The notes under the pieces: model-generated | Seen by the model: the letters and a program-made list of their open reading frames with translations, nothing else | Told to the model about the DNA's origin: nothing | Databases searched by the model: none | In this document: piece by piece, positions 1 to 64,000 of the stretch | Layout of the letters: every line of letters starts with the position of its first letter | How positions within the stretch are numbered: the first letter of the stretch is position 1 | Source: Candidatus Fermentibacterota bacterium | Lineage (GTDB): Bacteria > Fermentibacterota > Fermentibacteria > Fermentibacterales > JCC-6 | Reading direction: 5' to 3' | Assembly (NCBI GenBank): GCA_963845085.1 | Contig: CAWJQI010000005.1 | Location: 448,502 to 512,501, forward strand | DNA: 64,000 bases | Program-made: the position numbers and the translations under genes

Positions 1-3000
1 GGCGACATCGGTGTCGGGGTGGGCCCGTGCCGATTCCTCGAACCTTGCGGCGGCCGCCAGAAGAGTCGAAACGTCCTCGCTTGCTGCAAGCGTTTCAGCG
101 TCGCGGTATGCAGCGCTTGCTGCGAGAAGGTCGAAGTCCTCTCCAAGGTCCTCTCCCGTGAGGGCGGCGGCATCGGAGGCTCTTCCGTACCACTGTTCGG
201 CGTCGGAGTACATCTGCTGCGCCTCGTACGACGCCGCGACGTAACGGGCGGACCTGGCAACATACTGCGACCTCGGGTACTCGTTGTAAATGCGGCTGTA
301 GACTTCCCTGGCGTTCACGTAGTCGTTGGCGTTGTAGTAGCTGCCGGCCGTGGCGAAGAGGAACTGGTCGGCGTACTCGCCGGCAGGGTAGTTCCGGGTG
401 TAGAGGTAGGCGGTTTCCTTCAGCTTGTCACGAAGGGCTGCGCTGTCGGGAACGGCGCCCTGTGCGTAGGCGCTGAAGTAGGATGTAAAGGCGTTGCCAA
501 GGGCTGTTTCCTGTTTCTGGGTGCTCAGGCTGTCGTAGGCAACCTCAAGGTAGGCGTCTCCGGCGAGCAGGAAGCTGCCCACCGCGTAGTAGGCGTCACC
601 CAGGTAGAACTTGTAGTCGTACGCCACACGACGGTCGCCGTATTCGGAGAGATAGGTCTGAAGCCTGCCTATCAGGTTCTCGTAGTGCTCGGTCCGGCCG
701 GCCTGCCCCTCGGGGATCTGGGCCGAAGTGGAGAGATGGTAGTTGATGGCCTGTTCCAAAGCGGCGGCCCTTATCGAGTCGACCTGCGCGAATCTCGATG
801 AATCGGCCATCTGTATGGCCCACTCGCTGCTGCTGCCGTACCGTTCGACAAGCTCTTCCCGGGCCTGGACTGCAAGCTGCATATCGCCGGCCCCCTCGTG
901 CGCCGCTGCTATCCGTGCCTGGATGAAGGGCGCTTCGGAACTGAAGGGGTCACGGGCAAGGAGAGCGTTGTAGGACTGGATGGCCTCGGGCCAGTAGCCC
1001 TGCTCGATATAGAAGTCACCCATTCTGTTCAAAACAGATATCGTCACGTCGGGGCGGTTGAACGCGTCGAGGAAATTGGAGGCGAGCTGAACCGAGTTCC
1101 CGCCGGGCTGTTCCATGAAGCTGTGCGCTATGTACTCGAGAGCTTCATCGACCATTGCAGACCCCTTGCCCAGCCCGAGAGAATCCATGGCTTCGGTGTC
1201 CTGGATGAGGTAGGCGAACACGGCAATTGACTTGGTGTAGTTGTTAAGGAGGTAATTGGTCCAGCCGAGCTTGTAGACGCCGAACTGGTACACCGTGGAG
1301 TTGGCCTCGGGGTGGTCGAGAACCCTGTCGTAGTACGTGAGGGCGCTGTCGAAGACAAAACTGTCGAAGTAGTGGTCGCCCGCCCTGACGTATGTCTCGG
1401 GAGCGAGCGGGCTGTTCGGGTACTGGGCCAGAAGCCGCCGGTAGTTGGAGATCGCGCCGCTCATGTCACCCATCTCGTTGAGAGCGTAACCCAGCGAGTA
1501 CAGCGCCACATCCTCGACTTCGCTCTCGGGATACTGGTTGAGCACGCGCTGGTAGAGATCGATGGTCCGGCTGTAGTCCATGGGGACGAACCCGCCGTCG
1601 GATGCGGCAATCCTGTCAAGGTAGGTGTTCTTGTCGATGTCGTAGTACAACTGGGCCAGCCTCACCAGGATGTCGGCGGTGAACCTGCTTTCGGGGAACA
1701 TGGCAAGGTATTCTTCAAAGTACGAGGCGCATTCAACGGCCTTCGCGTCAATCCTGTGCTGGATGGCCATGGTTTCCTGACGCCGCTGCTCGCTGAGCTC
1801 GGTCACCCTCGACGAGTCGCCCTGGGCGACCGCCTCTTCAATGCGGGCCTGGTAGAAGGCGCCGAGGTAGTTCAGGGAATCCCGCTTGAGCTCCCTTTCG
1901 ATGAAGGTGGCTATCGCGATCCCGTACTGCGTCTCCTGTATCCAGTCGTGGTCGGCGGACAGGCCTGACTCCATCTTGCTTGCAAGGTCCTGAAGGGCCA
2001 GGCGCAGCCTGCCCACCTCGCCCTCAAGGTGCTCGAGGCTCTGCCTGTCGGCCTCGGTGCCGTTCGTGGCGGCGACGCCCATGGCTTCGTTGACGGAAAG
2101 CGCGAGTATCTCGGTGTTGGCCCTGGAACTGGCGATGAGCCGGTTCAACTCCTGGCGCATGGTTTCGGTGTCCATCGAAGCAGGCATGGAAAGGGATGCC
2201 TCCATGGTGCTGATCTCGATCAGAAGGTCTCTGATGGAGCTCTCCTCGGCTTCGATCATGGCCACGAGCTCGGTGTCACCCTGAAGGTAGGCCTGCTCCT
2301 TGAGTTCAACGAGACCCAGGCGCGTGCGCTCAAGACGCTCCCGCTCGGCCTGGTACTGCTGAGCCTGCTCGCTTCCCCCGTCGAGAATGCGGTCGTAGGT
2401 GTCATCGGTGCTACGGTACTGGTTCATCAGCTGTCTGTAGCGGGAGATCGCGATGTCGATGTCCTGTGCGCCGAGAGCGCAGTTGGCCATGGCAAGCTCG
2501 AACTCGCTGATCAGCTCGGATCCCGGAACCTCCTCGATGACCCGGTCGGCCAGGGTGAAGGCATCCTGGTACCTTTCGAGACGCATGAGGGTCCACACCC
2601 TGCCCAGCATGGCAACATCGTAGTAGGCACTGAATGGGGAAACCCGGCTGTACTGCCTTATGGCCTCTTCGTAGTCGCCCTCCTCAACGAGGATCTGTGC
2701 GATGGCGATCCTGGCCCTCTCGCTGATGGCGGCGTTCTGGCGGCCCGCGTTGTCAATGACGCTCTGAAGCTGGACCATCGCGCCCGCATTGTCACCCTCG
2801 GCGACCATTGCGACGGCGGACAGATAGCTGGCCAGCGGACCGTTGGTGCCCGTTGTGCTCACCCTGGCGAACAATGCCCTGGCCTGGGGGAAGTTTCCCA
2901 GGTTGTACTGCGAAAGGCCTGCGACGATGATGGACATTTCCATGAACTCGAAGCCCGGTGCAGTGGTCACGAGCTGCTGGTGATAATCGAGGGCGACCTC

Positions 3001-3405
3001 GAAATCCTGAAGCTCGAACGCTATCAGTTGAAGCCTGAACAGTGATGGGTCGGTGTATTCGGATCGTTCGAAATTATTGATGACAGCGTCGAATGCGTCT
3101 CTCGCCCAGACTATCGATCCAGCGGTGTAGAGCTCCTCGCCCAGTTCGAAGGCGGATTGCGCACTGGAAAGCATGGCCCTTTCGCGCCTGAGCAACAGCA
3201 GTTCCGACTCGATGCGGGAAAGCCGCTCCTCCTCCTGGGAGATCTGAAGCTCGAGCTGTTCAATCTCCTGGCGGGCGCTTTCAAGAAGCGCGGCTTCCTC
3301 TGGTGTGGGAGGAACAGGCTCGCTCGCCTGAGAGAGGGCTGCACCCGGAAGGGCGGCCAGCACGGTCAACAACAAAAAGGCTGTCCGCAGGGTGGAACAG
3401 GCCAT
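1..3405 (-). CDS. Large secreted TPR-repeat protein (YbgF/BamD-like TPR units); 3' end runs off the left edge of the window
   Basis: Absent from the ORF track because no stop lies inside the window. My reverse-complement translation from ATG 3405 gives MACSTLRTAFLLLTVLAALPGAALSQA (signal peptide), then a coiled-coil stretch (EIEQLELQISQEEERLSRIESELLLLRRE), then TPR-like units. Spot checks at 1560 (DLYQRVLNQYPESEVEDVALYSLGYALNEMGD) and 480 (YFSAYAQGAVPD...NAREVYSRIYNEYPRSQYVARSARY) fall in the same frame. I did not translate every codon. The long + strand ORFs here (19..801, 1312..1968, 2029..3045) are Val/Gly-rich antisense shadows. Confidence 0.8.
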   Translation of the reverse strand, partial: MACSTLRTAFLLLTVLAALPGAALSQASEPVPPTPEEAALLESARQEIEQLELQISQEEERLSRIESELLLLRRERAMLSSAQSAFELGEELYTAGSIVWARDAFDAVINNFERSEYTDPSLFRLQLIAFELQDFEVALDYHQQLVTTAPGFEFMEMSIIVAGLSQYNLGNFPQARALFARVSTTGTNGPLASYLSAVAMVAEGDNAGAMVQLQSVIDNAGRQNAAISERARIAIAQILVEEGDYEEAIRQYSRVSPFSAYYDVAMLGRVWTLMRLERYQDAFTLADRVIEEVPGSELISEFELAMANCALGAQDIDIAISRYRQLMNQYRSTDDTYDRILDGGSEQAQQYQAERERLERTRLGLVELKEQAYLQGDTELVAMIEAEESSIRDLLIEISTMEASLSMPASMDTETMRQELNRLIASSRANTEILALSVNEAMGVAATNGTEADRQSLEHLEGEVGRLRLALQDLASKMESGLSADHDWIQETQYGIAIATFIERELKRDSLNYLGAFYQARIEEAVAQGDSSRVTELSEQRRQETMAIQHRIDAKAVECASYFEEYLAMFPESRFTADILVRLAQLYYDIDKNTYLDRIAASDGGFVPMDYSRTIDLYQRVLNQYPESEVEDVALYSLGYALNEMGDMSGAISNYRRLLAQYPNSPLAPETYVRAGDHYFDSFVFDSALTYYDRVLDHPEANSTVYQFGVYKLGWTNYLLNNYTKSIAVFAYLIQDTEAMDSLGLGKGSAMVDEALEYIAHSFMEQPGGNSVQLASNFLDAFNRPDVTISVLNRMGDFYIEQGYWPEAIQSYNALLARDPFSSEAPFIQARIAAAHEGAGDMQLAVQAREELVERYGSSSEWAIQMADSSRFAQVDSIRAAALEQAINYHLSTSAQIPEGQAGRTEHYENLIGRLQTYLSEYGDRRVAYDYKFYLGDAYYAVGSFLLAGDAYLEVAYDSLSTQKQETALGNAFTSYFSAYAQGAVPDSAALRDKLKETAYLYTRNYPAGEYADQFLFATAGSYYNANDYVNAREVYSRIYNEYPRSQYVARSARYVAASYEAQQMYSDAEQWYGRASDAAALTGEDLGEDFDLLAASAAYRDAETLAASEDVSTLLAAAARFEESARAHPDTDVA

Positions 3406-3413
3406 GCCCGTAC

Positions 3414-4394
3414 CTACCTGCTCTCGTCGAGGAGATCGCGGAGACTCTGGAGTTCCGCCTCTGCGGCCCTTCTTCGGGCTTCAAGCTCTTCAAGCCTTGC
3501 CCGGGCCCTCGCTATCCGCTGCTGCTCCCTCTCGAGCTCAAGTCCCTGAGCGCCGAGCAGGGGCCCGATCCGGGAGGTCAGGGCGAGGGAGAACTTGGCG
3601 TTCTGGCAGGGATCCTGCGCATTCTGGCCTTCGGGCGGGAAGAGCGCCATTTCAACTTCGGCAGCGGCGAGATTTATGGTAACGTAACGATTCACTTCAT
3701 AAGCGACGCCAAGGTTGAAATCCTTGCCGTCCTGTTCAACGGCCAGGGAAAAGGCATCGCTGGGGTCCCATACCAGAGAGCCGAAAAGGCCGTTGGCCAC
3801 GGCGCTGCCGATGTTCATCGCACCGCCTTCACCGATGACGCCCACGAACCTTCCAACTCCTATCCCGAGATTCACGGTGACAGGAACGCCGATGAGATAC
3901 ATCATGCTCTTGGATGCAACACCGTAAGCGGACCAGTTCTGGGCATGATCGTAGTTGTAGTACCCCTCCTCATCCCACGCGCCGTAGATGACTCCGGTCG
4001 AGTCGGGCGTTCCGGGAGGACCGCTGTACACGTCCACCCTTTCAACTCCGAACATGTTCTCACAGCCGATGGCGAATGCGGGGACATCGATCCCCTCGCG
4101 AAGAACCATGACCTTCATGTTGGCCACAAATCCGCCGTCACCGAGGTAGGATCCGCCGATCTGGCCGTAGCCGAGTATCCCGAAATCCACATAGCCCGCT
4201 GTGGCAAGCTCGCTCTGAGCCGCGCCCGAAGAGTCCTCCATGCTGTACATGGCTGCGCCGAACCCAAGCTCTATCTCCGTGTGCTGCAGGATGTAAGCAT
4301 CGGGCGAATTCAGAACGCCTCCGTAGGCAAACGGAACCGAAGCGGCGTGAAGCATAAAAGCCATGACCGGCAGGAACAGCAATGTCAGCCGCAT
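3414..4394 (-). CDS. Secreted, Gly/aromatic-rich (beta-rich, possibly outer-membrane) protein with C-terminal coiled coil
   Basis: ORF 3414..4514 trimmed to the internal Met giving MRLTLLFLPVMAFMLHAASVPFA (signal peptide). The body is rich in G/Y/F/V alternations. The C-terminus LELEREQQRIARARARLEELEARRRAAEAELQSLRDLL is a predicted coiled coil. The stop lies 8 nt upstream of the TPR gene start. Confidence 0.6.
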   Translation of the reverse strand: MRLTLLFLPVMAFMLHAASVPFAYGGVLNSPDAYILQHTEIELGFGAAMYSMEDSSGAAQSELATAGYVDFGILGYGQIGGSYLGDGGFVANMKVMVLREGIDVPAFAIGCENMFGVERVDVYSGPPGTPDSTGVIYGAWDEEGYYNYDHAQNWSAYGVASKSMMYLIGVPVTVNLGIGVGRFVGVIGEGGAMNIGSAVANGLFGSLVWDPSDAFSLAVEQDGKDFNLGVAYEVNRYVTINLAAAEVEMALFPPEGQNAQDPCQNAKFSLALTSRIGPLLGAQGLELEREQQRIARARARLEELEARRRAAEAELQSLRDLLDESR

Positions 4395-4604
4395 AAGACT
4401 CCTTCCGGCCCCTCCAGACCCGGTGAGTTGAACAAATCCCGAAACAGAATAGGGCATTTCCCCGTTGCTGAGTTGATAGTGAATATCAGCCAAGTTTGTT
4501 CCCTGGTCAACCACGGGGAACGAATTTGACCCCGGAGGATACTGGTTTTATTCTTCACGTCTTGGCGTTGCGCCAGGAAAACAGTTGGGAATTCGGAGGC
4601 GGCG

Positions 4605-6509
4605 TTGCTTTTTGCAGCTACAGCACTGCTTTTTCTATCCCTCGGAGGGGCATTTCCAGACTGGGAGATCCAGCTTGAGGCCACTCCAAGGGATGGTCCG
4701 CACCTGGTGCCAGACGGTGCCGGCGGGCAGTGCATTCTCATACCCATGGGAAATGCCGGCCTTGGCGGGTGGAGCCACGGCGGGGCAGTTCTTCAGGGCT
4801 TTCCCGTGTCGAGCGGCGCGGGTGTCATACTGCGACCCGCATGGATCCGGGGCCCGGGCGGCTCAACCCTCATCTCGTACGCCGACAACACCGGCCATGC
4901 CCACCTGGTTGACATCAGGGGCGCCGAGGTGCCGGGATGGCCGGTGAACACCGGGGGAAACATCGTCACCGGCGTGTCCGCGGTTGACCTCGACTGCGAT
5001 GAAAACCCCGAGATAGCCTTCGGTACCAGCGACGGAATGGTCTGGCTGCTCGATTCCGGTGGTGATCCGCTTCCGGGGTGGCCCGTTGACCTTTCCTCAC
5101 AGCTGCTCTGGCAGCCGACCCAGGTCAGTCTGGGCGGCGGCTCCGGAAAGGGGCTTGTATGCGCCTTGAGCAGTTCGGTGCTGACCGTGCTGGACATGCG
5201 CGGCGAACCCCTCCCGGGATGGCCTCTCAACCTTCCGTTCCCCGTGGGAAGCAACCCGGTTTCGGGTGACCTGAACTGCGATGGACAGGCCGACATAGTG
5301 TTCGCCTCCCAGAACAGGAGGTTCTATCTGCTGAACTCCCAGGGCAGGGAGCAGGAGGGGTGGCCGTACTTTCTCAGCGACCGGCCGGTCAGGGGTGCCG
5401 CTGCTCTCGGCATGCTGGGCAGCGCCTTCTCGTCTCCACAGACTGCCCTCAGCACGATCGACAGCCTTGTTTACCTCCTGAACGGCAACGGCACGCTCGC
5501 GGGCGAATGGAGATGGCCGAACAGGACCGAATCGATCCCATTCCAGCCCATTGTTGTCAACACCCCCTACGGCCCTGCTGTTCTTGCGGCAACCGAGAAC
5601 GGCATGATCCACGCATGGAACGCCGCAGGAGAATCACTGGACGGCTTTCCCTTCCAGCATCAGGGCGGGGTGGCGTTCCCTCCGGTCGCGGGCGATCTTG
5701 ACGGAAACGGGTTCGGAGAGCTCGTGGTTCTGAGCGCGGGCGGAGGGCTGGCCGTGTACTCCCTCAATGCCCACTACTCGGAGGGCGCAATCTGGCCGCT
5801 GCCGCTCGGCAACCCCGCAAACTCCGGTGTCTTCGGTTGTAGCGACCTCCCCGTCGCAACAGTTGGCGAGGTCGAATCAAGGAACACCGGTGACGTCGTC
5901 ATACCCTTCTCCGTCAGCGGTTCGCCGTACTCCGACATCACGCTCTACTACTCGCTCGACGCGGGCTACTCGTGGCTTGATACCCGCAGTTTCACCCGGA
6001 ACCAGTCATCGATCGTCTGGCACACCGACGCCGATCTTCCGCACGGCAACGAGCGACAGGTGGTGGTCCGCGTGACGCCCGTCTTCCAGGGGGGGCTCGG
6101 TGAATGCGGGATCTCAGGGATCTTCCAGGTGGACAACAACATCCCCCCCGCCATACACCTCGAAACACCTGAGATGATCGGCGGAGGACGCGTATCGTTC
6201 ACCTACACCGTCGATGACCCCGAGGGTGACATCATCCAGATTCAGGCGCAGTACTCCACCGACGGAGGGGAGAACTGGCATACGATGCATCTCGGAGGGA
6301 CAACGCTCGAGATATCTCCGTGGTTCTATGGAGAACCGTTCCATTGGAACGCCGAACGAGACCTTGGCCAGCTGGTAACCGAGGATGTGCATATCAGGGT
6401 CAGGGCAGCCGATGCAAAACCGGGTCCGTGGGACGGCATCGAGGGGCTCACTGTAGACACCAGGGCCATTCTTCCGGATCCCGAAGCAGCCGCCCCCGGG
6501 CTTCCCTGA
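4605..6509 (+). CDS. Secreted FG-GAP/VCBS-repeat protein with two C-terminal Asp-box-bearing Ig-like modules
   Basis: TTG start preceded by GGAGG (4595..4599, 5-nt spacer). Hydrophobic N-terminus MLFAATALLFLSLGGA. Repeated calcium-binding-type motifs DLDCDENPEIAFGTSDG, GDLNCDGQADIVF, GDLDGNGFGELVV. Asp-box-like motifs YSLDAGYSW and YSTDGGENW near the C-terminus. Confidence 0.75.
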   Translation: MLFAATALLFLSLGGAFPDWEIQLEATPRDGPHLVPDGAGGQCILIPMGNAGLGGWSHGGAVLQGFPVSSGAGVILRPAWIRGPGGSTLISYADNTGHAHLVDIRGAEVPGWPVNTGGNIVTGVSAVDLDCDENPEIAFGTSDGMVWLLDSGGDPLPGWPVDLSSQLLWQPTQVSLGGGSGKGLVCALSSSVLTVLDMRGEPLPGWPLNLPFPVGSNPVSGDLNCDGQADIVFASQNRRFYLLNSQGREQEGWPYFLSDRPVRGAAALGMLGSAFSSPQTALSTIDSLVYLLNGNGTLAGEWRWPNRTESIPFQPIVVNTPYGPAVLAATENGMIHAWNAAGESLDGFPFQHQGGVAFPPVAGDLDGNGFGELVVLSAGGGLAVYSLNAHYSEGAIWPLPLGNPANSGVFGCSDLPVATVGEVESRNTGDVVIPFSVSGSPYSDITLYYSLDAGYSWLDTRSFTRNQSSIVWHTDADLPHGNERQVVVRVTPVFQGGLGECGISGIFQVDNNIPPAIHLETPEMIGGGRVSFTYTVDDPEGDIIQIQAQYSTDGGENWHTMHLGGTTLEISPWFYGEPFHWNAERDLGQLVTEDVHIRVRAADAKPGPWDGIEGLTVDTRAILPDPEAAAPGLP

Positions 6510-6510
6510 A

Positions 6511-7779
6511 TCAAACCACAGGCTTTTCGCCGACCCCGCACCAGCGTGATTTGCCGCAGGCCTTTTCAAGGGTGAGCGGCGCCTTTTCCGAAGCCAGCTC
6601 AAGCATTTTCCCCGCGATCGCCCTGATGTCCCACTGGGCGTGGGCGTCGTCCCTCAGCCTGCAGAAGTGGTAGAACTCGCGTCCGTTCATGCTCACGATG
6701 ACCTGCCTTCGATGGGCATTCGTGAGGAGATAGCCGGTGCCGAGCCTGTCCGCAGCCTCACCTGCGGAAAGCACCGCATCCCTGAACATCGGCTCGAATC
6801 CGGCATCGCGGACCGATTGCGGAACCGTGATCCCCAGTGAGGTGCTGTAGGATGAAACCAGCTGCGTGCACATCCTGTGCCTCTTGAGCTGGGCGTACGC
6901 AGTTGCGGAGAGCATGAGGGAAAAATCCGAACGGAATAGCTCCCATGCCCTGGGAACGGCGTCGTGAACACCGAGAGACCGGTAGACGATGTCAAAGAGC
7001 TCCCTGCGTGGAAGCGGCCCGTGGATACGCTCGAGCCACGATGCAACCCTTTCGTCACCATCGCATTCGAGCAGCTCGACATCGTTGCCCGGAACCGGGT
7101 CGGGCTGAACGTGGGCGAACCCGTCCATCCCGGAGGGGCTTGTGAAGAGCAGAAGGGAGGGAGCCACGGGCTCAACCGCGCTGTAAAGCGCTTCGGCCAA
7201 CGCCCGCACCTCTTCGAGCGGGTGTGCCCTGAGCCGGCGTATCATGTGTTCCAGCTCCCGGGCGTTCACCGTCATGCCCATCTGGCTCGTCGTGGCTAGC
7301 GGGAGCAGGTACCTTGCGTCCTCCCTCGCGGTGCTCCTGTCGAATCCTGCCCCGGCGAAACCTTTCAGGAGCTTGCCGTATGCTGCGAACAGGTTCTTCA
7401 CGGTTCCGGTGAAAAGCCCCTCGTCCGCCGTCCCGACGGGAAGATGCCAGTCCTCCCCCATCCTCACATAACGCTGAGACTTCTCGGTGAAGCTCGCAAG
7501 CCGGAAAGACTGAAGGGCTTCAACGGCAAGCCTTGATATGCCTATTACATCGAAGTTGAACACGGCGTGCTCGGCAACGGAACCGTGGCCGTAATCGAAG
7601 ACGATCCGCCGGTTCGATTCCCTCGCGCTTTCAACCTCCCGGGCCGATTCCCTGCGCAGTTCGTCCACGGGGGCCGGATCCCTGCTGATCCGGGCGTAGG
7701 CCGCGCTGATCGTTTCGGGGGTTGCGACCGGGGCATCGCGGTCTGTGTTGAAGCCCGCAAGAATGACTTTCAAACCCAT
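6511..7779 (-). CDS. thyX: FAD-dependent thymidylate synthase-like protein, tandem (two-module) ThyX architecture
   Basis: The first half carries HGSVAEHAVFNF...SFRLASFTEKSQRY (ThyX HxSxxEH and SQRY signatures). The second half carries QLKRHRMCTQLVSSYS (RHR signature). At 422 aa it is about twice a canonical ThyX monomer. Confidence 0.65.
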   Translation of the reverse strand: MGLKVILAGFNTDRDAPVATPETISAAYARISRDPAPVDELRRESAREVESARESNRRIVFDYGHGSVAEHAVFNFDVIGISRLAVEALQSFRLASFTEKSQRYVRMGEDWHLPVGTADEGLFTGTVKNLFAAYGKLLKGFAGAGFDRSTAREDARYLLPLATTSQMGMTVNARELEHMIRRLRAHPLEEVRALAEALYSAVEPVAPSLLLFTSPSGMDGFAHVQPDPVPGNDVELLECDGDERVASWLERIHGPLPRRELFDIVYRSLGVHDAVPRAWELFRSDFSLMLSATAYAQLKRHRMCTQLVSSYSTSLGITVPQSVRDAGFEPMFRDAVLSAGEAADRLGTGYLLTNAHRRQVIVSMNGREFYHFCRLRDDAHAQWDIRAIAGKMLELASEKAPLTLEKACGKSRWCGVGEKPVV

Positions 7780-8939
7780 TCCTCCAACGGATGGGCCGCC
7801 GATGCGGCCAGGGGGTTCTCATACGGAAGCCTTCGGCGCATAAGATAGTCAAGTGAAAAGGCCCTGGAGGAGGGTTCGCCCCCGGCGAGCGCCCTTCGCC
7901 AGATTGACATGACCCTGATCGTGTCCCTCACCAGGGGATAAAGGTCCCAGCCGCCCGTTATCTCCGTCACGGAATCCGCCATCTCCTCCATGGCACTAAG
8001 GGAATTGTTCAGCCACTCGAGAGAGTCTGCGGGATCCTTCCCTGAAAGGGCAGCCCTTAGCATGCACAGAACACGGGCCCCTTCATCGGTTGTTTCCCAT
8101 GGTGTGAAGTGGAAATCCCGAAGGATCTCCCACCCCCTGAGCCTCGGGCCCAGTTCATGCGGCCAGGAAAGGCTGCCCGTGAAGAGGCCCGCGAGTTCCA
8201 TCACGCCGTGCAGGGCAACGGGAAAAATACAGGACGGGTTCAACAGCAGGCTGACCCCTTCGGGCGCCCTGCCTGCGAGCGACCCCAGGAAAACCCGTCT
8301 TATGCAGTAGTCATCGGCAAGGAGGTTGTCCCATATCACCGGAGCCCTGCCGAGAAGGGTCGCCGCTTCGTCGAGGCCATCAAGTTCCCTGCTGATGACG
8401 TCGTTTCCCGTCCAGAGAACATCCCAGTCCGGGTTGGCGCACGCTCTCCATCTTTCAAGGTACTGCGAAGCCCCCGGCCTTCCTCTCAGGAACTCCCTGC
8501 AGTAGACGGTCGGGCAGAGCATCACCGGAAGGTCAATCCCCGAGAGCGCCTTCTCCGCGAAGGAGAGCTGACGCTCGGCAAGGGAACCAGAGGCTTCCTG
8601 GGGGATGTCGTCGAACAGAAGGCAAAGCCCCGAAGCCCCGCTGCCGGCAGCGGTCAGGAACCGTTCACGTGCCATGCCGTGCTCGCTGTCCTGGAACTTC
8701 CACGGGCTCAGGCCGAAATAGAAGCGGACATCATGTCCGCGAGCGGCGCGGATCGCCCGATCGACTTCCATCCATGCTTCCGGCGGGCAGGGTTCCCTCC
8801 ACAGCCGCCGGTGGTATGGATCGTCTTTGGGTGCGTAAAGGTAGACCGGGTCGCACGGCCCGGAAAGCAACCGAAAAATGCTTTCACGCATTCCAGCGGA
8901 ATAGGGTTTTCCGTAGAATCCCTCGACCACTCCGTACAC
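7770..8939 (-). CDS. GH84-family beta-N-acetylglucosaminidase (O-GlcNAcase/NagJ-like)
   Basis: N-terminus MYGVVEGFYGKPYS...YLYAPKDDPYHRRLWREPCPPE matches the GH84 catalytic-domain signature (GVVEGFYG.PW...Y.YAPKDDPYHR..WRE.YP). Overlaps thyX by 10 nt, so the two are in the same operon. Confidence 0.75.
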   Translation of the reverse strand: MYGVVEGFYGKPYSAGMRESIFRLLSGPCDPVYLYAPKDDPYHRRLWREPCPPEAWMEVDRAIRAARGHDVRFYFGLSPWKFQDSEHGMARERFLTAAGSGASGLCLLFDDIPQEASGSLAERQLSFAEKALSGIDLPVMLCPTVYCREFLRGRPGASQYLERWRACANPDWDVLWTGNDVISRELDGLDEAATLLGRAPVIWDNLLADDYCIRRVFLGSLAGRAPEGVSLLLNPSCIFPVALHGVMELAGLFTGSLSWPHELGPRLRGWEILRDFHFTPWETTDEGARVLCMLRAALSGKDPADSLEWLNNSLSAMEEMADSVTEITGGWDLYPLVRDTIRVMSIWRRALAGGEPSSRAFSLDYLMRRRLPYENPLAASAAHPLEEWV

Positions 8940-9047
8940 TATAGCTCCCTCCGTGAATCACATATCGTTGTTTAAGGCATTCCCATGTTCTATGTTTCAT
9001 AGTCCAAAACCGGTCGCTCGAAAACCCTATCGCTTCATGGAGGAACG

Positions 9048-10757
9048 ATGTCCCGCAGGATAGTTGAATGCGTGCCCAACATTTCGGAGGGAAGGAACAA
9101 GGCCGTCATCGACGCAGTGGTGAAGGCCGCTTCTGCCGTGAAGGGAGCCGCCGTTCTCGACGTCGATCCCGGCGCTGCAACCAACCGTACCGTTATCACC
9201 ATCGCCGGGGAACCCGAAGCAGTTCTTGAATCGGCATTCCGACTGATCGAAAAGGCCGGCGAGCTCATTGACATGAGGGTTCAGAAGGGCGCACACCCCA
9301 GGCACGGGGCCACCGATGTCTGCCCGTTCGTTCCTGTTAGCGGTGTCTCCATGGATGATTGTGTCGAACTGGCCCGCAGGCTCGGTGAAAGGGTCGGCGG
9401 AGAACTCGGGATCCCTGTCTACCTGTACGAGTTCGCGGCCACCAGACCCGGGCGCTGCAAGCTGCCCGACATACGCGCCGGCGAGTACGAGGCCCTGAAG
9501 GACAAGCTGGGCCGCGAGGAATGGGCGCCTGACTTCGGGCCGAACCGCTGGGACGACAAAGTTGCAAAAACCGGGGTCTGCACGATAGGGGCCAGGAACT
9601 TTCTGATAGCGTACAATGTGAACGTGAACAGCCGCGACACGTCGATAGCGAAGGAAGCCGCGCTGGCGATCCGCGACAGCGGAAAACCCGCACGAACATC
9701 CGACTGGAAGTTCGCACGGGACGCGCAGGGCAACAAGATCCAGGAAAAGGGCCGCCTCGATTGCTGCAAGGCCACGGGATGGTACATCGAGGAGTACGGA
9801 ACCTCCCAGGTGACCATGAACCTTACCGACACCTCGGTCACACCCCTGCACGTCGCGTATGAGACAACACGGGAAGAAGTCGAGAAACTTGGCGGCGTTG
9901 TCACGGGAAGCGAGATCGTGGGTCTCGTGCCGCTCTCCTCAATGCTCGATGCGGGCCGTTACTTCATCGAGAAGCAGAACAGGGGCCTCTCCGCGACAGG
10001 AAAACAGGCCGTGACGACAGGCCAGCCTGAACGCGAACTGGTGGAGACCGCCATCCGCAGCATGGGGCTGCGGGATGTTGCCCCCTTCAACCCGCGGGAG
10101 AAGATCATCGAGTACATGGTGTCCGATGGGAGTGTGAACCTCTCCGGAATGTCATGCAGGGATTTCTGCGACCAGCTCTCCATCGACAGCCCCGCTCCGG
10201 GCGGCGGCAGCGCAGCGGCCCTCGCAGGCGCCCTCTCCTCGGCTCTGGTTTCAATGGTTGCCAATCTCACCGTGAAGAATCGTGACTGCAGGATGAACTG
10301 GCAGGAGATGTGCGAGCTGGCTCCCAGGGCGCAGGCGATCAAGGAAAACCTGCTGGCTGCCATAGACGACGACACAAGGGCCTTCAATGGATGGATGGAC
10401 GCCGCCCGTTCGGGAGGCGACGTCCAGGCCGCGATCAGGGAGGCGGTGGAGGTGCCTTTGCGCGTTCTCAGGCTCTCCCGTGAGGCCGCCGAAATGGCGG
10501 TTGCGGTCACAGAGCGGGGCATGCAGGCATCCGTGAGTGATTCGGGAGTCGCAGCATCGGCGGCCCGCACCGCCGCAGAGGGCGCGTGTCTGAACGTTCT
10601 GATCAACCTCGGCGAGATCGACGATGCGAGTTACAGGGAAACCGTGAGAACCGAGGCTCTGGGGCTCCTTGATGAAACCGTTGCCATTTCAACCCGCATC
10701 TTCAACGGGATAAGGTCGGCTCTCGAGGTCAGGGCGGAACGCGGGGCGGAAAAGTGA
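9048..10757 (+). CDS. ftcD: Bifunctional glutamate formimidoyltransferase / formimidoyl-THF cyclodeaminase
   Basis: IVECVPNISEGRNKAVIDAV is the formiminotransferase N-terminal signature. The C-terminal SPAPGGGSAAALAGALSSALVSMVANLT is the cyclodeaminase signature. GGAGG lies 4 nt upstream of the ATG. Confidence 0.85.
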   Translation: MSRRIVECVPNISEGRNKAVIDAVVKAASAVKGAAVLDVDPGAATNRTVITIAGEPEAVLESAFRLIEKAGELIDMRVQKGAHPRHGATDVCPFVPVSGVSMDDCVELARRLGERVGGELGIPVYLYEFAATRPGRCKLPDIRAGEYEALKDKLGREEWAPDFGPNRWDDKVAKTGVCTIGARNFLIAYNVNVNSRDTSIAKEAALAIRDSGKPARTSDWKFARDAQGNKIQEKGRLDCCKATGWYIEEYGTSQVTMNLTDTSVTPLHVAYETTREEVEKLGGVVTGSEIVGLVPLSSMLDAGRYFIEKQNRGLSATGKQAVTTGQPERELVETAIRSMGLRDVAPFNPREKIIEYMVSDGSVNLSGMSCRDFCDQLSIDSPAPGGGSAAALAGALSSALVSMVANLTVKNRDCRMNWQEMCELAPRAQAIKENLLAAIDDDTRAFNGWMDAARSGGDVQAAIREAVEVPLRVLRLSREAAEMAVAVTERGMQASVSDSGVAASAARTAAEGACLNVLINLGEIDDASYRETVRTEALGLLDETVAISTRIFNGIRSALEVRAERGAEK

Positions 10758-12667
10758 TCAGGAGAACCTTCTTCCGCGAGGAATCCCTCTCCGCAGAAAT
10801 TGTCCGGGAGCTCGAGCGTTTCTGCCTCACCGCCCGGGGCAACATCCTCCACATGACAAGCCTTGCCGGGAGCGGTCACCCCGGCGGCTCGATGAGCAGC
10901 CTTGAAATACTCGCCCTGCTCTACAGCCAGGCCGCGGTCGACCCCAAAAACCCTTGCGGGAAGGGGCGGGACCGCATCGTTGTCAGCCACGGCCACGTCT
11001 CGCCCGCGGTCTACACAGTGCTCGGCGGGCTCGGATTCTTCAGCATCGATGACGCCGTGACAGGCTTCCGCCAGGCGGGCAGCTGCTACGAAGGTCATGT
11101 CGAAAGGCATCTTCCCGGAATCGAACTCACGTCGGGCAACCTGGGGCAGGGGCTGAGCGCCGCAACCGGAATGGCCGTTGCCGACCGGAGCCTCGGCCTC
11201 GGCAACCATGTCTGGGTGGTGACCGGCGACGGAGAGAACCAAAAGGGGCAGATAAGCGAAGCCAGGCGGTTCGCCTCAAAGTACCGCCTCGACAACCTCA
11301 CATGCATAGTGGACTGCAACCGCCTCCAGATCTCGGGCGCCACGAGTGACATCATGCCCGTGGACCACGAGGCCGAGTTCCGTTCCAGCGGCTGGGAGGT
11401 TTCCAGGGTCGACGGTCACGACCTCTGTGCTCTCTATGAGGCCCTCAGGCCTGCCGGTCAGCGAGTCCCCAGGCTTGTCATCGCTGATACGGTCATGGGA
11501 AGGGGGGTCTCCTTCATGGAGAACGACCCCGAGTTCCACGGACGCGCACTCTCGGCGGAAGAGCTCGGCGCGGCGCTCTCGGAACTGGGCCTTCCCGACA
11601 GGCTCGATGAGTTGAAGGCTGCACGTGCGGCAGGGGCACCGAGGCGTGCCGCCCACTGCGAGCCCTCATACCATGTCCTGGCATTCCAGGGAAGACCCGT
11701 CACCTATCCCGCCGGTCACCGCGGCGACAACAGGAGCGCATGGGGAGCAGCTCTTCTCGACCTTGCAAAGGCGAACATCAGCGATCCTCCGCTCGTGTTC
11801 GACTGCGACCTCGCCGGCAGCGTCAAGACTTCCGCCTTCAGGAAGGAGTTCCCGTCCTGTCACTTCCAGTCCGGCATCATGGAACATCACACCGCGACCG
11901 CCGCAGGGGGGGCTTCGCTCTCCGACAGAGTGGTTTTCTGGGCCGATTTCGGCGTCTTCGCCATGGACGAAACGTTCAACCAGCACCGGCTCAACGACAT
12001 CAACCACACGAACCTGAAGGTCGTCGCCACCCATTGCGGGCTGGATGTCGGACCGGACGGGAAGACCCATCACTGCATAAAATACGTGGGGCTGATGCGG
12101 GCTCTGCGCAACTACCAGACCATCGTCCCCGCCGATCCCAACCAGACCGACAGGGTCGTGAGGCATGCCGCCATGAACCCGGGCAACTTCTTCATCGCCA
12201 TGGGAAGGTCGAACCAGCCCGTCATCACGGGGGATGACGGAAAGCCTTTCTTCGGGGACAGCTACAGGTTCGTCTTCGGAAGGCCCGACACTCTCAGAGA
12301 GGGAACCGACGTGGCCATACTCGCCATGGGGTGCATGTGCCACAAAGCCCTGACGGTCAGAGATATACTTGCGAAAAGCGGAGTATCGGCACGCGTGATT
12401 GCGGTCAGCGCCCCGAACGCAATGGCTGACTCATTCGTCAGGGGACTTTCGAACTTCAGGCTGATCGTCACGTATGAAGACCATGACGCCGATACGGGCA
12501 TGGGTGCCGCGCTGGCCCTCAGCCTCTCCGAATTCGCTGCAAAGCCACCGCTTGCGCGCTTCGGTGTGCGGGAGTACGGGATGAGCGGCGAGCCCGAGGA
12601 CCTTTATCGAATGCAGGGGCTTCTGCCCGATCAGGTTGCGGAAGGGATTCTCGCCCGGCTGCCCTGA
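10754..12667 (+). CDS. tkt: Transketolase (fused N- and C-terminal halves)
   Basis: LAGSGHPGGSMSSLEILALLY (TPP-binding N-terminal signature), GNLGQGLSAATGMA, VVTGDGENQKGQ, and a pyrimidine-binding/C-terminal half. The GTG start overlaps the ftcD stop (GTGA). Confidence 0.85.
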   Translation: MIRRTFFREESLSAEIVRELERFCLTARGNILHMTSLAGSGHPGGSMSSLEILALLYSQAAVDPKNPCGKGRDRIVVSHGHVSPAVYTVLGGLGFFSIDDAVTGFRQAGSCYEGHVERHLPGIELTSGNLGQGLSAATGMAVADRSLGLGNHVWVVTGDGENQKGQISEARRFASKYRLDNLTCIVDCNRLQISGATSDIMPVDHEAEFRSSGWEVSRVDGHDLCALYEALRPAGQRVPRLVIADTVMGRGVSFMENDPEFHGRALSAEELGAALSELGLPDRLDELKAARAAGAPRRAAHCEPSYHVLAFQGRPVTYPAGHRGDNRSAWGAALLDLAKANISDPPLVFDCDLAGSVKTSAFRKEFPSCHFQSGIMEHHTATAAGGASLSDRVVFWADFGVFAMDETFNQHRLNDINHTNLKVVATHCGLDVGPDGKTHHCIKYVGLMRALRNYQTIVPADPNQTDRVVRHAAMNPGNFFIAMGRSNQPVITGDDGKPFFGDSYRFVFGRPDTLREGTDVAILAMGCMCHKALTVRDILAKSGVSARVIAVSAPNAMADSFVRGLSNFRLIVTYEDHDADTGMGAALALSLSEFAAKPPLARFGVREYGMSGEPEDLYRMQGLLPDQVAEGILARLP

Positions 12668-13758
12668 AGAATGGCCGAGTACTCGGCTCTGCCGGAAACG
12701 ATGCTCCAGTAGATTTGCTGGAAGCGGTCGCTTTCAGCGAGTTTTTTCATGGCCAGATCACGGAAGGGCCGGCCGTAGATCAGGTGGCGGTAAAACCCCG
12801 ATCGTGCCACCTGCCGGACGCACCTCGCCTTCGTGTTCCATGTGTCGGCTCCCTCCGTCAGGGCGACCGCGGAAAGAAAGCCGCTCTCAAGCGCGTGGGC
12901 GATCCCCTCTCCCGACACCCTGTCACAGAGCCCCGCCGCATCCCCGGCCAGCAGCACCCGCCCCCTGCCGGGAAACACGCCAGCGGTTGCCGGAGGGACC
13001 AGTCCGCCTGAGTAAGGTCTGTTCGAACCAAGTTCGAGATGTTCCAACAGGCTTTCAAAGGCTTTCCTGACCTTCCCCGGGTTGCACCGGGCTGCGAACG
13101 AGCCGAATCCGACGCACAGGTCTTCCCGCCTCGGGAACACCCAGCCGTAACCGTACGGTAGAATCCCGAAATGGATCTGGAGCCCGAGCGGGGAAAACCT
13201 TTCCATCACGGCCGGAGCAAGGGGAATGAAGGTTTCCAGGCAAAGACCGTGCCTGCCCCGGGGCCGTCCGAAGAAACGGCGTCTTACCAGGCTGTCAGCG
13301 CCGTCAGCGCCGACCATCCTCCGGAATCGGACCCTGCCGCCGCCCTTGAATACGGCCACGTCCTGACCATCGAACCCCTGGAATTCCCATTCCGTAAGAA
13401 TCCGCGCCCCGGTCTCGGCGGCCCTCCTTAAAAGAAAGGAATCGAAGGACATCCTGTCCACGAGCAGCATCTTCGGCTCCCCGGTAGTCCAGGTGCGCAG
13501 GAGGCTGAACGAGTCGAAGCATGAGAACACGCCGTGGCTTGCCTCGACAAGGTCTGTGATCTCCTGCGGAAGAAGCATGCCGCTTCCTGAGAGAAGGTTC
13601 GCTCCGAAATCGGACAGCGCACCGCCGCAGAGCTTGGGCCTTGGAAAAGCGCAACGGTCGGCCAGAACAACGTTCCGGCCCGTCGATGCGAGCTTCCAGG
13701 CGCAGGCGCAACCGGCCGGACCGCCTCCGACTACAAGAAGGTCAGTTTCAATAAGCAT
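12631..13758 (-). CDS. Geranylgeranyl-reductase-family FAD-dependent oxidoreductase
   Basis: DLLVVGGGPAGCACAWKLA (dinucleotide fold), PRPKLCGGALS, and GDAAGLCDRVSGEGIAHALESG (GGR-family C-terminal FAD motif). Start moved from TTG 13794 to ATG 13758 (MLIETDLLVVGGG). The 3' end overlaps the convergent tkt by 37 nt. Confidence 0.7.
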   Translation of the reverse strand: MLIETDLLVVGGGPAGCACAWKLASTGRNVVLADRCAFPRPKLCGGALSDFGANLLSGSGMLLPQEITDLVEASHGVFSCFDSFSLLRTWTTGEPKMLLVDRMSFDSFLLRRAAETGARILTEWEFQGFDGQDVAVFKGGGRVRFRRMVGADGADSLVRRRFFGRPRGRHGLCLETFIPLAPAVMERFSPLGLQIHFGILPYGYGWVFPRREDLCVGFGSFAARCNPGKVRKAFESLLEHLELGSNRPYSGGLVPPATAGVFPGRGRVLLAGDAAGLCDRVSGEGIAHALESGFLSAVALTEGADTWNTKARCVRQVARSGFYRHLIYGRPFRDLAMKKLAESDRFQQIYWSIVSGRAEYSAILQGSRARIPSAT

Positions 13759-13834
13759 GCCGGTGATATTCTTTATGCCGATGTGAAAGGGCAAGGCCGG
13801 GGGTATTTTCTATATTCCCTTCCGGAGGAAAACA

Positions 13835-15250
13835 ATGAAAATAGCTCTTGTGTATCCGAGATGGCAGTGGTACGAATACAACGGGCTGGCCGAACCAATA
13901 GGGGTGCTTCACCTTGTCGCCGTTCTCCGGAACGCGGGGCATACGCCGGTCTATATGGACTACTCCTCCTGCCGGAACATCACCGACCTCGACCACCTTG
14001 CTGAAGGGTGCGGCCTTGTCGGCATAGCCATCAGCGCGGCAGCAAAGATGGGCCGGGCCCGGGATGTGCTCACGCACCTCAGGTCAGTTGTGCCCGGGGC
14101 CCACTTCAACGTCGGCGGCGCATATCCGAGCATTTTTCCCGGGCTGAGCATCGAGGGCACCGGGGCGGATTCCGCAATGGTGGGTGAGGCCGAGGAAGCA
14201 ATTGTCGAGCTTGCCGACACCCTTGCGAAGGGCGGCGACTGGAGGTCCATCAGGAACATGGCCTACCCCGGCGCGGACGGCATCGTCGAGAACCCCCGCA
14301 GACCGGTGATACGTGATCTCGACACGATACCATACCCCGCGAGGGATGTTGTAGACTACGACTGGTACCTTGAAAACGGCATGAGCGAATACGGAATGGT
14401 GACAACCAGGGGCTGCCCCTTCCACTGCACCTATTGCAAGCCCAGCACCGATCTGATCTTCGGGGGGGGGATACGCCTCCGTTCCGCCAAAAACGTCGTC
14501 GGGGAGATCATGGAGCTTGCGAAGCTCAGGAACACCGACAGGATCCGCATCTTCTACAAGGACGACACCATAACCATGCACCCCACGAAGTGGTTCGAGG
14601 AGTACCGTGACCTGCTCCGCGAGGCCCGCCTGCATGTGGAATGGCACTGCAACAGCCGGGTCGATACCGTCACCCGTGAAAAGGTGCGCGTCATGGGTGA
14701 AAGCGGTTGCCACTGCATCAGCTTCGGCGTGGAAAGCGGCAGCCAGAAGATTCTTGACTGCTACGAAAAGGGAACAACCCCCGCCCAGGCTGAACAGGCC
14801 TTCAAATGGTGCCACGAATTCGGGGTGGAAGCCACGGCGAACATCATGATCGGCTATCCTCTCGAAACCCATGAAGACATCGACGCGACCTACAGGCTTC
14901 TGAAGCGGATCAAGCCCGATGACATAATCGTATATCTCTCGACCGCCATTCCCGGAAGGCACATCCATACCTGGGCGAAAGAGCAGGGCTACCTGATGTC
15001 GGACGAGAACCCCGAGCTCCTTGATCCTGCCCGCAACAGGGCCTGCGAGATCATGAACATGCGCCTGCCCTTCCTTGAACTTTCCGACGTGGTCGGCTGG
15101 AAGCACAAGATCGAACGCTACAGAAGCTGGCGCAAAGTAACAAGTATAAACAACATAGCTCGATGGGCCTCGGAGCTTGCCCGCGAACCGGGCAAGGCGA
15201 TGGGCAAGGCCGGAAAGGTCCTCAGGGGTTTCCGGGGCCAGGGAGACTGA
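13835..15250 (+). CDS. B12-binding-domain radical SAM enzyme (class B rSAM), copy 1
   Basis: The N-terminal MKIALVYPRW...IGVLHLVAVLRNAGHTPVYMDY is a B12-binding Rossmann-like domain. TTRGCPFHCTYC is the CxxxCxxC radical SAM cluster motif. GGAGG lies 6 nt upstream of the ATG. Confidence 0.8.
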   Translation: MKIALVYPRWQWYEYNGLAEPIGVLHLVAVLRNAGHTPVYMDYSSCRNITDLDHLAEGCGLVGIAISAAAKMGRARDVLTHLRSVVPGAHFNVGGAYPSIFPGLSIEGTGADSAMVGEAEEAIVELADTLAKGGDWRSIRNMAYPGADGIVENPRRPVIRDLDTIPYPARDVVDYDWYLENGMSEYGMVTTRGCPFHCTYCKPSTDLIFGGGIRLRSAKNVVGEIMELAKLRNTDRIRIFYKDDTITMHPTKWFEEYRDLLREARLHVEWHCNSRVDTVTREKVRVMGESGCHCISFGVESGSQKILDCYEKGTTPAQAEQAFKWCHEFGVEATANIMIGYPLETHEDIDATYRLLKRIKPDDIIVYLSTAIPGRHIHTWAKEQGYLMSDENPELLDPARNRACEIMNMRLPFLELSDVVGWKHKIERYRSWRKVTSINNIARWASELAREPGKAMGKAGKVLRGFRGQGD

Positions 15251-16233
15251 CCATAAGAACCCTCATCACATCCCTCTACTACGCAGTTCTGAGGTTCGCG
15301 GTCATCTGGTCGCGCAATCCGGAGTGGACGATCGGGCTTCTAACGAAACTGCGGCGCGTTTCGGACGGCAGAAGCAGGCTTCTCGAGGCGCATTTCCGAA
15401 GGATTTTCCCCGGTCTCGACGCATCGGGAATGAAACGGCTCATCAGGGATTACTGGAGCCGCCACAACAGGCATACCGTTGATCTCTTCCATCTTGAAAG
15501 GCTCACACCCGACGATCTCGCGGCGGTTGTTGAGTGGCGCGGCAGGGAGCATCTCGATGAAGCCTTGCTGCGCGGCTCGGGCACGCTACTGCTCGTACCC
15601 CACTTCGGGGACGAGAGAAGCATGCACATCCTGATGGGCATGGCGGGCTACCCTGTCGAGGTCATCTCGAGCCGCTATCTCGGCGAGGGAAGCATTCCCC
15701 GCAGGGCGAGGCTCGCCGTCGGGTCAAGATGGAACACACTGCACTTCCCCGACGAGAACCCCCGCTGGATGTACCGCGCCCTCTCCGGGAACAGGATCAT
15801 CCACTACTCCCCCACAGCCTTCGGCGGTCCGGGCGGCATCTGGGTCAACTGCTTCGGTGTGCCCGACCTCATCCCTGCCACCCCCTGGAAGCTCTTCCGG
15901 AAAACGGGATGCACAGTCCTTTTCGGCGCCTGTTTTGTCCTGCCCGGCATGAGGTTCAGGATCGAGTTCGAACCAATAGCGCTTCCCGATGATGCCGAGG
16001 GCTTTACCAGGGCGGTTATGAACCGCGTTGAACGATTGGGGCTTGAGCACCCCGGGCAGTACGACTGGAAAAACCTTGTGATACGCCACAGGGAATCGAA
16101 CACGATAGCGAGACTGGGCACGATACCGGCCTCGGAGGAGGTCCTCGAGCAGCTTGCGATCCCCGGCGACGAAGACCCCTGCCGGACGGGCAGGCTTGAA
16201 ACGCTCCCGAACCTCCGGGGTGGCCTGTCGTGA
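15163..16233 (+). CDS. LpxL/HtrB-family (lysophospholipid/lipid A-type) acyltransferase
   Basis: Hydrophobic N-terminus LITSLYYAVLRFAVIW, followed by LLLVPHFGDERSM at the position of the family's HFGNWE catalytic motif. The start is ambiguous. ATG 15163 gives an 88-nt overlap with the upstream gene. CTG 15247 would give a CTGA start/stop overlap. Confidence 0.65.
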   Translation: MGLGACPRTGQGDGQGRKGPQGFPGPGRLTIRTLITSLYYAVLRFAVIWSRNPEWTIGLLTKLRRVSDGRSRLLEAHFRRIFPGLDASGMKRLIRDYWSRHNRHTVDLFHLERLTPDDLAAVVEWRGREHLDEALLRGSGTLLLVPHFGDERSMHILMGMAGYPVEVISSRYLGEGSIPRRARLAVGSRWNTLHFPDENPRWMYRALSGNRIIHYSPTAFGGPGGIWVNCFGVPDLIPATPWKLFRKTGCTVLFGACFVLPGMRFRIEFEPIALPDDAEGFTRAVMNRVERLGLEHPGQYDWKNLVIRHRESNTIARLGTIPASEEVLEQLAIPGDEDPCRTGRLETLPNLRGGLS

Positions 16234-17654
16234 ACGTAACACTTGTCTACCCCTACTTCGGAACGGGGCACCGCAGCCTTTATTTCCCGCAGGGGCTGGC
16301 CTACGTTGCCGCCGCGCTTCAGAACGCCGGCCACCACGTTACGGTTATTGACATGGAGGGCGACGACCTTTCTGTCGAAGGGGCGCTTGATCTGATACGT
16401 GAAAGCGCGCCCGGCATGGTGGGCTTCGGTGGAATGATCACCCGGTACAAGATAGTCAGGGAGCTCGGCAGGCTTCTGAAGGCCGAAATGCCAAGAGTGT
16501 TCCTCATGGCGGGTAACAGCGGCGCGACAACCATTCCCGGCCTGTACCTCCAAAGCGCCGGGATGGACGGGGTTGTTCTCGGCGAGGGGGAGACCACGGC
16601 CGTTGAGCTTGCGCATGCTCTGGAAGCCGGCGCCGACTGGCGGGATGTTCCCGGGCTTGCCTTCAGCGACTCCGCCGGGAAAACCGTGTTTTCTCCTGCA
16701 AGACCCCTCCTCAAAAACCTTGACAGGCTTTCCTGGCCCGCGAGAGACCTGTTCCCCCTTGAAAAGTACGTGACAAGCCGTGACCACAGGGGCAGGCATG
16801 AAAGACACCTTGAAATCGTCGCCAGCCGCGGCTGTCCGCACGGCTGCACATACTGCTACCATATCTACGGCAGGACGATACGCCGCCGGTCCCCCGAATC
16901 GATAGTGACCGAGGCCGAACACATCGTGAAGAAATACGGCATAGAATACACCGGCTTTCCCGATGACCTCTTCACCAGCGACAAAGGCTTCGTCCTCGAG
17001 ACGTGCCGCCTTCTCGGCGAGAGGCTTCCCGGCATCAGGTGGTCGTGCCTTGGTAGGGCCTCAGAGGTCGACAGGGAGATGCTTCATGCCATGCGCAGGG
17101 CTGGATGCGACTGGATAAGCTACGGTATCGAATCAGGAAGCCCCGCGATGCTTTCCGCGATGAAGCGCACGGTTACACCCGAGCAGTGTCTCTCGGCAAT
17201 CCGGCTTACGCGGGCGGAGGGCATGCAGGCCGAGGGATCCTTCATGATAGGGATGTTCGGCGAGACGAGGGAAACGGTCGCGGAAACGGTGGAGTTCTGC
17301 AGAAAGGCCGACATCACGGCCCCGATGCTTTTCGTCACCCCCTACCCGGGTACACCCCTTTTCGATCTTGCCGAGAGCAGGGGGCTGATACCCGACCTGG
17401 AAGCCTACGTCCTCTCACTCGAGGCCGCCGACAAACTCCTGGTGAACCTCACCGACATGGATGACAGGGAACTCGAAAGCCTTCGCAAATGGGCAATGGG
17501 AAAGGCGGGACGAAACTACCTTCTCAGAAAGCCCTTCACCCGTGTCCCCTCCCTGCTCTGGAAGCATCTCACCCTGAGGGGCTTCGACCAGTTGACACGG
17601 GACGCCGCAGAATTCCTGAGGGGTTTCGGGAAGCCTCCCGCAGAACACCGGTAG
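16230..17654 (+). CDS. B12-binding-domain radical SAM enzyme (class B rSAM), copy 2
   Basis: VNVTLVYPYF...GLAYVAAALQNAGHHVTVIDM is the B12-binding domain. ASRGCPHGCTYC is the CxxxCxxC motif. The GTG start overlaps the stop of the acyltransferase (GTGA). Confidence 0.8.
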   Translation: MNVTLVYPYFGTGHRSLYFPQGLAYVAAALQNAGHHVTVIDMEGDDLSVEGALDLIRESAPGMVGFGGMITRYKIVRELGRLLKAEMPRVFLMAGNSGATTIPGLYLQSAGMDGVVLGEGETTAVELAHALEAGADWRDVPGLAFSDSAGKTVFSPARPLLKNLDRLSWPARDLFPLEKYVTSRDHRGRHERHLEIVASRGCPHGCTYCYHIYGRTIRRRSPESIVTEAEHIVKKYGIEYTGFPDDLFTSDKGFVLETCRLLGERLPGIRWSCLGRASEVDREMLHAMRRAGCDWISYGIESGSPAMLSAMKRTVTPEQCLSAIRLTRAEGMQAEGSFMIGMFGETRETVAETVEFCRKADITAPMLFVTPYPGTPLFDLAESRGLIPDLEAYVLSLEAADKLLVNLTDMDDRELESLRKWAMGKAGRNYLLRKPFTRVPSLLWKHLTLRGFDQLTRDAAEFLRGFGKPPAEHR

Positions 17655-17759
17655 GGATTCCCTCAGTTCCATTTCCGGACAGGCAAAATGCCGCCACAGA
17701 ATCGTTGCCGGGCCTTATGCAGGGGATGGTCGGTTCACCGGACGCTATGACAGGCCATC

Positions 17760-17788
17760 TTGACTCGTCACGAATGTAAAACTAAATA
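17760..17788 (+). promoter_or_regulatory. Sigma70-like promoter candidate (TTGACT - 17 nt - TAAATA)
   Basis: TTGACT at 17760..17765, a 17-nt spacer, and TAAATA at 17783..17788, about 35 nt upstream of the GAGGAGG RBS of the next gene. This is pattern match only. Confidence 0.3.
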
Positions 17789-17828
17789 ATAGCAGTGATT
17801 TGAGTCGCACTCACTGAGGAGGATGCAA

Positions 17829-19169
17829 ATGTCAAGATCAACAGCATTACTGGTCCTGGCTCTCCTTCCATGCAAAAGCGCTGTCTGTTCCCCGGAGTTC
17901 GATGACAGGTACGACACATGGATCAGGATGACGCCCTCTCTTGGTCAATCCCCTGAATCCTGCCAGCTGCTGCTTGACAACGACGGCAATCCGATCATCT
18001 GCTACGATCCGACTTCCACCACCGGAACTGACGGCCTCTATTACGCCTGGTTCGACGGAGAAAACTGGGCCGAAGTGCTTCTGGATCCATTTCAATACTC
18101 CGCGACCGGGTGTCGCATGGTTCTCTCACCGGAGGGACTGCCCTCGATCCTTTACGGGTACGGAACTCAGGGCACCCTTAAATACGCCTGGTTCGACGGT
18201 TCGGACTGGCACACGGAAACCGTCTGGAACCAGAAGACAGGGCGGAAGGACTTGGCCATGGATGCCGATGGAACGCCCCACATCTGTTTCGTCGACTATA
18301 ACTCCAACGACGTTTATTACGGCGTGAGGGACAGTGACGGATGGGCTTTCCAGTACGTCGGCCATCAGGTCACATGGCCCGTTTCAATAACCATCGACCC
18401 CCAGGAGCGCCCACATGTAGTGTACGACGGCGGCGTCAACCTTGTTCACGCCTGGCTTGATGTGGACGGATGGCACACCGAAAACTTCGGCAGCAGCGTG
18501 TATGCATACGACCTTTCAATCGAATGCGATGAAGGCGGCGTGCTGCATCTGGCCGTTCAGGACGATCTGGATCTGCTTTACTTCTGGAGTGAAGGAAGCG
18601 GCTGGACCAGGGAGACGGTCGACGTCATGTCCGGTATCAGATGCTCCATCGCAGCAGGCAGTGACGGAACGATTCACATCGCATACGATGAAGAGGTGAA
18701 CGGAGACCTTCGTTACGCCTGCCGCACCGAAGGTGACTGGTTCACCCAGGTCATTTCATGGGAGGGCTACAACGGCGGCTATCCATCGATTTGTCTTGAT
18801 GCGTTGAACAGACCCCACATGCTCCAGTCGCGCCTGTCGAATCCTGCCGAGCTGATATGGTGGGGGGAATACGTGAGCGCACAGGACGAGGCTTTCTCCC
18901 CGGTTGTGTCCGGTGCGGCGCTGGCCGTTTCACCGAATCCTTCGCGGTCGGACCCTGTTGTTTTCGTCAACACAGCCCGGGAAGGCGAATACAGCCTTGC
19001 CGTCTTCGATCTTTCAGGCAGGGCTGTTGCGAGCATCTTCTCGGGCGTTCTTTCCCCGGGTGAACACACCTTCTTCCCGAATCTCTCGGGGCTTCCCGAC
19101 GGCGCCTATCACCTGGTCTTTACGGGTGAAAACATCGGGATGACTGAAAGCATGGTTCTATTGCACTGA
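17829..19169 (+). CDS. Secreted repeat (beta-propeller-like) protein with T9SS C-terminal sorting domain
   Basis: Signal peptide MSRSTALLVLALLPCKSAVC. Six to seven repeats of D..G.PHI.Y...L.YAW.DG..W..E.V. The C-terminus VSPNPSRSDPVVFVNTAREGEYSLAVFDLSGRAVASIF...GAYHLVFTGEN is T9SS type-A CTD-like. I prefer the second ATG (17829) because GGAGG ends at 17822. Confidence 0.7.
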   Translation: MSRSTALLVLALLPCKSAVCSPEFDDRYDTWIRMTPSLGQSPESCQLLLDNDGNPIICYDPTSTTGTDGLYYAWFDGENWAEVLLDPFQYSATGCRMVLSPEGLPSILYGYGTQGTLKYAWFDGSDWHTETVWNQKTGRKDLAMDADGTPHICFVDYNSNDVYYGVRDSDGWAFQYVGHQVTWPVSITIDPQERPHVVYDGGVNLVHAWLDVDGWHTENFGSSVYAYDLSIECDEGGVLHLAVQDDLDLLYFWSEGSGWTRETVDVMSGIRCSIAAGSDGTIHIAYDEEVNGDLRYACRTEGDWFTQVISWEGYNGGYPSICLDALNRPHMLQSRLSNPAELIWWGEYVSAQDEAFSPVVSGAALAVSPNPSRSDPVVFVNTAREGEYSLAVFDLSGRAVASIFSGVLSPGEHTFFPNLSGLPDGAYHLVFTGENIGMTESMVLLH

Positions 19170-19181
19170 GAACCAAAGGGA

Positions 19182-19201
19182 AGGGGGCGCAGAAGCGCCC
19201 C
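19182..19201. terminator. Bidirectional intrinsic-terminator hairpin between convergent genes
   Basis: GGGGGCGC-AGAA-GCGCCCCC forms a perfect 8-bp GC stem, followed by CCCCTT. Confidence 0.55.
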
Positions 19202-19214
19202 CCCCTTGCGACAC

Positions 19215-20582
19215 TCAGAATGATTCGGCGCTGTCGGTGATCTTCACACCCGTGCTCACCATGTAGCCCGGAACGGAAGCCGCTTCGGGCATGCGGCGGT
19301 CGTAGGTGCTGGAACCGTTCACCGACGTGTTCCATGGGGCAAGCACTGCCACGTTTCCCAGAACATTCTGGAACGTGTCGGTGATGCGGCTCGAGAAAAT
19401 GGGCCGTACCATTTCGCCGTCTTCTATCAGCACGGCGCTGAAGCGGCTGCTCCCGGTGAAGATGCCCTTGCTCCGGTTGGGGATGTGCGTGTAGTGAAGG
19501 GCGGGGATGAAGAGAACACGGCCCATGCCCTTCACTGCCTCCATGGGGCACTCCGGGCCGTTGCCCGCCTCCATGACCACGCTCGCGCTTCCCTGGTGGG
19601 GAGTGGGCTTCCTGTTGTACTTGGCTGCGGTTGCCAGGTCGTAGAACAGGTTCATCATCCTTCCCTGTTCGACCATGGGGAACCTGTTCCTCGTCATGCC
19701 GGCCATGTCGAAACCGAACCGGAACGTGTTCATGTCCGTCGGATCGTCGAAGACGGTCACCTTGTCCGAAAGGACCATGTCGCCGGGCTTCTTGCCGCAG
19801 GTCCAGTTCATCCCCTCTTCGTATCCGCGGCCGCTGAGGCCGGTGCCCATGGCCATGCCGACAATCTCGGCCACGGCCTGTGAGCCGAAGAGAACGGTGT
19901 ACTCGCCGGGTTCCACCCTGAAGCCGGGCTTTTCATACACGGGAAGAAGCCGTTTGAAGCTCTCGATGGTGTCCTCGGCTTTCACATCGCCCGCCTGCCA
20001 GCCGGTCTGGAACGAAGCGAGCTCCCATTTCCTCTCGGGGTGCTTCAGCACGCAGGTGAACTGCTGGTCGGTTCCGATCCGCCACGCGAGATTGTCGTTG
20101 CCGGTGCAGGCCAGGAAGATCTCGGTGGAGCCGCTGCTCCAGGAGCCGGAGAAGTTGAGGTGCTTTCCCGTCTTCCCGATGATGTCCCGGTAGACGACCG
20201 CCTTTGCTTCGGGATCGAGTTCCTCGAGGGCCTCGTCGTACTGGAGCATCTCCTCGGCGCTCTCCTCCACGACCCTGGAGATCGGGTCGTAGTCTTTCTC
20301 CGATGAGACGGATGCCTTTTCGACGGCGGTTTCCAGGGCTTTCCTGACGCCATCAGGTCCGTCTATGTCGCCCATGACCGTGAACGAGCCCTCCCTGCGG
20401 CCATCGGTAACCTCGACATCGAGCCTGGTGAGATCCACGCTCGTGTTCAGGCTTACCGAGTTGTTGCCGATTCTCATGAGGTGGCTCTTCTCGCGGTGCA
20501 TCGTGAAAAGGGCGTCAATGCCCCTCTCCGCAGCCTCGTCCCTCACCTTGAGGATGGCGTCACGGGTTGTTTCATCCAGCAT
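19215..20582 (-). CDS. pmbA: PmbA/TldE-family metalloprotease subunit
   Basis: The length, the position directly downstream of tldD, and family-like sequence (HREKSHLMRIGNNSVSLNTS..., C-terminal VPGYMVSTGVKI) fit PmbA. Confidence 0.75.
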   Translation of the reverse strand: MLDETTRDAILKVRDEAAERGIDALFTMHREKSHLMRIGNNSVSLNTSVDLTRLDVEVTDGRREGSFTVMGDIDGPDGVRKALETAVEKASVSSEKDYDPISRVVEESAEEMLQYDEALEELDPEAKAVVYRDIIGKTGKHLNFSGSWSSGSTEIFLACTGNDNLAWRIGTDQQFTCVLKHPERKWELASFQTGWQAGDVKAEDTIESFKRLLPVYEKPGFRVEPGEYTVLFGSQAVAEIVGMAMGTGLSGRGYEEGMNWTCGKKPGDMVLSDKVTVFDDPTDMNTFRFGFDMAGMTRNRFPMVEQGRMMNLFYDLATAAKYNRKPTPHQGSASVVMEAGNGPECPMEAVKGMGRVLFIPALHYTHIPNRSKGIFTGSSRFSAVLIEDGEMVRPIFSSRITDTFQNVLGNVAVLAPWNTSVNGSSTYDRRMPEAASVPGYMVSTGVKITDSAESF

Positions 20583-20585
20583 GGC

Positions 20586-22067
20586 CTACTTCTCCTCTCC
20601 GGTGATAACATCGTCGAACCTGAGCACGGGGACACCGTGGCCGATCTCCATCACCTGGTTTGGCTCGCCCTTGCCGCAGTTCGGAACCTGTTCGACGACC
20701 CATGTCGAACGGTCCCCGACAGCGCTGAGCTTGCCGTAGAACTCCAGGGTATGCCCCTGATAGGTGGGGTTCTTCAGAACCCGGGTGATCCTGCCGCCCT
20801 TGATCTCCCATGCTATCTCGCAGCCGAAATGGAAGTGTTCCCTGTTGCTTCCGATGGACCAGCTCGTCGGATTGTCGAGGAGTATGCCGTCATCGGTCCC
20901 CGCGATGATGTCCGAGAGAGTTCCATCGTTTCCGGGAAGAACGTTCACATTTGTCATGCGGTCGATGGGGGCCTTGTAGAAGGCGGTGGACCGGCTGGCT
21001 CCGCCGCTTCCGTCGAATACTTTCCTTCCGGCGGTGTGGTTGGCCTCGCTGATCATTGCACGGCTGGTGAGGCAGTTCACGAGGACACCCTTGTCAATGA
21101 GCAGGTAATCGCGCTCGGGGGTTCCCTCATCGTCGTAGCCGAAGCTACCCGGGCTGTTGGCCACGGAGCCGAAGGCGCTCACGCTGAGCTTGTCGGACCC
21201 GTACCTGAGCCTGCCGAAGCTTTCCAGCGTGACGAAGCTTCCCCCGGCGTACGAAAGCTCGTAGCCGAGTATCCTGTCGAGTTCCAGCGGATGGCCTATC
21301 GTCTCGTGAACCTGAAGGTGCCCCTGTCCGGGAAGAAGGATGACGGATCGGCGCCCGTACTCGAGTTCGGGAGCCGAGAGCAGCTGGGAAAGCTCTTCCT
21401 TCATGCCCTCCGCCCTGCCGCTCCAGAGTGCGGGGTCGGTCACCATTTCCCAGCCGCGGGTTCCCTGACCAGTGGTGTTGAGGCTCTTCGAACGCCTCTG
21501 CATCTGGCCGTCGCCGTCCTGGGCCATGACCATGGAATCCGCAAAGCAGTTCACGAGGTTACGTTCGATGAACGAACCCTCGCTGTTCCAGAACCAGTTG
21601 TTCATCCTTTGAAGGTACAGGAACACAACCCTCCTCTGGACGAAATCCGCCTTCAGCCTCTCATCGAGGCCCGCGAGGAATGCAAGCTTCTCCTTGAGGG
21701 GAACCTCGAACGGATCCTTCACAACGGGCGAGCAATAGCTGCCGCGAACGGAGGGCATGACTCCCATATCCAGCGGGATGCTCACGAGCAGTGATGCTGT
21801 CTTTGCGTTGGCCAGGGCCTTTGAAAATGCCTCGGCAACATCGGATGCCCTGCTTGTTGCTGCGAAGCCCCAGGCGCCGCCGTACAGGACCCTGACGCCC
21901 AGGCCGCTCTCGAATGAGGCCGTGTTGGCTTCGAGGTTACCGTCGTAAAGAACAAGAGTTTCCGAGCCGTCCTCGGAGTAGAAACGGGCATCGCAGTAGC
22001 CCGCCCCGGCATCCATCACCCTGGCAATGCCTTGGGTGACAGGCTTTTCCAGTGCTTCAACTTTCAA
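20586..22067 (-). CDS. tldD: TldD-family metalloprotease
   Basis: VHETIGHPLELDR matches the TldD HExxxH-type metal site. The C-terminus CGKGEPNQVMEIGHGVPVLRF is typical of TldD. The stop lies 3 nt before the pmbA start. Confidence 0.85.
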   Translation of the reverse strand: MKVEALEKPVTQGIARVMDAGAGYCDARFYSEDGSETLVLYDGNLEANTASFESGLGVRVLYGGAWGFAATSRASDVAEAFSKALANAKTASLLVSIPLDMGVMPSVRGSYCSPVVKDPFEVPLKEKLAFLAGLDERLKADFVQRRVVFLYLQRMNNWFWNSEGSFIERNLVNCFADSMVMAQDGDGQMQRRSKSLNTTGQGTRGWEMVTDPALWSGRAEGMKEELSQLLSAPELEYGRRSVILLPGQGHLQVHETIGHPLELDRILGYELSYAGGSFVTLESFGRLRYGSDKLSVSAFGSVANSPGSFGYDDEGTPERDYLLIDKGVLVNCLTSRAMISEANHTAGRKVFDGSGGASRSTAFYKAPIDRMTNVNVLPGNDGTLSDIIAGTDDGILLDNPTSWSIGSNREHFHFGCEIAWEIKGGRITRVLKNPTYQGHTLEFYGKLSAVGDRSTWVVEQVPNCGKGEPNQVMEIGHGVPVLRFDDVITGEEK

Positions 22068-22545
22068 TTCCCACCTCTTCCGGATTCGAACCTGCGACGA
22101 AAAGGACCGCGTCGCGGCTCAGTACGCCAGGTGATTCCACCCTGCAGAAAACTCCCCGTGAGGGCATCACGCATTTACCGACCTTGACGAAAATGGTGCA
22201 CCCCTCCCCATGACACTCCTTGCCCAACTGCGTGACCACAAGGACAAGGCCGTCGTCCCCCGAGAGCCTGTCACCAGGTTTCAGGGAGCCGAATGCCCCG
22301 CCCTCGGTGGTTATGTTCTCACCAAAGTCGCCGGGAGATATGTCGAGGCCCGTTCGCCCCGCGAAGGCGGCAATGCTCTCGATGTCAAGAAGGCTTACCT
22401 GCCTGTGCCAGTCTCCGGCATGCGCATCGCCCTCGATGCCGGAAAGGCCCACAAAAGCCCTTTCAACAGGCTCCTTTGCGGTCCCCTTCGCCACTGACAC
22501 GTTTACCGACACGATTCTCAAACTTCTCATCTTGCCTCCCGGCAC
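22057..22545 (-). CDS. MOSC-domain protein
   Basis: VSVNVSVAKGTAKEPV...GIEGDAHAGDWHRQVSLL is the MOSC signature. Overlaps the tldD start by 11 nt. Confidence 0.75.
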   Translation of the reverse strand: MPGGKMRSLRIVSVNVSVAKGTAKEPVERAFVGLSGIEGDAHAGDWHRQVSLLDIESIAAFAGRTGLDISPGDFGENITTEGGAFGSLKPGDRLSGDDGLVLVVTQLGKECHGEGCTIFVKVGKCVMPSRGVFCRVESPGVLSRDAVLFVAGSNPEEVGIES

Positions 22546-22710
22546 CCCGGCAGGAAAAAGAATAGTGTTAAAAGATACATTGTCAAGGCTGGTGCCCGGT
22601 ATTCCTTAATCAGCCCGTCGAATATAGACTCACCCGGCTCCGCCGGGTCGTTGACCCCCGGGAACCCGGAGCCTTATCATCGCCTGAGTGGCATACACCC
22701 GGCGAAGGGA

Positions 22711-23868
22711 ATGATGAACATGGCAAGGGCACTTTCCGGTCTTGTTCTTTTGATCGCTGTTTCTTCCTGTTACTCACAGGCTTCCATATACCCTCCGGAA
22801 GCGGAGCAGCTCGCTCTGGACCGTCTGCTCTCCATGGGCGTTGTCTCACCCGGGTCGGCCGGTTACCAGTACATCGCAGCCCCGGTTTCAGCATACCTGT
22901 TCGACATCCTCGGATACCGTGACGGCGTGCTCACGGCGTTCCGGGTCGGGGTGACCGACGAGGGCGATGAAAACCCGGGCGAGGTCTTCATGTGTTTCAG
23001 CTACGGCGCGGACGGCGAATGGTCCCCTGCGTCCGACGCCCCGCCCGAGGAGCTCCTCGTTTACGAATTCCTCATGGACGACCGCGAGGAGTTCATGGCG
23101 CTGGCCCACGGCAGCCACCCGGGCGATGCGGTCGCCCCGCCAGCCGGGACTATCTACACCCTGAACGGACGTGTGACCGGCATCGCCATGCTTGCCGCCC
23201 TGAGCAGTGCTGAAGCGGTTTTCGTGGGGGAGCAGCACGACGATCCGCTGGCGCATGAATGGGAGCTCTACATCTGGAAAGCCCTGGCTTCACCGGAGAG
23301 GGCGCTCGCGCTCGAGATGTTCGAGACGGACGTGCAGCCGCTTCTTGACGGGTACCTTTCAGGCGGTGTTACCCGCGGGGAGTTCCTCGCAGGCTCCCGC
23401 CCCTGGGGCAACTACGAGACCGACTACGAACCTCTGGTCGAGTACGCCCGGGAAAACAGCCTTCGCGTCATAGCAGCCAATGTACCCAGACCCCTCGCGG
23501 CGGCCGTCGCAATGCGCGGCTTCATGGCTCTCGAGGGGGAGGGGTTCTTCCAGGCAATGACCGTGGACTCATCGAACGCCTCTTACCGCGCCCGTTTCCT
23601 TGAAACCATTTCGGAACTGGGGGATTCGATGCACGGGATGCCGATGGACCCTGAAAACCTCTACCGTGCCCAGCTGCTCAAAGACGCCGTGATGGCCTCA
23701 TCGATCGCGGGACAGCCCTGCGTGATTATCTGCGGCAGGTTCCACAGCGACTTTCACTCCGGCATCCCCGACCAGCTTCCCCCTGGTGCCGATTACCTTA
23801 CCGTCACGATCCTCGGGGAGGGTGAAACCGTTGATTTCGGAACGGCGGATTTCATTATAGTCCGCTGA
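22711..23868 (+). CDS. ChaN/Tiki-superfamily (DUF399) lipoprotein with an extra N-terminal domain
   Basis: MMNMARALSGLVLLIAVSSC is a lipobox. VFVGEQHDDPLAHEWELYIWKAL is the ChaN GEQHDNP motif. Possible start codons are 22711, 22714 and 22720. Confidence 0.65.
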   Translation: MMNMARALSGLVLLIAVSSCYSQASIYPPEAEQLALDRLLSMGVVSPGSAGYQYIAAPVSAYLFDILGYRDGVLTAFRVGVTDEGDENPGEVFMCFSYGADGEWSPASDAPPEELLVYEFLMDDREEFMALAHGSHPGDAVAPPAGTIYTLNGRVTGIAMLAALSSAEAVFVGEQHDDPLAHEWELYIWKALASPERALALEMFETDVQPLLDGYLSGGVTRGEFLAGSRPWGNYETDYEPLVEYARENSLRVIAANVPRPLAAAVAMRGFMALEGEGFFQAMTVDSSNASYRARFLETISELGDSMHGMPMDPENLYRAQLLKDAVMASSIAGQPCVIICGRFHSDFHSGIPDQLPPGADYLTVTILGEGETVDFGTADFIIVR

Positions 23869-23946
23869 GACCGGAGGGGATACGATGCCCTCCGCATCCC
23901 GGCGCTGAGTGCTTTCTCAGGGCCGGCCACGGAAGGGGGAGGGGTC

Positions 23947-24462
23947 ATGTTCCAGGCTTTCCTTCTGTTCCTTCTTGTCGCCTCCGGTTTTCAACCGCCT
24001 CCGGAACCGCCGGAGGTTTCCCTGATCAGGGAGCGTTACAACGAGGTCAAGAACAGCCTGTCCGTCAATCCCGACATGTACAGGACCGAGATCCGCGTGA
24101 ACCCCGATGATTCACCCTACCCGGCCCTCGGGCACTTCCAGGAGAGCATCATCCTGTACTGGTGGAGCCGCGCAGGGGAAAGCGGGCTGGTGCTTGCGGT
24201 CTGCACGGGAGGTTATGCCGCGCACAGCGAGTACACCGAGGTCCTTTACGGTGAGGACGGTTCCGCGCAGTTCATGCTGTTCTCGTACAACAACGGCCCC
24301 GACGCGACCTTCGAGGAGAGACGATGGTATTCGGGAGGATCTGAGATTTATGCAACAGGCAAAACCCTGACCGCTGACGGAGAGGAATTCTACGAGCCGT
24401 GCGGGTTCAATGCACCGCGTGATCCCGGGTACTTCAGTGACCTTTTCGACCTGCTTCACTGA
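23947..24462 (+). CDS. Small secreted hypothetical protein
   Basis: MFQAFLLFLLVASGF is a hydrophobic N-terminus, and a G-rich RBS lies upstream. I recognised no family. Confidence 0.5.
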   Translation: MFQAFLLFLLVASGFQPPPEPPEVSLIRERYNEVKNSLSVNPDMYRTEIRVNPDDSPYPALGHFQESIILYWWSRAGESGLVLAVCTGGYAAHSEYTEVLYGEDGSAQFMLFSYNNGPDATFEERRWYSGGSEIYATGKTLTADGEEFYEPCGFNAPRDPGYFSDLFDLLH

Positions 24463-24504
24463 TCGCGCGGGCTATCACTTTCGGGTCTGCGATTCGGGAG
24501 GTGT

Positions 24505-25158
24505 ATGATGGTGGGGTTATTCATGGAGGTTCTTCTTCTGCAGATGCCGCAGGTAGTTTTTCAGCCCCTTCCCGCTATCGATGACTGCCTGGTGACCCAG
24601 CCGTTCACGGGCGGTTACTCCGCAGGAATCATGTGCCAGAGCTCGGCCGGCATCATGCTGGCGGAAGACTGCTACCCGTCCACGGATTACTCCGTAGGCG
24701 ACGTTTTCCTCTGGCTTGGCTTCCAGCTCCCGATCTCCGTTACGAACTACAACATCGGGTTCCAGATCGACAATTCGGGCTCGCCCGCCGGCACGTTCAT
24801 CTGGTATGGCAACGAATCGAACGTGGAGTACCAGGATGTCGGGTTGTACATGTGGGGGCTCCACTTCCAGCAGGTCCACATCGCAATCGCGGTTCCCCCC
24901 GTTCTCGAGGGGGGCGGGGCGTACTGGTTCTGCTTTCAGCCGGTAAGCTCACCTCTGGTGGGCTGCCTCGCCACCGGAAACATACCGGCCTGGAACGAGA
25001 TGTTCTACATCAGCATCGACAACGGCGACACGTGGGAAAGCAGCCTCACATCGTTCGGCGACGACTATGCGTACTTCCTGATCCTCTCGGGTTCCACGAG
25101 CCTTGAACGGACAAGCTGGGGAAGGATCAAGACGCTTCTGCAACCCCCCCTGCCCTAG
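24505..25158 (+). CDS. Hypothetical protein ending in ...LERTSWGRIKTLLQPPLP
   Basis: GGGAGG RBS upstream of ATGATG. Codon usage resembles the neighbouring genes. I recognised no family. Confidence 0.5.
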   Translation: MMVGLFMEVLLLQMPQVVFQPLPAIDDCLVTQPFTGGYSAGIMCQSSAGIMLAEDCYPSTDYSVGDVFLWLGFQLPISVTNYNIGFQIDNSGSPAGTFIWYGNESNVEYQDVGLYMWGLHFQQVHIAIAVPPVLEGGGAYWFCFQPVSSPLVGCLATGNIPAWNEMFYISIDNGDTWESSLTSFGDDYAYFLILSGSTSLERTSWGRIKTLLQPPLP

Positions 25159-25805
25159 TCATCCTGAAACCTGACCATCCAGTACTTCGCCACCTTCGCC
25201 GGGTGCAGCTTCTGCCAGACGCCGTCGGGCAGGTACACATCAACCCCGCAGTACCTGCAGGGGGTGGTGCGTTCACAATCCGCCGTCACGACAAGGCCCC
25301 CCCCGCATTTCGGGCATGACAGGGCAACAGGTTTGTCCTTTTCCGAATCATTGCGGGATGGTTCCGAGTCCCTCTCCGCAAAGAAAACCTGCCGTGCAGT
25401 CGGCACAAGCTCCTGCAGCCATGAGGGGGCGGGGAATGTCGGCGTCTTCCGGCCGCACTTCAGGCAGACAAGCATCCGGTCCTCACCGTTCCCAACAGAA
25501 TCGAGGTCCCAGTTCTCCTCGCAGGAAGGACAGGCGGGGTCGGGGGGAGGCAGCCTTACGTAATCGTATTTCACCGTGACTTCGCCGGTCATGAGCGTGC
25601 AGTTCTTCCCGTCACCCGGTTCAAGGCCTGCGTAGTCCTCGAGGTATTCCCCGATGATGTCGCCCCACACATCGGGAGAAAGGGTGATGCTCCTGCTGCA
25701 TGAAGGGCATGCCGGCTCGGTCAGGGGGCCGTTGACAACAACCGGATTACCGCAGTGGGTGCATGTCGCAAGAACCTTGAATATCCCGAAGCGCCCTTCA
25801 GCCAT
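25155..25805 (-). CDS. Multi-zinc-ribbon protein (four CxxC...CxxC pairs)
   Basis: CTHCGN...CPSC; CPSCEE...CLKCG; CPKCGG...CRYCG. Confidence 0.6.
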   Translation of the reverse strand: MAEGRFGIFKVLATCTHCGNPVVVNGPLTEPACPSCSRSITLSPDVWGDIIGEYLEDYAGLEPGDGKNCTLMTGEVTVKYDYVRLPPPDPACPSCEENWDLDSVGNGEDRMLVCLKCGRKTPTFPAPSWLQELVPTARQVFFAERDSEPSRNDSEKDKPVALSCPKCGGGLVVTADCERTTPCRYCGVDVYLPDGVWQKLHPAKVAKYWMVRFQDD

Positions 25806-26065
25806 TTCGTCTCCTGTCCATGTCAGCCGAGATTGCCGACAATTCGATGCAATTTCATCAAAATGAGCATAGTACGGGCATGTACACGGGTCAATCCTGC
25901 AGTATTCAACGTGAGCGGGCAGACTGCGTAGACATTGACCGGGCGTTGTACCGATGGTATTTTTTCATGCCATAAGAAATTGCGGGGCATTAATATGTCT
26001 TGCTTGTTCCCTTCCTGCATCAAAGATCAGGAAACGATGCCACGCTATTCATCAGGAGCCACGAA

Positions 26066-26521
26066 GTGAAGGAACTTTTTTCCAACCAGATACTCTGGAC
26101 TGCTGTGATAGCCGACATAGAGGCGCAGGTGCTGAAAGCAGTCCTTGTTCTGATATCCGAAAGGCAGTGGCGTTCTGATCGGCTTTTCGGCCCGGGCGGC
26201 ATGCCCTCGTCCCATGCTGCCTTTGTCACGGCTCTTGCCACGGGAGTAGGATTCAGCGATGGTCTGGGATCGCCTCTTTTCGCCGTTGCCCTGATCTTCG
26301 CGCTGATTGTGATGTACGATGCCGTGGGGGTTCGTCAGGCTGCGGGAAAACATGCCCTTGTGCTCAACCAGGTGACTGCTGAACTTCACGAGATGTTCAA
26401 TGAGGGTTTCAAACCGGAGGTCCTGCAGGTCTTTTTGGGACACAACAGCCTGCAGGTCGTTGCGGGGCTGATTCTTGGCCTCTCAGTGGCTCTTTTCTCA
26501 TTCCTGGTCTGGCCCGGTTAG
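26066..26521 (+). CDS. Divergent PAP2 / DUF212 (YuiD-like) membrane protein
   Basis: AQVLKAVL...GGMPSSHAAFVTALATGVG...VMYDAVGVRQAAGKHA is the DUF212 signature. GTG start at 26066 with AGGAG 7 nt upstream. The ORF-track start at 26000 is probably over-extended. Confidence 0.7.
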   Translation: MKELFSNQILWTAVIADIEAQVLKAVLVLISERQWRSDRLFGPGGMPSSHAAFVTALATGVGFSDGLGSPLFAVALIFALIVMYDAVGVRQAAGKHALVLNQVTAELHEMFNEGFKPEVLQVFLGHNSLQVVAGLILGLSVALFSFLVWPG

Positions 26522-26681
26522 GAACATCGCGCAGTGAGTGATGGGGAATGGGAGTCCGGAGTGAACCCGCGACCCTGCTCAGCCCTTTGCTTATTCCGCT
26601 CTCCTCAACATAATAATGCGAGTTTGCACCGGCCTGTCACCGGCCGGCCGAGGGGATAAACCGGAACCGCGGGAGGGTAAG

Positions 26682-27839
26682 TTGGCAGGCAAATGCCCAC
26701 ATTGCACCTTCAGATACGAAGGTGATCCACAGAAATGCCCGAGTTGCGGAAGGGAACTTCGAGGGTTCGATCCATCAAGGTGCCAGTTCTGCGGATCGAG
26801 GGTCAACCCGGCCAGGGATTCGTGCCAGAACTGCGGCGCCCCCTTCGAGCATTTTGAACAGGTTCCGGACCAGTCCGAACCCATCGAACCGGTTATCATC
26901 TCGCAAACCACAACAACGACCACGATGACGCAAAACTCCGGCAGCGCCCGGGCGCTGAAGGTGGGATGCGTCGTTCTTGCCGTTCTCATCCTCGGAATAG
27001 CGGGGATCATCGCGATGTTTGCACTGAAGGATTCCGGGGTTTCCGTCGACCCCGAGACCGGAGTGGTTTCCGCGAAGCAGGACGGGGGCGACGCGATCAC
27101 CGACGCCATGATTCCCGACTCGATTTACCGGGGTGTGATCGTGGAGGATCGCAACACTGTTGAGAGCATCTGGTCAAGAGTTCTGACCGACCTTCCCGAC
27201 AGCTGCTACTATCCCGAACCTTACGACCCCTGCGCCGCATTCAGGTTCACAGTGGAAGGGCGCAGGATTCTCGCCAAGGTCGAGGCTTCGGCGCCCATAG
27301 ACCTTGTGATCACCCTTCTCAGGGAGGAGAACGGGGTCCTCTCCTACGTCGGCTGGAACGAGGACGGAATATCGGGCAACCAGGATCCGATGCTGATCGC
27401 GCCCCTCGACGGCGGAACGTACATCGCGCTTGTAACGAACTACGGTGGCTATGAGTACGGAGACGTGCGCTTCATCTGGTCGGTCGTCATGCCCGAGATC
27501 CCTTTAGTGACAAGCGATTCGACCTTTTTCATCACACAGTCCGACGCCGCGCCGATCGCCTACTTTGAGCTCGATATCGAAAGGGGCCGAACCTACTCGA
27601 TCCGGACCGAAGCCCGCACGCAGAACATGGATTCCTACATAGAACTCCGGACAGAGGGCGGTTCAATTCTCAGCGACGACGACAGTGGACGCAACGACTT
27701 CTGCTGGGGGGACGCCCGCCTTTCGTTCACAGCTAGCCCTCTTCAGGAGGGAAGGGCCACGGTGATCGTAAGACCGCTCACCATGTACAGCCCGACATAC
27801 GGCGACCTCGACGTGGTCTTCACGCTGTCGGCACCGTAA
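26682..27839 (+). CDS. Zinc-ribbon / single-TM / extracytoplasmic PPC-like-domain protein
   Basis: TTG start at 26682 with GGGAGGG 4 nt upstream, giving (M)AGKCPHCTF...CPSCG...CQFCG...CQNCG. A Thr-rich linker is followed by the TM segment VGCVVLAVLILGIAGIIAMFAL. Two beta-rich modules follow, the second with DSYIELRTEGGSILSDDDSG (pre-peptidase C-terminal-like). Confidence 0.6.
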   Translation: MAGKCPHCTFRYEGDPQKCPSCGRELRGFDPSRCQFCGSRVNPARDSCQNCGAPFEHFEQVPDQSEPIEPVIISQTTTTTTMTQNSGSARALKVGCVVLAVLILGIAGIIAMFALKDSGVSVDPETGVVSAKQDGGDAITDAMIPDSIYRGVIVEDRNTVESIWSRVLTDLPDSCYYPEPYDPCAAFRFTVEGRRILAKVEASAPIDLVITLLREENGVLSYVGWNEDGISGNQDPMLIAPLDGGTYIALVTNYGGYEYGDVRFIWSVVMPEIPLVTSDSTFFITQSDAAPIAYFELDIERGRTYSIRTEARTQNMDSYIELRTEGGSILSDDDSGRNDFCWGDARLSFTASPLQEGRATVIVRPLTMYSPTYGDLDVVFTLSAP

Positions 27840-27862
27840 CCCGCAGAAACACCCGCTTTCAG

Positions 27863-27883
27863 CCGGCCCCCTCCCGGGGCCGG
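27863..27883. terminator. Hairpin between convergent genes
   Basis: CCGGCCCC-CTCCC-GGGGCCGG forms a perfect 8-bp GC stem, followed by TTC. Confidence 0.5.
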
Positions 27884-27890
27884 TTCTGCA

Positions 27891-28427
27891 TCAGTCCGCC
27901 CTGAAGCGCCAGGGAAGTTCTACAGCCCTGCTTATCCCGACCCTTGGTAAACTCCTCGAACGGGACGGCACATGCCCCTGCGGAACCACGAGCAGGAGGG
28001 GAGGAATGGCGAGATCATGCCCGTCGAGCGTCATGTCAATCGCAAGGGCGGCACATACGTTCCCCGGCCCTTCCGCGAGCCTGGCATCGGGTACCCCGCC
28101 CCTGTTCATACGCATAAGCGTAATTCCACAGACCGGTCTGAGGGCCCGTATAAGAACCGCCTCACCCGTCCCCTCCGGGCCGGAGGTGATGTTCAGGCAG
28201 TGATGGATGCCGTACGAGAGGTAGACGTAGGCGTGGAACGGGGGCAGAAACATCGAGGCATTCCTTGCGGTCCTGCCGTGGAAGGAATGGCTGGCAGGGT
28301 CATCGCGGGTGTAGGCTTCGGTCTCGATTATGACGCCTTCGATTGCGCCCCCGGGGGTATCCCTTCTGAGAATGCAGCCCAGGAGGGCGGGTGCGAGGGA
28401 AAGCGTTTCAGGGGGAAGGTTCATCAT
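27891..28427 (-). CDS. mpg: DNA-3-methyladenine glycosylase (Mpg/AAG family)
   Basis: IIETEAYTRDDPASHSFHGRTARNASMF..HAYVYLSYGIHHCLN...GEAVLIRAL is the family signature. Confidence 0.8.
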   Translation of the reverse strand: MMNLPPETLSLAPALLGCILRRDTPGGAIEGVIIETEAYTRDDPASHSFHGRTARNASMFLPPFHAYVYLSYGIHHCLNITSGPEGTGEAVLIRALRPVCGITLMRMNRGGVPDARLAEGPGNVCAALAIDMTLDGHDLAIPPLLLVVPQGHVPSRSRSLPRVGISRAVELPWRFRAD

Positions 28428-29121
28428 CCCGTCCGGCGGGGGTCCTGAAGGGCGACGCCGTCAGGGCGGGATTGATCAGCTTCACCCAGGTGATCCTCCA
28501 GAGAACGGCGAGGAAGACCAGGAAAACCAGTCCTCCAAGCAGCTCATTGCCAGCAAACCAGTTGAAGGCTCCGTGGAACACCATCGAGGCAATGAGGCCG
28601 CCTCCCACCATGAGAATCTGGGAAAGGGGCTTCCTCCCCTTGGAATAGCCGAGGGCGGCGCCCCACCATGCGCTGAAAAGGGCATGGCCGGGAACGCTGA
28701 GAACCGTTCGCGAGAGCAGGGTGACCATGCCGGCCATCGGATTGACCTCGAACCAGCCCCCTGCGACATAGATGATGTTCTCAACCGCGGCGAAGCCCAG
28801 CGCCGCCGAAACCGCATATATGATGCCGTCGAAGGGCTCGTTGAACTGGCTGCTGTTGTATACCGTCCATCTGACGGCGAGGAACTTGGCCGGCTCCTCC
28901 ACGAGAGGTGCGAAGAACACCGCAGCCCACATGTAGGGCCCCCAGGGGTAGTCGATGCCGGAATAAACCGCGCCCATCGCGAGAGCCACCAGCATCCCGA
29001 CGAAAAAGGTCCGGATCACAAGCCTCACCGGCTCGGGCTCGAAACGGTCGCACCTGTAGAAGTATGCAAGCCATGCAATTCCCGGGATCAGCGCGGCAAG
29101 TGATACAACGAAGTACTTCAT
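28408..29121 (-). CDS. prsW: PrsW-family intramembrane metalloprotease
   Basis: YRCDRFEPEP, EEPAKFLAV, GFAAVENIIY and VPGHALFSAWWGAALG motifs, with multiple TM segments. Overlaps mpg by 20 nt. Confidence 0.75.
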   Translation of the reverse strand: MKYFVVSLAALIPGIAWLAYFYRCDRFEPEPVRLVIRTFFVGMLVALAMGAVYSGIDYPWGPYMWAAVFFAPLVEEPAKFLAVRWTVYNSSQFNEPFDGIIYAVSAALGFAAVENIIYVAGGWFEVNPMAGMVTLLSRTVLSVPGHALFSAWWGAALGYSKGRKPLSQILMVGGGLIASMVFHGAFNWFAGNELLGGLVFLVFLAVLWRITWVKLINPALTASPFRTPAGRDDEPSP

Positions 29122-30938
29122 CAGAGCAGGGAACCCACGAACCGGCCGAACGCCGCCGGGTCTTCCGGGCGCAGCCCGCTTGTCACCCTTGCAAGTTCAA
29201 GCACCGCGTTGACCAGTTCATGAATGTCCTCGCCCGACCGCAGCCTGGCATCGAGGCTCGTCGTCATGGGATGAGAGGGATTCAGTTCGAGAACACGCTT
29301 CGGCTCGGTAAAATCCCTGTTCATCGCTTTCATAAGCATCCGGAACGAATCGCCGGGATCGTCTGCACCCGCCACGAGCACGCAGGGGGTCGCGGTAAGC
29401 CTGGGTGAGAAGCGGACTCCCGCCACCCTGTCACCCAGTATCTCCCTGAATGCACTGATGAGCTCGGAATACTTCTTCTCCGCCTCGGCCCGTTTGTCGC
29501 GGTCCTCCTGCGACAGGTCCCTCTCAGCGCTCTCCGTTGCGAGATTGACGAGGGGGCGCCCCTTGAACTCACGCAGTGATTCCATGACAAGACCGTCGAG
29601 CGGGGCATCGAGCAGGAGGGTCTCCCCCGTCCTCGATTCAAGCATCGGTGAATTCTTCAGTTCCTGCATGTCGGCCCCCGCGACGTACGGGATCGGGGAT
29701 TTCTCGGGAAGCCTGTCCGCTACAACGGCAAACGATTCAGGTGCTTCGGTGCCGGTGGTGTTGACAAGAAGCAGTTCGGCCAGCTCGGTTTGACGCTCCG
29801 TGCGAGTGCATATGCCCTCCCTGATGAAATCGCCCATGCCCGCAAAGAACTTCCGGTACGAATCCGGATCCTCCCGCATGATCTCTGCAAGCCTGGCCAT
29901 GATCTTCTTCGTCAGGGCCTTGTTTATCCTTTCGAGCTCCCTGTCGTGCTGAACGGTCTCGCGGGAGATGTTCAGGCTGAGCCCCTCGGCCTCAACGACT
30001 CCCCTGACGAAGCGGAGGAAAGGCGGGAGAAGGTCGTCGGCCTTCTTCTGGATGAGGACCCTCCTGACGAACAGGCTCACCCCGGGCCTGCTGTCGGGCA
30101 TCATCATCTCGAACGGCCTCTCAAGGGGGATGAACAGAAGCGCCCTGAACTCGGTCACACCCTCCCCGCGAAAAACGATCCTCGCCAGAGGCTTCTCATC
30201 GTCACCGGTGAGATGGGTGTAAAAACGGTTGTATTCGTCATCATTTACATCGTCCTCGCTGCGAAGCCAGATCGGGGTGCCGGTGTTCACACGGTCGTCC
30301 TTCCCGTCCTTCGTGTGAAGAAGAACGGGATGGCTCACGAAATCACTGTAATCCGTGACGAGCGAGCGGAGGCGCCATGCATCGAGGTATTCCCTGTGCT
30401 CATCCTTGAGGTGAAGCACGACGGAGGTTCCATGAGGGAGGCCTTCCTCTTCGGCTATGGTATAGGTTTCCCCGCCGTCGCTCTCCCAGCGCCAGCCCGT
30501 AGATTCCCCGGCCTTCCTGGTCTTCACGGTAACCGTGTCGGCCACCATGAAGGCGCTGTAGAATCCGACGCCGAACTTCCCGATCAGCTCGGGGGCGTCT
30601 GCGCTCGATGCGGCCTCGGAAGCAAACTTCAGCGTGCCAGAGGACGCTATCACTCCGAGGTTGTTCGTAAGGTCGTCACGGTTCATGCCGATACCGTTGT
30701 CGGACACGGTGAGGGTTCCGGCGTTTTCATCCGGTATCACGCGGATTTCCGGGCTGAAGCCGCCCGGTACCAGATCCTCCCTCGTGAGCGCCTCGAACCG
30801 GAGCCTGTCGAGTGCGTCGGAGCCGTTGGAGATCAGCTCCCGGAGGAAAATCTCCCTGTGGGAGTAAAGGCTGTGAATAACGATATCCAGAACCCTGCGG
30901 GTCTCAGCCTTGAACTTCAAACGGCTTGGGCTGTGCAT
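29121..30938 (-). CDS. htpG: Molecular chaperone HtpG (Hsp90)
   Basis: FKAETRRVLDIVIHSLYSHREIFLRELISNGSDALDRLRF, DNGIGM and GKFGVGFYSAFMVAD. Confidence 0.9.
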   Translation of the reverse strand: MHSPSRLKFKAETRRVLDIVIHSLYSHREIFLRELISNGSDALDRLRFEALTREDLVPGGFSPEIRVIPDENAGTLTVSDNGIGMNRDDLTNNLGVIASSGTLKFASEAASSADAPELIGKFGVGFYSAFMVADTVTVKTRKAGESTGWRWESDGGETYTIAEEEGLPHGTSVVLHLKDEHREYLDAWRLRSLVTDYSDFVSHPVLLHTKDGKDDRVNTGTPIWLRSEDDVNDDEYNRFYTHLTGDDEKPLARIVFRGEGVTEFRALLFIPLERPFEMMMPDSRPGVSLFVRRVLIQKKADDLLPPFLRFVRGVVEAEGLSLNISRETVQHDRELERINKALTKKIMARLAEIMREDPDSYRKFFAGMGDFIREGICTRTERQTELAELLLVNTTGTEAPESFAVVADRLPEKSPIPYVAGADMQELKNSPMLESRTGETLLLDAPLDGLVMESLREFKGRPLVNLATESAERDLSQEDRDKRAEAEKKYSELISAFREILGDRVAGVRFSPRLTATPCVLVAGADDPGDSFRMLMKAMNRDFTEPKRVLELNPSHPMTTSLDARLRSGEDIHELVNAVLELARVTSGLRPEDPAAFGRFVGSLL

Positions 30939-30939
30939 G

Positions 30940-31851
30940 CTATCTCACTCCGCCTTCCAGGAAAGGCACCTGGAACACCTTTTCGTGACATACCGGGCCG
31001 TGGCCGAAAAAGCCCCCCTCTCCGAAGAGCTCGCCGTGGTCGGAGGTGACGGTTATCCAGGTGTTCTTTGGAACAATGTCGAACAGGTGCTCAAAAACCT
31101 TGTCAAGCCACTTCACCGCGTTCACCTGACGCGCCCTGAGGGCCTTCATCTGGCCTTCGTCGAAGAATGCGTCTTCCTCCCCGTCTGCCCCCCCTTCGAG
31201 GGTGTGGTCGTCGAGGTGCTTGAAGACCCCGTGAACGCCGCTTATCCTGGGCCACTCGTTCTCAGGCTCGTCCGGCGTCGCATACGGGTAGTGGGTTTCA
31301 CCGGTGTTCAGCATGTAGAAACTTGGCCTGTCGGATGGAAATGTCATCAGGGAAAGCATTGCGTCGAGGTCGTTGTGCTTTTCCATAAGCCGGAACGTGT
31401 CGAAGCCGCTGTTCAGGGGTGTGAAGGAGTTCAGAACGGGAAGGGAGACCATGGCGTGCGTCCGGTATCCAAGAGTGTCGCGCAGATAATCGGGCAGGTA
31501 GAGCTTGGGGACAAGGCTCTTGAATTCGATCTCCCGCGCTCCAAGCCGCTGGTTGAACTTGACGAAATCCTTCTTGTAGTACTCGCTTGCGAAAACCCCG
31601 GGAGGGTTGGTGTGGGGCATGAGTCCCATCAGCATGTTGTAATGCGAAGGCGCGGTCCAGGAGGCGTAGCTGTACCGCAGGCAGGGGTCGGAAAGCCGGA
31701 TGATGTTCCGGGGGGAAGCCTCCATGAATGTGTCGAATCTGCAGCTGTCAAGCACAACGATGATGAAATTGCCAAGGTTGTCGAACGGCGGGGCCGGTCT
31801 CTGATGGACAGTTTCAGCGGTGACCGAAGCTTTTCTTCTGAACAGGGACAA
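30940..31851 (-). CDS. Alkaline-phosphatase-superfamily metalloenzyme (nucleotide pyrophosphatase/phosphodiesterase-like)
   Basis: IIVVLDSCRFD, YASWTAPSHYNMLMGLMPH (Thr nucleophile context) and TSDHGELFGEGGFFGHG. Confidence 0.55.
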   Translation of the reverse strand: MSLFRRKASVTAETVHQRPAPPFDNLGNFIIVVLDSCRFDTFMEASPRNIIRLSDPCLRYSYASWTAPSHYNMLMGLMPHTNPPGVFASEYYKKDFVKFNQRLGAREIEFKSLVPKLYLPDYLRDTLGYRTHAMVSLPVLNSFTPLNSGFDTFRLMEKHNDLDAMLSLMTFPSDRPSFYMLNTGETHYPYATPDEPENEWPRISGVHGVFKHLDDHTLEGGADGEEDAFFDEGQMKALRARQVNAVKWLDKVFEHLFDIVPKNTWITVTSDHGELFGEGGFFGHGPVCHEKVFQVPFLEGGVR

Positions 31852-31854
31852 GGG

Positions 31855-32478
31855 TCACCTCCTGGGAAGAAGAGCGCTCGTGATGTCGCCCCTGGCTGTC
31901 TCGCTCCAGATCTCGCCCAGGATGTTGAGCTGTTTGACCATCTCGGGGATTCCAACGCCGTCCATCGGTCTTTGCAGCCTGTAGTTCCGGTGAAGCAGAA
32001 CGGTTGTGCCCCGGTCGCCGAACAGGGTTACATCGATGTCGATAACCGCTGTCCAGAGGCCGTCGGCACCCCTCGTCGCCCCGAACTCCCTCACAAAACC
32101 CTCGACCAGCAACTGGTCCTGAATGCTCGTGGCGTATGTAAAAACGGAAGAGAAGACCCCCGAGACGCTGAAATCCCGGGCGAGCATTTCCGAAACGACC
32201 AGTGGAAGCCTGGCGGCCCATTTGTCACCCGCAGCCTCGGAAAGCGTGCCGTCTTCGTACCTCAGGGTCATTGAGGAAAGGGAGTAGTCCGAGGAGGCGC
32301 CGAACTCCTTCACGCGGAGCGAGCCTCCGAGCAGGGGGCCAGTGGAATCCGGCTCCGGCCAGCTGAGATACCACCGGGTGACGGGCTCACCGTCGCTGCC
32401 GCCGATGGGCACGTTCACGGTTATGCATGATGCACAAAGCAGGAGCGCCGGAGCGAAAAACTGCCCGAGACGATTCAT
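31855..32478 (-). CDS. ABC-transport auxiliary lipoprotein (DUF330/YmbA-like) of the Mla/Mce operon
   Basis: MNRLGQFFAPALLLCASC is a lipobox. The gene sits immediately downstream of mlaD, and its size of about 200 aa fits the family. Confidence 0.5.
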   Translation of the reverse strand: MNRLGQFFAPALLLCASCITVNVPIGGSDGEPVTRWYLSWPEPDSTGPLLGGSLRVKEFGASSDYSLSSMTLRYEDGTLSEAAGDKWAARLPLVVSEMLARDFSVSGVFSSVFTYATSIQDQLLVEGFVREFGATRGADGLWTAVIDIDVTLFGDRGTTVLLHRNYRLQRPMDGVGIPEMVKQLNILGEIWSETARGDITSALLPRR

Positions 32479-32480
32479 GA

Positions 32481-33353
32481 CTACCACGATACCTCTCTTC
32501 CAGGGGATGAGACCATTCCGTTAAGCCCTTCCCTCAAAATCGGCAGCAACTCCCTTGCCTCAACGGCGAATTCGCCCACCGGTTCGAGCGTGGTCTCCGC
32601 GTTGAGGGTGAATACTCTCAGAACTTCGGTGAACTCGTCGAGGCTTTCAATAAGATGGTCCGCATTGGATGAAAGACCGGGAAGCTCCCGGCGAACCTCG
32701 GTGAGCAGAAGGTCAGCGTCTCTGCCGAGCCTCGTGTATGTGACCAGAAGAGTGTCGAGGTTCCGGGAGTTCGATACCAGGCGCTCCATGAGGATCTCGA
32801 CCTCGGCTGCATCCATCAGTCTGTTGATGTTCACGAGCATTCGGGTCAGCTCTTCGTTCAGTACCTCGACATCCATTATGTCCATGATCTCGACCATCCG
32901 GTCCGCACCGTGTTCGAGCTTCTGCATCAATCCCGGAGCAACAGGAATGACGTCGGCAGGAGGCGTGAACGGCAGGTCAGCCCGCCTGTAAAGCTGCGGT
33001 TCACCCTCGGGGATCCGGCTCAGGTCGATTTTCTGGCTGCCGGTGATGCCCGAAGCCACAAGACTGGCGGTGATCTCGGAGTCAACGGCAAATGTAGGGT
33101 CGACCTCCATGAGGACCTGTACCAGTCTGCCGTCGGGAGCGATCGAGATCGATCTCACGCTGCCCACCAGCACGCCGTTGTACATCACCTCGCCTCCGGG
33201 GCTGAGGCCGCTGACCGACCAGTCGAAATAGCTCACATACTGAACCGTCTTCTTGCCGCTGAATCCGCCCGTCAGCCAGATCATGACGGCGAGAAAGAAG
33301 GTCATGGTGACAACAAAAAAGATTCCCAGCCGAAGCCTGTTGGCCTTCATCAT
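32481..33353 (-). CDS. mlaD: MlaD/Mce-domain substrate-binding protein
   Basis: N-terminal TM segment LGIFFVVTMTFFLAVMIWL, then the Mce domain YFDWSVSGLSPGGEVMYNGVLVGSVRSI, with a C-terminal helical region. Confidence 0.75.
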   Translation of the reverse strand: MMKANRLRLGIFFVVTMTFFLAVMIWLTGGFSGKKTVQYVSYFDWSVSGLSPGGEVMYNGVLVGSVRSISIAPDGRLVQVLMEVDPTFAVDSEITASLVASGITGSQKIDLSRIPEGEPQLYRRADLPFTPPADVIPVAPGLMQKLEHGADRMVEIMDIMDVEVLNEELTRMLVNINRLMDAAEVEILMERLVSNSRNLDTLLVTYTRLGRDADLLLTEVRRELPGLSSNADHLIESLDEFTEVLRVFTLNAETTLEPVGEFAVEARELLPILREGLNGMVSSPGREVSW

Positions 33354-34117
33354 GATCTGTTACGCACGGCCTTTCTGTCGAAAAAGGCTTCCACCCGGGG
33401 ATCGTTGTGGTGCACGGCCAGCTCCTCGGGGCTTCCCATCGCGATGATTCCCTTCTCTTCGCTGTCCAGCATGATCACCCTGTCGCTGATGGCGAAAATG
33501 CTGTCAAGTTCATGTGTGACGACAACAAGGGTCGTACCCAGATTCCTGTTGATGGAAAGCATCAGTTCATCCAGGGCATGTGAAGTGACCGGATCAAGGC
33601 CTGCGGAAGGCTCGTCGAAAAACAGCACCTCTGGATCAAGGGCCATAGCCCTGGCCAGACCCGCCCTTTTCTGCATGCCTCCGGAGAGCTCAAGGGGATA
33701 ATAATGCGCAAAATCCGCGAGGCCAACCATGTCCAGCTTGTGAAGGGCGGCGATCCTTCTCTCGTCCGCCGTGAGCGGTGTGAATTCCTGCAATGGAAGC
33801 ATAACGTTCTCAATGGTCGTATAGCTCCCGAGAAGCGCTCCGGACTGGAACAGAACCCCCCATTTCTTTCTCGCCCTGTCCAGCCGTTCCGGCGACTCCC
33901 AGATGTCCGCACCCCTGTACTCGACAACGCCGCTCCACGGTTTCAACAATCCGAGGAGATGGTTCATGAGGGTGCTCTTGCCGCACCCGGAGCGGCCGAC
34001 AATTACAAGGACCTCACTGCATCTTACCTCCATGCTCACATTGTCAAGCACAAGGTCGTCGTCATACCCCCCCGTGAGGTTTCGAGTGCCCATCAGAATG
34101 CTTTTTGCGTCAGCCAT
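33350..34117 (-). CDS. mlaF: ABC transporter ATP-binding protein (MlaF-like)
   Basis: GRSGCGKST (Walker A), LSGGMQKRAGLARA (signature) and LFFDEPSAGLDP (Walker B). ATGA overlap with mlaD. Confidence 0.85.
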   Translation of the reverse strand: MADAKSILMGTRNLTGGYDDDLVLDNVSMEVRCSEVLVIVGRSGCGKSTLMNHLLGLLKPWSGVVEYRGADIWESPERLDRARKKWGVLFQSGALLGSYTTIENVMLPLQEFTPLTADERRIAALHKLDMVGLADFAHYYPLELSGGMQKRAGLARAMALDPEVLFFDEPSAGLDPVTSHALDELMLSINRNLGTTLVVVTHELDSIFAISDRVIMLDSEEKGIIAMGSPEELAVHHNDPRVEAFFDRKAVRNRS

Positions 34118-35322
34118 CAGATTATCGGCGGCCTGAGCTCGGCCAGTACGAGTGAGAGAAGGGCGTCGGCAAGGATGACCTGGAAAATGCCACTCACAAC
34201 GGCGCTCGTAGTTGCGCGTCCCACTGCTGCGGCGCCGCCGCGGACCCTGATGCCCATGAAGCAGCCCGTTATGGCAATTATGCCGGAATAGAAAATGCTC
34301 TTGATCATCCCCCAGTACACGTCGAGCGGGATGAGCGCGCCGCGGATCTCCTCAACAAAAACCCTCGCGGGGATGTCGAGGAATATCTCACCGGCCAGCA
34401 GGGCCCCGAACAGACCGCTGAAATTGGACAGAAGCACAAGGAACGGCATTACTGCGTAAAGGGCCAGAACCTTGGGAGCCACGATGTAGCCGCAGAGGTT
34501 GAATCCCATGACCTCAAGGGCGTCGACCTCCTGTCTGACCTTCATGGTGCCGATCTCCGCAGCAAAGGCCGAGCCCGACCTTCCGGCCACAAGAACCGCC
34601 GTAAGCATCGGGCCGATCTCCCAGAATATCGAGTAGGCGAGTATCCGGGGCATGTATTTTGCCGCTCCCAGAGTCCCCATCTGTATTCCTGCCTGGTATC
34701 CCAGTATGAACCCGAGGAGCACCTGAAGGGTGACAATGATGGGGATCGCCATCACTCCGGCCTGCTCCATGTAATAGGCCACCAGTCCCCATCTTATCCT
34801 GTGGGGTTTTATAACCGCCTCGATGATCGAGAAAGACGAGTTGACCGAAAAGTTCACCAGCCCCCTCGCGCTGTCGATCCCGGCGGAAACCTTGTCACCG
34901 ATGTCGGAGAAGTGCCTGTATATCCACCCCTGCTTCGTTTCGGGAATACCGCGCCGGTCAAGGGCCGTGTAGTCTGCAAGCAGCGCTGCAAGCGCGGGCG
35001 CCAGACCGTCGACCCTGACGGTCACCCCCCTGCCCTCGAGGGTGCGAATGCAGTTCCATATCCTTGCAGCGACGACCCCGTCGAAACCGCCGCAGTCCCT
35101 GAAGTCGAAAACAACTGTTCCGGCCGAGGCATCAAGCCCGGAACACACCCTGGCCGCTTCCTTCAGATGGCCGGTGGTGATCACACCAGAAAACACGACC
35201 TCTGAAGCACTCCGTGCGATGATGCCGGAATCCGAACGAGTTCTGGACACCCCTGCTCTTTCCGTTGGCGACCCGGTGACAATGCCGCCGCAATGCCCTA
35301 TACTGTATATAAGTTTATGCAA
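34117..35322 (-). CDS. mlaE: MlaE-family ABC permease with an N-terminal STAS/MlaB-like extension
   Basis: The C-terminal roughly 260 aa carries the MlaE motifs (EIGPMLTAVLVAGRSGSAFAAEIGTMKVRQEVDAL). The N-terminal roughly 130 aa (VVFDFRDCGGFDGVVAARIWNCIRTLEGRGVTVRVDGL) looks STAS-like. The start is uncertain; 35322 is a TTG. Confidence 0.7.
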   Translation of the reverse strand: MHKLIYSIGHCGGIVTGSPTERAGVSRTRSDSGIIARSASEVVFSGVITTGHLKEAARVCSGLDASAGTVVFDFRDCGGFDGVVAARIWNCIRTLEGRGVTVRVDGLAPALAALLADYTALDRRGIPETKQGWIYRHFSDIGDKVSAGIDSARGLVNFSVNSSFSIIEAVIKPHRIRWGLVAYYMEQAGVMAIPIIVTLQVLLGFILGYQAGIQMGTLGAAKYMPRILAYSIFWEIGPMLTAVLVAGRSGSAFAAEIGTMKVRQEVDALEVMGFNLCGYIVAPKVLALYAVMPFLVLLSNFSGLFGALLAGEIFLDIPARVFVEEIRGALIPLDVYWGMIKSIFYSGIIAITGCFMGIRVRGGAAAVGRATTSAVVSGIFQVILADALLSLVLAELRPPII

Positions 35323-35346
35323 CCGTCAAACCGAGGGAGCGGCAAA

Positions 35347-35484
35347 ATGGGAATCCTTGTTTTCATCATTCTGAGATTCGGCTTTGGAATCAACAGTTAC
35401 GGTGACGGCCAGACCCTTGCAACCCTTGCCTCGCTCGACACGATTGCGCTGGTGCTGTTCCTCAATCTGAAGAAGAAGCGCTAG
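35347..35484 (+). CDS. Possible 45-aa small membrane protein
   Basis: ATG at 35347 preceded by GAGGGAG. The product MGILVFIILRFGFGINSYGDGQTLATLASLDTIALVLFLNLKKKR has two hydrophobic segments and a basic tail. A hairpin (AAGAAGC...GCTTCTT) plus T-run follows. There is no homology evidence. Confidence 0.25.
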   Translation: MGILVFIILRFGFGINSYGDGQTLATLASLDTIALVLFLNLKKKR

Positions 35485-35681
35485 ACCCCGCCCGGCTTCT
35501 TTTCGCTCGTTCGCCAGTTGCAGCCATGCAGCCGGGGGAACGGATGTAAGGCCCGTATCGGTCGTCATCCGGGATGAGTGGTTCAACCCATGCCAGTCTG
35601 CTCGTCAGCGCAATGAATGCCACCGGTGCTGTGGGACGATGGGTTAAACCTGGCATATTCATGGCTTCCCAATCGCTTACT

Positions 35682-35724
35682 TTTGTTTACGCAGCTTGTC
35701 CGTGATGATTGCATTTGTTTACGC
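35682..35724. repeat. Two exact 11-nt direct repeats TTTGTTTACGC, 32 nt apart, upstream of the HAD gene
   Basis: Copies at 35682..35692 and 35714..35724. The first overlaps TACTTTTG, which fits the Bacteroidota-type -7 element TAnnTTTG. Confidence 0.35.
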
Positions 35725-35750
35725 GGCATTCCAACGCGGTGGAGCCTTCA

Positions 35751-36470
35751 GTGAAAAACATCACCTGCTGGGTCTTTGACGCTGACGACACGTTGTGGGA
35801 AAGCGCTGGGTACTTCGTCGAGGCCGAGGACAGGTTCGCAGCACTGATGTCTACCCTCGGGTTTCCCGAAGAGCAGGTGCGCCCTGAAATCCACAGGCGT
35901 GACATCGAGCGCCTCGCACTTACAGGATACGGGCCGGGACCGTACATGGACACACTTTCAACAATCATGCACGACCTTGTGCAGTCACCGCCCGAGAGCG
36001 CCGCAATTGCATTTCATGAAATAGGGGTTGGCCTCCTGAACCACCCAGTAGAGCCGTATCCTGGTGTTATCCATACTCTTGAATGCCTTGCCGGCCTGGG
36101 GCACAGGCTTTTCCTCTACACCATGGGTCAGCGGGAACACCAGCTGGACAAGCTCGAAAAGTCCGGGCTCACCTCTTACTTCGAGGGATCGATAGTGGTG
36201 CCGAGGAAGACTCCGCAGACGCTCGAGGCTCTGCTGCATGAGTTCAACATTGAAAGGAGCGCGGCATGCGTGGTCGGCAACAGCCCGCGCTCCGACATTG
36301 CCCCTGCTCTCCATTGCGGAGTTAACGCAATACTCGTTAAGCGTGCTGCAACCTGGACGGCGGAGCAGATGGAACTTCCCTGGAACAACCTGGTTGCTTC
36401 GGTCGACAGGATTTCCGATATTCGGGTGATGATTCAACCCAACGAACAGGAGGGCCATGGAGGTCTCTGA
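35751..36470 (+). CDS. HAD-superfamily hydrolase
   Basis: GTG start with GGAG 6 nt upstream. VFDADDTLWES is the DxDxT motif I. HRLFLYTMG and VVGNSPRSDI are motifs II/IV. Confidence 0.7.
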   Translation: MKNITCWVFDADDTLWESAGYFVEAEDRFAALMSTLGFPEEQVRPEIHRRDIERLALTGYGPGPYMDTLSTIMHDLVQSPPESAAIAFHEIGVGLLNHPVEPYPGVIHTLECLAGLGHRLFLYTMGQREHQLDKLEKSGLTSYFEGSIVVPRKTPQTLEALLHEFNIERSAACVVGNSPRSDIAPALHCGVNAILVKRAATWTAEQMELPWNNLVASVDRISDIRVMIQPNEQEGHGGL

Positions 36471-37206
36471 CGTTCTGAGCAGCCGATTCGTGGCTTTGGG
36501 TCAGAATCTTTCCTCCCGGGACCAGGTACTCGAGCTGATCTCCAAACTCGCATCCTCATCCGACGCACTTGCCGGAATACCCGCCCCGCAGATCCGGGCT
36601 GCGCTCTCGGAGAGGGAAACCCTCGCCTCCACGGCACTGGGCAATGGTGTTGCGCTCCCCCACTGCAGGATCGACAGCGCAGTCGGCTTTGTTGCCGGTG
36701 TGATAACAACGCACCGGGATGTGAAGTTCGGTTCCCCCGACGGCAGCGGAACAAGGATATTCGCCTTTGTCATCGGCCCAACCGACGACCCTTCGACGCA
36801 TCTCGAGATGCTGTCGAACTTTTCGGGCTTCCTGCGCCGCCAGGAGAACAGGAAGGCGCTTCTCAAGACCGACAGTACCGATCACGTCATCCGGCTCATC
36901 GAGGAATTCCGCAGCCCCGGCAGTTCGGTTCTGCCGGACGTCGGACCCAACCTGAAACTGCTCCATGTATTCACCCGCTCCTCCGACGCATTCAACGACG
37001 TGATGGATGTTCTGGCATCGGGAGGCCACTGCGCTGCCATGATAGTCAATGCCGAGCGCGCCGATTCCTACCTGGCCTCGATACCGGTGTTCGCCGGTTT
37101 CTGGGACACCGAAGTGGACAGGTTCGGACGGATCGTCATTGCAGTGGTCAATGAAAAGCTTGCCAACCAGCTGCTCAAGAAAACTCGAGTTCACCTGCGG
37201 CAGTGA
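36457..37206 (+). CDS. PTS EIIA(Ntr/Fru)-type domain fused to an uncharacterised C-terminal domain
   Basis: ERETLASTALGNGVALPHCRID contains the phosphorylatable-His motif of PtsN-type EIIA. The C-terminal roughly 100 aa (LKLLHVFTRSSDAFNDVMDVLASGGHCAAMIV...) is unassigned. Overlaps the HAD gene by 14 nt. Confidence 0.65.
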   Translation: MEVSDVLSSRFVALGQNLSSRDQVLELISKLASSSDALAGIPAPQIRAALSERETLASTALGNGVALPHCRIDSAVGFVAGVITTHRDVKFGSPDGSGTRIFAFVIGPTDDPSTHLEMLSNFSGFLRRQENRKALLKTDSTDHVIRLIEEFRSPGSSVLPDVGPNLKLLHVFTRSSDAFNDVMDVLASGGHCAAMIVNAERADSYLASIPVFAGFWDTEVDRFGRIVIAVVNEKLANQLLKKTRVHLRQ

Positions 37207-37307
37207 CAACAGCGAAGACATCCTCATCACCATCACTGATGTGCAGCGTGCTGCAGGCAGCCTCAGATCCCCAAACTGTTAACTCGGTTCGTTAACACAC
37301 CATTTCA

Positions 37308-38834
37308 TCACATCTCGAGCGAACCGGTGACGGCTTCGACCGACTCAAGCACATCACCGCTTCTCACCACTTCGACCATCCTGTTGTGGTCGGGGTAGAG
37401 TGGCCTGTCCTCACCAAGATGAGCCACATGCCTTCTCACGGCTGCATGTGCCGCGTTAACGCCATTTCCAAATCTGTGGCTCCTGAAGTCAAGGGCCTGA
37501 GCCGCCGCAATCAGCTCAATCCCCAGCACTCCCATGGCATTCTCAAGAATGGTGCAGTTCTTGAGGCTTGTGTTCATGCCCATGCTTACGAAGTCCTCCT
37601 GATCGGCTGCTGCCGGAATGGATGCGACGGCGGCAGGGGCGCAGAGCATTCTCTGTTCGGCAATGAGCATCCCGGCGGTGTACTGGCTGAGCATGTGCCC
37701 GCTGTACAGGCCCGGCTTCTCGGCGAGAAAAGGCGGAAGCCCGACCGAAAGTGCCGGATTGAGAAGCCTGTTCAGCCTTCTCTCGCTCAGAACCGAAACC
37801 ATCGTGACGGCTGTTCCGGCCATTTCCATGGGAAGGGAAACGGGCGAACCCTGGAAATTGGCCCCGGTGAGCACCGTATCCTCCTCGTACAGAAACAGGG
37901 GGTTGTCGCCAACGCCGTTCAACTCGGTCTCGACCTGGCTGCGGGCGTACGCCAGGGCATCATGGGCGGCACCGATGACCTGGGGGGTGCTTCTCATTGA
38001 ATACGCGTCCTGAACCTTCTGGGGGGTCTTTCCTGTCGCCAGATCACTGCCTTCAAGGCATTTGCGTATTGCCATGGCACTTCGGGCGGCACCCCTGAAC
38101 CCCCTCTCGCGGTGAACCCTGTGATCGTAGGGTTTGAGATTCGCGTACAGGGCCTCAAGGCTCATTGCCGCGGCTATCTCGGCTGTCATCAGCCACCTGT
38201 TCATGTCGTACACATTGAGGGCGGCGATGGCGGTGAGGAGATTCGAGCCGTTTATCATCGCAAGTCCGTCACGGGCCTGGAGGGTCAGGGGTGCAAGCCC
38301 GGCCTTTGCGAGCGCCTCGGCTCCGGGAAGCCTCTGTCCGTCGAAGTAGGCCTCCCCCTCCCCCATCACCACCAGTGCGATCATGCTCATGGGCGCCAGA
38401 TCGCCGCAGGCGCCGACGGACCCCTTCTCGCAGACAACCGGGGTGACGCCTCTGTTCAGCATCGAGACAAGCATCTCGGTCATCTCAAGGCGGACCGCGC
38501 TTCTGCCGTTCGCATGTACGTTGGCCCTTCCAAGCATTGCGGCTCTTACATGCTCGACAGGGGCCGGCCGGCCGATCCCTGCGGAATGGTTGTAGATGAG
38601 GTATTTCTGGAAGGAGAGCACTTCGGATTCGGTCAGCCTGGTCTCGGAAAACTCTCCGATACCGGTGTTTATCCCGTACATAACCTCGCCCTGCTGAAGC
38701 TTGCGTTCAACCATCCTCCTGGAGGCCGTGATACGCTCTCTGGCTTCCGGCGAGAACTCGACCTTTTCACCACGGCGGGCTACAGCAACCACCTTTTCTA
38801 TCGTAAGGCTTTTTCCATCAATAATCACCGGCAT
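37308..38834 (-). CDS. hutH: Histidine ammonia-lyase (aromatic amino acid lyase family) with an Ala-Cys-Gly MIO triad
   Basis: MPVIIDGKSLTIEKVVAVAR, YGINTGIGEF, GSVGACGDLAPMS and NGSNLL. Start moved to ATG 38834 (GGAGG 6 nt upstream). ORF-track start is 38894. Confidence 0.85.
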   Translation of the reverse strand: MPVIIDGKSLTIEKVVAVARRGEKVEFSPEARERITASRRMVERKLQQGEVMYGINTGIGEFSETRLTESEVLSFQKYLIYNHSAGIGRPAPVEHVRAAMLGRANVHANGRSAVRLEMTEMLVSMLNRGVTPVVCEKGSVGACGDLAPMSMIALVVMGEGEAYFDGQRLPGAEALAKAGLAPLTLQARDGLAMINGSNLLTAIAALNVYDMNRWLMTAEIAAAMSLEALYANLKPYDHRVHRERGFRGAARSAMAIRKCLEGSDLATGKTPQKVQDAYSMRSTPQVIGAAHDALAYARSQVETELNGVGDNPLFLYEEDTVLTGANFQGSPVSLPMEMAGTAVTMVSVLSERRLNRLLNPALSVGLPPFLAEKPGLYSGHMLSQYTAGMLIAEQRMLCAPAAVASIPAAADQEDFVSMGMNTSLKNCTILENAMGVLGIELIAAAQALDFRSHRFGNGVNAAHAAVRRHVAHLGEDRPLYPDHNRMVEVVRSGDVLESVEAVTGSLEM

Positions 38835-38979
38835 ACGACGCCTCCCGGTCGGTTGTTTGGTTCGAACGATTCCCAGGGGGAAATCTAACCGCATCCGTTC
38901 GTGGCAGAAAGCTTGCGCAACCGGTGCGGGTTCTATATTCTCACGAAGGACAACCGGCTGAAACGTTGGGAGCGGAAAA

Positions 38980-41391
38980 ATGCAGGATTTTGAAAAAATG
39001 GGGGTGTTCTACCTCGGCAGGGAGTTCGATCCGGAATCGGGGCAGGCCACCGACGGATTGCTCTTGTACGACTCGCGGGACCTCACTACCCACGCCGTCT
39101 GCGTCGGTATGACAGGGAGCGGGAAGACCGGCCTCTGCATTTCGCTTCTTGAAGAGGCTGCGATGGATGGAATACCGGCGATAGCAATCGATCCGAAGGG
39201 AGACCTTTCGAACCTGATGCTCACCTTTCCGGGGCTCTCCCCGGAAGAGTTCCTTCCATGGATCGACCCCGAGGAGGCCGAGAGAAAGGGCATGTCCCTC
39301 AGTGACTTCGCGGCGCAGACAGCAGATGCCTGGAAGAACGGGCTTGCCCAGTGGGGCCAGGATGGCGCACGCATTTCCGAATTGAGAAAAAGGGCCGAGT
39401 TCAGGCTGTTCACCCCCGGTGGAAGCTCCGGGATGCCGCTCTCGGTGCTGCACTCCCTCGATGCCCCGCCCCCGGGCGTGATGAACGAACCCGAGGCGCT
39501 TGCCGAGCGCATCGAAACCGCCGTATCAAGCTTCCTCACGCTGGCGGGCGAGACCAGCATCGAAGTTCACGGCAGGGAACACGTCCTTCTCTCCAGCATC
39601 CTCGGCCACGCGTGGGGTGAAGGCCGTGACATGAGCCTCGAAGAGCTTGTAAAGGCGGTCCAGTCACCGCCGATGAAGCAGCTCGGAGTCCTTGAGCTGG
39701 AAAGCTTCTACCCCTCCTCTGAAAGGCTGAAACTCGCCATGAAGCTGAACAGCCTCGTGGCATCACCCGGTTTCGCCCCCTGGACGAGGGGCGAGCCTCT
39801 GAACATCGGCAGCCTGCTTCGATCCCCCGAGGGGAAACCCCGCATCTCAATACTTTCCATCGCGCACCTGTCCGATGAACAGCGGATGTTCTTCGTTTCC
39901 CTGCTGCTCAATGAAGTGGTCGCCTGGATGAGATCACTGCCCGGTACCGGCAGCCTGAGGGCGATTCTCTACATGGATGAGATCTTTGGCTTCTTCCCTC
40001 CGGGCGCCGCGCCTCCGTCGAAAAAACCGATGCTGACACTTCTGAAACAGGCCAGGGCTTTCGGGCTGGGAGTGGTTCTCGCAGCACAGAACCCGGTCGA
40101 CCTCGATTACAGGGGGCTTGCCAACACCGGCACATGGTTCGTCGGAAGGCTGCAGACCGAGCGGGACAAACTCAGGCTGATGGACGGGCTTGAAAGCGCA
40201 TCCGCTTCGATCATGGAGAGATCCGAGCTTGACCGGCTGCTTTCCGGGCTGGACAAACGGGTCTTCCTCCTGCACGACGTGCATCGGAAGAACCCCGTGC
40301 TGTTTCAGACCCGGTGGGCCATGTCGTACCTCAGGGGACCCCTTGCCGGTGCGCAGATGAAGGCTCTTGACCAGAGAGTCGCCGGCCCGGTTCCTGTTCC
40401 TGTTCCAGTTCCTGTCGCTTCCGCACAGCAAAAGGAGGTTTCCTCCTCGCAACCCTGGACACCGTCAGCCATCGAAACCTTCCACGCGCCGCTTGAATCC
40501 GCTCCGTCCGCCGGCCAGAAGGTCGTCTACAGGCCCTGCCTGTTCGCCAGCGCAAAGCTGCATTTCGTGTCGGCGAAGGACAAGGTTGATATCTGGGAGG
40601 ACTGCACCATCACCCTCCCGATCACGGGCGAGCACCGGGATGACTGGAGCACCGCCACATGCACAAGGGGCAGGTCCGCCCCGATGAACGGAGCGCCCGG
40701 GCAATCCGCGGAGTACGAAGCCTTTGCCCCCGAGGCCGTCAGTGCGGCCTCCCTGAAGCATTTCACGAGCCGTGCCTCGACATGGCTTTACCAGGAGCAG
40801 GCACTTTCAATCTGGGCGTGCGACAAACCCAGGGCTGTGTCCGAACCGGGAGAGGACAAGGGAGCCTTCGCCGCCAGGTTGATCCAGCTCGAACGTGAGA
40901 ACAGGGATGCCCGGGTCGAGAAGATCAGAGAAACGTTCGAGAAAAGACTTCTCGCGATCCAGGACAAGGTCAGGAAGGCCGAGCAGAAAGTGGAGCGCGA
41001 AAAGGGTCAGTACAACCATCAGAAGACCCAGACCGCCGTTTCCGTTGGAGCAACGATAATGGGCGCCCTTCTGGGGCGAAGGATAGGCACCGGAAGCGTG
41101 GGCAGGGCGACAACCGCTGTAAGGGGCGCCACAAGGGCATCCCGGGAAAGACAGGATATCGCTGCAGCCGAGGATGACCTGAAGGTCCAGGAAGAGAGGC
41201 TTCGCGAACTGGAGGAGGAGTTCAGGAACACGCTCGATGAGATGGAGGCCCCGCTGAGGGCCGAGGAACTCGTTCTCGAGCAGAAGCTGGTCCGTCCGAG
41301 AAAGGCTGACACTCATATCTCGAGGACGGGCATACTGTGGATGCCCTGGCTGTCCGGCGATTCCGGAACCATGGAGCCGGGGAGAAGGTAA
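38980..41391 (+). CDS. HerA/FtsK-superfamily (DUF87-like) P-loop ATPase with a long C-terminal coiled-coil region
   Basis: GMTGSGKTG (Walker A), AIDPKGDL, ILYMDEIFGFF (Walker B) and VVLAAQNPVDLD. A PVPVPVPVPV linker follows. The roughly 300-aa C-terminal part has coiled coils flanking a Gly/Ala/Thr-rich hydrophobic stretch. Confidence 0.65.
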   Translation: MQDFEKMGVFYLGREFDPESGQATDGLLLYDSRDLTTHAVCVGMTGSGKTGLCISLLEEAAMDGIPAIAIDPKGDLSNLMLTFPGLSPEEFLPWIDPEEAERKGMSLSDFAAQTADAWKNGLAQWGQDGARISELRKRAEFRLFTPGGSSGMPLSVLHSLDAPPPGVMNEPEALAERIETAVSSFLTLAGETSIEVHGREHVLLSSILGHAWGEGRDMSLEELVKAVQSPPMKQLGVLELESFYPSSERLKLAMKLNSLVASPGFAPWTRGEPLNIGSLLRSPEGKPRISILSIAHLSDEQRMFFVSLLLNEVVAWMRSLPGTGSLRAILYMDEIFGFFPPGAAPPSKKPMLTLLKQARAFGLGVVLAAQNPVDLDYRGLANTGTWFVGRLQTERDKLRLMDGLESASASIMERSELDRLLSGLDKRVFLLHDVHRKNPVLFQTRWAMSYLRGPLAGAQMKALDQRVAGPVPVPVPVPVASAQQKEVSSSQPWTPSAIETFHAPLESAPSAGQKVVYRPCLFASAKLHFVSAKDKVDIWEDCTITLPITGEHRDDWSTATCTRGRSAPMNGAPGQSAEYEAFAPEAVSAASLKHFTSRASTWLYQEQALSIWACDKPRAVSEPGEDKGAFAARLIQLERENRDARVEKIRETFEKRLLAIQDKVRKAEQKVEREKGQYNHQKTQTAVSVGATIMGALLGRRIGTGSVGRATTAVRGATRASRERQDIAAAEDDLKVQEERLRELEEEFRNTLDEMEAPLRAEELVLEQKLVRPRKADTHISRTGILWMPWLSGDSGTMEPGRR

Positions 41392-41457
41392 CAACACAAC
41401 GTCCCGCGAGGACGCGTAAATACTGGCTGCTTCGGCAAACGGACAGGAACACACCTG

Positions 41458-42366
41458 ATGAAATGTCTCGTGACGGGCGGAACCGGGTTCGTAGGCTCCA
41501 ATCTGGCCCTCTTCCTGCAGGACCAGGGCCACGAGGTTCTGATAACCGGCAACGAATCCGAGCAGCCGATACCCGAATTCAAGGGCAAGAGGCTGTTCCC
41601 GGGGCTTCTGGGGATCGACTGGGACCAGGTCGGGGGAATGGATGTTCTCTTCCACCAGGCGGCGATCAACAACACCCGGATGACCGACCGGGCAGAAATG
41701 CTCCGCGCCAACCTCGAGTCATCCGTGGCCCTCTTCCGCCACGTTGCACGGCATGGCTGCAGAAAGATAATCTACGCATCGACGACCGCCGTGTACGGAA
41801 GGAATCCGTCTCCCTACAGGGAAGAGGGACCCTTCGACCTCAACACCCCCTACGCGGAATCCAAGAAGCTCCTTGAGGAGGCTGCATCAAGCCTTGCAGA
41901 GGAATTCCCGGGGCTTGTCACCGTGGGGCTTCGCTACTGCAATGTCTACGGCCCCAGGGAAAACCACAAGGGAACAAGAGCCACGATGATCCACAGGTTC
42001 GCCATGCAGATGCTTGAAGGCGACCCGCGCCTTTTCGAGTGGGGCGAGCAGAAACGTGACTACATCTATGTCAAGGATGTTGTAAGGGCCAACATGTGCG
42101 CTGCGTCGGCCGGGAAGAGCTGCGTGGTCAACTGCGGAACGGGGACGGCAACGTCGTTCAACGACATCGTGGGGATACTCAACCGCGTTCTGGGGTTGAA
42201 CAGAACACCCCGGTACATCGAAAATCCCTTCGAGGGCGATTACCAGAATGACACCACGTGCGACATGAGCCTCGCTGCGAAGACGATCGGCTTCATTCCA
42301 CAGTTCGACATCACTTCCGGTATCGCTGACTACCACCGGGAGGGCTGGCTTACAGCGGGGCCCTGA
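41458..42366 (+). CDS. NAD-dependent sugar epimerase, ADP-glyceromanno-heptose 6-epimerase (HldD)-like
   Basis: MKCLVTGGTGFVGSNL, YAESKKLLE (YxxxK) and ENHKGTRATMIHRF...LFEWGEQKRDYIYVKDV resemble HldD. Confidence 0.65.
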   Translation: MKCLVTGGTGFVGSNLALFLQDQGHEVLITGNESEQPIPEFKGKRLFPGLLGIDWDQVGGMDVLFHQAAINNTRMTDRAEMLRANLESSVALFRHVARHGCRKIIYASTTAVYGRNPSPYREEGPFDLNTPYAESKKLLEEAASSLAEEFPGLVTVGLRYCNVYGPRENHKGTRATMIHRFAMQMLEGDPRLFEWGEQKRDYIYVKDVVRANMCAASAGKSCVVNCGTGTATSFNDIVGILNRVLGLNRTPRYIENPFEGDYQNDTTCDMSLAAKTIGFIPQFDITSGIADYHREGWLTAGP

Positions 42367-42387
42367 AAGATCCCGGCCTGCTCAGTA

Positions 42388-43437
42388 TCAGAAGAGGTGG
42401 CGGGCCAGCCCCAGTATTCCCTGGCTCCAGGGCACCCTGTGGGAAACGCCCCCGTCGTTCTTTCCGTAGCTGTCCCTGTTGTCGAGATACCACTTGTAGT
42501 TCCTGAGCAGCGCATCCTTGTTGGAATACCGGGGAGCGAAGCCCAGAACCTTCTCCGCCTTTTCGATCGAGACGAAGGAATCCTTTGTGGCGGTCTTGTA
42601 GACCCAGGGGTAAAGGGGCGAGAGCTTGAAGAACTCGAGCAGTTCAAGAGCGAAAATCACGAGGTTGGCCGGCGATTCCTTGATCTTTCTCCCGAAGCCG
42701 GCCTTGTCGAGAACCACCTGGTAGTCTTCGCGCATCGTGGTGTACTCTTTCGCGCCGATGTTGAACTCGGTGTTCACCGCAGCTGGATCGGGATGTTCGG
42801 CGGAGAGTTGGATGCAGTCGCAAAGGTCTTCGACATCAAGCAGCTGGTAGAGGTTCCTTCCCCTTCCGATCATGGGAAAGCTTCGGCCCTCGGAAGCCCA
42901 CTGGTAGAATATCGCGAAGACACCAAGACGCTCGGGGCCGACGAATGACTTCGGCCTGAGCGTGGTGATGGTCATTCCCTTCGAGCGGTACCCGGCAACG
43001 ATCTTCTCGGCTTCGATCTTGGTGTGGCCGTACGGTCCCACCCCGACCAGGGGATCACTCTCGTAAAGGGGGTGCTTCTTCGGAATCCCGTAAACCGCGG
43101 TGGAGCTGATGTAGATGCCGCGCTTCACGCCGTGGCGGAGGGCGCATTCGAATACGTTCCTGGTGCCCTGAATGTTGGTGGTGAGTATGTCGGATTTGGG
43201 GTACAGGGGCAGCGCCGCAGCGCCGTGCATCACAACATCGAAACCGCCTGCCATGCACGCGTCGAGTGCCGCAGTGTCGCGGATGTCAATGAGATGATGC
43301 CGGATCCTGTCGGCAACGTCGGGATATGTGAACGGCTCGATGTCGATCGATTCAACCTCGTGCCCTTCATGCAAAAGATGGCGTATCAGGTTGATGCCGA
43401 GAAACCCGGACCCGCCTGTAACAAGCCAGCGACTCAT
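42388..43437 (-). CDS. NAD-dependent epimerase/dehydratase-family protein
   Basis: MSRWLVTGGSGFLGINLIRHLL and YGHTKIEAEK (YxxxK). Confidence 0.75.
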   Translation of the reverse strand: MSRWLVTGGSGFLGINLIRHLLHEGHEVESIDIEPFTYPDVADRIRHHLIDIRDTAALDACMAGGFDVVMHGAAALPLYPKSDILTTNIQGTRNVFECALRHGVKRGIYISSTAVYGIPKKHPLYESDPLVGVGPYGHTKIEAEKIVAGYRSKGMTITTLRPKSFVGPERLGVFAIFYQWASEGRSFPMIGRGRNLYQLLDVEDLCDCIQLSAEHPDPAAVNTEFNIGAKEYTTMREDYQVVLDKAGFGRKIKESPANLVIFALELLEFFKLSPLYPWVYKTATKDSFVSIEKAEKVLGFAPRYSNKDALLRNYKWYLDNRDSYGKNDGGVSHRVPWSQGILGLARHLF

Positions 43438-43529
43438 CTGAGACCCCTTGGTGGAAGTTTTGTTTTCCTGAGCGGTAATACCGCAACATCATCAACACGG
43501 AATATAGGGATTCGACACTTCGTCTGCAC

Positions 43530-44057
43530 TCACCTGGCGTTCCAGCGCTCCCAGTGAACGGCCGACTCGTCGAACTTCTCCTTCGCGAGAACTTCGTCCC
43601 CCGGGTGGCCGACTGGGATCAGGTTCAACGGGACCACGTCGTCGGGCAATTCGAGAACCCGTCTCACCACCTCGACCCTCTCCGGCCTCGGGTGCACACC
43701 GGTCCAGACTGCCCCCAGTTCAAGGGCTTCGGCTGCGACCAGAAGGTTCTCGGTGGCTGCACTGCAGTCCTGAACCCAGTAATCGGGCGGGCTTCCCGGC
43801 CTGCAGCGCGAGAGAACGCCGCAGACCACCACAGCTGCCTGGGCCTGTGCGGTCATCGCGGCATACGGCAGCCCTGCAGCAAGCAATGCAAGCTTTTCCC
43901 GGTCAGTGACTATCACGAACGCCCACGGCCGCATGTCCATAGCGGAGGGCGCCGACATGGCCGCCCTGACAAGCATAATGAGGTGCTCCCTGTCAACCGG
44001 ACGGTCGCTGAACCTTCTCACGCTCTTCCGTCCGAGAATGGCCTTCAATGCCTCCAT
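43530..44057 (-). CDS. Nitroreductase-family protein
   Basis: Start moved to ATG 44057 (GGAGG 7 nt upstream), giving MEALKAILGRKSVRRFSDRPV...SAPSAMDMRPWAFVIV. The upstream 100 codons of the ORF-track model have no family resemblance. Confidence 0.75.
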   Translation of the reverse strand: MEALKAILGRKSVRRFSDRPVDREHLIMLVRAAMSAPSAMDMRPWAFVIVTDREKLALLAAGLPYAAMTAQAQAAVVVCGVLSRCRPGSPPDYWVQDCSAATENLLVAAEALELGAVWTGVHPRPERVEVVRRVLELPDDVVPLNLIPVGHPGDEVLAKEKFDESAVHWERWNAR

Positions 44058-44144
44058 AAGAGACCCTCCCTTCCTTCTTTTCGATATAGTCGCGCAGAGC
44101 CGGGAAGGTGTCAAGAGGTGAAGCTCGGACCACACAGATTCAGC

Positions 44145-45236
44145 ATGCAGGAAGCCGCCGGTGCGATGGGGGACCTCGGTACGCTGTTCCCCCTCGCAAT
44201 GGGCTACATTGTCATCTGCGGGATGGATCCCGCCGGCATCCTGGTGATGATGGGGCTTGCCAACATTGTAACCGGCCTGGTCTACAGGCTCCCGATGCCC
44301 ATCGAGCCGATGAAGGTAATCGCGGTTGTGGCCATCGCGCAGGGATGGGAGCCCACCGTCATCCATTCCACCGGGTTCGCCACGGGCGTGATCTGGGTGA
44401 TCCTGTCATTGTCAGGCGTGGTCAGCTTTCTTGCTGTGATCACTCCGAGGGAGGTCACCAGGGGAATTCAGGTGGCACTCGGCGTCATGCTCTCCATTGA
44501 AGCTGTGAAGCTCATGGCAAGCGGTCTTCTGCTCGGGGCCGTTGCCATCATTCTCATCCTTCTTCTCAGAAAGAGCAGAACCGCGCCGGCAGCCATTGTG
44601 CTCGTGGCGCTGGGTCTGGCCGTCATGGCGTTTGACGGAACGATTTCGGGGCTCAGGTTCCAGCCCCCCCGCCTTCCCTCAACGGTGTTTCCCTCTGCCG
44701 GAAACGCGTGGCGGGGATTGGTTGGCGCCGGGTTCGCACAACTGGGGCTCACCGCCGCCAATGCGGTCATCGCCACCAGTGCACTGATCTCAAGGTACTG
44801 GCCGGAGAGAAGGGTGACCGAAAAGCGCGTTGCTCTTAGCACGGGGATTATGAACCTGCTTTCCCCGCTTTTCGGCGGGATGCCCATGTGCCACGGTTCA
44901 GGCGGGCTCGCCGGCCAGCATGCTTTCGGCGCCCGCACAGGCGGGGCCAACATTATTGAGGGGACTCTCGAAGCTTTGTTGGGCATTTTCCTCGGTGGAA
45001 CCATAACAGTCCTGTTCGTTGGTTTCCCGGGGGCGATACTCGGTGCCATGATGCTCGCGGTCGGTATGAGGCTTGCGCTCATGGCCAGGGAAAGCACGAC
45101 GGACCGCACGCTTGCCGTCTTTCTGATCACCGCAGTGGTGTCGGTCCTCTTAAACATGGCACTGGGGCTGGTCGTTGGACTATTATCCTCTGTGCTTTTC
45201 AACAGAATCGGCCGCAGGCCGGGAGGGGTGCGATGA
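44145..45236 (+). CDS. MOT1-family (molybdate/sulfate-type) membrane transporter
   Basis: MQEAAGAMGDLGTLFPLAMGYI is the family's GDLGT.iP N-terminal motif. A second half-repeat reads GGMPMCHGSGGLAGQHAFGARTG. Multiple TM segments. The N-terminal 197 codons of ORF 43554..45236 are antisense to the nitroreductase gene. An alternative GTG start lies at 44118. Confidence 0.65.
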   Translation: MQEAAGAMGDLGTLFPLAMGYIVICGMDPAGILVMMGLANIVTGLVYRLPMPIEPMKVIAVVAIAQGWEPTVIHSTGFATGVIWVILSLSGVVSFLAVITPREVTRGIQVALGVMLSIEAVKLMASGLLLGAVAIILILLLRKSRTAPAAIVLVALGLAVMAFDGTISGLRFQPPRLPSTVFPSAGNAWRGLVGAGFAQLGLTAANAVIATSALISRYWPERRVTEKRVALSTGIMNLLSPLFGGMPMCHGSGGLAGQHAFGARTGGANIIEGTLEALLGIFLGGTITVLFVGFPGAILGAMMLAVGMRLALMARESTTDRTLAVFLITAVVSVLLNMALGLVVGLLSSVLFNRIGRRPGGVR

Positions 45237-46261
45237 AAAGAACCGCGGCGTTTTTTGCTCTGCTTGCCATGACGGGATGTGGCGGCCCGAGCGCTGGGAA
45301 TGAAGGGGTGGTACGTGTCGGATATTTCCCGAACATCACCCACAGCCAGGCGATAATCGGTCTGGCCAGGGGCGATTTTGCATCGGCCCTCGGCCCGGAA
45401 GTCACCATAGAGGCCACTCTGTTCAATGCGGGACCCTCTGTCATCGAGGCGCTCTACGCGGGAAGGCTCGACATCGCCTACATTGGCCCCAACCCCGCGA
45501 TAACAGGGTTCGTCCGCTCCGGCGGTGAAGCTCTTCGCATCGTTGCAGGTGCCACAAGCGGCGGGGCAGCGCTTGTAGTAAGGCCCGGTTCGGGTATCGA
45601 GACCCTTGCGGACATGGACGGCCGCAGGATTGCCACCCCGCAACTCGGGAACACCCAGGATGTAGCACTCAGGAAGTGCCTTTCCGACCTGGGCCTCTCC
45701 CCGATCGAGGAGGGCGGCAGCGTTCAGGTCATACCGACCGCCAACCCGCAGATACTCGACCTTTTCCGGCAGGGTGAGATCGACGGGGCCTGGGTTCCCG
45801 AGCCCTGGGCGAGCCGGCTCGTTGTCGAGGGTGGCGGCATGCTTCTGCTCGATGAGCGCACGCTCTGGCCGGACAGTGATTTCGTGACTGCGCATATCAT
45901 CGTGTCAACCCCCTTCCTGAACGAACATCCGGACATCGTAAGGAACTGGATCGATGCGCATGTGGAGATCACCCTCTGGGAGAACGCCAACCCCGAAGAG
46001 GCGGCGGCCCTTCTGAACGAGCAGATCGAGGTTCTCACTGGAACCGCACTTTCCGAAGAGGTTCTTGCCATGGCGCTTGCCAGCATGCGAAGCACATGGG
46101 ATCCCATCGCCTCATCGCTCTTCTCTTCCGCCGAGGCCGCCTGGCAGACGGGCTTCCTTGATGAAGAACCCGATCTCAACGGCATTTACGACCTTGCGAT
46201 TCTGAACGAAGTGCTTTCGGAGAAGGGGCTTGAAACGGTGGAGGTCCCCGTTGGACCTTGA
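45233..46261 (+). CDS. NitT/TauT-family ABC substrate-binding lipoprotein (sulfonate/nitrate/taurine type)
   Basis: MKRTAAFFALLAMTGCGG is a lipobox. VRVGYFPNITHSQAIIGLARGDF is NMT1/SsuA-like. ATGA overlap with the MOT1-like gene. Confidence 0.8.
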   Translation: MKRTAAFFALLAMTGCGGPSAGNEGVVRVGYFPNITHSQAIIGLARGDFASALGPEVTIEATLFNAGPSVIEALYAGRLDIAYIGPNPAITGFVRSGGEALRIVAGATSGGAALVVRPGSGIETLADMDGRRIATPQLGNTQDVALRKCLSDLGLSPIEEGGSVQVIPTANPQILDLFRQGEIDGAWVPEPWASRLVVEGGGMLLLDERTLWPDSDFVTAHIIVSTPFLNEHPDIVRNWIDAHVEITLWENANPEEAAALLNEQIEVLTGTALSEEVLAMALASMRSTWDPIASSLFSSAEAAWQTGFLDEEPDLNGIYDLAILNEVLSEKGLETVEVPVGP

Positions 46262-47000
46262 GCTCCGTGATGTCAGCCGCGACTACATCAGACCGGGAAG
46301 GATGGTAAGGGCCCTTGACGGGGTCAGCATGAGGGTCGAACGGGGCGAGTTCATCTGCCTCGTGGGACCTTCCGGGTGCGGAAAGACAACGATCCTTCAC
46401 ATGCTGGCGGGGCTCGACAAACCGACCGCCGGCACCGTTTTCGCGAACGGCGACGAGGTCATGGGACCGGATCCGAGCCGTGTGTTGATCTTCCAGGACG
46501 CCGCCCTCTTCCCCTGGCTCAATGTTCACGGCAACGTCGAATTCGGCCTGAAGGTAAAAAAAGTTCCGGGGCATGAGCGTGAAAAAACCGTTTCCGAGCT
46601 CCTTGAGATGGTCCACCTCGAGAAATTCGCCCACTCCTGGATCCACGAGCTGTCGGGGGGGATGAAGCAGCGCGTCGCCCTTGCACGGGCCCTTGCTGTC
46701 GACCCCGCCGTTCTTCTTCTCGACGAGCCCTTCGGAGCCCTCGACGCCATAACACGCGACCTTCTCCATGAAGAGCTGCAGGGTCTGTGGCTGAAGGCTG
46801 CCAAGACTGTCGTCTTCGTGACCCACAATGTCCGGGAGGCCGTTCTTCTCGGCGACAGGATACTTGTCATGTCACCGTCGCCCGGCAGGATACTGGCCGA
46901 ACACCGCATCGACCTTCCAAGACCCCGCCGCATGGACCACCCCGACATCATGCCCATTTCCAGGCAGGTTCTCGCCTCGATGGAGAGGCGGCAGCCATGA
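46251..47000 (+). CDS. NitT/TauT-family ABC ATP-binding protein
   Basis: TTG start at 46251 with GGAGG 6 nt upstream. LVGPSGCGKTT, LSGGMKQRVALARA and LLLDEPFGALD. Confidence 0.85.
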   Translation: MDLELRDVSRDYIRPGRMVRALDGVSMRVERGEFICLVGPSGCGKTTILHMLAGLDKPTAGTVFANGDEVMGPDPSRVLIFQDAALFPWLNVHGNVEFGLKVKKVPGHEREKTVSELLEMVHLEKFAHSWIHELSGGMKQRVALARALAVDPAVLLLDEPFGALDAITRDLLHEELQGLWLKAAKTVVFVTHNVREAVLLGDRILVMSPSPGRILAEHRIDLPRPRRMDHPDIMPISRQVLASMERRQP

Positions 47001-47788
47001 AAAGCTTCTACGCACGTCTGAAAGCGCTGCCCGTGCCCGTCCAGAGGGCCTTCTTCCTCACGGGTCTGCTCGCGGTGTGGTTCCTTCTCGGAGTCCTCAG
47101 GATCTGGCCTTCCTACATTTTCCCAACGCTTCCCGGCGTTGTTTCATCGGTATGGAAGGGCATTGAGCGCGGAACGCTTCCCATTGCGGTCTGGGGCAGC
47201 ATCAGACGGCTCGCGACAGGCTACTTCATCGCACTTTTCACGGGGGTCATCACCGGATTTCTTATGGCCCACGTCAAGCTGTTCAAGAACACATTCGGCC
47301 TTCTCGTCCTCGGCCTGCAGACCCTTCCAAGCATCTGCTGGCTTCCGCTTGCCATCCTGTGGTTCGGTCTGTCGGAAAAGGCGATACTTTTCGTTGTCGT
47401 CATGGGCGCCTTCCTGTCCATTGCCCAGGCAGCGGAAGACGGCATACGCAACACGCCCAGGGTTTACATCCAGGCAGCGCGCAACCTCGGTTCAAGGGGG
47501 GCACGACTTTACAGAACTGTCATCCTGCCTTCTGCCATGCCCACGATGGTAACGGGGATGAAACTGGGCTGGTCTTTCGCCTGGCGCTCCCTGATGGCGG
47601 GAGAGCTCATATACACTCTGCCCGGTCTCGGCTACATGCTGACAATGGGGCGCGAGCTCAACGACATGAACCAGGTTGTCGCCGTCATACTGGTCATAGT
47701 CTTCCTGGGGCTCACAACCGACAAGCTCGGTTTCTCAGTTCTGGAACGTTCCGTGAGAGCGCGCTGGGGTACTGGCGGCGGAAGGTAG
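46997..47788 (+). CDS. NitT/TauT-family ABC permease
   Basis: ATGA overlap with the ATPase gene. MKSFYARLKALPV..., an EAA-like loop (AAEDGIRNTPRVYIQAARNLGS), and six TM-like segments. Confidence 0.8.
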   Translation: MKSFYARLKALPVPVQRAFFLTGLLAVWFLLGVLRIWPSYIFPTLPGVVSSVWKGIERGTLPIAVWGSIRRLATGYFIALFTGVITGFLMAHVKLFKNTFGLLVLGLQTLPSICWLPLAILWFGLSEKAILFVVVMGAFLSIAQAAEDGIRNTPRVYIQAARNLGSRGARLYRTVILPSAMPTMVTGMKLGWSFAWRSLMAGELIYTLPGLGYMLTMGRELNDMNQVVAVILVIVFLGLTTDKLGFSVLERSVRARWGTGGGR

Positions 47789-47827
47789 CAGCAGCTTTGA
47801 AGAGCGGCAGATATTGACAAAGGCGGC

Positions 47828-48508
47828 ATGCCGCGTTATTCAAGAGTCAATAAAGTGATGGAGGCCGCCATGCTTCTGTTTTCCAGAGCATTCGTTCTTC
47901 TCATCCCTCTCCTGTTCGCAGCGTGTTCCGAAAACGCTTATGAAGCGACCGCACCCGACATGTCCGGCGAACCTGGCAGCACCGATTCTGAAGCCGGAGC
48001 CGCAAGCGTCTGCAGGGGGCACATCATGTCCATATCCAACGCCTGCGTGTGGTACTACGCCTTACATACGGCCTACCCGCAGAACCTCCTCGCCCTGGGA
48101 ACTTCCTATTCAGGGATGCTGTGCCCGTCCTGCGGTCTGCCGTACGTCTTCCGCAGCACGGAAGGCAGCTTCGCGGTTGCCTGCCCCTCCATGCATTCCA
48201 CGGTAAACCACGGTCACATAGTGAACGGAATGCCCTCATGGCCCACCACTTTCAACTCCTGCAGGTCCACAATGAGAACAATCGCTTCAATGTGTGTTAT
48301 TTATTATGCTGTTTATTCTGAGTATCCTGACTCACTTGCGGACCTCGGCGAAGAATATCCATGCCTGAGATGCCCGTCCTGCCTTGATTCGGAGTATGTG
48401 TATTATTCACGCTCCGAAGGGCAGGAGTTTTTCATTTCCTGCCCACTCCAGGGGGATGAGAACCACGGATACATTGACAACGGCATAGCAAGCTGGACGC
48501 CGTGGTGA
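47828..48508 (+). CDS. Cys-rich lipoprotein made of two tandem ~85-aa repeats (pilin-head-like motif)
   Basis: LLIPLLFAACSEN is a lipobox. The repeats are CRGHIMSISNACVWYYALHTAYPQNLLALG..CPSCGLPYVF..FAVACP...HGHIVNGMPSW and CRSTMRTIASMCVIYYAVYSEYPDSLADLG..CPSCLDSEYVY..FFISCP...HGYIDNGIASW. The exact start is uncertain. Confidence 0.55.
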   Translation: MPRYSRVNKVMEAAMLLFSRAFVLLIPLLFAACSENAYEATAPDMSGEPGSTDSEAGAASVCRGHIMSISNACVWYYALHTAYPQNLLALGTSYSGMLCPSCGLPYVFRSTEGSFAVACPSMHSTVNHGHIVNGMPSWPTTFNSCRSTMRTIASMCVIYYAVYSEYPDSLADLGEEYPCLRCPSCLDSEYVYYSRSEGQEFFISCPLQGDENHGYIDNGIASWTPW

Positions 48509-48512
48509 TGCA

Positions 48513-49511
48513 GTGAACCCGGGCCCGCCCCGTTCGACTCCCGGGAGGATGAAGACCGCAAAGCCCGTAGACTGGGCGGAAAAGAAAACAAAACAGAATG
48601 TCATCATCGACCAGAGGAGATTTCTCTGGCATGACGATACTGTGGAAAAGCTTGCCGCCTGGATGGGGCTCGGGCAGGGAATTCACGCTCTGGATGTCGG
48701 CTGCGGTCTTGGATATCTCGGGCGTGTTTTCTGGAAACACTTCGGGCAGGGCGGCACTTACACCGGGCTCGACAATTCCCGGCCACTGCTCAAACAGGCC
48801 TTAAAGGAAAGCAGTGAATGGGCAGGCCCCGGAAACGCCTGCTTCGCATGCGGCGATGCCGTCAGATTGCCGTTCCCCGACGGAACATTCGACTGGACTG
48901 CCTGCCAGACCCTTCTCATGCACTGCACCGAACCCGAGGCCGTCCTCGCGGAGATGACAAGGGTCACCAGACCCGGCGGAGTCGTATCGTGCAATGAGCC
49001 CGACAACGTGACGGCCGCGCGCGCCCGCACCTACCAATCCTTTCATGAGGATACAATCGAGGACGAGGTGATCCGAATAAGGGTCCTCCACCATTGGGCA
49101 GCCGGCAGAAAACAACTCGGTCACGGCGATTACGCCATAGGCAACAGGGTCCCATCCATGATGCAGAAACTGGGGCTTTGTGATATCGACATCAGGGCCA
49201 ACGACATGGTCGGCCTCGTCCAGCCGCCGTACGACACCCCTTCGATGCATTTCAGGATGGAGCAGATGAAGAGGAACATCGGGGAATTGGAAAAAATGGG
49301 AACGAAAAGGTTCGGGATGGACCGCGAGTTCCGCAGGTTCTTCTTCGCCGGAGGGGGGACAGGGCATTTATGGAGAAAATTCCTCGCAATGAACCGGCTG
49401 AGCGGTGAGCGTGACCTGAAGGCCATGAAGGAACAGATTGAAACGCTGACCCTTTGCTCCTGTGGCAGTTCATGCAGCTTCTTCTGCATAAAGGGAAGGA
49501 AACCGGAGTGA
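48513..49511 (+). CDS. Class I SAM-dependent methyltransferase
   Basis: ALDVGCGLGYLG is motif I. FDWTACQTLLMH and VTRPGGVV also fit. The start is uncertain: GTG at 48513 or ATG at 48549. Confidence 0.7.
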   Translation: MNPGPPRSTPGRMKTAKPVDWAEKKTKQNVIIDQRRFLWHDDTVEKLAAWMGLGQGIHALDVGCGLGYLGRVFWKHFGQGGTYTGLDNSRPLLKQALKESSEWAGPGNACFACGDAVRLPFPDGTFDWTACQTLLMHCTEPEAVLAEMTRVTRPGGVVSCNEPDNVTAARARTYQSFHEDTIEDEVIRIRVLHHWAAGRKQLGHGDYAIGNRVPSMMQKLGLCDIDIRANDMVGLVQPPYDTPSMHFRMEQMKRNIGELEKMGTKRFGMDREFRRFFFAGGGTGHLWRKFLAMNRLSGERDLKAMKEQIETLTLCSCGSSCSFFCIKGRKPE

Positions 49512-50167
49512 CCCCGCCCCTGATCGAGGCGTGTGTCACCACCCTTGCCGAAGCTATTCTGGCGCGTGATTCGGGCGCTGATCGCATCGAGCTCTGCCGT
49601 GAACTTGAAACGGGGGGGCTGACCCCATCTGCAGAGCTTCTCGCACAGGTTGCCGGGGAGACTGGCATGCCGGTTCATGCAATGATAAGGACCACGCCGG
49701 AAGGCTTCCGCGCCCGAACCGTCGAGATTGACAGGATGGCGCTGGAGATCGAAGCCCTGGCCCGTGCGGGCGCCACCGGCCTTGTTTTCGGTGTTCTCGA
49801 CAGGAATGACAGCATCGACCGCCCTGCTCTCCGACTGCTTGTGGCGGCTGCAGGAAGCCTTCCCGTGACATTCCACCGGGCCTTCGACCTTGTGGAGGAC
49901 GGGAATTCTGCAATCCGCATGCTTGCCGAAGAAGGCGTCGCGAGGGTGCTTTCATCGGGCGGGCTCAGCACGGCCTGGATGGGCAGGAGGGTCATCGGCG
50001 AGCTTGTCCGGACCGCGGGAACCCGGATCGTCATAATGGCGGGTGGAAGCGTCAGGGCTGACCACGTTCATGCCCTGGTCTCGGAGACCGGTGTCAGGGA
50101 ACTTCATGCCAGGGTTTCCGCCGTTCCGGCAATCGTTCAATCCTTCAAACGGCTCCCTGAAGCATAA
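49508..50167 (+). CDS. cutC: Copper homeostasis protein CutC
   Basis: LIEACV...ARDSGADRIELCRELETGGLTPS, LPVTFHRAFD, VARVLSSGG and IMAGGSVRADHV track E. coli CutC along its whole length. The GTG start overlaps the upstream stop (GTGA). Confidence 0.8.
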   Translation: MTPPLIEACVTTLAEAILARDSGADRIELCRELETGGLTPSAELLAQVAGETGMPVHAMIRTTPEGFRARTVEIDRMALEIEALARAGATGLVFGVLDRNDSIDRPALRLLVAAAGSLPVTFHRAFDLVEDGNSAIRMLAEEGVARVLSSGGLSTAWMGRRVIGELVRTAGTRIVIMAGGSVRADHVHALVSETGVRELHARVSAVPAIVQSFKRLPEA

Positions 50168-50171
50168 AAAA

Positions 50172-50197
50172 GGCCGGAGACCCGAAGGTCCCCGGCC
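50172..50197. terminator. Hairpin between convergent genes, with a U-tract on the minus strand
   Basis: GGCCGGAGACC-CGAA-GGTCCCCGGCC forms an 11-bp stem with 1 mismatch. It is preceded by AAAAAA on the + strand, which is TTTTTT after the hairpin for the minus-strand gene. Confidence 0.5.
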
Positions 50198-50212
50198 ATG
50201 CATGACGGATGC

Positions 50213-51217
50213 CTACCGAACCACCGTGAACCTGGTCAGGACTGCATCGCTCGACGATGTACGAAGCCTGGCGAAATAAACGCCGGACTCCTCGATCGTG
50301 ACCGGTACAACCCCGCCCGCTTCGAACTCGGCAACAAGACGGCCTGCGGTGTTGTAGACGCTGACCTGGCCTGTTGCCCCGGCGGGAACCACTGTGCCGA
50401 TGCTGAGATTGCCTGTCGACGGGTTGGGCCATGCGTTGATGGAGAGGGAACCGATCCCTGCGCCCTCGAAATCCTCGACGCCCGTGGCGGTGTCGGGGAG
50501 GTCTTCGAAGGAGGCGTTGAGCACTTCATGTGTACCCGTGCTCGCCTGAACGTAGGTTATCACATCGAGGTTGTTGAAGATGTGAACGGCGGGATCGAGT
50601 GTGTAGGTCCCCGTGACGTTGATGGTCTGGGGGTAGGGGCCGGTGATCGAGATGGCCGTACCCGAGGCGCCCATGGGCCAGGCGCGGGGCTCCCACATGA
50701 GTTCCTGGCCGTTGTAGACGCCATAGGGCGTGCCGGCAATTTCATGGCTTTCGAGGATGGCGGACCAGATCTTGATCTCGCCCGATACACCGGGATCCTG
50801 CTCGATGGTGAGGGTGTAGTAGGCGGTGCCGCCGGTGGCATTGCCCACCATCTCGACATCGATGTCAACATAGCTCGGAACGGCGAGCCTTGTGTTGATG
50901 AACCCCTGCACGACGGTCTGGGTCCAGCCGATTTGCTGGCTGACTCCGTCAACCTGGAAAGTGGGGGTGTAACCCCAGTTGTACAGCGCATCACGTGCGG
51001 TGACGTAGGGCCCTGAACCCGGGCCGTTGTAGAAGAGGATCTGCGGGGCGACATCGCCGGTGGCGAGATAACCGTTGATCATTGTCTTGACAGCTGACCA
51101 GCTGCTTCCGCAGGAGCTTCAACCGGTCTGGGTGTATTCCTCGAAGAGCACCACTCTCTCCGCGGCGGTGGCGATGCCTGTGACGGCGGCAATGACCAGC
51201 AGGAGAAGCAATTTCAT
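50213..51217 (-). CDS. Candidate selenoprotein: secreted thioredoxin-fold/Omp28-like protein with a T9SS C-terminal sorting domain and an in-frame UGA at 51119..51121
   Basis: The ORF track lists only 50213..51082. The same frame continues upstream through one TGA to ATG 51217 (GGAGG at 51224..51228, 6-nt spacer). That ATG encodes MKLLLLLVIAAVTGIATAAE-RVVLFEEYTQTG-U-SSCGSSWSAVKT-MINGY... The C-terminus WPNPSTGNLSIG...VSVYNTAGRLVAEF...GVYFARL is T9SS CTD-like. Confidence 0.6.
51090..51105 (-). promoter_or_regulatory. SECIS-like hairpin 3' of the in-frame UGA
   Basis: mRNA nt 17-32 (U of UGA = 1) read G-CAGC[UGGUCA]GCUG-U. The loop core GGUC lies at nt 23-26. This is the same core as, and within 1 nt of the position of, the E. 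coli fdhF SECIS as I recall it. Confidence 0.4.
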
Positions 51218-51347
51218 CCGTGACCTCCGTTCAGTTTTCGATTCACTTCGTATGTATATGGGCAAGAGCACCGGTATGCAATACCCGGGTGATCATGAAG
51301 TCGCCCGGGCATCGGCACGGACGCAGACAAGGGCTCGATTCCGCGGT

Positions 51348-52163
51348 TTACACCCATTCTACGGTGAGGGGCTTCCGGCGCGGTATGCCGAAGACGGCGT
51401 ACTTCGGTTTTCCGAGCATCATCGCAAAGGCAAACCTGCGCCCTGAGGGAATGCTGAGCTCCTTTTGAAGAGGTTCGCAGGATGCGGCCGCCATTGCCAC
51501 GAATCCCGCCCAGCATGTGCCGATGCCGAATGCCGGCGCGGCGATGTCGACATGGGTCATTGCGATCACGGCGTCATTGAATGCGATCTGATTGCCGGCG
51601 GGCACATGGGCAATGAGCAGGTGGGGTGCTCCAAGGCAGATCACGTCGATTCCGGCCTCCCATTCCCGGATCAGGGTGGGCGCGTAGCCACTCATGGGGT
51701 GCCCGGAGTTCACAAGCGTTTTCATCCACTCGATGGTCAGCCCGGCTATGGTTCGCACCTTTTCCGAGTCGTACACCACCATCCAGTTCACCGGCTGCCC
51801 GTTTCCGGCGGATGCCGCGTACCTTGCAATGTCGAGGAGTTCGACAATGCGCTGCCTAGGCAGGGATTCCCTGATGAAATGTCTCACGGACCGCCGCTTC
51901 TTCATGTAATAGCCCAAGTCATCGGGGGAGATGTTTCCGGCTCCGGCGGGCAGCACTTCCCTTTCATCGGGGCGGAAATTGAGCCTCAATGCCTGTGTGG
52001 GACAGAATGCCTCACAGTGGCCACACTGAAAGCACATGCCCGCCCCGTCCGCATCGATCGAAGGGGGCTGCCCCGGCTCCTGATTGATTATCGACATTGT
52101 GCATACCGACTTGCAGATGCCGCACCCGGTGCAGCTGTTACTGTCGACGAAAAATGTGGTCAT
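51348..52163 (-). CDS. 2x[4Fe-4S] ferredoxin domain fused to a nitroreductase domain
   Basis: Start moved to ATG 52163, giving MTTFFVDSNSCTGCGICKSVC...CFQCGHCEAFCP, followed by KKRRSVRHF...AASAGNGQPVNWMVV (nitroreductase). Confidence 0.75.
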   Translation of the reverse strand: MTTFFVDSNSCTGCGICKSVCTMSIINQEPGQPPSIDADGAGMCFQCGHCEAFCPTQALRLNFRPDEREVLPAGAGNISPDDLGYYMKKRRSVRHFIRESLPRQRIVELLDIARYAASAGNGQPVNWMVVYDSEKVRTIAGLTIEWMKTLVNSGHPMSGYAPTLIREWEAGIDVICLGAPHLLIAHVPAGNQIAFNDAVIAMTHVDIAAPAFGIGTCWAGFVAMAAASCEPLQKELSIPSGRRFAFAMMLGKPKYAVFGIPRRKPLTVEWV

Positions 52164-52515
52164 GTTTTGTTCCGTTCCTTGCCGGCATTGTGCCTGTGCA
52201 TTCTCCGGCCGCATTGGCAGGGCCGTTCCGTTCCAAAGGCCAAACATGCGAAAGTTATAAGCGATCGGCACGAAGGATTTCCAGGAATCCAGTTTCTGGT
52301 CATTTGTTGCGAGATTGCCGCATTTCGGAAATGGGTTATCTTATCATTCGTTTGTGCCGGACGCACGTGGGCGGATCGTTCGAAGCAACTTCATTCCGCG
52401 AGCTTCAGGCCCACGGATGAAAGGGCCCGCAACCGAACTCATTACTGTAAACTTCTGTGTCAACAAGGCAATAGGTGTAGAAATACACGCGATCCGGGGA
52501 GCAGATAAAACTTTC

Positions 52516-55500
52516 ATGAAACCCTCCGAACCAACCGGTGCGGTTCTTGTCCTCGGCGGCGGCATAGGCGGCATCCAGGCCGCACTCGATCTGGCCGATT
52601 CCGGGTTCAGGGTCTACCTGGTTGAAAAACTTGGAGCCATCGGCGGCACAATGGCCGGGCTCGACAAGACCTTCCCCACCAACGACTGCTCCATGTGCAT
52701 ACTTTCCCCGAAGCTCGTGGAGTGCGGAAGGCATCTCAACATCGAAATACTCACCAATTCCGAACTGAAGGGCATCGATGGGGTTCCCGGCGCCTTCACG
52801 GCGACCGTAGAACAGGCGCCGAGATACGTTGACCCATCACGGTGCACAGGCTGTGGCGATTGCGCGGAAAAGTGCCCGATCAAACTGCCGGATCACTTCA
52901 ACGGGGGGTTCAGCCGGAAGAGGGCTATTTCACGCCTTTACGAGCAGGCGTATCCACCCTCCTTTGAGATCAACCCGGAAAACTGCATAGGGTGCAAAAT
53001 CTGTGAAAAGACATGCAAGGCAGGCGCGATAGATTTCGGAATGAAACCGCGCACGCTGAAGCTCGAGGTCGGCGCCGTGATCGCATGCCCCGGCTTCGAG
53101 GCCTTCGATGCGGGTCTCATTTCCAACTACGGCTACGGCTGCTTTCCCAACGTCATCACGAGCATGGAGTTTGAGCGGATTCTGAGCGCATCGGGTCCCT
53201 ATCAGGGCAGGCTGCTCCGTCCATCGGACGGCACGGCCCCGAAGCGCATAGCGTGGATCCAGTGCGTCGGATCCAGGGACATCCACAGGGTAAGCAACAA
53301 CTATTGCTCCGCTGTCTGCTGCACATATGCGATCAAGGAAGCGGTCGTCGCCAGGGAACACGGGAGCTCCGATCTTGAAACGACTGTTTTCTACATCGAC
53401 ATAAGAACATACGGCAAGGGCTTCGAGCGCTATTACGAAAGGGCGCGGACCGAGCACGGTGTCAGGTTCGTCAGGTCCGAGATAAGCCGCATCTACCAGG
53501 ATCCCTCGAACAGCCTCATCCTGAGGTTCTCGGAAGACGGTTCAACCCGGGAGGAGGTGTTCGACCTGGTGGTCCTCTCTGTCGGGATGGTTCAGAGCCG
53601 GGCCAACCGCGAACTTGCGGAGCGGCTTGGTCTCGAGCTGAACTGCCACGGGTTCTGCGGGACGGAGGGATTCTCGCCCGCACGCACCTCAAGGCCCGGA
53701 ATCTTTGCCGCCGGCGCCTTCAGCGGCCCGAAAGACATCCCCGAAACAGTCATGGGCGCAAGCGCTGCAGCCGCCGAGGCTTCAGCCATGCTTGCATCGG
53801 CCAGGCACAGCCTCACCCGGAAGAGAGACTGGCCGCCTGAAAAGCCAGTCGGCCGCGAGAGGCCCCGCATCGGTGTTTTCATCTGCCATTGCGGCATCAA
53901 CATCGGCAGCGTGGTGAACATCCCCGAGGTCAAGGCCTACGCTGAGGGGCTGCCAAACGTGGTTTTCGTCGATGACTCGCTTTTCTCCTGTTCGCAGGAC
54001 AACCAGCGGAGGATCAGGGACCGCATCGCCGAACACGGGCTCAACCGAATTGTTGTAGCGGCATGCACCCCGCGAACCCACGAACCTCTTTTCACGGAGA
54101 CCCTTCGCGAGGCCGGGCTCAACAGGTACCTCTTCGAGATGGCGAACATCCGCGACCAGTGCGCCTGGGTCCACCAGAACCAACCCGAGAAAGCCACGCA
54201 GAAGGCGAAGGACCTTGTCCGGATGTCAGTCGCGAAGGCGAAGCTCATAGAGCCTCTTTTCCAGACGCCCCTTGAGGTAAACCGGTCCGCGCTCGTAGTC
54301 GGCGGTGGCATCTCGGGCATGGTCTGCGCCCTGTCCATCGCATCCCAGGGGTTCGCCGTGCATCTCGTAGAGAGCTCTTCCTCGCTGGGCGGAAACGCGC
54401 TGAAGATTCATTCCACGATAGAGGGCACGGACGTGCAGCCATTCCTCTCCGGGCTTTCCGAAAGGGTCGAAGCCGATCCGCTGATCACGCTCCACATGAA
54501 TGCGCGGGTCCGGAGCGTCAGCGGGTTTGTCGGCAACTTCAAAACCGTTGTGGAATCGGACGGTTCCGAGTCAGAGATCTACCATGGTGCAGCGGTCATC
54601 GCTGCGGGCGCCGAGGCCTGCAAACCCGACGAATACCTTTACGGAAAACATCCCCGGGTATTCTCACTACTCGAACTCGAGGGCGAACTTGCCGTAAAAA
54701 GCCCTCTCGTTTCATCCTCGGAAAACATCGTGCTGATCCAGTGCGTGGGCTCGCGTGACGACAGGCGGCCCTACTGCAGCAGGACCTGCTGCAGCAAGTC
54801 GGTCAGGATCGCCCTTGAGCTGAAAAAAGCGAATCCCGATGTTGCGATATATGTCCTCTATCGCGACATCAGAACCTACGGGTTCCTCGAGCAGTACTAC
54901 CTCGAGGCGCGTGAGGCGGGGGTGCTGTTCATCCAGTACGACCCCGATCACAAGCCGGTGGTTGAAGCCGTGGAGAGGGATGGACGGGAACGCATCAGGG
55001 TGACGGTGACCGACCGGACGCTCAATGAGGAATTTGCGATAGACGCCGACGTGCTCGGGCTGGCAACGGCAATCATTCCGCGCCCTGAAAACAGGGAACT
55101 GGCCGGCCTGTTCAAGGTGCCGCTGAACGAGGACGGCTTCTTCATGGAGGCGCACATCAAGCTCCGCCCGGTTGACTTTCCTTCAGAGGGAGTCTTCGTC
55201 TGCGGTCTCGCACACAGTCCGAAGCTGATCAGCGAGAGCATTATCCAGGCGCAGGCGGCTGCATCAAGGGCTTCGGTCATCCTCAGCAGAGACTCGATCG
55301 AAGCCGGTGGTACCATCAGCGTCATCAACGGGAACAAGTGCAGCGGCTGCGGGATGTGTGTTGATCTGTGCCCCTTCGGCGCGATCGACTACAACGTTGA
55401 GGAACACAGGGCGGTTGTCAACGAGGCTCTCTGCAAGGGCTGCGGGGTGTGCGCTTCGTCGTGCCGCTGCGGGGCGGTTGACATAAGGGGTTTCACCGAC

Positions 55501-55569
55501 AACTCAATCCACTCCATGATACGCAACAGCGTCATTCAGGGCTTGCGCCGGCAAGGGCGGACAGATTGA
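52516..55569 (+). CDS. hdrA: Heterodisulfide reductase subunit A-like flavoprotein, double-length (two HdrA-type modules)
   Basis: Start moved to ATG 52516 (MKPSEPTGAVLVLGGGIGGIQAALDLA). DKTFPTNDCSMCILSPK, two QCVGSRD motifs, RIGVFICHCGINIG in mid-protein, a second GGGISG dinucleotide fold, and three ferredoxin-type CxxCxxCxxxCP pairs. Confidence 0.8.
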   Translation: MKPSEPTGAVLVLGGGIGGIQAALDLADSGFRVYLVEKLGAIGGTMAGLDKTFPTNDCSMCILSPKLVECGRHLNIEILTNSELKGIDGVPGAFTATVEQAPRYVDPSRCTGCGDCAEKCPIKLPDHFNGGFSRKRAISRLYEQAYPPSFEINPENCIGCKICEKTCKAGAIDFGMKPRTLKLEVGAVIACPGFEAFDAGLISNYGYGCFPNVITSMEFERILSASGPYQGRLLRPSDGTAPKRIAWIQCVGSRDIHRVSNNYCSAVCCTYAIKEAVVAREHGSSDLETTVFYIDIRTYGKGFERYYERARTEHGVRFVRSEISRIYQDPSNSLILRFSEDGSTREEVFDLVVLSVGMVQSRANRELAERLGLELNCHGFCGTEGFSPARTSRPGIFAAGAFSGPKDIPETVMGASAAAAEASAMLASARHSLTRKRDWPPEKPVGRERPRIGVFICHCGINIGSVVNIPEVKAYAEGLPNVVFVDDSLFSCSQDNQRRIRDRIAEHGLNRIVVAACTPRTHEPLFTETLREAGLNRYLFEMANIRDQCAWVHQNQPEKATQKAKDLVRMSVAKAKLIEPLFQTPLEVNRSALVVGGGISGMVCALSIASQGFAVHLVESSSSLGGNALKIHSTIEGTDVQPFLSGLSERVEADPLITLHMNARVRSVSGFVGNFKTVVESDGSESEIYHGAAVIAAGAEACKPDEYLYGKHPRVFSLLELEGELAVKSPLVSSSENIVLIQCVGSRDDRRPYCSRTCCSKSVRIALELKKANPDVAIYVLYRDIRTYGFLEQYYLEAREAGVLFIQYDPDHKPVVEAVERDGRERIRVTVTDRTLNEEFAIDADVLGLATAIIPRPENRELAGLFKVPLNEDGFFMEAHIKLRPVDFPSEGVFVCGLAHSPKLISESIIQAQAAASRASVILSRDSIEAGGTISVINGNKCSGCGMCVDLCPFGAIDYNVEEHRAVVNEALCKGCGVCASSCRCGAVDIRGFTDNSIHSMIRNSVIQGLRRQGRTD

Positions 55570-56012
55570 ACAGCGGTACGGCGAACAGCGACTGGGAACC
55601 GAGGATAGTGGCATTCCTCTGCAACTGGTGCAGTTACGCAGGCGCCGATCTGGCGGGAGTGGGGCGGCTTCAGTATCCCGCGAGCGTAAGGATCATTCGA
55701 GTTCCCTGCTCGGGGCGGATCAGCCCCTTTTTCATCCTGTCCGCTTTTCAAAAGGGGGCCGACGGAGTCCTGGTGAGCGGCTGTCACCCCGGCGACTGCC
55801 ACTATCTCACAGGGAACTATGTTGCCCGCCGCAGGTTCGCACTTCTCAAAAGCCTGCTCGATCATATCGGCATTGAGGAGGGACGCGTGCAGTTTGCATG
55901 GGTTTCCGCCTCGGAGGGCGGAAGGTTCGCCGAAGTGATCGAAAGTGTCACGGAATCCGTCAGGAAGCTCGGGCCGGTGCGTCAAATGGTGAAAAGGCAG
56001 GGGCTTCTGTGA
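55566..56012 (+). CDS. mvhD: MvhD/FlxD-like iron-sulfur protein
   Basis: PRIVAFLCNWCSYAGADLAG...RIIRVPCSGRISP...GADGVLVSGCHPGDCHY. The TTG start overlaps the hdrA stop (TTGA). Confidence 0.8.
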   Translation: MNSGTANSDWEPRIVAFLCNWCSYAGADLAGVGRLQYPASVRIIRVPCSGRISPFFILSAFQKGADGVLVSGCHPGDCHYLTGNYVARRRFALLKSLLDHIGIEEGRVQFAWVSASEGGRFAEVIESVTESVRKLGPVRQMVKRQGLL

Positions 56013-56977
56013 ATTGGGAAGAAATCACCGCAAGGATCCGTGAAGAGGCAGGAAAGCTCCTCGCCAGCAGAACGGTCGACGTGGTTATCGGTTTCGAGAA
56101 CGGTTCGCTCCCCCTTCGCGCGACGCCGTGCTTTGTGGAAAGCGCTTCCGATACGGGCAGGCTGGTGTGGAATTCCTTCTGCAGCAACAACCTGAGCCGG
56201 CACCTGATCCGCCCCGGCGGAAGGGTTGGGATTATTGCGAAAGGATGCGACACCCGTGCCATTGTCGAACTCATCAAGGAAAAGCAGCTCCGGCGGGAGG
56301 ATGTGTTCATAATCGGCGTCCCCTGCAGGGGAATGATCAACGTAAAACAGCTTCGGTCGCTCTGCCCGGGGAAAGTGATCTCGGGCCTCACGGAAACAGG
56401 CGATGACCTTGTTGTCACCGGCATTGATCTGCGGCTCACGGTCGGGCGGGAGGAGTACCTCTATCCCGCCTGCAAAGCCTGCGCCGCGATGGTTCCGGTC
56501 ATCCATGATCTGCTTGTCGAGGCGGAACCCGGGAAAAGCACCAGTGACGGTTTTCAGGACGTGAGCGAATTCGCTTCGTTGCCCCCCGGCGAAAGATGGG
56601 CGCACATCACCAGTGAGATGGACCGCTGCATACGCTGCTACGCCTGCAGAAACGCGTGTCCCCTGTGCTACTGCAAACAGTGCTTCGTCGACGACACACA
56701 GCCGCAGTGGGTCGGGAAAGGGGTGGCAGGAAGCGACACGATGTTCTTCCATCTCATGCGAACGATTCATCTGGCCGGAAGATGCATCGAGTGCGGCGAG
56801 TGTGAGCGCTCCTGCCCCATGGATATCGATATAAGGATGCTTCACAGGAAGATGTCGGCCGATGTGGCCGGATTGTACGGCTGCACTCCCGGCCTGGACG
56901 CAGGCGAAAGTGCGCCGCTTTCCCGGTTCAAACCCGATGATACGGAGGATTTCATGCTTGATCCCGGTCCTGCATGA
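56009..56977 (+). CDS. Iron-sulfur protein (FlxC-like) with 2x[4Fe-4S] motifs
   Basis: The GTG start overlaps the mvhD stop (GTGA). CIRCYACRNACPLCYC and CIECGECERSCP. Confidence 0.6.
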   Translation: MNWEEITARIREEAGKLLASRTVDVVIGFENGSLPLRATPCFVESASDTGRLVWNSFCSNNLSRHLIRPGGRVGIIAKGCDTRAIVELIKEKQLRREDVFIIGVPCRGMINVKQLRSLCPGKVISGLTETGDDLVVTGIDLRLTVGREEYLYPACKACAAMVPVIHDLLVEAEPGKSTSDGFQDVSEFASLPPGERWAHITSEMDRCIRCYACRNACPLCYCKQCFVDDTQPQWVGKGVAGSDTMFFHLMRTIHLAGRCIECGECERSCPMDIDIRMLHRKMSADVAGLYGCTPGLDAGESAPLSRFKPDDTEDFMLDPGPA

Positions 56978-58023
56978 AACAGAACATGCATTACAAATCG
57001 ATCCGGAAGAACGGGATTGAGAGTTTCCTTGACCGCCTTCTGACCGATCACACGGTGGTGGCACCCATCAGGAGCGGCGACATGGTCACCTTCGCCGTCA
57101 TCAATTCGGGCGGCGAGGCAACGCTCGACTATACGAACAGCAAGGCTTCGCCCAAGGGCGTGGTGCTGCCCCAGCTCGAAACCCTTCTTTCAGCAGCCAC
57201 AGGTGCCGAGGGAACGGACGTGACCGAACACCTCGGCAACCGGAAGCCCATTGTCCTTTTCGGCTTGCGCCCCTGTGACGCTCGAGGCATCGGTTTCCTT
57301 GACAGGGTCTTCAACTCCGGGAAAAACCGGGACGTCTACTACGCAAACAGAAGGGAAGCGCTGCTGACGGTTTCCCTCGGCTGTTCCAATCCACAGGAGA
57401 CATGCTTCTGTTCCACGACGGGCGGAGGCCCGTTTTCGACAGAAGGCTCGGATGTGATGCTCATCGAATGCGGAGACTGCTACCTCGTCAACGCCGTGAC
57501 GGACAGGGGGGAAAATCTCGTCAGTTCCCTGGAACTAAGTGATGCTCCTGATACCGATGTCAGCGAGACCACTGACCGCTGCCTGGGCATCAGGGCGGCG
57601 ATCTCGCCCGAGATCGACCTCTCGTCACTCGCGGACAGGCTGGACAGGTCCTTCGATGAATCGTCATGGCGCACACTCACTGAGAAGTGCATCAGCTGCG
57701 GTGTCTGCACCTATCTCTGCCCCACGTGCCACTGCTTCGACATCGTTGACGAGGAGACCTCGGGGGTCCGCGTGCGGAACCGCATCTGGGATTCATGCCA
57801 GTTCCCGTACTTCACGATGCAGGCATCGGGCTTCAACCCCAGGCCGACTTTCAAGGAAAGGTACCGGCAGCGAATCATGCACAAGTTCAGCTACTGCTTC
57901 GACAGCTACGGCATGACGGGATGCGTCGGCTGCGGTCGCTGTGTGCTCGAGTGCCCGGTCAACCTCGACATACGCCAGGTTGTGCTGTCGTTCTTCGGCG
58001 CTCGGGAGGGATGTGATGAATAA
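56974..58023 (+). CDS. Iron-sulfur protein (FlxB / sulfhydrogenase-beta / AsrA-like)
   Basis: ATGA overlap. CISCGVCTYLCPTCHCFD and CVGCGRCVLECP. Confidence 0.65.
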   Translation: MKQNMHYKSIRKNGIESFLDRLLTDHTVVAPIRSGDMVTFAVINSGGEATLDYTNSKASPKGVVLPQLETLLSAATGAEGTDVTEHLGNRKPIVLFGLRPCDARGIGFLDRVFNSGKNRDVYYANRREALLTVSLGCSNPQETCFCSTTGGGPFSTEGSDVMLIECGDCYLVNAVTDRGENLVSSLELSDAPDTDVSETTDRCLGIRAAISPEIDLSSLADRLDRSFDESSWRTLTEKCISCGVCTYLCPTCHCFDIVDEETSGVRVRNRIWDSCQFPYFTMQASGFNPRPTFKERYRQRIMHKFSYCFDSYGMTGCVGCGRCVLECPVNLDIRQVVLSFFGAREGCDE

Positions 58024-58855
58024 TCCTTACGCACCGATGCCGATGAAGGTCGAGAAGAGCATCGTGGAGACCGACGACGGAAGCATCAGGACCATTTCCC
58101 TGTCATTCGCCCGAAGTGCGGATGCGAAAGCGTTTGTTTTCAGGCCGGGGCAGTTTTCCGAGCTGTCTCTGCTCGGCATCGGGGAGGCGCCGTTCGGCAT
58201 CGCCTCGTCGCCGACCGAACCGGAGCTGCTCGACTTTTCGGTCAGCAGAGTCGGGCTGGTAACCGCCGAACTTCACAATCTCGAACCCGGCGAAACTGTT
58301 GGCATGAGGGGTCCGCTGGGCAATGGTTACCCTCTCGACGAGCTTCGCGACAAAAACATTCTTGTCGTGGGGGGAGGCTTCGGTTTTTCCACACTTCGGG
58401 CATTCACCCGTTTCGCGCTTGATCCCGCAAACAGACAGCAATTCAGGAACATCACGGTGGTCTACGGTGCAAGGAACCCGGGGCTGCTCCTCTACAAAGA
58501 CGACCTTCGGGAGTGGGGTATGCGGGGCGACATGCGCCTGCTGGTAACAGTCGACAAGGCGGATGCGGATTGGGGGGGCAGGACAGGCGTCGTCCCCTCG
58601 ATTGTCGGGGAGCTCGAAATCGATGCGGAAAACACGGCTGCCCTGGTGTGCGGACCTCCAGTGATGATAAAGTACACACTGCCAGTGCTTTCCGGTCTTG
58701 GCCTGTCGCCTGACCACATCCACCTGTCCCTTGAGATGAAGATGAAATGCGGCATCGGGAAGTGCGGAAGATGCAACATAGGCGGCTCGTACGTATGCAC
58801 CGACGGCCCTGTGTTCAGCCTTTCCAGCCTCGACAACCTCCCCCGGGAGTACTGA
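58016..58855 (+). CDS. FAD/NAD(P)-binding oxidoreductase with C-terminal [2Fe-2S] (FlxA / AsrB / PyrK-like)
   Basis: ATG at 58016 gives an 8-nt overlap. RPGQFSELS (FAD), VVGGGFGFSTL (NAD) and CGIGKCGRCNIGGSYVCTDGPVF (2Fe-2S). Confidence 0.7.
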   Translation: MNNPYAPMPMKVEKSIVETDDGSIRTISLSFARSADAKAFVFRPGQFSELSLLGIGEAPFGIASSPTEPELLDFSVSRVGLVTAELHNLEPGETVGMRGPLGNGYPLDELRDKNILVVGGGFGFSTLRAFTRFALDPANRQQFRNITVVYGARNPGLLLYKDDLREWGMRGDMRLLVTVDKADADWGGRTGVVPSIVGELEIDAENTAALVCGPPVMIKYTLPVLSGLGLSPDHIHLSLEMKMKCGIGKCGRCNIGGSYVCTDGPVFSLSSLDNLPREY

Positions 58856-58857
58856 CA

Positions 58858-59367
58858 ATGATCGACCTCACGAAAATCGACGCATCGCTCTGGCGGGAGA
58901 TATCGGGCTCCTGCGGCGACATCCGGAAGTGCTTCAACTGCAATACATGTGCCGCAGGCTGCCCCGCGGCGGAAGGCTCCCCCCCCCTTTTCATCCGCAA
59001 CCTTGTTCGAAAGGTTCTCCTCGGTCTTTCCGAAAGCCTGCTCGAAGACGAGACTCCCTGGCTCTGCGTAACATGCTCCTCCTGCGATGAGATGTGCCCG
59101 ATGGGGGTGCATCCGTTCGAGGTGTGCCTCGCAATCAGAAGGTGGCAGAGCAGAAACGATGAAACGTTCATCCCGGCGGCGATAACCGAGATTTTCGAAA
59201 CAGGGCACACGCAGGCCCTGGGACAGGTCAGGGAAAGACGTAAGGCTGTGGGGCTGGACGAGGTTCCGCCCACGATAGTCAGGTTCCCGGAGCTTTTGAA
59301 GAAGTTCCGGGAAATGCTTCGGAACACCGACCTCGTAAAAGACAACGAATACATGTTCAGGGAATGA
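58858..59367 (+). CDS. hdrC: Heterodisulfide reductase subunit C-like protein
   Basis: CFNCNTCAAGCP and CVTCSSCDEMCP are two [4Fe-4S] motifs in an HdrC-sized protein. ATG at 58858 lies 2 nt after the upstream stop. Confidence 0.75.
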   Translation: MIDLTKIDASLWREISGSCGDIRKCFNCNTCAAGCPAAEGSPPLFIRNLVRKVLLGLSESLLEDETPWLCVTCSSCDEMCPMGVHPFEVCLAIRRWQSRNDETFIPAAITEIFETGHTQALGQVRERRKAVGLDEVPPTIVRFPELLKKFREMLRNTDLVKDNEYMFRE

Positions 59368-59371
59368 CGGA

Positions 59372-60265
59372 ATGAAATACGGTTTGTTTCTGGGATGCAA
59401 CGTTCCGGCTGTCAGGCCGGATGTGGAACGGGCCATCAGGCTCACAATGCCAAAACTTGGGGCGGAGCTCGTCGACCTCGAGGGGAGCGTGTGCTGCCCC
59501 GCGTTCGGTGCGTTTCCCTCCGCGGACGAAACGGCCGGTCTCGCCGTCAGCGCATGGAATTTCTCCATCGCGGAGGAGCTGGGAGTCGACCTGATCACCG
59601 AATGCGGGTCATGCTACAGCTCGCTTCGTATCGCGCGGAAGAAGCTTCTCGAAGACCGGGAACGAAGGGACAGGGTAAACCGGCTTCTCGAGCCGGCTGG
59701 AAAGCACTTCGCGGGCACGGTGAACGTGCGCCATCTCATAGACGTTCTCTACAACGACATAGGCCCTGACAGGATCAGGGAATCCCTCGCTTTCCCGCTC
59801 GAAAGCATCGGTGCAGCCGTGCAATACCCATGCCACACGCTGTTCCCGAGCGAGATCGTTGGTTTCGACTCCCCCGCCGGAAGACCGCACATGCTGCGTG
59901 AGCTGGTTACGGCACTCGGGGCAGAGGTTCGTTCCTACAGCCGCGAACTGCAGTGCTGCGGGGGGGCCGGTGGCTTTGTAAAGGGAAGCTTTGCGAGCGC
60001 TTCGGAATTCGCCTTCAAAAAGCTTGTGGCTTTGAAGAATGAGACCGATGCACAGCTGATAGTAGTGTCGTGCATCACCTGTCTTGAGCACCTCGACCGG
60101 ATGCAGGCCGAACTCAACAAAAAGAACGCCGACTCGGCATACTCCCTGCCCGTCTTCGACTACAACCAGCTGCTTGCGGTGTGCATGGGTTTCGACCCGG
60201 CCGAGGTCGCCTCGATTTCGACAATTCCGCGTGACAAGGTCATTGCCTCGATAAGGAAGGGCTGA
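59372..60265 (+). CDS. hdrB: Heterodisulfide reductase subunit B-like protein (two CCG domains)
   Basis: LFLGCNVP...SVCCPAFG and ELQCCGGAGGF...VVSCITC are the CCG-domain cysteine patterns. Confidence 0.8.
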   Translation: MKYGLFLGCNVPAVRPDVERAIRLTMPKLGAELVDLEGSVCCPAFGAFPSADETAGLAVSAWNFSIAEELGVDLITECGSCYSSLRIARKKLLEDRERRDRVNRLLEPAGKHFAGTVNVRHLIDVLYNDIGPDRIRESLAFPLESIGAAVQYPCHTLFPSEIVGFDSPAGRPHMLRELVTALGAEVRSYSRELQCCGGAGGFVKGSFASASEFAFKKLVALKNETDAQLIVVSCITCLEHLDRMQAELNKKNADSAYSLPVFDYNQLLAVCMGFDPAEVASISTIPRDKVIASIRKG

Positions 60266-60278
60266 CCTGGAACGTACA

Positions 60279-60302
60279 GAGCCCGGGTGGGCACCCGGGC
60301 TC
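60279..60302. terminator. Hairpin between the convergent hdrB and dsrC
   Basis: GAGCCCGGGT-GGGC-ACCCGGGCTC forms a perfect 10-bp stem. Confidence 0.5.
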
Positions 60303-60331
60303 AAATACATCGGGCCGGGAGCTTCCTGCGA

Positions 60332-60649
60332 TCAGACGCAGCCGTCAGGCTTTGGAAGCCCCGCTATCCGGCAGGCTCCCCTTGCGGGGCCCTTGGGGAA
60401 AAGGCCGTAGAGCTCGCTCAACTTGAGGCCGCTCTGCTTGCACAGGCTTCTCACGGTCGGCGCCATGTCGGTCTCCTTCCAGAACTCCCTGATGTGGGTG
60501 ATGATCTCCCAGTGCTTCCCACTCAGTTCACCGGTGCCGTCCTGTTTCGCAAACTCGGCCGCCACGTCTTCATCCCAGAGTTCCGGCTGGGTAAGAAACC
60601 CGTCGCCGTCGATGAAGAGAACTCTGTCCTTGACCTTTATTTCTTCCAT
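60332..60649 (-). CDS. dsrC: DsrC/TusE-family sulfur-carrier protein with both conserved C-terminal cysteines
   Basis: LFPKGPARGACRIAGLPKPDGCV has a Cys at the penultimate position and a second Cys 10 residues upstream (DsrC type). As I recall, E. coli TusE has Thr at the upstream position. Confidence 0.8.
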   Translation of the reverse strand: MEEIKVKDRVLFIDGDGFLTQPELWDEDVAAEFAKQDGTGELSGKHWEIITHIREFWKETDMAPTVRSLCKQSGLKLSELYGLFPKGPARGACRIAGLPKPDGCV

Positions 60650-60689
60650 TTTCCCTTTTGATCCTTCTCGTGAATGTGCGGAATTCCGT

Positions 60690-61850
60690 CTATTTCCTCA
60701 TCAAAGCTATCTCGCGCACCCCCGTTATGGCGGCGTCGATCTCTTCGTCGGTGTTGAACGGTCCGACACTGAACCTCACCGTACCGTGGATCTTGTCGGT
60801 GCCGAGCTGCACGTGCACAAGGGGGGCGCATTGCAGACCCGTGCGGGTTGCGATGTTGTAGTCAACGTCGAGCATTGTTCCGGCGTCACCTGCGACCCAC
60901 CCATCGATATTGATGCTGAGAACGGGGTTCTGATTATCCGTATCGTCGGCGCAGTAGGTTGTGACACCGTCGATTTCCTGGAACCCCCTCCGCAGCTTGT
61001 CCCACAGCCTGATCTCACGGGCGTGAATGTTCTCGATGCCCTCGTTGAGCACCCAGGTCACTCCGGCGTGAAGCCCAGCCACACCCACCACATTGAGCGT
61101 ACCGGCTTCCATGCGGTAGGGGAACTCCTCGAGATGGAAGGGATGTGCCGAACGGACCCCTGTGCCGCCGAACCTGGTGCACTTGATCGGAACATTCTCG
61201 CCCACGTAGGAACCACCGATGCCTGTGGGGCCCATAAGGCACTTGTGCCCGGTGAATGCAAGCAGGTCGATGTTCATGGCCTGAACATCAATGGGTACAG
61301 CGCCAGCGCTCTGGCTGGCATCAACAGCAAAATAAATCCCGGCCTCGCGACAGAGCCTTCCGATCTCCGCAACCGGCTGCACTGTTCCAATGATGTTCGA
61401 TGAGTGATTTATTATTACAAGCCTTGTGTTCTTCTGAAATGCTTTCTTCACGTCCTGCGGGTCTATGTAACCCTTCGAATCGAAGGGTACATAAGTCAGT
61501 TCTATCTCGCCATCGTGCATCTTGTGGTACAGCGGGCGCAGCACGGAGTTGTGCTCGAGATTGCTCGTGATTACATGGTCACCCTTGGAAACCATGCCCT
61601 GGATGATCCTGTTCAGGGAATCGGTGGCGTTGTAGCTGAACGTAAGGTAGTTTGGATTGGTCCCGTTGAAAAGGCCCGTGAGCATCTTGCGGGTCGAGTG
61701 GACAAGCTCTTCGGCTTCAAGAGCCTTGTCGAAACCGGAGCGACCTGGATTGACCCCGTTGGACTGGTAGAACTCCTTCATGAAATCATACACCACTTGC
61801 GGTTTAGGGAAAGTGGTTGCCGAATTGTCCAGATAGATCAGGTTGCTCAT
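60690..61850 (-). CDS. Cysteine desulfurase (class V aminotransferase fold)
   Basis: IYLDNSATTFPKP, FTGHKCLMGPTGIGG (PLP Lys) and ATRTGLQCAPLVH (active-site Cys loop). Confidence 0.8.
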   Translation of the reverse strand: MSNLIYLDNSATTFPKPQVVYDFMKEFYQSNGVNPGRSGFDKALEAEELVHSTRKMLTGLFNGTNPNYLTFSYNATDSLNRIIQGMVSKGDHVITSNLEHNSVLRPLYHKMHDGEIELTYVPFDSKGYIDPQDVKKAFQKNTRLVIINHSSNIIGTVQPVAEIGRLCREAGIYFAVDASQSAGAVPIDVQAMNIDLLAFTGHKCLMGPTGIGGSYVGENVPIKCTRFGGTGVRSAHPFHLEEFPYRMEAGTLNVVGVAGLHAGVTWVLNEGIENIHAREIRLWDKLRRGFQEIDGVTTYCADDTDNQNPVLSINIDGWVAGDAGTMLDVDYNIATRTGLQCAPLVHVQLGTDKIHGTVRFSVGPFNTDEEIDAAITGVREIALMRK

Positions 61851-62230
61851 CCAAATTCCTTCCCTGAATATTCAATGCCATTCAGATCACTCGAACGGCA
61901 AACAATGAAGGATACACGTTGAAAGTGGATTCTGCACTTCTCAAGAAACCTTTTCAAAAAAGCGCGAAAACCCTTTCAAAACACCCGCTTGCACATGGTT
62001 ATATAAGCTTCCCCCCGAAGTTTTCAAAGCCCGGACAGTCGGCTTTCGATGACACTACTCCCCGATGCGTTGCAAGTCAATGAGATGGCTCGGTCGCACG
62101 ACCGGAGGTACCCACCCGGAAGGGTTTTTCAGGCCAGTAACGGTTTCCGGCGGTCGCGAGTAATATTTCATCCCGTGTTATGCGGGCATGGAAGGGAAAA
62201 TGCAGTGATGAAGAAGGCCGGACAAAAGTC

Positions 62231-63346
62231 GTGAAGCTTCTGGGGCAGATATCCAAAGGGCTTGAGGAGATGGGTGCTGAGGAGCTCAGGCGTCTCGGTG
62301 CCGCTTCAGTGAGCCCGGTATTCAGGGGGGTCTTCCTTGAAACCGATACGGCCGGCGCGATGAGGCTGAATTACTCATCGCGGCTGTTCGACCGCTTTCT
62401 GCTTCAACTCGCATCCTTCCCCTGTCACACCTCCGACCAGCTCTACACCAAGGCGGTTAAATTCCCGTGGGAGAACACTTTCGGAGTCGAATCCACCTTC
62501 GCAATCACCTCCGCGGTCTCCGGGGGCAGGCTCCATCACTCCCAGTGGGCGGCTCTGAAGCTGAAGGACGCCATCGCCGATCACTTCAGGGAGATGTGCG
62601 GGAAACGGCCCTCCGTGAACAGGCATGATGCCGACGTCAATCTCGACCTCCGCATTCGGGAGAACACGGCTGAGATCAGGCTGGACCTGTCCGGAGGAGC
62701 GCTGCACCGCAGGGGCTATCGGAAGGATCAGGTGGCGGCTCCGATGAGGGAGACGGTCGCGGCGGCAGCGGTTGAAATGGCGGGATGGACGGGCGAAAAG
62801 CCTCTTGTCGATCCCATGTGCGGTTCCGGTACACTTCTCTGCGAGGCCCTCATGAAGTACTGCAGGATCCCGGCCGGGTATTTCAGGGAAAAATGGGGTT
62901 TCTTCATGATGGAAGGGTTCTCGATCGGGGAGTGGCGGAAGGTGAAAGCCGAACTCGACGGAGAGATAATTCCCCTCCCGGAGGGTCTCATCAGCGGAAG
63001 CGATGTCTCGCAGCAGGCTGTGAACGCAACACGGGCGAACCTCGGAACATTCCGCCAGGGAGAAGCGGTACGCGTTGACAGAAGGGACTGGCGGAGCAGC
63101 GCCGGGTACACTTCGTCAGTGATCCTTACGAACCCTCCCCACGGTATAAGGATCTTCGAGAAAACTGCAGGAACGCTTCTCGGCGAATTCGGCGACTTCC
63201 TCAAACAGAGGTGCAGCGGGACCGAAGCCTACATCTTTCTGGGGGACACCAAGCTTCTGAAACAGGTGGGGCTGAGGTCGACATGGCGCAGGGAGTTGTC
63301 ATCGGGAGGTCTGGACGGGCGCCTGGCTAGATACGACCTGTATTAG
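62231..63346 (+). CDS. THUMP-domain class I SAM-dependent RNA methyltransferase (RlmL/UPF0020-like)
   Basis: GTG start at 62231 gives (M)KLLGQISKGLEEMGAEELRRLGA. DPMCGSGTLLCEA is motif I, and ILTNPPHGIRI is the NPPY-type motif IV. An alternative ATG lies at 62180. Confidence 0.7.
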   Translation: MKLLGQISKGLEEMGAEELRRLGAASVSPVFRGVFLETDTAGAMRLNYSSRLFDRFLLQLASFPCHTSDQLYTKAVKFPWENTFGVESTFAITSAVSGGRLHHSQWAALKLKDAIADHFREMCGKRPSVNRHDADVNLDLRIRENTAEIRLDLSGGALHRRGYRKDQVAAPMRETVAAAAVEMAGWTGEKPLVDPMCGSGTLLCEALMKYCRIPAGYFREKWGFFMMEGFSIGEWRKVKAELDGEIIPLPEGLISGSDVSQQAVNATRANLGTFRQGEAVRVDRRDWRSSAGYTSSVILTNPPHGIRIFEKTAGTLLGEFGDFLKQRCSGTEAYIFLGDTKLLKQVGLRSTWRRELSSGGLDGRLARYDLY

Positions 63347-63418
63347 CGCCCGCCCGAATAACTTCTGCCGATCAGTACGCACGCACGACGACTTGTCGTG
63401 AGCGGCAAGCGCCCGTGG

Positions 63419-63850
63419 CTACTCGGGGATGCGAAGAACCTGCCCCGGGTAGATCTTGTCGGGGTGGCTGAGCATTGGCTTGTTCGCCTCGAATATCTTC
63501 ATGTACTTTCCGGCGTCGCCGTATACCTTCTTCGATATGGCCGAGAGGGTGTCGCCCGCGGCAACGGTGTGGAAACGTGCCGCTGCGCCGCCTTTTATGG
63601 CGGTCAGCATGTCCGATACTTTGGCGATGCCCTTCACGTTGCCAGCGATAAGAAGTGCCTTCTCATGGTCTTCAGGGGTTGCCGGCACGCCCTTGATCTG
63701 TACCTGGTCATCCTTCACCATCACCTCGAGGCCCTTCACCTTGACTCCAAAGGCTCCGATCCGCTCCTCGATCTTCTTTGCAAGAACGGCTTCCTGCCCC
63801 TTCTCCGCCAGTTTCTCACCGGCATCCTTCATGAAATCGAAAATGCCCAT
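63419..63850 (-). CDS. kbp: BON + LysM domain protein (potassium-binding protein Kbp/YgaU-like)
   Basis: MGIFDFMKDAGEKL closely matches the E. coli Kbp N-terminus. A BON domain (VKVKGLEVMVKDDQVQIKGV) is followed by LysM (HTVAAGDTLSAISKKVYGDAGKYMKIFEANKPMLSHPDKIYPGQVLRIP). Confidence 0.8.
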   Translation of the reverse strand: MGIFDFMKDAGEKLAEKGQEAVLAKKIEERIGAFGVKVKGLEVMVKDDQVQIKGVPATPEDHEKALLIAGNVKGIAKVSDMLTAIKGGAAARFHTVAAGDTLSAISKKVYGDAGKYMKIFEANKPMLSHPDKIYPGQVLRIPE

Positions 63851-64000
63851 CACGCCCGCCTTTCTGCCGACTTCGTGCCGGCTTTTGGACCGAACACCCG
63901 TATGTATAAACCAGGGCAGTCAATAACACAATGACCATGGCTGAAGAGGTATCCATACGGGGGTGCGCAGCATTCCCGGCGGACCCGGGAATCGTTTTCA

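What the first reader, a model, noticed from the sequence alone, without database searches (positions are those of the whole stretch)
12631..17654. Coupled B12-rSAM / LpxL-type acyltransferase / B12-rSAM operon divergent from a geranylgeranyl-reductase-family gene
Two paralogous class-B (B12-binding) radical SAM enzymes (CPFHCTYC and CPHGCTYC clusters) bracket an LpxL/HtrB-family acyltransferase. The three genes form a tightly coupled unit, with stop/start overlaps at both junctions. A GGR-family flavoprotein is transcribed divergently, 76 nt away.

Class-B rSAMs typically methylate or form C-C bonds at unactivated carbons. Examples are hopanoid methylases, GDGT ring synthases, and the tetraether and membrane-spanning-lipid synthases that are also radical SAM enzymes. 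An acyltransferase sandwiched between two of them, next to an isoprenoid-type reductase, suggests a membrane-lipid tail-modification module. I cannot assign it to any characterised pathway.

FCB-group bacteria have been reported to encode archaeal-type lipid genes, which makes the GGR neighbour worth a look. The functional link is inference from gene order only.
Basis: inference. Interest (0 to 1): 0.6.

Follow-up and report, generated by a model that had tools for sequence, protein, structure and literature searches.

The report
Genus-specific radical-SAM/acyltransferase envelope operon
An uncultured Fermentibacterota bacterium has packed two vitamin-B12-type radical enzymes and an unusual lipid-A-type acyltransferase into one operon; the packing is confined to this genus, and the genes more likely decorate a cell-envelope glycolipid than reshape membrane-lipid tails.

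Summary
The four genes exist as described: a GGR-family flavoprotein (12631-13758, minus strand), B12-rSAM 1 (13835-15250), a PF03279 acyltransferase (about 15247-16233) and B12-rSAM 2 (16230-17654).

The organism belongs to Candidatus Fermentibacterota. All three plus-strand genes are phylum-specific orthologue groups, and none matches a curated equivalog.

The tight operon occurs only in this genus (8 of 8 genomes). One other genus has the order AcT-rSAM1-rSAM2. In a complete genome of another family the three genes lie more than 240 kb apart.

The evidence on functional linkage:
- rSAM1 and rSAM2 are kept or lost together (35 both, 8 neither, 4 one only).
- The acyltransferase persists without them.
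- A canonical LpxL lies elsewhere in the genome.
- The GGR/rSAM1 divergent pair is order-wide, but it sits inside a conserved housekeeping synteny block.

The archaeal-lipid idea fails. GGGPS and squalene/phytoene synthase are absent, and the only good UbiA member is a polyprenyl-phosphate phosphoribosyltransferase.

The sister clade of rSAM1 always heads an rSAM-GT2-DegT-formyltransferase operon. Six of the ten other class-B rSAMs in this genome sit among glycan genes.

Best reading (about 0.4): tailoring of an LPS-type or carrier-lipid-linked glycolipid. Main rival (0.3): unrelated genes juxtaposed at a plastic locus. Interest is moderate to low.

The parts
12631..13758 (-). GGR-family FAD flavoprotein, 375 aa from the ATG at 13758. 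It is probably a polyprenyl-chain reductase. It is the ancestral divergent neighbour of rSAM1.
   Evidence: **Family.**
- TIGR02032 scores 151.5 bits against a cut-off of 158.8.
- Pfam FAD_binding_3 matches.
- The best PDB match is digeranylgeranylglycerophospholipid reductase 3OZ2, E 3e-11 over residues 6-306.
- The motifs KLCGG, GYGWVFP and GDAAG are read from the sequence.

**Neighbourhood and distribution.**
- The divergent pairing with rSAM1 is seen in families f1 and f3.
- Its presence is only weakly tied to rSAM1 (Fisher p = 0.02, not corrected for phylogeny).
13759..13834 (.). 76-nt divergent intergenic region between the GGR-like gene and rSAM1.
   Evidence: - Read from the sequence.
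- No sigma-70-like promoter was found, which is uninformative for this phylum.
13835..15250 (+). rSAM1: a class-B (B12-binding domain) radical SAM enzyme, 471 aa, belonging to a Fermentibacterota-specific orthologue group.
   Evidence: **Family and fold.**
- PF02310 and PF04055 both match. No NCBIfam equivalog is reached; the best is HpnJ at 147 bits against a cut-off of 578.
- The AF2 model has pLDDT 92. Its best fold matches are MgmA, TsrM and AprD4, with TM up to 0.74.

**Orthologues and relatives.**
- Orthologues at 66-89% identity occur across the order.
- The sister clade, at 58-63% identity, always heads an rSAM-GT2-DegT-formyltransferase operon.
15247..16233 (+). AcT: a divergent LpxL/LpxM/PatA-fold acyltransferase, about 328 aa. 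The start is unresolved: CTG at 15247 or ATG at 15163. The subfamily is specific to the phylum.
   Evidence: **Family and fold.**
- PF03279 scores 48 bits.
- The AF2 model has pLDDT 89. Foldseek gives LpxM at E 1e-15 and PatA at E 1e-14.

**Subfamily features.**
- The motif VPHFGDE is invariant. The His is kept, but the acid lies at +3/+4 rather than +5.
- A conserved C-terminal tail of about 45 aa is absent from the genome's canonical LpxL.

**Distribution.**
- Only 104-135 homologues were found, none named outside Fermentibacterota.
- It is present in nearly every genome of the order, including those that lack both rSAMs.
16230..17654 (+). rSAM2: a second class-B radical SAM enzyme, 474 aa, 28% identical to rSAM1. 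It is co-inherited with rSAM1.
   Evidence: **Family.**
- PF02310 scores 71 bits and PF04055 89 bits. The best NCBIfam hits, BchE at 167 bits and HpnJ at 150 bits, are far below their cut-offs.
- The best PDB sequence match is AprD4 6FD2, E 1e-23.

**Distribution and context.**
- Orthologues at 58-84% identity occur across the order.
- It is kept or lost together with rSAM1: 35 both, 3 and 1 one only, 8 neither; p = 4e-6.
- In genus g8 the orthologue heads a PMT_2/YdjC/GT9/GT2/Bac_transf operon.
- The start is a GTGA overlap with the AcT stop.

Best explanation
This is a genus-specific operon that brings together three Fermentibacterota-specific genes for tailoring an envelope glycolipid.

**Proposed roles (all inferred).**
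- **AcT** is a second, divergent LpxL/LpxM/PatA-type acyltransferase. It is present in almost the whole phylum, alongside a canonical LpxL. I infer that it adds an acyl chain to a lipid-A-like or other sugar-bearing lipid at the inner membrane.
- **rSAM1 and rSAM2** are an accessory, co-inherited pair of class-B radical SAM enzymes. I infer that they carry out radical chemistry on the sugar or amino-sugar part of the same or a precursor molecule, or on its newly added chain. The possible reactions are C-methylation, AprD4-type dehydration to a keto-sugar, or HpnJ-type ring contraction.
- **The GGR-like flavoprotein** across the 76-nt gap is the ancestral neighbour of rSAM1. If it is involved at all, it more likely saturates a polyprenyl-phosphate carrier than an archaeal-type membrane lipid.

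**Shown:**
- the gene content, folds and orthology;
- the co-loss of the two rSAMs;
- the glycan contexts of the paralogues;
- the absence of archaeal-lipid, hopanoid and carotenoid genes.

**Inferred:**
- the substrate;
- the chemistry;
- that the three genes act on one molecule.
For: 1. **Co-inheritance of the two rSAMs.** Among the window's own genome plus the 46 held relatives of its order, 35 have both, 8 have neither and 4 have one. The losses fall in at least three genera. The two genes are also adjacent in independent arrangements: g1, g9, and convergent in G025.
2. **AcT next to rSAM1 in three layouts.**
   - g1: rSAM1-AcT-rSAM2.
   - g9: AcT-rSAM1-rSAM2.
   - G033: a second AcT copy convergent with rSAM1, inside an acyl-CoA-ligase/Wzx locus.
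3. **Sister clade of rSAM1.** It is 58-63% identical, and the clade has 97% SH-aLRT support. In 4 of 4 loci examined, covering all three subclades, it heads a translationally coupled rSAM-GT2-DegT-formyltransferase operon of ArnC/ArnB/ArnA-formyltransferase type.
4. **Other class-B rSAMs.** Six of the ten others in this genome lie among GT2, GT4, PMT_2 (ArnT-like), DegT, Bac_transf, WbuX or Wzx genes.
5. **The rSAM2 orthologue in genus g8.** It heads the operon rSAM2-PMT_2-rSAM-YdjC(HpnK-like)-PMT_2-GT9-rSAM-GT2-Bac_transf.
6. **AcT fold.** It matches LpxM and PatA about equally, and both acylate glycolipids.
7. **Lipid A is made.** LpxC is present in 21 of 21 genomes.
8. **Structural relatives.** The nearest solved relatives of both rSAMs include AprD4, which acts on an amino-sugar.
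Against: - **No direct evidence of substrate.** There is none for any of the genes.
- **The operon is genus-specific.** In the complete genome G039 the three genes are 240-730 kb apart.
- **Stand-alone orthologues.** In most genera rSAM1 and rSAM2 stand alone among housekeeping genes.
- **The g8 glycan operon is itself genus-specific.** Its PMT_2, YdjC and GT9 genes gave no match in this genome at E <= 1e-10. rSAM2 therefore cannot depend on it.
- **Paralogue contexts are indirect evidence.** Relatives of rSAM1 outside the phylum, at 43-45% identity, show no glycan context.
- **AcT does not need the rSAMs.** It is retained in all 8 genomes that lack both.
- **The locus is plastic.** The gap between transketolase and TldD holds different inserts in different lineages. 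Some of the adjacency may therefore be accidental.
- **Overlap is weak evidence here.** Start/stop overlap also couples unrelated genes in this genome (FTCD and TKT).
Confidence: 0.4

Rival explanations
1. There is no common pathway. Three independently acting, phylum-specific genes happen to be packed together at a recombination-prone site between the transketolase and TldD genes. The overlapping stops and starts reflect genome compaction.
For: - **The arrangement is confined to one genus.** Elsewhere the genes are dispersed. In G039 AcT lies at 1.49 Mb, rSAM2 at 1.73 Mb and rSAM1 at 2.22 Mb.
- **The TKT-TldD gap varies by lineage**. It holds any of:
  - AcT alone;
  - GGR with AcT;
  - GGR with two unrelated genes and rSAM1;
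  - a RiPP-like rSAM/SPASM/PqqD set with AcT.
- **AcT's more widespread site is among housekeeping genes:** SecDF, IscS, NifU and Rrf2.
- **Unrelated genes are also coupled.** FTCD and TKT share a GTGA overlap.
- **AcT is independent of the rSAMs**, and GGR is only weakly associated with them.
Against: - rSAM1 and rSAM2 are lost together in at least three lineages (p = 4e-6, not corrected for phylogeny).
- The two rSAMs are adjacent in independent layouts.
- A duplicated AcT lies beside rSAM1 at a different locus in G033.
- The compact operon is kept in all 8 genomes of the genus, which differ by about 11-36% at the protein level.
Confidence: 0.3
2. The genes form a membrane-lipid tail-modification module: the rSAMs methylate or cross-link unactivated carbons of acyl or isoprenoid chains, AcT installs the chain, and GGR saturates it.
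For: - Class-B rSAMs do modify lipid tails. Examples are GrsA/B, Gmm, HpnP/R and the ladderane candidates (review PMC13459092; bioRxiv 10.1101/2025.10.20.683597).
- The GGR-like gene carries GGR motifs, and its best PDB match is an archaeal lipid reductase.
- The GGR/rSAM1 divergent pair is conserved across two families of the order.
- In genus g8 and in G033, rSAM1 lies next to an acyl-CoA ligase.
Against: - **No equivalog reached.** HpnJ, HpnR, BchE and the ladderane-type lipid rSAM all score 58-167 bits against cut-offs of 360-650.
- **No isoprenoid-lipid genes.** GGGPS is above cut-off in 0 of 21 genomes and squalene/phytoene synthase is found in 0 of 21. The UbiA member is a polyprenyl-phosphate phosphoribosyltransferase.
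- **The GGR pairing lies inside a conserved synteny block** (NAGidase-FTCD-TKT-GGR-rSAM1...TldD), so the adjacency may simply be inherited.
- **GGR is absent from 11 of 47 genomes**, six of which have rSAM1.
- **The closest paralogues of both rSAMs sit in sugar pathways**, not fatty-acid or isoprenoid ones.
Confidence: 0.15
3. AcT is simply the second late acyltransferase of lipid A (an LpxM analogue). The two rSAMs serve an unrelated conserved function, for example modification of a protein, an RNA or a cofactor.
For: - AcT is near-universal in the phylum, as a core LPS gene would be.
- Its best sequence and fold match is LpxM.
- A canonical LpxL also exists, so the genome has the usual two PF03279 members.
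- rSAM1 is as conserved as core enzymes: 66-75% identity between families, against 60-66% for transketolase.
- Its best fold match is the protein methylase MgmA.
Against: - The rSAM pair is dispensable: it is lost in 8 genomes. That is unusual for a core macromolecule modification.
- The sister clade of rSAM1 is firmly tied to sugar genes.
- AcT lacks the HX4E spacing of LpxM and carries a conserved extra C-terminal tail.
Confidence: 0.15

Closest known systems
HpnI / HpnK / HpnJ of hopanoid producers: GT2 glycosyltransferase, YdjC-type deacetylase and B12-domain rSAM that makes the BHT cyclitol ether (PMC13459092, section 3.2)
   Same: - HpnJ is the top NCBIfam hit for rSAM1 and the second for rSAM2.
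- In genus g8 the rSAM2 orthologue shares an operon with a GT2 and a YdjC protein whose best NCBIfam hit is HpnK.
- The shared logic is a radical SAM enzyme remodelling the amino-sugar head group of a lipid.
   Different: - Scores are far below the equivalog cut-offs: 147-150 bits against 578.
- The phylum has no squalene synthase, so it makes no hopanoids.
- The window operon has no GT2 and no deacetylase; it has an acyltransferase instead.
Arn pathway of lipid A modification: ArnB aminotransferase, ArnA formyltransferase domain, ArnC GT2, ArnT GT-C. Established knowledge; the ArnC structure paper is PMC12690121.
   Same: - The sister clade of rSAM1 heads an rSAM-GT2-DegT-formyltransferase operon.
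- The DegT scores 284 bits on the ArnB model, and the formyltransferase's best hit is ArnA.
- PMT_2 (ArnT-like) genes accompany other rSAM paralogues.
   Different: - All scores are below the equivalog cut-offs.
- No ArnA dehydrogenase/decarboxylase domain was seen in the operon.
- The Arn pathway contains no radical SAM enzyme.
- The window operon itself carries none of these sugar genes.
LpxL / LpxM late lipid A acyltransferases and PatA, the PIM acyltransferase (PF03279; PDB 5KN7, 5F2T)
   Same: - The Pfam family is the same and the predicted fold is the same (Foldseek E 1e-15 and 1e-14).
- The catalytic His lies in a VPHFG context that aligns with the HFGTWE motif of LpxM.
   Different: - The score is only 48 bits, against 146 bits for the genome's canonical LpxL.
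- The acidic partner is at +3/+4, and the +5 position is Arg.
- There is a conserved extra C-terminal tail of about 45 aa.
- The subfamily is restricted to one phylum.
- The gene is not in a lipid A locus.
AprD4, a radical SAM 1,2-diol dehydratase acting on the amino-sugar paromamine (PDB 6FD2)
   Same: - It is the best PDB sequence hit for rSAM2 and the second best for rSAM1.
- It gives the highest TM-score to the rSAM1 model, 0.74-0.77.
- It shares the N-terminal Rossmann-like domain plus radical SAM barrel, and it has a sugar substrate.
   Different: - Identity is about 20%, and the NCBIfam AprD4 model scores 80-105 bits against a cut-off of 500.
- AprD4 belongs to an aminoglycoside antibiotic cluster.
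- Whether rSAM1 and rSAM2 bind cobalamin is unknown.
Lipid-tail radical SAM enzymes: Tes, Mss, Gms, GrsA/B, Gmm, HpnP/R and the ladderane-cluster rSAMs (review PMC13459092)
   Same: - Several are class-B rSAMs acting on membrane lipids.
- The ladderane-type model TIGR04072 gives weak hits of 104-122 bits.
   Different: - All hits are below cut-off (360 for TIGR04072).
- None of these systems is paired with an LpxL-type acyltransferase.
- The phylum lacks the archaeal-lipid genes.

Membership tests
Class-B (B12-binding domain) radical SAM | Radical SAM core (PF04055) with a CX3CX2C cluster motif | tested here: met
   - rSAM1 scores 81 bits, with CPFHCTYC at residue 194.
- rSAM2 scores 89 bits, with CPHGCTYC at residue 202.
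Class-B (B12-binding domain) radical SAM | N-terminal B12-binding-type Rossmann domain (PF02310) above the gathering score, and a class-B fold | tested here: met
   - PF02310 scores 39.2 and 71 bits against a cut-off of 32.1.
- The rSAM1 model (pLDDT 92) matches MgmA, TsrM, AprD4, CysS, TokK and OxsB.
- rSAM2 was not modelled.
Class-B (B12-binding domain) radical SAM | Actual cobalamin binding and use | not testable with these tools
   AprD4 has the same domain but, from my own knowledge, does not use cobalamin. The domain alone therefore does not decide the question.
HpnJ (TIGR03471) | Score above the equivalog cut-off, and a hopanoid pathway in the genome | tested here: not met
   - Scores are 147 and 150 bits against a cut-off of 577.6.
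- SQS_PSY is found in 0 of 21 genomes.
BchE (TIGR02026) with BchP (TIGR02023) | Scores above the curated cut-offs | tested here: not met
   - BchE scores 131 and 167 bits against a cut-off of 481.
- BchP-ChlP scores 104 bits against a cut-off of 343.
Ladderane-type lipid rSAM (TIGR04072) | Score above the equivalog cut-off | tested here: not met
   Scores are 104 and 122 bits against a cut-off of 360.
Tes / Mss / GrsA-B lipid rSAMs | Phylogenetic placement within those clades | not tested
   - No reference sequences or curated models for these clades were reachable.
- No such family appeared among the best 25 NCBIfam rows shown for each rSAM. The lower-scoring rows (36 and 30 families in all) were not shown.
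LpxL/LpxM late acyltransferase | PF03279 domain and the LpxM/PatA fold | tested here: met
   - PF03279 scores 48.2 bits against a cut-off of 22.3.
- Foldseek matches 5KN7/5KNK at E 1e-15, TM 0.62-0.67.
LpxL/LpxM late acyltransferase | HX4(D/E) catalytic dyad | tested here: inconclusive
   - The His is invariant, in the motif VPHFGDER.
- The position that aligns with E127 of LpxM is Arg.
- Asp and Glu occupy +3 and +4 and are invariant in 15 orthologues.
LpxL/LpxM late acyltransferase | Score above an NCBIfam LpxL/LpxM/LpxP cut-off, and being the genome's lipid A enzyme | tested here: not met
   - The best hit is 35.6 bits against a cut-off of 363.
- A separate canonical gene (PF03279 146 bits, HYGNWE motif) lies on contig C4.
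PatA (PIM acyltransferase, NF005919) | Score above the equivalog cut-off | tested here: not met
   - The score is 29.8 bits against a cut-off of 209.
- The fold match is good, with TM to target 0.77-0.80.
Geranylgeranyl reductase family (TIGR02032) | Score above the subfamily cut-off | tested here: not met
   - The score is 151.5 bits against a cut-off of 158.8, so it falls just short.
- PF22578 GGR_cat scores 17.6 bits against 27.
Geranylgeranyl reductase family (TIGR02032) | GGR sequence signatures (Cys in a CGG motif, YxWxFP, GDAAG) and nearest solved structure | tested here: met
   - KLCGG, GYGWVFP and LAGDAAG are present. The motif definitions come from my own knowledge of the TaGGR and SaGGR structure papers.
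- The best PDB hit is TaGGR 3OZ2, with these motifs aligned.
Archaeal-type ether-lipid pathway in FCB bacteria | GGGP synthase (PcrB family) and DGGGP synthase (UbiA family) present | tested here: not met
   - PF01884 is above cut-off in 0 of 21 genomes.
- The good UbiA member is a decaprenyl-phosphate phosphoribosyltransferase equivalog, 254 bits against a cut-off of 234.

The most novel reading that the evidence does not exclude
Fermentibacterota may make a so-far undescribed envelope glycolipid or lipid A decoration. In this reading, a family of about a dozen class-B radical SAM enzymes per genome rebuilds carrier-lipid- or lipid-A-linked amino-sugars anaerobically.

- The chemistry would be radical dehydration to keto-sugars that DegT enzymes then aminate, or HpnJ/Cds-type ring contraction, or C-methylation.
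- rSAM1, AcT and rSAM2 would be one such three-step module, ending in acylation by a phylum-specific LpxM/PatA-like enzyme.
- The neighbouring GGR-like reductase would saturate the polyprenyl-phosphate carrier, giving a dolichol-like carrier lipid in a bacterium.
Probability: 0.15. Interest if true: 0.65.

Novelty: new variant of a known kind. Interest (0 to 1): 0.33.

Why it matters
If the glycolipid reading is right, this uncultured phylum, common in anoxic sediments and anaerobic digesters, would use B12-type radical enzymes as routine tools for building its outer-membrane sugars. In aerobes, that job is done by oxygen-independent dehydrogenases and ordinary methyltransferases.

The reading would give a function to a large, unannotated block of 'BchE/HpnJ-like' genes in anaerobe genomes. 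It would also add a new branch to the LpxL/PatA acyltransferase family.

As it stands, the finding is one more uncharacterised rSAM-containing envelope cluster. Its gene order is not conserved, so its value is as a lead rather than a discovery. The useful negative result is that it gives no support to archaeal-type or membrane-spanning lipid synthesis in this FCB lineage.

Tried and rejected
1. **Equivalog assignment.** None of the four proteins reaches an NCBIfam cut-off.
2. **Archaeal-lipid link.** Rejected: there is no GGGPS, and the UbiA member is a DPPR-synthase type.
3. **Hopanoid or carotenoid link.** Rejected: no SQS/PSY.
4. **AcT as the ordinary LpxL.** Rejected: a canonical LpxL lies elsewhere in the genome.
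5. **AcT plus rSAM pairs outside the phylum.** I searched for AcT homologues with a single sequence and then with a profile. Both searches returned only Fermentibacterota-type proteins, so no cross-phylum test was possible.
6. **Neighbourhoods of the nearest non-phylum rSAM1 relatives (43-45% identity).** They show no consistent context.
7. **Neighbourhoods of dispersed rSAM2 orthologues.** They are housekeeping genes (MetK, TPR proteins, HtrA, DnaK) and uninformative.
8. **AcT's widespread site.** It sits among SecDF/Isc genes and an inositol-monophosphatase-family gene. This is only a faint hint toward inositol lipids, and I did not pursue it.
9. **Promoter and terminator scan.** There are no promoter hits, and the terminator count is at chance level.
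10. **Fold searches.** They confirm the families but cannot separate LpxM from PatA, or methylase from dehydratase.
12. **Literature search.** I found nothing on Fermentibacterota lipids, or on rSAM enzymes paired with LpxL-type acyltransferases.

Full report
**1. What is in the sequence**

ORF listing and translation give four genes.
- A 375-aa flavoprotein lies on the minus strand at 12631-13758, starting from the ATG at 13758.
- A 76-nt gap follows.
- On the plus strand come rSAM1 (13835-15250, 471 aa), an acyltransferase that I call AcT (frame open from 15163, stop at 16233), and rSAM2 (16230-17654, 474 aa).

Pfam confirms the domain assignments.
- Both rSAMs carry B12-binding (PF02310) plus Radical_SAM (PF04055) domains.
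- AcT is a Lip_A_acyltrans (PF03279) member at 48 bits.
- The flavoprotein matches FAD_binding_3 and has a weak GGR_cat hit.

The cluster motifs CPFHCTYC and CPHGCTYC are present. The two rSAMs are 28% identical.

The AcT/rSAM2 junction is a GTGA overlap. The rSAM1/AcT junction is less clear.
- The rSAM1 stop is TGA at 15248-15250.
- The only canonical start that keeps the conserved AcT N-terminus is the ATG at 15163, which gives an 88-nt overlap.
- The alternative is CTG at 15247, which gives a CTGA overlap.
- In two genomes of the same genus, no ATG/GTG/TTG lies upstream of the conserved N-terminus at all.
- AcT is therefore probably started at a near-cognate codon or by reinitiation.

One caution applies. 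FTCD and transketolase just upstream are also GTGA-coupled, so overlap in this genome does not by itself indicate a shared pathway.

**2. Who carries it**

The window is contig C5:448502-512501 of a 2.45-Mb, five-contig genome. Source names on homologues place it in Candidatus Fermentibacterota: Fermentibacteria, Aegiribacteria and Sabulitectum.

The held relatives form one order with three families. After that, the tool's list of relatives jumps straight to 'same domain'.

**3. No curated family fits**

In NCBIfam the best hits are HpnJ and BchE at 131-167 bits, against cut-offs of 481-578. The ladderane-type lipid rSAM scores 104-122 bits against 360. HpnR, PhpK, MgmA-type, AprD4 and the others are all far below their cut-offs.

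AcT's best LpxL-type hit is 36 bits against a cut-off of 363. The flavoprotein scores 151.5 bits on the GGR superfamily model, just under the 158.8 cut-off. Its best PDB match is the Thermoplasma lipid reductase 3OZ2, with the CGG, YxWxFP-like and GDAAG motifs aligned.

The predicted structures are confident.
- AcT has pLDDT 89. Its fold matches LpxM (E 1e-15) and PatA (E 1e-14) about equally.
- rSAM1 has pLDDT 92. Its fold matches MgmA, TsrM and AprD4, with TM up to 0.74-0.77.

The folds confirm the families. They do not fix the substrate or the chemistry.

**4. Is the arrangement conserved?**

I searched the window's own genome and 60 relatives with each of the four proteins. I then mapped the genes on 40 fetched loci.

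- **Own genus (8 of 8 genomes):** the layout is identical, GGR<->rSAM1-AcT-rSAM2.
- **Genus g9 (2 of 2):** GGR<->AcT-rSAM1-rSAM2.
- **Genus g8:** GGR<->AcT, or AcT alone, at the same site. Both rSAMs lie elsewhere.
- **Genus g6:** a GGR fragment next to AcT, with no rSAM1 or rSAM2 orthologue anywhere in the genome.
- **Family f3 and genus g5:** rSAM1<->GGR, with AcT and rSAM2 elsewhere.
- **Complete genome G039:** the three genes lie at 1.49, 1.73 and 2.22 Mb.

AcT's more widespread site is among SecDF, IscS/NifU/Rrf2 and an inositol-monophosphatase-family gene.

The GGR/rSAM1 pair lies inside a conserved block: NAGidase-FTCD-TKT-GGR-rSAM1...TldD. Its conservation may therefore be inherited synteny. 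The stretch between transketolase and TldD is plastic. Metagenomic contigs show GGR with two unrelated genes and rSAM1 there, or a RiPP-like rSAM/SPASM/PqqD set facing AcT, or GGR facing AcT.

**5. What linkage survives**

- **rSAM1 and rSAM2 travel together.** Of the 47 genomes (the window's own plus the 46 held relatives of its order), 35 have both, 8 have neither and 4 have one. Fisher p = 4e-6, not corrected for phylogeny. The double losses fall in three genera, in genomes that are 87-96% complete. The two genes are also adjacent and convergent in G025, and 12-25 kb apart in two other g2 genomes.
- **AcT meets rSAM1 in three different layouts.** Two are g1 and g9. The third is G033, where a second AcT copy is convergent with rSAM1 inside an acyl-CoA-ligase/Wzx...gyrB locus.
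- **AcT does not need the rSAMs.** It is present in all eight genomes that lack both.
- **GGR is only weakly associated with rSAM1** (p = 0.02). It is missing from most of genus g8, whose members mostly keep the rSAMs.

**6. Which kind of molecule?**

Several results argue against membrane-lipid tails or archaeal-type lipids.
- PcrB/GGGPS is above cut-off in 0 of 21 genomes.
- SQS/PSY is found in 0 of 21.
- The one good UbiA-family protein is a decaprenyl-phosphate phosphoribosyltransferase equivalog, 254 bits against a cut-off of 234.

The evident isoprenoid substrates in this phylum are therefore polyprenyl-phosphate carriers. LpxC is present in 21 of 21 genomes, so lipid A is made. A canonical LpxL (PF03279 146 bits, HYGNWE motif) lies on contig C4.

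AcT is thus a second, divergent family member. It has an invariant VPHFGDE motif, in which the acid is shifted relative to the HX4E of LpxM. It also has a conserved C-terminal tail of about 45 aa. Searches with a single sequence and with a profile found only 104-135 homologues, all Fermentibacterota-type.

Several results point toward sugars.
- **The tree of rSAM1 homologues.** It splits into an rSAM1 clade and a sister clade, rSAM1', at 58-63% identity. Support is 97% for the sister clade and 99% for the two together.
- **The rSAM1' operon.** All four rSAM1' loci examined, from all three subclades, carry a coupled rSAM1'-GT2-DegT-formyltransferase operon. In two of them a Wzy_C gene lies upstream.
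- **Arn-like partners.** The DegT scores 284-288 bits on the ArnB and PseC models, and the formyltransferase's best hit is ArnA.
- **Other paralogues.** This genome has 12 class-B-type rSAMs. Six of the ten others lie among GT2, GT4, PMT_2 (ArnT-like), DegT, Bac_transf, WbuX or Wzx genes.
- **Genus g8.** The rSAM2 orthologue heads the operon rSAM2-PMT_2-rSAM-YdjC-PMT_2-GT9-rSAM-GT2-Bac_transf. The best hit of the YdjC protein is HpnK. In the same genus, rSAM1 follows rSAM-FGE-acyl-CoA ligase-Wzx.
- **Solved relatives.** The closest solved relatives of both rSAMs include AprD4, which dehydrates an amino-sugar.

Known precedents for radical SAM enzymes that rebuild a lipid's sugar head group are HpnJ and calditol synthase (PMC13459092).

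**7. Weighing the readings**

The context evidence is indirect.
- It comes from paralogues and from lineage-specific operons.
- The g8 glycan operon is mostly absent from this genome.
- Most rSAM1 and rSAM2 orthologues stand alone among housekeeping genes.
- Relatives outside the phylum show no glycan context.

I therefore put about 0.4 on tailoring of an envelope glycolipid: lipid-A-like or carrier-lipid-linked, with AcT as the acylating step and the rSAM pair as accessory radical steps. I put about 0.3 on unrelated genes juxtaposed at a plastic site.

**8. Comparison with the known, and novelty**

The enzyme families are well known. Radical SAM enzymes inside envelope-glycolipid clusters are a recognised but mostly uncharacterised theme.

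Earlier notes of this scan describe similar pairs of PF03279 acyltransferases with B12-rSAMs, and Arn-like clusters with HpnJ/K-like genes, in other anaerobes. I did not test those notes.

This locus is a new variant. Its acyltransferase subfamily and rSAM clades are phylum-specific, and its gene order is fixed only in one genus. The review of lipid-modifying radical SAM enzymes lists no system paired with an LpxL-type acyltransferase.

Interest is moderate to low.

**9. Limits**

- Sequences of Tes, Mss and Grs could not be brought in for a tree.
- The co-occurrence statistics are not corrected for phylogeny.

Noticed in passing
window 15163-15260, and L003-L009 (same-genus loci): AcT has no canonical start codon that keeps its conserved N-terminus, except an ATG 88 nt inside rSAM1.
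- In G007 (L005) and G006 (L009) even that ATG is missing. Only CTG or ATT codons overlapping the rSAM1 stop (CTGA / ATTGA) are available.
- This suggests a near-cognate start or termination-reinitiation.
   Followed up: partly
G000:C4:677800-683500 (L047), L063, L064, L065: There is a conserved, translationally coupled operon: unknown (~360 aa)-rSAM1'-GT2-DegT-formyltransferase.
- rSAM1' is the sister clade of rSAM1.
- In L063 and L064 a Wzy_C gene lies upstream.
- It looks like an Arn-like amino-sugar pathway in which a radical SAM enzyme may stand in for the usual dehydrogenase step.
   Followed up: partly
L044 8738-18249 and L054 4505-15448 (genus g8): Genus g8 has a nine-gene operon: rSAM2-PMT_2-rSAM-YdjC(HpnK-like)-PMT_2-GT9-rSAM-GT2-Bac_transf.
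- It carries three class-B rSAMs in one glycan operon.
- Its PMT_2, YdjC and GT9 genes gave no match in the window's genome at E <= 1e-10.
   Followed up: partly
G000:C5:650000-661000 (L060), outside the window: A cluster of three class-B rSAMs, three GT2 genes and one PMT_2 (ArnT-like) gene lies next to clpB. Paralogues of its rSAMs appear across the order in the rSAM2 search.
   Followed up: partly
G000:C5:814412-815083, outside the window: The only good UbiA-family protein of the phylum is a decaprenyl-phosphate phosphoribosyltransferase equivalog (254 bits against a cut-off of 234). This hints at a DPA/arabinan-type polyprenyl-phosphate-pentose donor in a diderm FCB lineage.
   Followed up: no
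G000:C5:~537000-539900, outside the window: A 580-aa ORF appears to fuse an IspH/LytB-like N-terminal half to a weak UbiA-like membrane domain.
- ORFs of 575-606 aa with the same weak UbiA hit occur across the order.
- The IspH assignment rests on reading the sequence, not on a family search.
   Followed up: no
window 9048-12667: FTCD and transketolase are GTGA-coupled. They remain adjacent, with NAGidase upstream, in families f1 and f3. This is a conserved pairing of seemingly unrelated enzymes.
   Followed up: partly
window 12631-12667: The transketolase and GGR-like genes converge and overlap by 37 nt. No intrinsic terminator was found between them.
   Followed up: no
L067 1272-4842 (JGI metagenome contig): In one Fermentibacterota lineage, the slot upstream of AcT holds a RiPP-like set instead of GGR: PqqD, rSAM-SPASM, rSAM and ScmC. 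This shows that the TKT-TldD gap is a plastic insertion site.
   Followed up: no
whole genome G000: This 2.45-Mb genome carries twelve class-B-type radical SAM genes. Relatives returned about 4-12 matches each at E <= 1e-20. That is an unusually dense paralogue family for a small genome.
   Followed up: partly

Follow-up and report, generated by a model that had tools for sequence, protein, structure and literature searches.

The reading frame at the locus

Within the window, by which we mean the whole stretch of 64,000 nucleotides that was analysed, an annotated open reading frame (ORF) at 50213..51082 (289 aa) forms the 3′ 87% of a longer frame on the minus strand and begins at an internal methionine of that frame. 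The features of the longer frame and its surroundings are as follows.

51224..51228, minus strand: Shine-Dalgarno sequence GGAGG, read directly, with a 6-nt spacer to the ATG at 51217..51215
50213..51217, minus strand: predicted full selenoprotein coding sequence, 334 codons including the selenocysteine (Sec) codon, plus the TAG stop at 50215..50213
51161..51217, minus strand: predicted signal peptide MKLLLLLVIAAVTGIATAA, of the Sec-translocon, signal peptidase I type, with A-x-A before A-E-R, assigned by inspection
51119..51121, minus strand: in-frame TGA, read as selenocysteine, residue 33
51110..51121, minus strand: U-S-S-C redox motif (UxxC), residues 33-36, at the N terminus of helix α1 of the thioredoxin fold
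51090..51105, minus strand: SECIS hairpin from comparative analysis, a 6-bp stem formed by +17..+22 and +27..+32 counted from the U of UGA
51096..51099, minus strand: apical loop GGUC of this hairpin, +23..+26 from the U of UGA
50882..51160, minus strand: thioredoxin-fold domain, about residues 20-112, including P85; approximate limits, transferred by alignment from the P0095 model
50498..50869, minus strand: β-sandwich middle domain, about residues 117-240, with the signature FTGPYPQT, from the P0095 model
50216..50431, minus strand: type A C-terminal sorting domain (CTD) of the type IX secretion system (T9SS), TIGR04183
50172..50197, minus strand: intrinsic terminator hairpin 15 nt past the stop codon, with 11 pairs (9 G-C), a loop of 4 and the tail TTTTTT

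Translated from the ATG at 51217..51215, the product begins with MKLLLLLVIAAVTGIATAAERVVLFEEYTQTG, and past the TGA the frame reads SSCGSSWSAVKTMINGY... as far as the TAG at 50215..50213, the TGA at 51121..51119 being the sole interruption of the 334 codons. An earlier, sequence-only reading of this DNA had described the same arrangement, in which the listed ORF starts at an internal methionine and its frame runs upstream to ATG 51217, preceded by GGAGG and a 6-nt spacer, with one TGA as the only interruption and U-x-x-C at the junction; direct reading and translation confirm each of these points. Five full-length family members align across the TGA by tblastn and reach 50216, starting at 51217 or, for the Cys form L042 among the five, at 51196. 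Of 56 homologous loci, 45 have a Shine-Dalgarno-like motif no more than 18 nt from the corresponding start. A second assembly, represented by a Logan contig from run ERR10755943, agrees with the window without a difference over 221 nt, TGA included.

Six of the 11 neighbouring ORFs, five of these six with Pfam hits, are terminated by TGA, as the sequence-only reading had stated; TGA is thus an ordinary stop here, and reassignment of the code does not apply. Searching the 64-kb window with tblastn returned no second copy of the family, and a scan of the window for other ORFs split by TGA, which at 60% G+C was swamped by spurious ORFs, returned none with a redox context. An HdrA-like gene in the neighbourhood, at 52315..55569, was weighed as another possible selenoprotein and rejected, its ORF being uninterrupted. 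The 289-aa ORF of the public databases is a gene-calling artefact. In a first search with the window protein alone, each of 94 database matches covered at most 87% of the query, so that all of them must have been called after the TGA.

Conservation of the UGA codon, the hairpin and the selenocysteine machinery

The codon aligned with the TGA of the window is TGA in 54 and a Cys codon (TGC or TGT) in three of 57 other usable loci from Candidatus Fermentibacteria, which amounts to 55 and three of 58 once the window sequence is included. The TGA-bearing sequences come from species-level genomes and share 37-79% protein identity. Cys takes the UGA position in near homologues (P0095-P0100, L042, L045 and L047) as well as in distant ones (P0118, P0120, P0251, P0252, P0256, P0259 and P0260), and C-x-x-C stands there in every more distant full-length homologue; the alignment of a Cys with the UGA, which had been named as a check on the selenocysteine reading, is therefore found at both ranges. 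The motif is FGDFST..C..C in P0095-P0100, while the motif region of the Omp28-domain protein P0120 reads LFEEVTNASCGPCA; the sequence-only reading had placed U-x-x-C where Omp28-like T9SS proteins typically have EE[FY]T...C..C. In alignment A3, in which U is written as C, both C33 and C36 are invariant. All full-length homologues also share a signal peptide and the motif A-[AE/AD]-R-V-V-L-F-E-E-[FY]-T, so that their N-terminal architecture agrees with that of the window protein.

The sequence ahead of the TGA varies as coding sequence does. Over the 13 codons that precede it, the homologues depart from the window sequence 88 times at first, 112 times at second and 312 times at third codon positions, with 210 synonymous against 163 non-synonymous codon differences. 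Where the window has its internal methionine, only 11 of 58 sequences have ATG, most having GCT, CTT or TTT instead. With a single exception, the complete reading frames that bear the TGA contain no other stop, and three loci (L067, L056 and L050) have additional frameshifts in the gene body, to be explained either by indels of the assembly or by genuine decay of the gene in those genomes. The sequence-only reading had taken stops or frameshifts scattered across the gene as the mark of a pseudogene; no such scatter is seen among the 54 TGA-bearing homologues, whose stops, apart from the exception and the three frameshifted assemblies just named, fall on one codon.

Several further observations concern the distribution of the two forms. 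Sec and Cys paralogues occur within single genomes (L031 with L042, L040 with L045), and two of the Cys forms keep the hairpin without its GG loop. UxxC is also seen in two more distant Omp28-like branches, L069 and L070. The family gene L006 sits on a chromosome, OY970370.1.

A further comparative signal lies in the hairpin 3′ of the TGA, for which covariation was assessed in an ungapped alignment of 55 sequences (A2). Some 97% of the cells in the stem pair, compared with 6-60% in slid controls; four of the six stem pairs show changes on both sides, with 24 compensatory cells, and none of 500 shuffles reached the observed compensatory values. Since the stem overlaps the conserved peptide S-W-S-A, part of its sequence conservation is at the protein level. 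The loop is GGUC in 36 sequences, CGGG in eight, GGCC in four, CAGG in three, GGAC in two and of other types in the remaining two. A SECIS-like hairpin had been put forward from the sequence alone; it is real and covarying but narrower than the range first given, comprising only 51105..51090.

The bacterial SECIS model calls for a loop of 3-9 nt with G in its first two positions, a spacing of 16-37 nt and an energy criterion of -7.5 kcal/mol (PMC13188914). With its G[G/U]-type loop and 19-nt spacing the window hairpin fits this consensus in loop size, G position and spacing (PMC13188914), while its energy taken alone, -7.1 kcal/mol, falls just short. A single-sequence minimum-energy fold of 51050..51130 was non-significant (z = -1.0) and showed the region of the UGA in competing pairing with the true 5′ arm of the hairpin; it was set aside in favour of the comparative structure. 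The element predicted here resembles the SECIS of Escherichia coli fdhF, where a hairpin likewise follows the UGA closely within the coding sequence and has the same GGUC loop, at +22..+25 and hence one base nearer its UGA; the fdhF hairpin, too, agrees with the consensus in loop size, G position and a spacing of 16-37 nt (PMC13188914). It differs from fdhF and from the bacterial consensus in its short stem (6 bp, -7.1 kcal/mol), and neither a bulged U nor an extended lower helix is evident.

Selenocysteine machinery is present in the lineage, directly beside family genes in three genomes: in L026, L030 and L031, selD, selA and selB lie immediately downstream of the family gene. In L031, where the family gene adjoins yedF and selD, the profile scores are 331 bits for SelD (TIGR00476), 490 for SelA (TIGR00474) and 148 for YedF (TIGR03527), all above their cut-offs, and the SelD gene has an in-frame TGA of its own at the catalytic position followed by a GG-loop hairpin. 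SelA occurs in many Fermentibacteria and Aegiribacteria, and a contig of 2.07 Mb (ERZ25039527:contig_12235) bears selA-selB together with a syntenic orthologue of the window gene; CutC and a methyltransferase come after this orthologue, just as they do in the window, and CutC is conserved as downstream neighbour in L067 too. Neither selA, selB, selD nor tRNA-Sec was found within the 64-kb window, and no SelA from the window's own contig was among the best 120 matches listed. ARAGORN, run on the window and on 63 loci, detected no tRNA-Sec, and Rfam models, tRNA-Sec included, gave no hits in the window at gathering thresholds or in L026, L030 and L031 at E <= 0.01. In some genomes the family gene forms one island with yedF, a Sec-containing selD, selA and selB.

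Domain architecture and relation to known families

The fold of the window protein was approached through an AlphaFold model of the Cys homologue P0095, to which it is 45% identical. The model has an overall pLDDT of 88.5, rising above 93 for residues 21-120, and is laid out as a thioredoxin fold, a β-sandwich and the sorting domain. Its core comprises strand 22-28, helix 33-51, strand 55-61, helix 69-79, strands 86-89 and 93-96, and helix 100-111, with the CxxC at residues 32-35, after strand 22-28 and at the start of helix 1; the invariant P85 (alignment A3) is the proline of a T-P-T cis-Pro loop. In the model, P0095 has the β-α-β-α-β-β-α core, the CxxC at the N terminus of helix 1 and the conserved proline before strand 3 that mark a thioredoxin-fold oxidoreductase. 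The strands of the middle domain span 117-236, and weak matches to Pfam Omp28 and DUF1223 are found.

By inspection, the N terminus opens with a basic n-region, continues with some 15 hydrophobic residues as its core and shows ATA/TAA ahead of the conserved AERVV, and such a Sec-type signal peptide exists only when the UGA is read through. The signal peptide that had been noticed upstream of the TGA is supported in addition by the equivalent N termini of full-length homologues. MKLLLLLVIAAVTGIATAAE has no Cys and hence no lipobox, so the window protein should not be a lipoprotein. At the other end, the proposed T9SS sorting domain was recovered by TIGR04183 with 31.7 bits against a cut-off of 23 (residues 263-326), and the same profile matches 31 of 31 family members; Pfam PF18962 scores just below its cut-off (24.9 bits against 27). 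The family profile matches the structures of gingipain CTDs in the PDB, and other CTD proteins are present in the lineage, for example at L031 89-937 and among NCBI-named entries.

Among bacterial selenoproteins, those with UxxC in a thioredoxin fold make up the commonest class. The closest of the described Sec families is GOS_C, or NCBIfam NF045500 'Omp28-related selenoprotein' (Zhang & Gladyshev 2008, PMC2398784; table in PMC13188914), found in marine surface metagenomes (PMC2398784), which shares with the window family a thioredoxin-like fold and Sec as the first residue of an N-terminal UxxC (PMC2398784, PMC13188914). Cys homologues are numerous for either family, and neither has been assigned a function. 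Ten of 31 family members match NF045500, at best with E 8e-5 and over profile positions of about 27-279, the C-terminal third of the profile being unmatched and the T9SS domain lying outside the match. With 17.9 bits for the window protein and 28-45 bits for the related proteins tested, against a cut-off of 200, the window family is no member of NF045500 and goes unrecognised by the NCBI pipeline, in which homologues are named as a truncated 'T9SS type A sorting domain-containing protein'. It also differs from GOS_C in being confined to Candidatus Fermentibacteria, from anaerobic digesters and sediments. As judged from these profile matches, the family is a distant relative of GOS_C/NF045500 and a new, unannotated branch of the superfamily.

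The closest structural relative is HBP35 of Porphyromonas gingivalis (5Y1A), the top PDB match of the whole P0095 model (Foldseek E 1.9e-14, TM 0.58/0.61). HBP35 is a T9SS-secreted surface protein whose C48/C51 pair confers thioredoxin activity (PMC2907840, PMC3120885), and its C-terminal part binds hemin (PMC2907840). The two proteins are alike in their signal peptide, thioredoxin-like domain with N-terminal CxxC, β-rich domain and T9SS CTD. However, HBP35 has Cys where the window protein is predicted to have Sec, sequence similarity is not detectable outside the CTD (a PDB profile search returned CTDs only), and the host is an oral Bacteroidota pathogen rather than a Fermentibacteria fermenter.

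The Omp28 family (PF11551; NF033782 'Omp28 family outer membrane lipoprotein') resembles the window protein in the E-E-[FV]-T-x-x-x-C-x-x-C motif and the overall domain, and P0120 combines a Pfam Omp28 domain with a T9SS CTD and has a CxxC that aligns with the UxxC. The scores of the window protein lie far below the cut-offs (PF11551, 12.2 bits against 34.9; NF033782, 12.4 against 150), and its predicted localisation, in contrast to that of Omp28, comes from the T9SS CTD. DUF1223 (PF06764; PDB 2AXO) is likewise secreted and thioredoxin-like with a CxxC; the window protein matches it with E 1.4e-3 and 19.1 bits, against a Pfam cut-off of 30.7, and the structural match to 2AXO has a TM of 0.64 on the target and an rmsd of 4.7, but DUF1223 is devoid of the T9SS domain. 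We know of no Sec form of DUF1223. In the literature, no paper was found that pairs Omp28 with a selenoprotein or Fermentibacteria with selenocysteine, and T9SS and selenoproteins yielded incidental co-mentions only.

Probable selenocysteine recoding and its alternatives

Taken together, the sequence data make it very probable that 51217..50213 on the minus strand encodes one 334-residue preprotein in which the UGA at codon 33 is decoded as selenocysteine. Recoding rather than decay had been the central proposal of the sequence-only reading, and the conserved UGA, the pairing with Cys, the covarying hairpin and the Sec machinery of the lineage all speak in its favour.

A single window would by itself be compatible with a pseudogene or a sequencing or assembly error, that is, with a recent nonsense mutation in a former Cys gene that yields no full-length protein, and the frameshifts of L067, L056 and L050 show that the gene is sometimes disrupted or mis-assembled. 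Independent nonsense mutations, however, would not recur at one codon before a covarying hairpin, and the TGA is found at that codon in 54 other loci of 37-79% identity as well as in the second assembly, between flanks under purifying selection and, with one exception, in complete frames free of other stops; the comparative data effectively refute this explanation, to which we give hardly any credence. It is also very improbable that the TGA is a true stop separating a 32-residue peptide from a separate 289-residue protein that starts at ATG 51082 and has no signal peptide. Every gene caller produces this model, and in the window an ATG does follow 13 codons past the TGA, but that ATG has no preceding Shine-Dalgarno sequence and the internal codon is of start type in a minority of homologues (ATG in 11 of 58). 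Cargo of the T9SS cannot do without a signal peptide at its N terminus, which this locus encodes only ahead of the TGA; judged by the structural model, truncation would cost the thioredoxin fold its first strand and the beginning of helix 1 with the active site, and the Cys homologues are continuous proteins.

Read-through might also proceed without selenocysteine, by near-cognate insertion of Trp, Cys or Arg or by a lineage-specific reassignment of UGA, a reading in line with the failure to see tRNA-Sec in any fetched sequence. We regard it as having little chance of being correct, given that six of 11 neighbouring ORFs end in TGA, that SelA, SelB, SelD and YedF occur in the lineage and adjoin the family gene in three genomes, that the hairpin fits the SelB-binding consensus (PMC13188914), and that the aligned residue is always a redox Cys, the classic Sec/Cys pair. 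A different question is what a genuine selenoprotein would do. Instead of disulfide exchange, the surface UxxC might bind or transform a metal, metalloid or chalcogen, with heme or iron (as in HBP35), polysulfide or elemental sulfur, and selenium itself as candidate ligands. HBP35 binds hemin besides having thioredoxin activity (PMC2907840), extracytoplasmic bacterial selenoproteins are documented and several recent ones have been proposed to be metal binders (bioRxiv 10.1101/2022.07.06.499078), the family gene of L031 lies beside yedF and selD, and CutC, of a copper-homeostasis family, is downstream in the window and in L067. Against this, the likeness to HBP35 is one of fold and does not extend to sequence, the gene neighbourhoods give weak links that the family as a whole does not share, and the cis-Pro loop and CxxC geometry of the model are those of a catalytic thioredoxin fold; we consider such a role unlikely, though a good deal less so than the preceding alternatives.

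For the selenocysteine reading, we envisage the following sequence of events. The ribosome would arrive at the UGA at codon 33, where the hairpin, 13 nt downstream, would offer its GGUC loop (+23..+26) to SelB-GTP-Sec-tRNA(Sec), and SelB would deliver Sec in competition with release factor 2. The signal peptide would then direct export of the product through the Sec translocon, with a U-S-S-C active site in place of C-x-x-C, followed by the β-sandwich and the type A sorting domain. The combination of signal peptide and sorting domain leads us to expect that the outer membrane is crossed via the type IX secretion system, with release or surface anchoring like that of HBP35. At the cell surface, the protein would most likely act as a selenol/thiol-disulfide oxidoreductase, the function suggested by its fold and motif.

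The finding introduces no new principle, a homologous thioredoxin-fold UxxC selenoprotein family having been known since 2008. It nonetheless indicates that the Fermentibacteria, an uncultured phylum of the FCB group, use Sec, and, if the protein reaches the cell surface by way of the T9SS as expected, it would equip that surface with a selenol active site. More speculatively, and on balance rather doubtfully, Fermentibacteria may keep their Sec machinery largely for a multi-copy family of surface, T9SS-displayed selenol oxidoreductases engaged in extracellular redox chemistry. Polysulfide or sulfur, selenium and metals would then be possible targets, with no obvious electron donor on the outside, and the family would provide the first known example of a selenoenzyme exported by type IX secretion. 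As a Cys analogue, HBP35 lends itself to experiment. Almost every copy of the family in the public databases, about 100 protein clusters at 90% identity with NCBI-named entries included, is deposited without signal peptide and active site, and as the family is invisible to NCBI's selenoprotein model, surveys of selenoproteomes will under-count Fermentibacteria. With its Sec and Cys paralogues, Cys-form hairpins lacking GG and the UxxC of L069 and L070, the superfamily is well suited to the study of repeated exchange between Sec and Cys and of the gain and loss of SECIS elements.

Reading frame and conservation of the in-frame TGA

When the minus strand of 50100..51400 was read and 51217..50213 translated, the ribosome-binding site, upstream ATG, signal peptide and lone in-frame TGA described in the sequence-only reading were reproduced exactly. 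The product opens with MKLLLLLVIAAVTGIATAAERVVLFEEYTQTG, and beyond the TGA the frame continues as SSCGSSWSAVKTMINGYLATGD... for 301 further codons to a TAG at 50215..50213. In the mechanical list of ORFs the gene appears as two pieces, the 3' part and an ORF of 50 aa that stops at the TGA. With a ribosome-binding site at the 5' end and a terminator after the stop codon, the gene therefore forms a clean unit from one to the other.

Features of the window gene
51228..51224, minus strand: Shine-Dalgarno GGAGG, 6-nt spacer to the ATG
51217, minus strand: start codon ATG, from translation
51121..51119, minus strand: in-frame TGA, sole interruption of the frame
50213..51082, minus strand: listed ORF of 289 aa, 3' part of the gene only
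50197..50172, minus strand: terminator hairpin after the stop codon, 11 bp, G+C-rich, with a T run

A Logan contig from run ERR10755943, representing a second public assembly (L062), is identical to the window over 221 nt, TGA included. Six of the 11 neighbouring ORFs end in TGA, five of those six with Pfam hits, which bears out the earlier statement that TGA is a genuine stop in the surrounding genes; UGA is therefore not reassigned in this genome.

The read-through protein, with U written as C, matched 94 protein clusters, and those with a named source belong to Candidatus Fermentibacteria or Aegiribacteria. Query coverage was at most 87% in all 94, indicating that gene callers began every homologue after the TGA. 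We fetched 61 homologous loci from species-representative genomes and translated them upstream in frame, which revealed a common pattern of a signal peptide, then A-[AS]-[ED]-R-x-V-x-[FW]-[EG]-[EYD]-[FY]-T-Q-T-G, TGA and x-x-C. Among the window and the 57 loci that reach this region, the aligned codon is TGA in 55 of 58 and TGC or TGT in three.

This conservation argues for recoding rather than decay, as the sequence-only reading had proposed, and the remainder of the gene tells the same story: complete frames span 324-344 codons without a second stop, the exception being L056 (146 residues, frameshift). The 13 codons upstream of the TGA differ from those of the window 88 times at codon position 1, 112 times at position 2 and 312 times at position 3, with 210 synonymous and 163 non-synonymous codon differences; by this substitution pattern, the codons before the 'stop' behave as coding sequence. 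Nor is there a conserved downstream start: where the window has its internal Met, only 11 of the 58 sequences have ATG, and most have GCT, CTT or TTT. Besides the conserved TGA, frameshifts occur in the gene body of L067 (2697-3705), L056 and L050, and these could be assembly indels or real decay.

The SECIS hairpin and the selenocysteine genes of the lineage

Over the 60 nt that follow the TGA, the alignment of the 55 TGA-bearing sequences is free of gaps. With the U of UGA numbered 1, the alignment holds the following hairpin.

Hairpin 3' of the TGA
51105..51100 / 51095..51090, minus strand: 6-bp SECIS stem, +17..+22 / +27..+32
51099..51096, minus strand: 4-nt apical loop GGUC closed by the stem

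Standard pairs fill 97% of the cells of this stem; shifting the 3' arm by 1-3 columns lowers the figure to 6-60%. Both sides change in four of the six pairs, and the 24 compensatory cells were reached in none of 500 shuffles, so that the SECIS-like hairpin noticed in the sequence-only reading now stands on covariation. U-A becomes G-C in 11 sequences, A-U becomes G-C in six and C-G becomes U-A in four. In some cases the encoded peptide changes too (SWSA to SAGA or SWST), and it is therefore the RNA pairing that is preserved. Minimum-energy folding of the window sequence on its own was uninformative.

The bacterial SECIS model allows an apical loop of 3-9 nt whose first two positions contain a G, usually followed by G or U, a stem of 4-16 bp and 16-37 nt from UGA to loop, with an energy threshold of -7.5 kcal/mol (PMC13188914). 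The window hairpin, with a UGA-loop spacing of 19 nt, agrees with all four structural criteria of this model; taken alone its energy is -7.1 kcal/mol, narrowly short of the threshold. Across the 55 sequences the loop is GGUC in 36, CGGG in eight, GGCC in four, CAGG in three and GGAC in two. The SECIS of E. coli fdhF, read from the K-12 genome, also has the loop GGUC, at +22..+25. Within this loop, SelB makes its contacts with the G and the U.

The Cys forms are without a SECIS element. L047 has no hairpin, and L042 and L045 carry at the SECIS position a 9-bp hairpin (+19..+40 after the TGC) whose loop, CUCA, has no G. It may be a fossil SECIS from a recent Sec-to-Cys switch. Both Cys forms share genomes with Sec paralogues, L042 with L031 (CAZRXU01) and L045 with L040 (QNDR01).

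Within the 64-kb window there is no tRNA gene, Rfam match or sel gene, and tRNA-Sec was not found in any fetched locus. Searching all fetched sequence by tblastn with E. coli SelD, SelA and SelB located, in L026, L030 and L031, selD, selA and the start of selB directly downstream of the family gene. The L031 SelD scores 331 bits (NCBIfam cut-off 125), SelA 490 bits (cut-off 268) and the YedF selenium-metabolism protein just upstream (TIGR03527) 148 bits (cut-off 110). In L031, selD too is interrupted in frame by a TGA, at the catalytic position (...YAACAG*AGK...), and after it comes a G+C-rich hairpin whose loop contains GG; selD is, beside the family gene, a second selenoprotein gene of these genomes, and a classical one. 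The island (L031 1206-6866, also in L030 and L026) comprises yedF, an ORF without an assigned function, the family gene, selD on the opposite strand to it with the TGA as CAG-U-AGK, selA and the selB start, and another T9SS-tailed protein lies beside it (L031 89-937).

With the L031 SelA as query, SelA was found in many Fermentibacteria and Aegiribacteria. One of these, P0158, lies with selB, whose product has the SelB winged-helix domains, on ENA contig ERZ25039527:contig_12235 (2,067,562 bp). The same contig holds a syntenic orthologue of the window gene (L067) with the same N-terminus and TGA and, as in the window, CutC and a methyltransferase next to it; this copy has a frameshift after roughly 100 codons, which may stem from real decay or from an indel introduced by sequencing or assembly. 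On these homologies, the Sec machinery is present in the lineage.

Cysteine relatives and the wider superfamily

A profile of 31 full-length family members retrieved Cys-containing relatives: six full-length Cys forms with FGDFST..C..C (P0095-P0100), the 32% identical P0118, carrying LLEDFTNYQCSPCW, and P0120, which has a Pfam Omp28 domain and a T9SS tail and carries LFEEVTNASCGPCA. Scanned exhaustively with HMMER, 1.84 billion cluster representatives yielded just 22 matches at E <= 0.001, and the family is therefore small. All full-length distant members (P0251, P0252, P0256, P0259, P0260) have C-x-x-C at the aligned position. A Cys thus lies opposite the UGA in every non-Sec relative, the check suggested at the outset.

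Two N-terminally truncated distant hits also have an in-frame TGA at the same position. Their proteins (P0255 and P0258) are distant Omp28-like T9SS proteins whose database copies are truncated at the TGA, and score about 31 bits on the NCBIfam model NF045500 ('Omp28-related selenoprotein'), below the cut-off of 200.

Distant loci with an in-frame TGA
L069, TGA region about 346, JGI 3300037484: VVVENFTNWG*PYC; hairpin with an 8-nt loop and a single G only, at the first loop position
L070, TGA region about 1426, GCA_030373045.1, JAUCPW010000054.1: VLLEEFTWDG*GTC; hairpin loop CGGU at +23..+26

Sec use in the UxxC position therefore recurs across the superfamily. The conserved TGA, the Cys alignment, the covarying hairpin and the sel genes of the lineage together strongly support the Sec-recoding interpretation, and the UGA of the window gene very probably encodes Sec.

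The finding is not categorically new, as the protein is of a known kind, the Trx-fold UxxC protein. GOS_C was described in 2008 as a new selenoprotein family with a Trx-like fold, a UxxC motif and no known function, represented in ocean metagenomes by 74 sequences with Sec and 312 homologues with Cys (PMC2398784); in a review of 2026, NF045500 appears under the name 'Hypothetical protein GOS_C' with the motif UxxC (PMC13188914). The Fermentibacteria family is homologous to both NF045500/GOS_C and Omp28 but falls below the threshold of each. The window protein scores 17.9 bits on NF045500 (cut-off 200), 10 of 31 family members give hits (best E 8e-5), and other related proteins tested reach 28-45 bits. 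Given this sub-threshold homology and the shared UxxC, the family is, by sequence, a divergent, previously unannotated branch of a superfamily known to use Sec here. Extracytoplasmic bacterial selenoproteins are documented, e.g., SaoB and SaoC (bioRxiv 10.1101/2022.07.06.499078), and we found no literature linking selenoproteins to T9SS cargo, Omp28 or Fermentibacteria. The result corrects a systematic database mis-annotation, in which proteins were begun after the TGA, documents Sec use in an uncultured phylum and indicates a selenoenzyme that is likely to reside on the cell surface and has a tractable Cys analogue.

Protein architecture and genomic setting

The window protein has no lipoprotein signal and ends in a T9SS type A sorting domain (TIGR04183, 31.7 bits against 23), which is matched in all 31 family members. 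We modelled the Cys form P0095, 45% identical to the window protein, from a 38-sequence alignment (mean pLDDT 88.5, pTM 0.77).

Predicted domains of P0095 (residues, from the model)
22-28, 32-35, 33-51, 55-61: thioredoxin fold, first half; strand, CxxC opening the helix 33-51, strand
69-79, 86-89, 93-96, 100-111: thioredoxin fold, second half; helix, two strands, helix
117-236: beta-sandwich
254-327: C-terminal sorting domain

The invariant P85, in a T-P-T motif, sits at the site of the thioredoxin cis-Pro loop. Foldseek against the PDB ranked HBP35 of P. gingivalis (5Y1A) first (E 1.9e-14, TM 0.58/0.61 over the full length), with 2AXO, a DUF1223 structure, as a further match to the thioredoxin part. 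HBP35 combines a thioredoxin-like motif with a C-terminal domain, is displayed on the cell surface by Por system (T9SS)-dependent secretion, binds hemin via its C-terminal part and, as long as C48 and C51 are not mutated, outpaces E. coli thioredoxin in reducing insulin (PMC2907840; PMC3120885). Because of the HBP35 match, the thioredoxin fold and the T9SS domain, the best functional reading, which we hold to be evenly balanced, is that the window protein may be a surface-exported thiol-disulfide oxidoreductase, in which Sec would replace the N-terminal, nucleophilic Cys of the CxxC.

The neighbours of the window gene (ABC transporter, methyltransferase, CutC, nitroreductase with 4Fe-4S clusters, HdrA-like cluster) give no clear functional lead. 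CutC and a UbiE-type methyltransferase are conserved convergent neighbours (window 48513..50167; L067 3711-5347, on the 2.07-Mb contig); as listed, their ORFs overlap by 58 nt, and the real CutC start is therefore probably later. No Pfam match at E <= 1e-5 was obtained for a 226-aa ORF at 47828..48508, which separates the ABC-transporter permease from the methyltransferase. A redox cluster at 51348..58855 diverges from the target gene. Its members are a nitroreductase (minus strand) that has a 4Fe-4S dicluster, an HdrA-like flavoprotein of 1084 aa that has ferredoxin domains and no in-frame stop, a pair of 4Fe-4S proteins, and an NAD-binding protein whose Fe-S domain is of the DHODB type; the cluster looks like an electron-bifurcating Hdr/Flx-type module. 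In L014, L022, L023, L049 and L055 the family gene has a tRNA-Ser(GGA) gene 0.3-1.7 kb upstream, and in L015 and L056 a tRNA-Ser(CGA) gene just downstream, a recurrent synteny of no obvious meaning.

Follow-up and report, generated by a model that had tools for sequence, protein, structure and literature searches.

A probable selenocysteine insertion sequence in the gene of an exported thioredoxin-like protein of Candidatus Fermentibacterota

Does the short hairpin that follows an in-frame UGA in a gene of this Fermentibacteria genome instruct the ribosome to insert selenocysteine, or is it an accident of the coding sequence? The element lies at 51105..51090 on the minus strand of the 64,000-nt stretch of DNA that was analyzed (the window), and the initial annotation had proposed it as a SECIS-like stem-loop. 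We consider it very probable that the hairpin acts as a selenocysteine insertion sequence of the bacterial type (bSECIS). We read it so because the UGA is conserved and has Cys counterparts, the hairpin co-varies among relatives, the genome encodes the selenocysteine machinery, the loop motif is shared with other genes, and the thioredoxin fold predicted for the protein has residue 33 at the N-terminus of a helix.

Translated with TGA as selenocysteine (U), the gene occupies 50213..51217 on the minus strand, the strand of every feature described below, and consists of 334 codons and a TAG stop. A Shine-Dalgarno motif, GGAGG (51224..51228), can be read in the sequence 6 nt 5′ of the ATG, and an intrinsic terminator with an 11-bp stem followed by T6 (50172..50197) begins 16 nt past the TAG. 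The translation opens with a signal peptide, residues 1-20, MKLLLLLVIAAVTGIATAAE (51158..51217), which is encoded 5′ of the UGA; hydrophobic N-termini ending in A-x-A are common to all loci of this gene family, and residues 2-16 form a helix in the AlphaFold2 model of the protein (pLDDT 86). A thioredoxin-like domain with U33-x-x-C36 and a beta-sandwich follow, and the protein ends in a T9SS type A C-terminal sorting domain, residues 259-334 (50216..50443), which matches TIGR04183 (31.7 bits, cut-off 23) as well as PF18962. The genome also encodes the SprA translocon. One frame, equipped with a ribosome-binding site, a signal peptide and a terminator, is open through the UGA, and 50+ loci keep the part of the frame that lies 5′ of it, signal peptide included.

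The UGA itself (51119..51121) specifies residue 33, the first position of UxxC within the thioredoxin motif T-G-U-S-S-C, and in the AlphaFold2 model U33 stands at the N-terminus of helix 1 (residues 34-51) of the thioredoxin fold. We compared 52 Fermentibacteria loci that share the UGA and three Cys paralogues, designated L055, L058 and L060; the residue-33 column holds TGA in the former and a Cys codon (TGC or TGT) in the latter. The resolving cysteine of the motif, Cys36 (UGC, 51110..51112), is invariant in 49 of 49 aligned proteins, and the third position of its codon is free (TGC in 28 cases, TGT in 24).

These observations bear on one objection to a selenocysteine codon, namely that the UGA is a true stop. 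The UGA would then close a 32-residue leader, translation would re-initiate at the AUG at 51082, and the hairpin would serve translational coupling or attenuation. Gene callers do place the start at Met 51082, with the loss of 45 residues, as do all database entries, and UGA is the commonest stop in the genome, ending 1198 of 1741 long ORFs. All 94 database homologues that were retrieved are about 289 aa long, cover 87% of the query and begin just past the UGA, so that they possess neither signal peptide nor active site. The Met at 51082 is not conserved, however, since many loci have Leu or some other residue in its place, and the protein sequence is kept in frame through the UGA. Moreover, the signal peptide required by a T9SS cargo lies 5′ of the UGA, the UGA column is Cys in three paralogues, and residue 33 takes the CxxC position in a thioredoxin fold that is modelled with confidence. 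Termination at this codon is, in our view, highly improbable.

If the UGA is read through, what of the hairpin? Counting the U of the UGA as nt 1 (position 51121 of the window), it spans nt 17-32, with a 5′ arm GCAGCU (51105..51100), a GGUC tetraloop (51099..51096) and a 3′ arm AGCUGU (51095..51090). The mRNA quoted in the initial annotation, UGA AGC UCC UGC GGA AGC AGC UGG UCA GCU GUC, agrees exactly with the minus strand, and the positions given there for the stem-loop and for GGUC (nt 23-26) are right. The stem had been described as four Watson-Crick pairs and one G-U pair. Those pairs form, but the count is one short, since U22 also pairs with A27; the helix has 6 bp (G17.U32, C18-G31, A19-U30, G20-C29, C21-G28 and U22-A27, that is, five Watson-Crick pairs and one G.U), and the hairpin has an energy of -7.1 kcal/mol. 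An A16-U33 pair that extends the stem in many orthologues is missing from the gene studied here.

Folding of the single sequence, proposed as a check with the provision that a lack of structure beyond background would count against the hairpin, indeed revealed no signal above shuffled sequences (RNAfold z = +0.50 for 60 nt and +0.76 for 40 nt), although such a test has little power for an element of 16 nt. The global minimum free energy (MFE) structure of the 60 nt (-12.8 kcal/mol) is a different one that does not contain the 17-32 helix, and the hairpin becomes the MFE structure only after the first 12-14 nt are removed. Rfam yielded no SECIS-like match, whether the whole window was searched at gathering thresholds or 50950-51250 at E <= 10; two noise matches were all that came up. 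Across the genome, a comparable hairpin follows 115 of 82,000 TGA trinucleotides (0.14%); in eight of the 115 the UGA stands in frame in a candidate selenoprotein gene. Because single-sequence folding gave no signal, we rely on the comparative data and not on thermodynamics.

The comparative data are clear. The check on orthologues that the initial annotation had suggested turned out in favor of the hairpin, which all 52 UGA loci keep at nt 16-34, with G-rich loops, compensatory changes and frozen synonymous codons; its stem, flagged earlier as a weakness, is truly short yet conserved, and this doubt is now resolved toward a SECIS. Over the 52 loci the pairs from 17-32 to 22-27 are 96.8% paired, compared with 6-59% for control helices slid along the alignment. 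Changes on both sides of a pair occur in four of the six pairs, in 24 cells, a level reached by none of 500 shuffles. RNAalifold independently yields the same helix, nt 17-32, and finds no conserved pairing outside it in the 48-nt alignment after the UGA. On a protein tree from which the hairpin columns were left out, the state of pairs 19-30, 20-29, 21-28 and 22-27 changes 7, 4, 4 and 4 times, respectively, and the CGGC/GCCG and CAGU/ACUG forms of the stem arose in separate clades. The hairpin is the local MFE structure in 50 of 52 loci, and its energy over the 52 orthologues averages -8.0 kcal/mol (range -3.7 to -12.0); many orthologues have stems of 7-9 bp, and many pass the -7.5 kcal/mol threshold. 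The loops found are GGUC, GGCC, GGAC, GGGC, CGGG, CGGC, AGGC and AGGU.

One might still suppose that the hairpin is a by-product of coding, in that the codons for the conserved peptide S-S-W-S-A-V happen to make up a palindrome, with CAGCTG at its core, that has no role as RNA. Such a reading would fit with the conservation of the peptide SSWSAVK, with the inherent self-complementarity of CAGCUG and with single-sequence folding at background. Codon choice argues otherwise. Ser+8, within the hairpin, is UCA in 34 of 34 cases, a codon with 10% usage in the genome, and Ala+9 is GCU in 41 of 47 (genome usage 13%), so that rare synonymous codons are frozen; the five cases of GCC all have G19, Ala GCU changing to GCC only alongside A19 to G. 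Within the hairpin codons have an entropy of 0-0.6 bits, whereas Ser and Ala codons outside it have one of 1.8-2.3 bits. Amino acid replacements, too, compensate one another pairwise (S/A to G/A(GCC), S(AGU)/T(ACU) and D(GAC)/V(GUC)), clades with another peptide (SSAGAV, STAGAV) form a hairpin at the same site from other sequences, and the hairpin is lost in the Cys forms, in which the 17-32 helix cannot fold (+4 to +10 kcal/mol). Judged from these alignments, the coding explanation is largely refuted already by covariation and synonymous constraint, and we give it very little credence.

The rest of the genome supplies what a SECIS would need. It encodes SelB (309 bits) with the RNA-binding winged helices SelB-wing_2 and SelB-wing_3, SelA (499 bits) in a gene adjoining selB, SelD (347 bits), which carries one in-frame TGA itself, and a tRNA-Sec (71 bits) with the anticodon UCA. 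Further genes with an in-frame UGA were found by a hairpin-first scan of the genome; strict coding-score thresholds missed SelD. These genes carry GGU-loop hairpins of the same kind at 23-30 nt past the UGA: 8 bp with GGU at nt 26-28 in SelD, 7 bp with GGUC at nt 23-26 in two same-genome paralogues of the selenoprotein gene, and 8 bp with AGGU at nt 23-26 in five members of a second, CxxU family. In relatives, a GGU-loop hairpin likewise follows the UGA of SelD (22 loci) and of the second family (35 loci).

It is conceivable that the conserved hairpin does something else, such as pausing the ribosome for co-translational targeting, stabilizing the mRNA or marking a nuclease site, while selenocysteine insertion uses another element. 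In the Cys paralogues L055 and L058, too, nt 17-38 fold into a strong hairpin, of 9 bp with the loop CUCA, and given this, some structure downstream of the residue-33 codon may have another role. That hairpin, however, differs from the one described here in sequence, register and loop, and it is found in these two close relatives only, being absent from L060. The 48-nt alignment offers no further conserved structure after the UGA, and the GGU-loop hairpin accompanies the UGA in genes as unrelated as SelD and the second family. For these reasons we think a role apart from selenocysteine insertion most unlikely. Finally, that the functional structure is the global MFE fold, which does without the 17-32 helix, or the competing hairpin CUGC[GGAA]GCAG at nt 9-20 (51102..51113), which exists at -5.0 kcal/mol as the initial annotation had cautioned and can pair in 91% across loci, is hardly credible, since shuffles pair the latter as well (225 of 500), it shows no covariation, its loop varies freely, it begins 5 nt past the UGA as against a spacing of 16-37 nt in the bSECIS model, and it would overlap the region covered by the ribosome during UGA decoding; we judge it non-functional, and the caveat it posed falls out in favor of the SECIS.

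Taking the nt 17-32 hairpin as a bSECIS, we picture its action as follows. When the UGA (51121..51119) enters the ribosomal A site during translation, the first 12-14 nt or so past it would lie inside the mRNA channel, and the competing nt 9-20 hairpin would be melted. The 6-bp helix, whose first base is nt 17, would stand just outside the channel and display the GGUC tetraloop, whose G-G-U would be bound by the C-terminal winged-helix domains of SelB. SelB.GTP.Sec-tRNASec(UCA) would thereby be tethered at the A site, and selenocysteine would be inserted in place of termination by RF2. The expected product is a single 334-residue exported protein that presents U33-S-S-C36 on a thioredoxin fold and continues into a beta-sandwich and a sorting domain for type IX secretion.

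The base just 5′ of the UGA may also matter. It belongs to codon -1, Gly GGU (51122..51124), and is invariably U: all 52 Sec loci have U at -1, and all 47 with Gly at this codon use GGU. In the three Cys forms the base is A twice and G once. U at -1 recurs in the SelD genes of relatives (22 of 22) and in 26 of 35 loci of the second family, a strong bias by which we rejected it as an absolute rule of the lineage. The family to which the gene belongs, HBP35-like T9SS cargo with a UxxC motif, is present in three copies in the genome. The second CxxU family, with proteins of about 205 residues, has eight matches there and up to nine per related genome among the matches listed; Pfam and NCBIfam scans of this family and of the candidate C1 gave nothing meaningful. 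We suggest, as a tentative proposal about which we are less than evenly persuaded, that Fermentibacteria possess an unusually large exported selenoproteome comprising two or more secreted families, unrelated to each other and each heavily duplicated, and that U at -1 belongs to an extended signal as part of their recoding context.

The selenocysteine reading of the UGA corrects a systematic annotation error that has deprived the retrieved homologues of their signal peptide and active site. For a candidate phylum that has no cultured model, the locus and its relatives add a well-supported set of SECIS elements that includes naturally occurring compensatory mutants, and they give a lineage-specific picture of the target of SelB, a GGU/GGC-type loop 23-30 nt past the UGA. 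In a larger context, a selenol active site on a T9SS-tailed protein implies that strict anaerobes of digesters and sediments use selenocysteine chemistry at their outer membrane or outside it. Full-text literature searches returned no paper linking selenoproteins to Omp28 or to Fermentibacteria.

Among known proteins, the best full-length structural match found by Foldseek is HBP35 of Porphyromonas gingivalis (PDB 5Y1A; E = 2.9e-15, TM 0.59/0.62), a 35-kDa hemin-binding surface protein that has a thioredoxin motif and is a cargo of the Por/T9SS system (PMC2907840, PMC3120885). Both proteins combine a thioredoxin-like domain, a beta-sandwich and a T9SS C-terminal domain. They differ in that identity over the structural alignment is 16%, HBP35 has Cys where the protein described here has Sec, and no haem link is evident in the latter. 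In sequence searches, Pfam gave only sub-threshold matches to the body of the protein (DUF1223, Omp28), and a profile search of PDB sequences matched T9SS C-terminal domains only, those of gingipain and an endonuclease. By its modelled fold the T9SS-tailed protein is a look-alike of the surface thioredoxin HBP35 and probably its selenocysteine counterpart, with a predicted location at the cell surface.

A second point of comparison is GOS_C, the 'Omp28-related selenoprotein' of NCBIfam NF045500, known as a prediction from ocean metagenomes with the listed motif UxxC. Both are Omp28-like exported proteins with a UxxC close to the N-terminus. NF045500 aligns with residues 14-240 at E = 0.0016 and is matched by 15 of 49 members of the selenoprotein family (best 8e-05), a similarity that is weak yet repeated; at 17.9 bits against a cut-off of 200, membership in the equivalog was rejected. 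Unlike GOS_C, the family was found only in Fermentibacteria in the searches made, and it has a T9SS sorting domain. The protein is a distant cousin of this predicted selenoprotein.

The hairpin, for its part, can be set against both the bacterial consensus and the classical example. The bSECIS consensus of Zhang and Gladyshev, used in bSECISearch, calls for a loop of 3-9 nt that has G as its first or second base and, as a rule, G or U next, for an upper stem of 4-16 bp, for 16-37 nt between UGA and apical loop, and for an energy of -7.5 kcal/mol or lower (PMC13188914). Our element fits in loop, stem and spacing, with a 4-nt loop, GGUC, that starts G-G, a 6-bp stem and 19 nt (nt 4-22) between UGA and loop; its energy falls just short of the threshold, which the orthologue mean passes. 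E. coli fdhF reads GUC UGA CAC GGC CCA UCG GUU GCA GGU CUG CAC, with GGUC at nt 22-25, and G23/U24 of that loop are the reported contact of SelB (PMC8659212). The likeness to fdhF that the initial annotation had pointed out is therefore borne out, the loop core being identical and its distance from the UGA, at nt 23-26, 1 nt greater. Both elements follow their Sec-UGA directly, within the coding sequence, and in both a short apical helix ends in an A-U/U-A pair beneath the tetraloop. In contrast to fdhF, the helix here and in 50 of 52 orthologues is perfect and has no equivalent of the bulged U17, RNAalifold indicates no conserved counterpart of the lower helix of about 40 nt that includes the UGA in fdhF, and the base before the UGA is an invariant U instead of C. 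The element is almost certainly a standard bacterial SECIS, closest to that of E. coli fdhF, and its decoding mechanism would be the ordinary one and not mechanistically new.

Translated with TGA as Sec, the minus strand at 51217..50213 is a single 334-codon frame. It is preceded by the ribosome-binding site GGAGG and encodes a signal peptide and the motif T-Q-T-G-U-S-S-C; an 11-bp intrinsic terminator lies past its TAG stop. The mRNA around the UGA (51121..51119) reads GGU UGA AGC UCC UGC GGA AGC AGC UGG UCA GCU GUC AAG, as the initial annotation had quoted it. Counting the U of UGA as nt 1, a hairpin of -7.1 kcal/mol can form at nt 17-32 (window 51105..51090, minus strand). The stem described earlier, four Watson-Crick pairs and one G-U, was too small: the hairpin stands, but U22 and A27 can also pair, giving a 6-bp helix (G17.U32, C18-G31, A19-U30, G20-C29, C21-G28, U22-A27) and a GGUC tetraloop. 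The competing minus-strand hairpin of which that annotation had warned, CUGC[GGAA]GCAG at nt 9-20, is likewise present (-5.0 kcal/mol).

The folding check proposed with the hairpin found no stability above background in this single sequence: against dinucleotide shuffles, the 60 and 40 nt 3' of the UGA score z = +0.50 and +0.76, and neither minimum-free-energy structure is the nt 17-32 hairpin, which becomes the minimum only with the first 12-14 nt omitted. By itself, this outcome would have counted as a refutation under the terms proposed. The pattern is nevertheless rare in this genome; a stem of 6 bp or more from nt 15-19, with a 4-6-nt loop containing GGU, follows 115 of 82,000 TGA trinucleotides, eight of the 115 being in-frame UGAs of candidate selenoprotein genes.

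Comparison with relatives was more informative. Among 58 loci retrieved from Fermentibacteria genomes, TGA occupies the same column in 52, with an in-frame signal peptide ahead, and Cys replaces it in three paralogues. The covariation anticipated for UGA-bearing orthologues is there: in a gap-free 48-nt alignment the nt 17-32 helix is 96.8% paired, with both-sided changes in four of its six pairs (24 cells), and 0 of 500 shuffles reached the observed values. Slid registers are 6-59% paired, and RNAalifold returns the same helix with no structure supplied. Compensated variants include CGGC/GCCG, CAGU/ACUG, CGAC/GUCG and U22-A27 to G22-C27; on a protein tree built without the hairpin columns, identical variants recur in separate clades, with pair-state changes numbering 7 at 19-30 and 4 each at 20-29, 21-28 and 22-27. 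The SSAGAV and STAGAV clades, in which the peptide differs, make an equivalent hairpin from other sequences (loops CGGG, CGGC, AGGC or AGGU), and the local fold of nt 13-38 is the nt 17-32 hairpin in 50 of the 52 loci, often with 7-9 bp. We regard this comparative evidence as decisive for the predicted nt 17-32 hairpin. The competing nt 9-20 hairpin was rejected; in the same alignment it is 91% pairable, the shuffled expectation (225/500), with no covariation.

Codon choice within the hairpin is severely restricted. Ser+8 is UCA in 34/34 cases, a codon that supplies 10% of the genome's Ser codons. Of 47 Ala+9 codons, 41 are GCU, whose usage in the genome is 13%, and all five GCC cases have G19. 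Codon entropy for Ser and Ala is 0-0.6 bits inside the hairpin versus 1.8-2.3 bits outside, where all synonyms are used; judging from these counts, protein-level selection cannot explain the synonymous freezing. In the Cys paralogues (loci L055, L058 and L060) the helix is not formable (+4 to +10 kcal/mol). A midpoint-rooted tree nests these forms among Sec forms, which suggests that Cys replaced Sec and that the SECIS was lost with it. Two of them (L055:1369-2355 and L058:1369-2352) have a 9-bp hairpin of their own at nt 17-38 after the Cys codon, with a CUCA loop (-10.1 and -7.5 kcal/mol) and one C-to-U change that keeps the pairing; local folding gave no such hairpin in L060. It could be a reshaped relic, serve a different function or be due to chance.

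Two more paralogues of the gene lie in its own genome at C4:51844(+) (FEEFTSTG-U-GYCGSSWSAVK) and C5:786648(+) (FEYFTQTG-U-GTCYSSWSTVK); in both the GGUC hairpin is lengthened to 7 bp, with GGUC at nt 23-26. Several related genomes have two or three copies, some with Sec and Cys forms side by side. In the copy from Candidatus Sabulitectum silens (L063:1300-1570), the UGA and the hairpin region encoding SSWSAVK are retained, and the frame shifts about 25 codons downstream, which points to an assembly error or to a pseudogene.

The 2.45-Mb genome screened for Sec machinery encodes SelB (309 bits, carrying the RNA-binding domains SelB-wing_2 and SelB-wing_3), SelA (499 bits, adjoining selB), SelD (347 bits) and a tRNA-Sec with anticodon UCA (71 bits); by homology, this organism can be expected to decode Sec. 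UGA otherwise serves as a stop more often than UAA or UAG, which excludes its genome-wide reassignment. SelD, with one in-frame TGA (C5:740476-741835; ..YAACAG-U-AGKMSPGRL..), is itself a predicted selenoprotein; its open frame is 453 aa versus about 310 positions in the core model, and a Cys-rich N-terminal extension (CSCPLECERHGDCVACRRFHELLGKQVYC) precedes the core. A hairpin-first scan with follow-up supplied the SECIS set of this genome. The SelD hairpin has an 8-bp stem and places GGU at nt 26-28; among five members of a second, putative secreted CxxU family, four have 8 bp with AGGU at nt 23-26 and one has GGU at nt 28-30. A GGU/GGC loop is kept in 20 of 22 SelD genes of relatives, and AGGU/AGGC/AGUU loops in 35 second-family genes. 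Given these shared GGU-type loops, the predicted hairpin studied here matches what the SelB of this lineage evidently reads.

The second family (C4:277362(+), C4:762587(+), C4:763224(+), C5:711884(-), C5:710725-711333(-), C5:145090(+), C5:289038-289547(-); fetched loci L107-L136) is unrelated to the studied gene. Its proteins have about 205 residues, a signal peptide and C-x-x-U followed by (L/M)(R/H)YQVVVL.SE, and a scan of members gave no Pfam or NCBIfam match. This genome has eight matches, several of them arranged in tandem; 35 of 41 related genomes have matches too, up to nine per genome among those listed. Nearly all members have one in-frame TGA; the few without are probable Cys forms. 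The putative SECIS, which lies where the conserved RYQVVV peptide is encoded, has an AGGU loop on an 8-bp stem beginning at nt 15. A further in-frame UGA at C1:93242 (minus strand; ...ITLPYG-U-CTGSTNPQVVDWNNDGMLDI), in an FG-GAP/VCBS-like repeat protein, is followed by a 7-bp hairpin with loop AGGUC at nt 26-30 and may mark a third secreted selenoprotein.

The base directly 5' of the Sec-UGA (window 51122, minus strand) was surveyed in fetched loci L015-L071, L073, L081-L104 and L107-L135. All 52 genes of the studied family have U here; their Gly codon at this position is GGU in 47/47, and a downstream Gly codon uses all four synonyms. All 22 SelD genes from relatives and all 10 candidate selenoprotein genes in this genome likewise have U before the UGA, as do 26 of 35 second-family genes (the rest being 7 C and 2 A). 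UCU, which accounts for only 6% of the genome's Ser codons, fills this codon position 16 times in that family. The base is A, A and G before the Cys codon of the Cys paralogues, and C before the UGA of E. coli fdhF. The bias may mean that 5' context affects recoding in a way specific to this lineage.

The C-terminus of the protein matches TIGR04183, the type A sorting domain of T9SS, at 31.7 bits (cut-off 23), and the T9SS translocon protein SprA is encoded in this genome; the body has only weak matches, to DUF1223, Omp28 and NF045500 "Omp28-related selenoprotein". In an AlphaFold2 model made with 49 relatives (pLDDT 86.3), residues 21-112 form a beta-alpha-beta-alpha-beta-beta-alpha thioredoxin fold, in which helix 34-51 has U33 at its N-terminal end; a beta-sandwich and the sorting domain follow. 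Across its full length the model most resembles Porphyromonas gingivalis HBP35 (5Y1A; E = 2.9e-15, TM 0.59/0.62), which contains a thioredoxin motif and is known to be a Por/T9SS cargo (PMC2907840, PMC3120885). The 94 database homologues all have a length of about 289 aa (87% query coverage), gene callers having placed the start 3' of the UGA.

The support comprises a conserved UGA/Cys pair, a co-varying hairpin, Sec machinery and a shared loop motif. The nt 17-32 element, which passed most SECIS tests, very likely works like a bacterial SECIS. By analogy with the SelB-SECIS complexes of E. coli and Moorella (reviewed in PMC8659212), a ribosome with UGA in its A site would cover roughly the first dozen downstream nucleotides, unfolding the nt 9-20 alternative; the helix from nt 17 could then offer its G-G-U loop to the winged-helix domain of SelB, which would deliver Sec-tRNASec in competition with RF2. 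We consider the SECIS assignment solid and useful for annotation, and its mechanism ordinary.

The predicted selenoprotein GOS_C/NF045500 is distantly related to the protein, which scores 17.9 bits versus a 200-bit cut-off and so falls outside that family; HBP35 is the structural counterpart of the protein. The hairpin agrees with the consensus bacterial SECIS model (PMC13188914) in loop size, stem length, loop G and spacing, and at -7.1 kcal/mol falls narrowly short of the -7.5 kcal/mol threshold. The likeness to E. coli fdhF, cited in the initial annotation, was borne out. That locus reads GUC UGA CAC GGC CCA UCG GUU GCA GGU CUG CAC (a 47-nt sequence matched fdhF in 5,419 E. coli genomes, with 100% identity among the matches listed), and the loop core is identical with a 1-nt offset, GGUC lying at nt 22-25 there and nt 23-26 here. 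Although the studied hairpin is without the bulged U and lower helix of fdhF, fdhF is the closest known SECIS in loop sequence and position.
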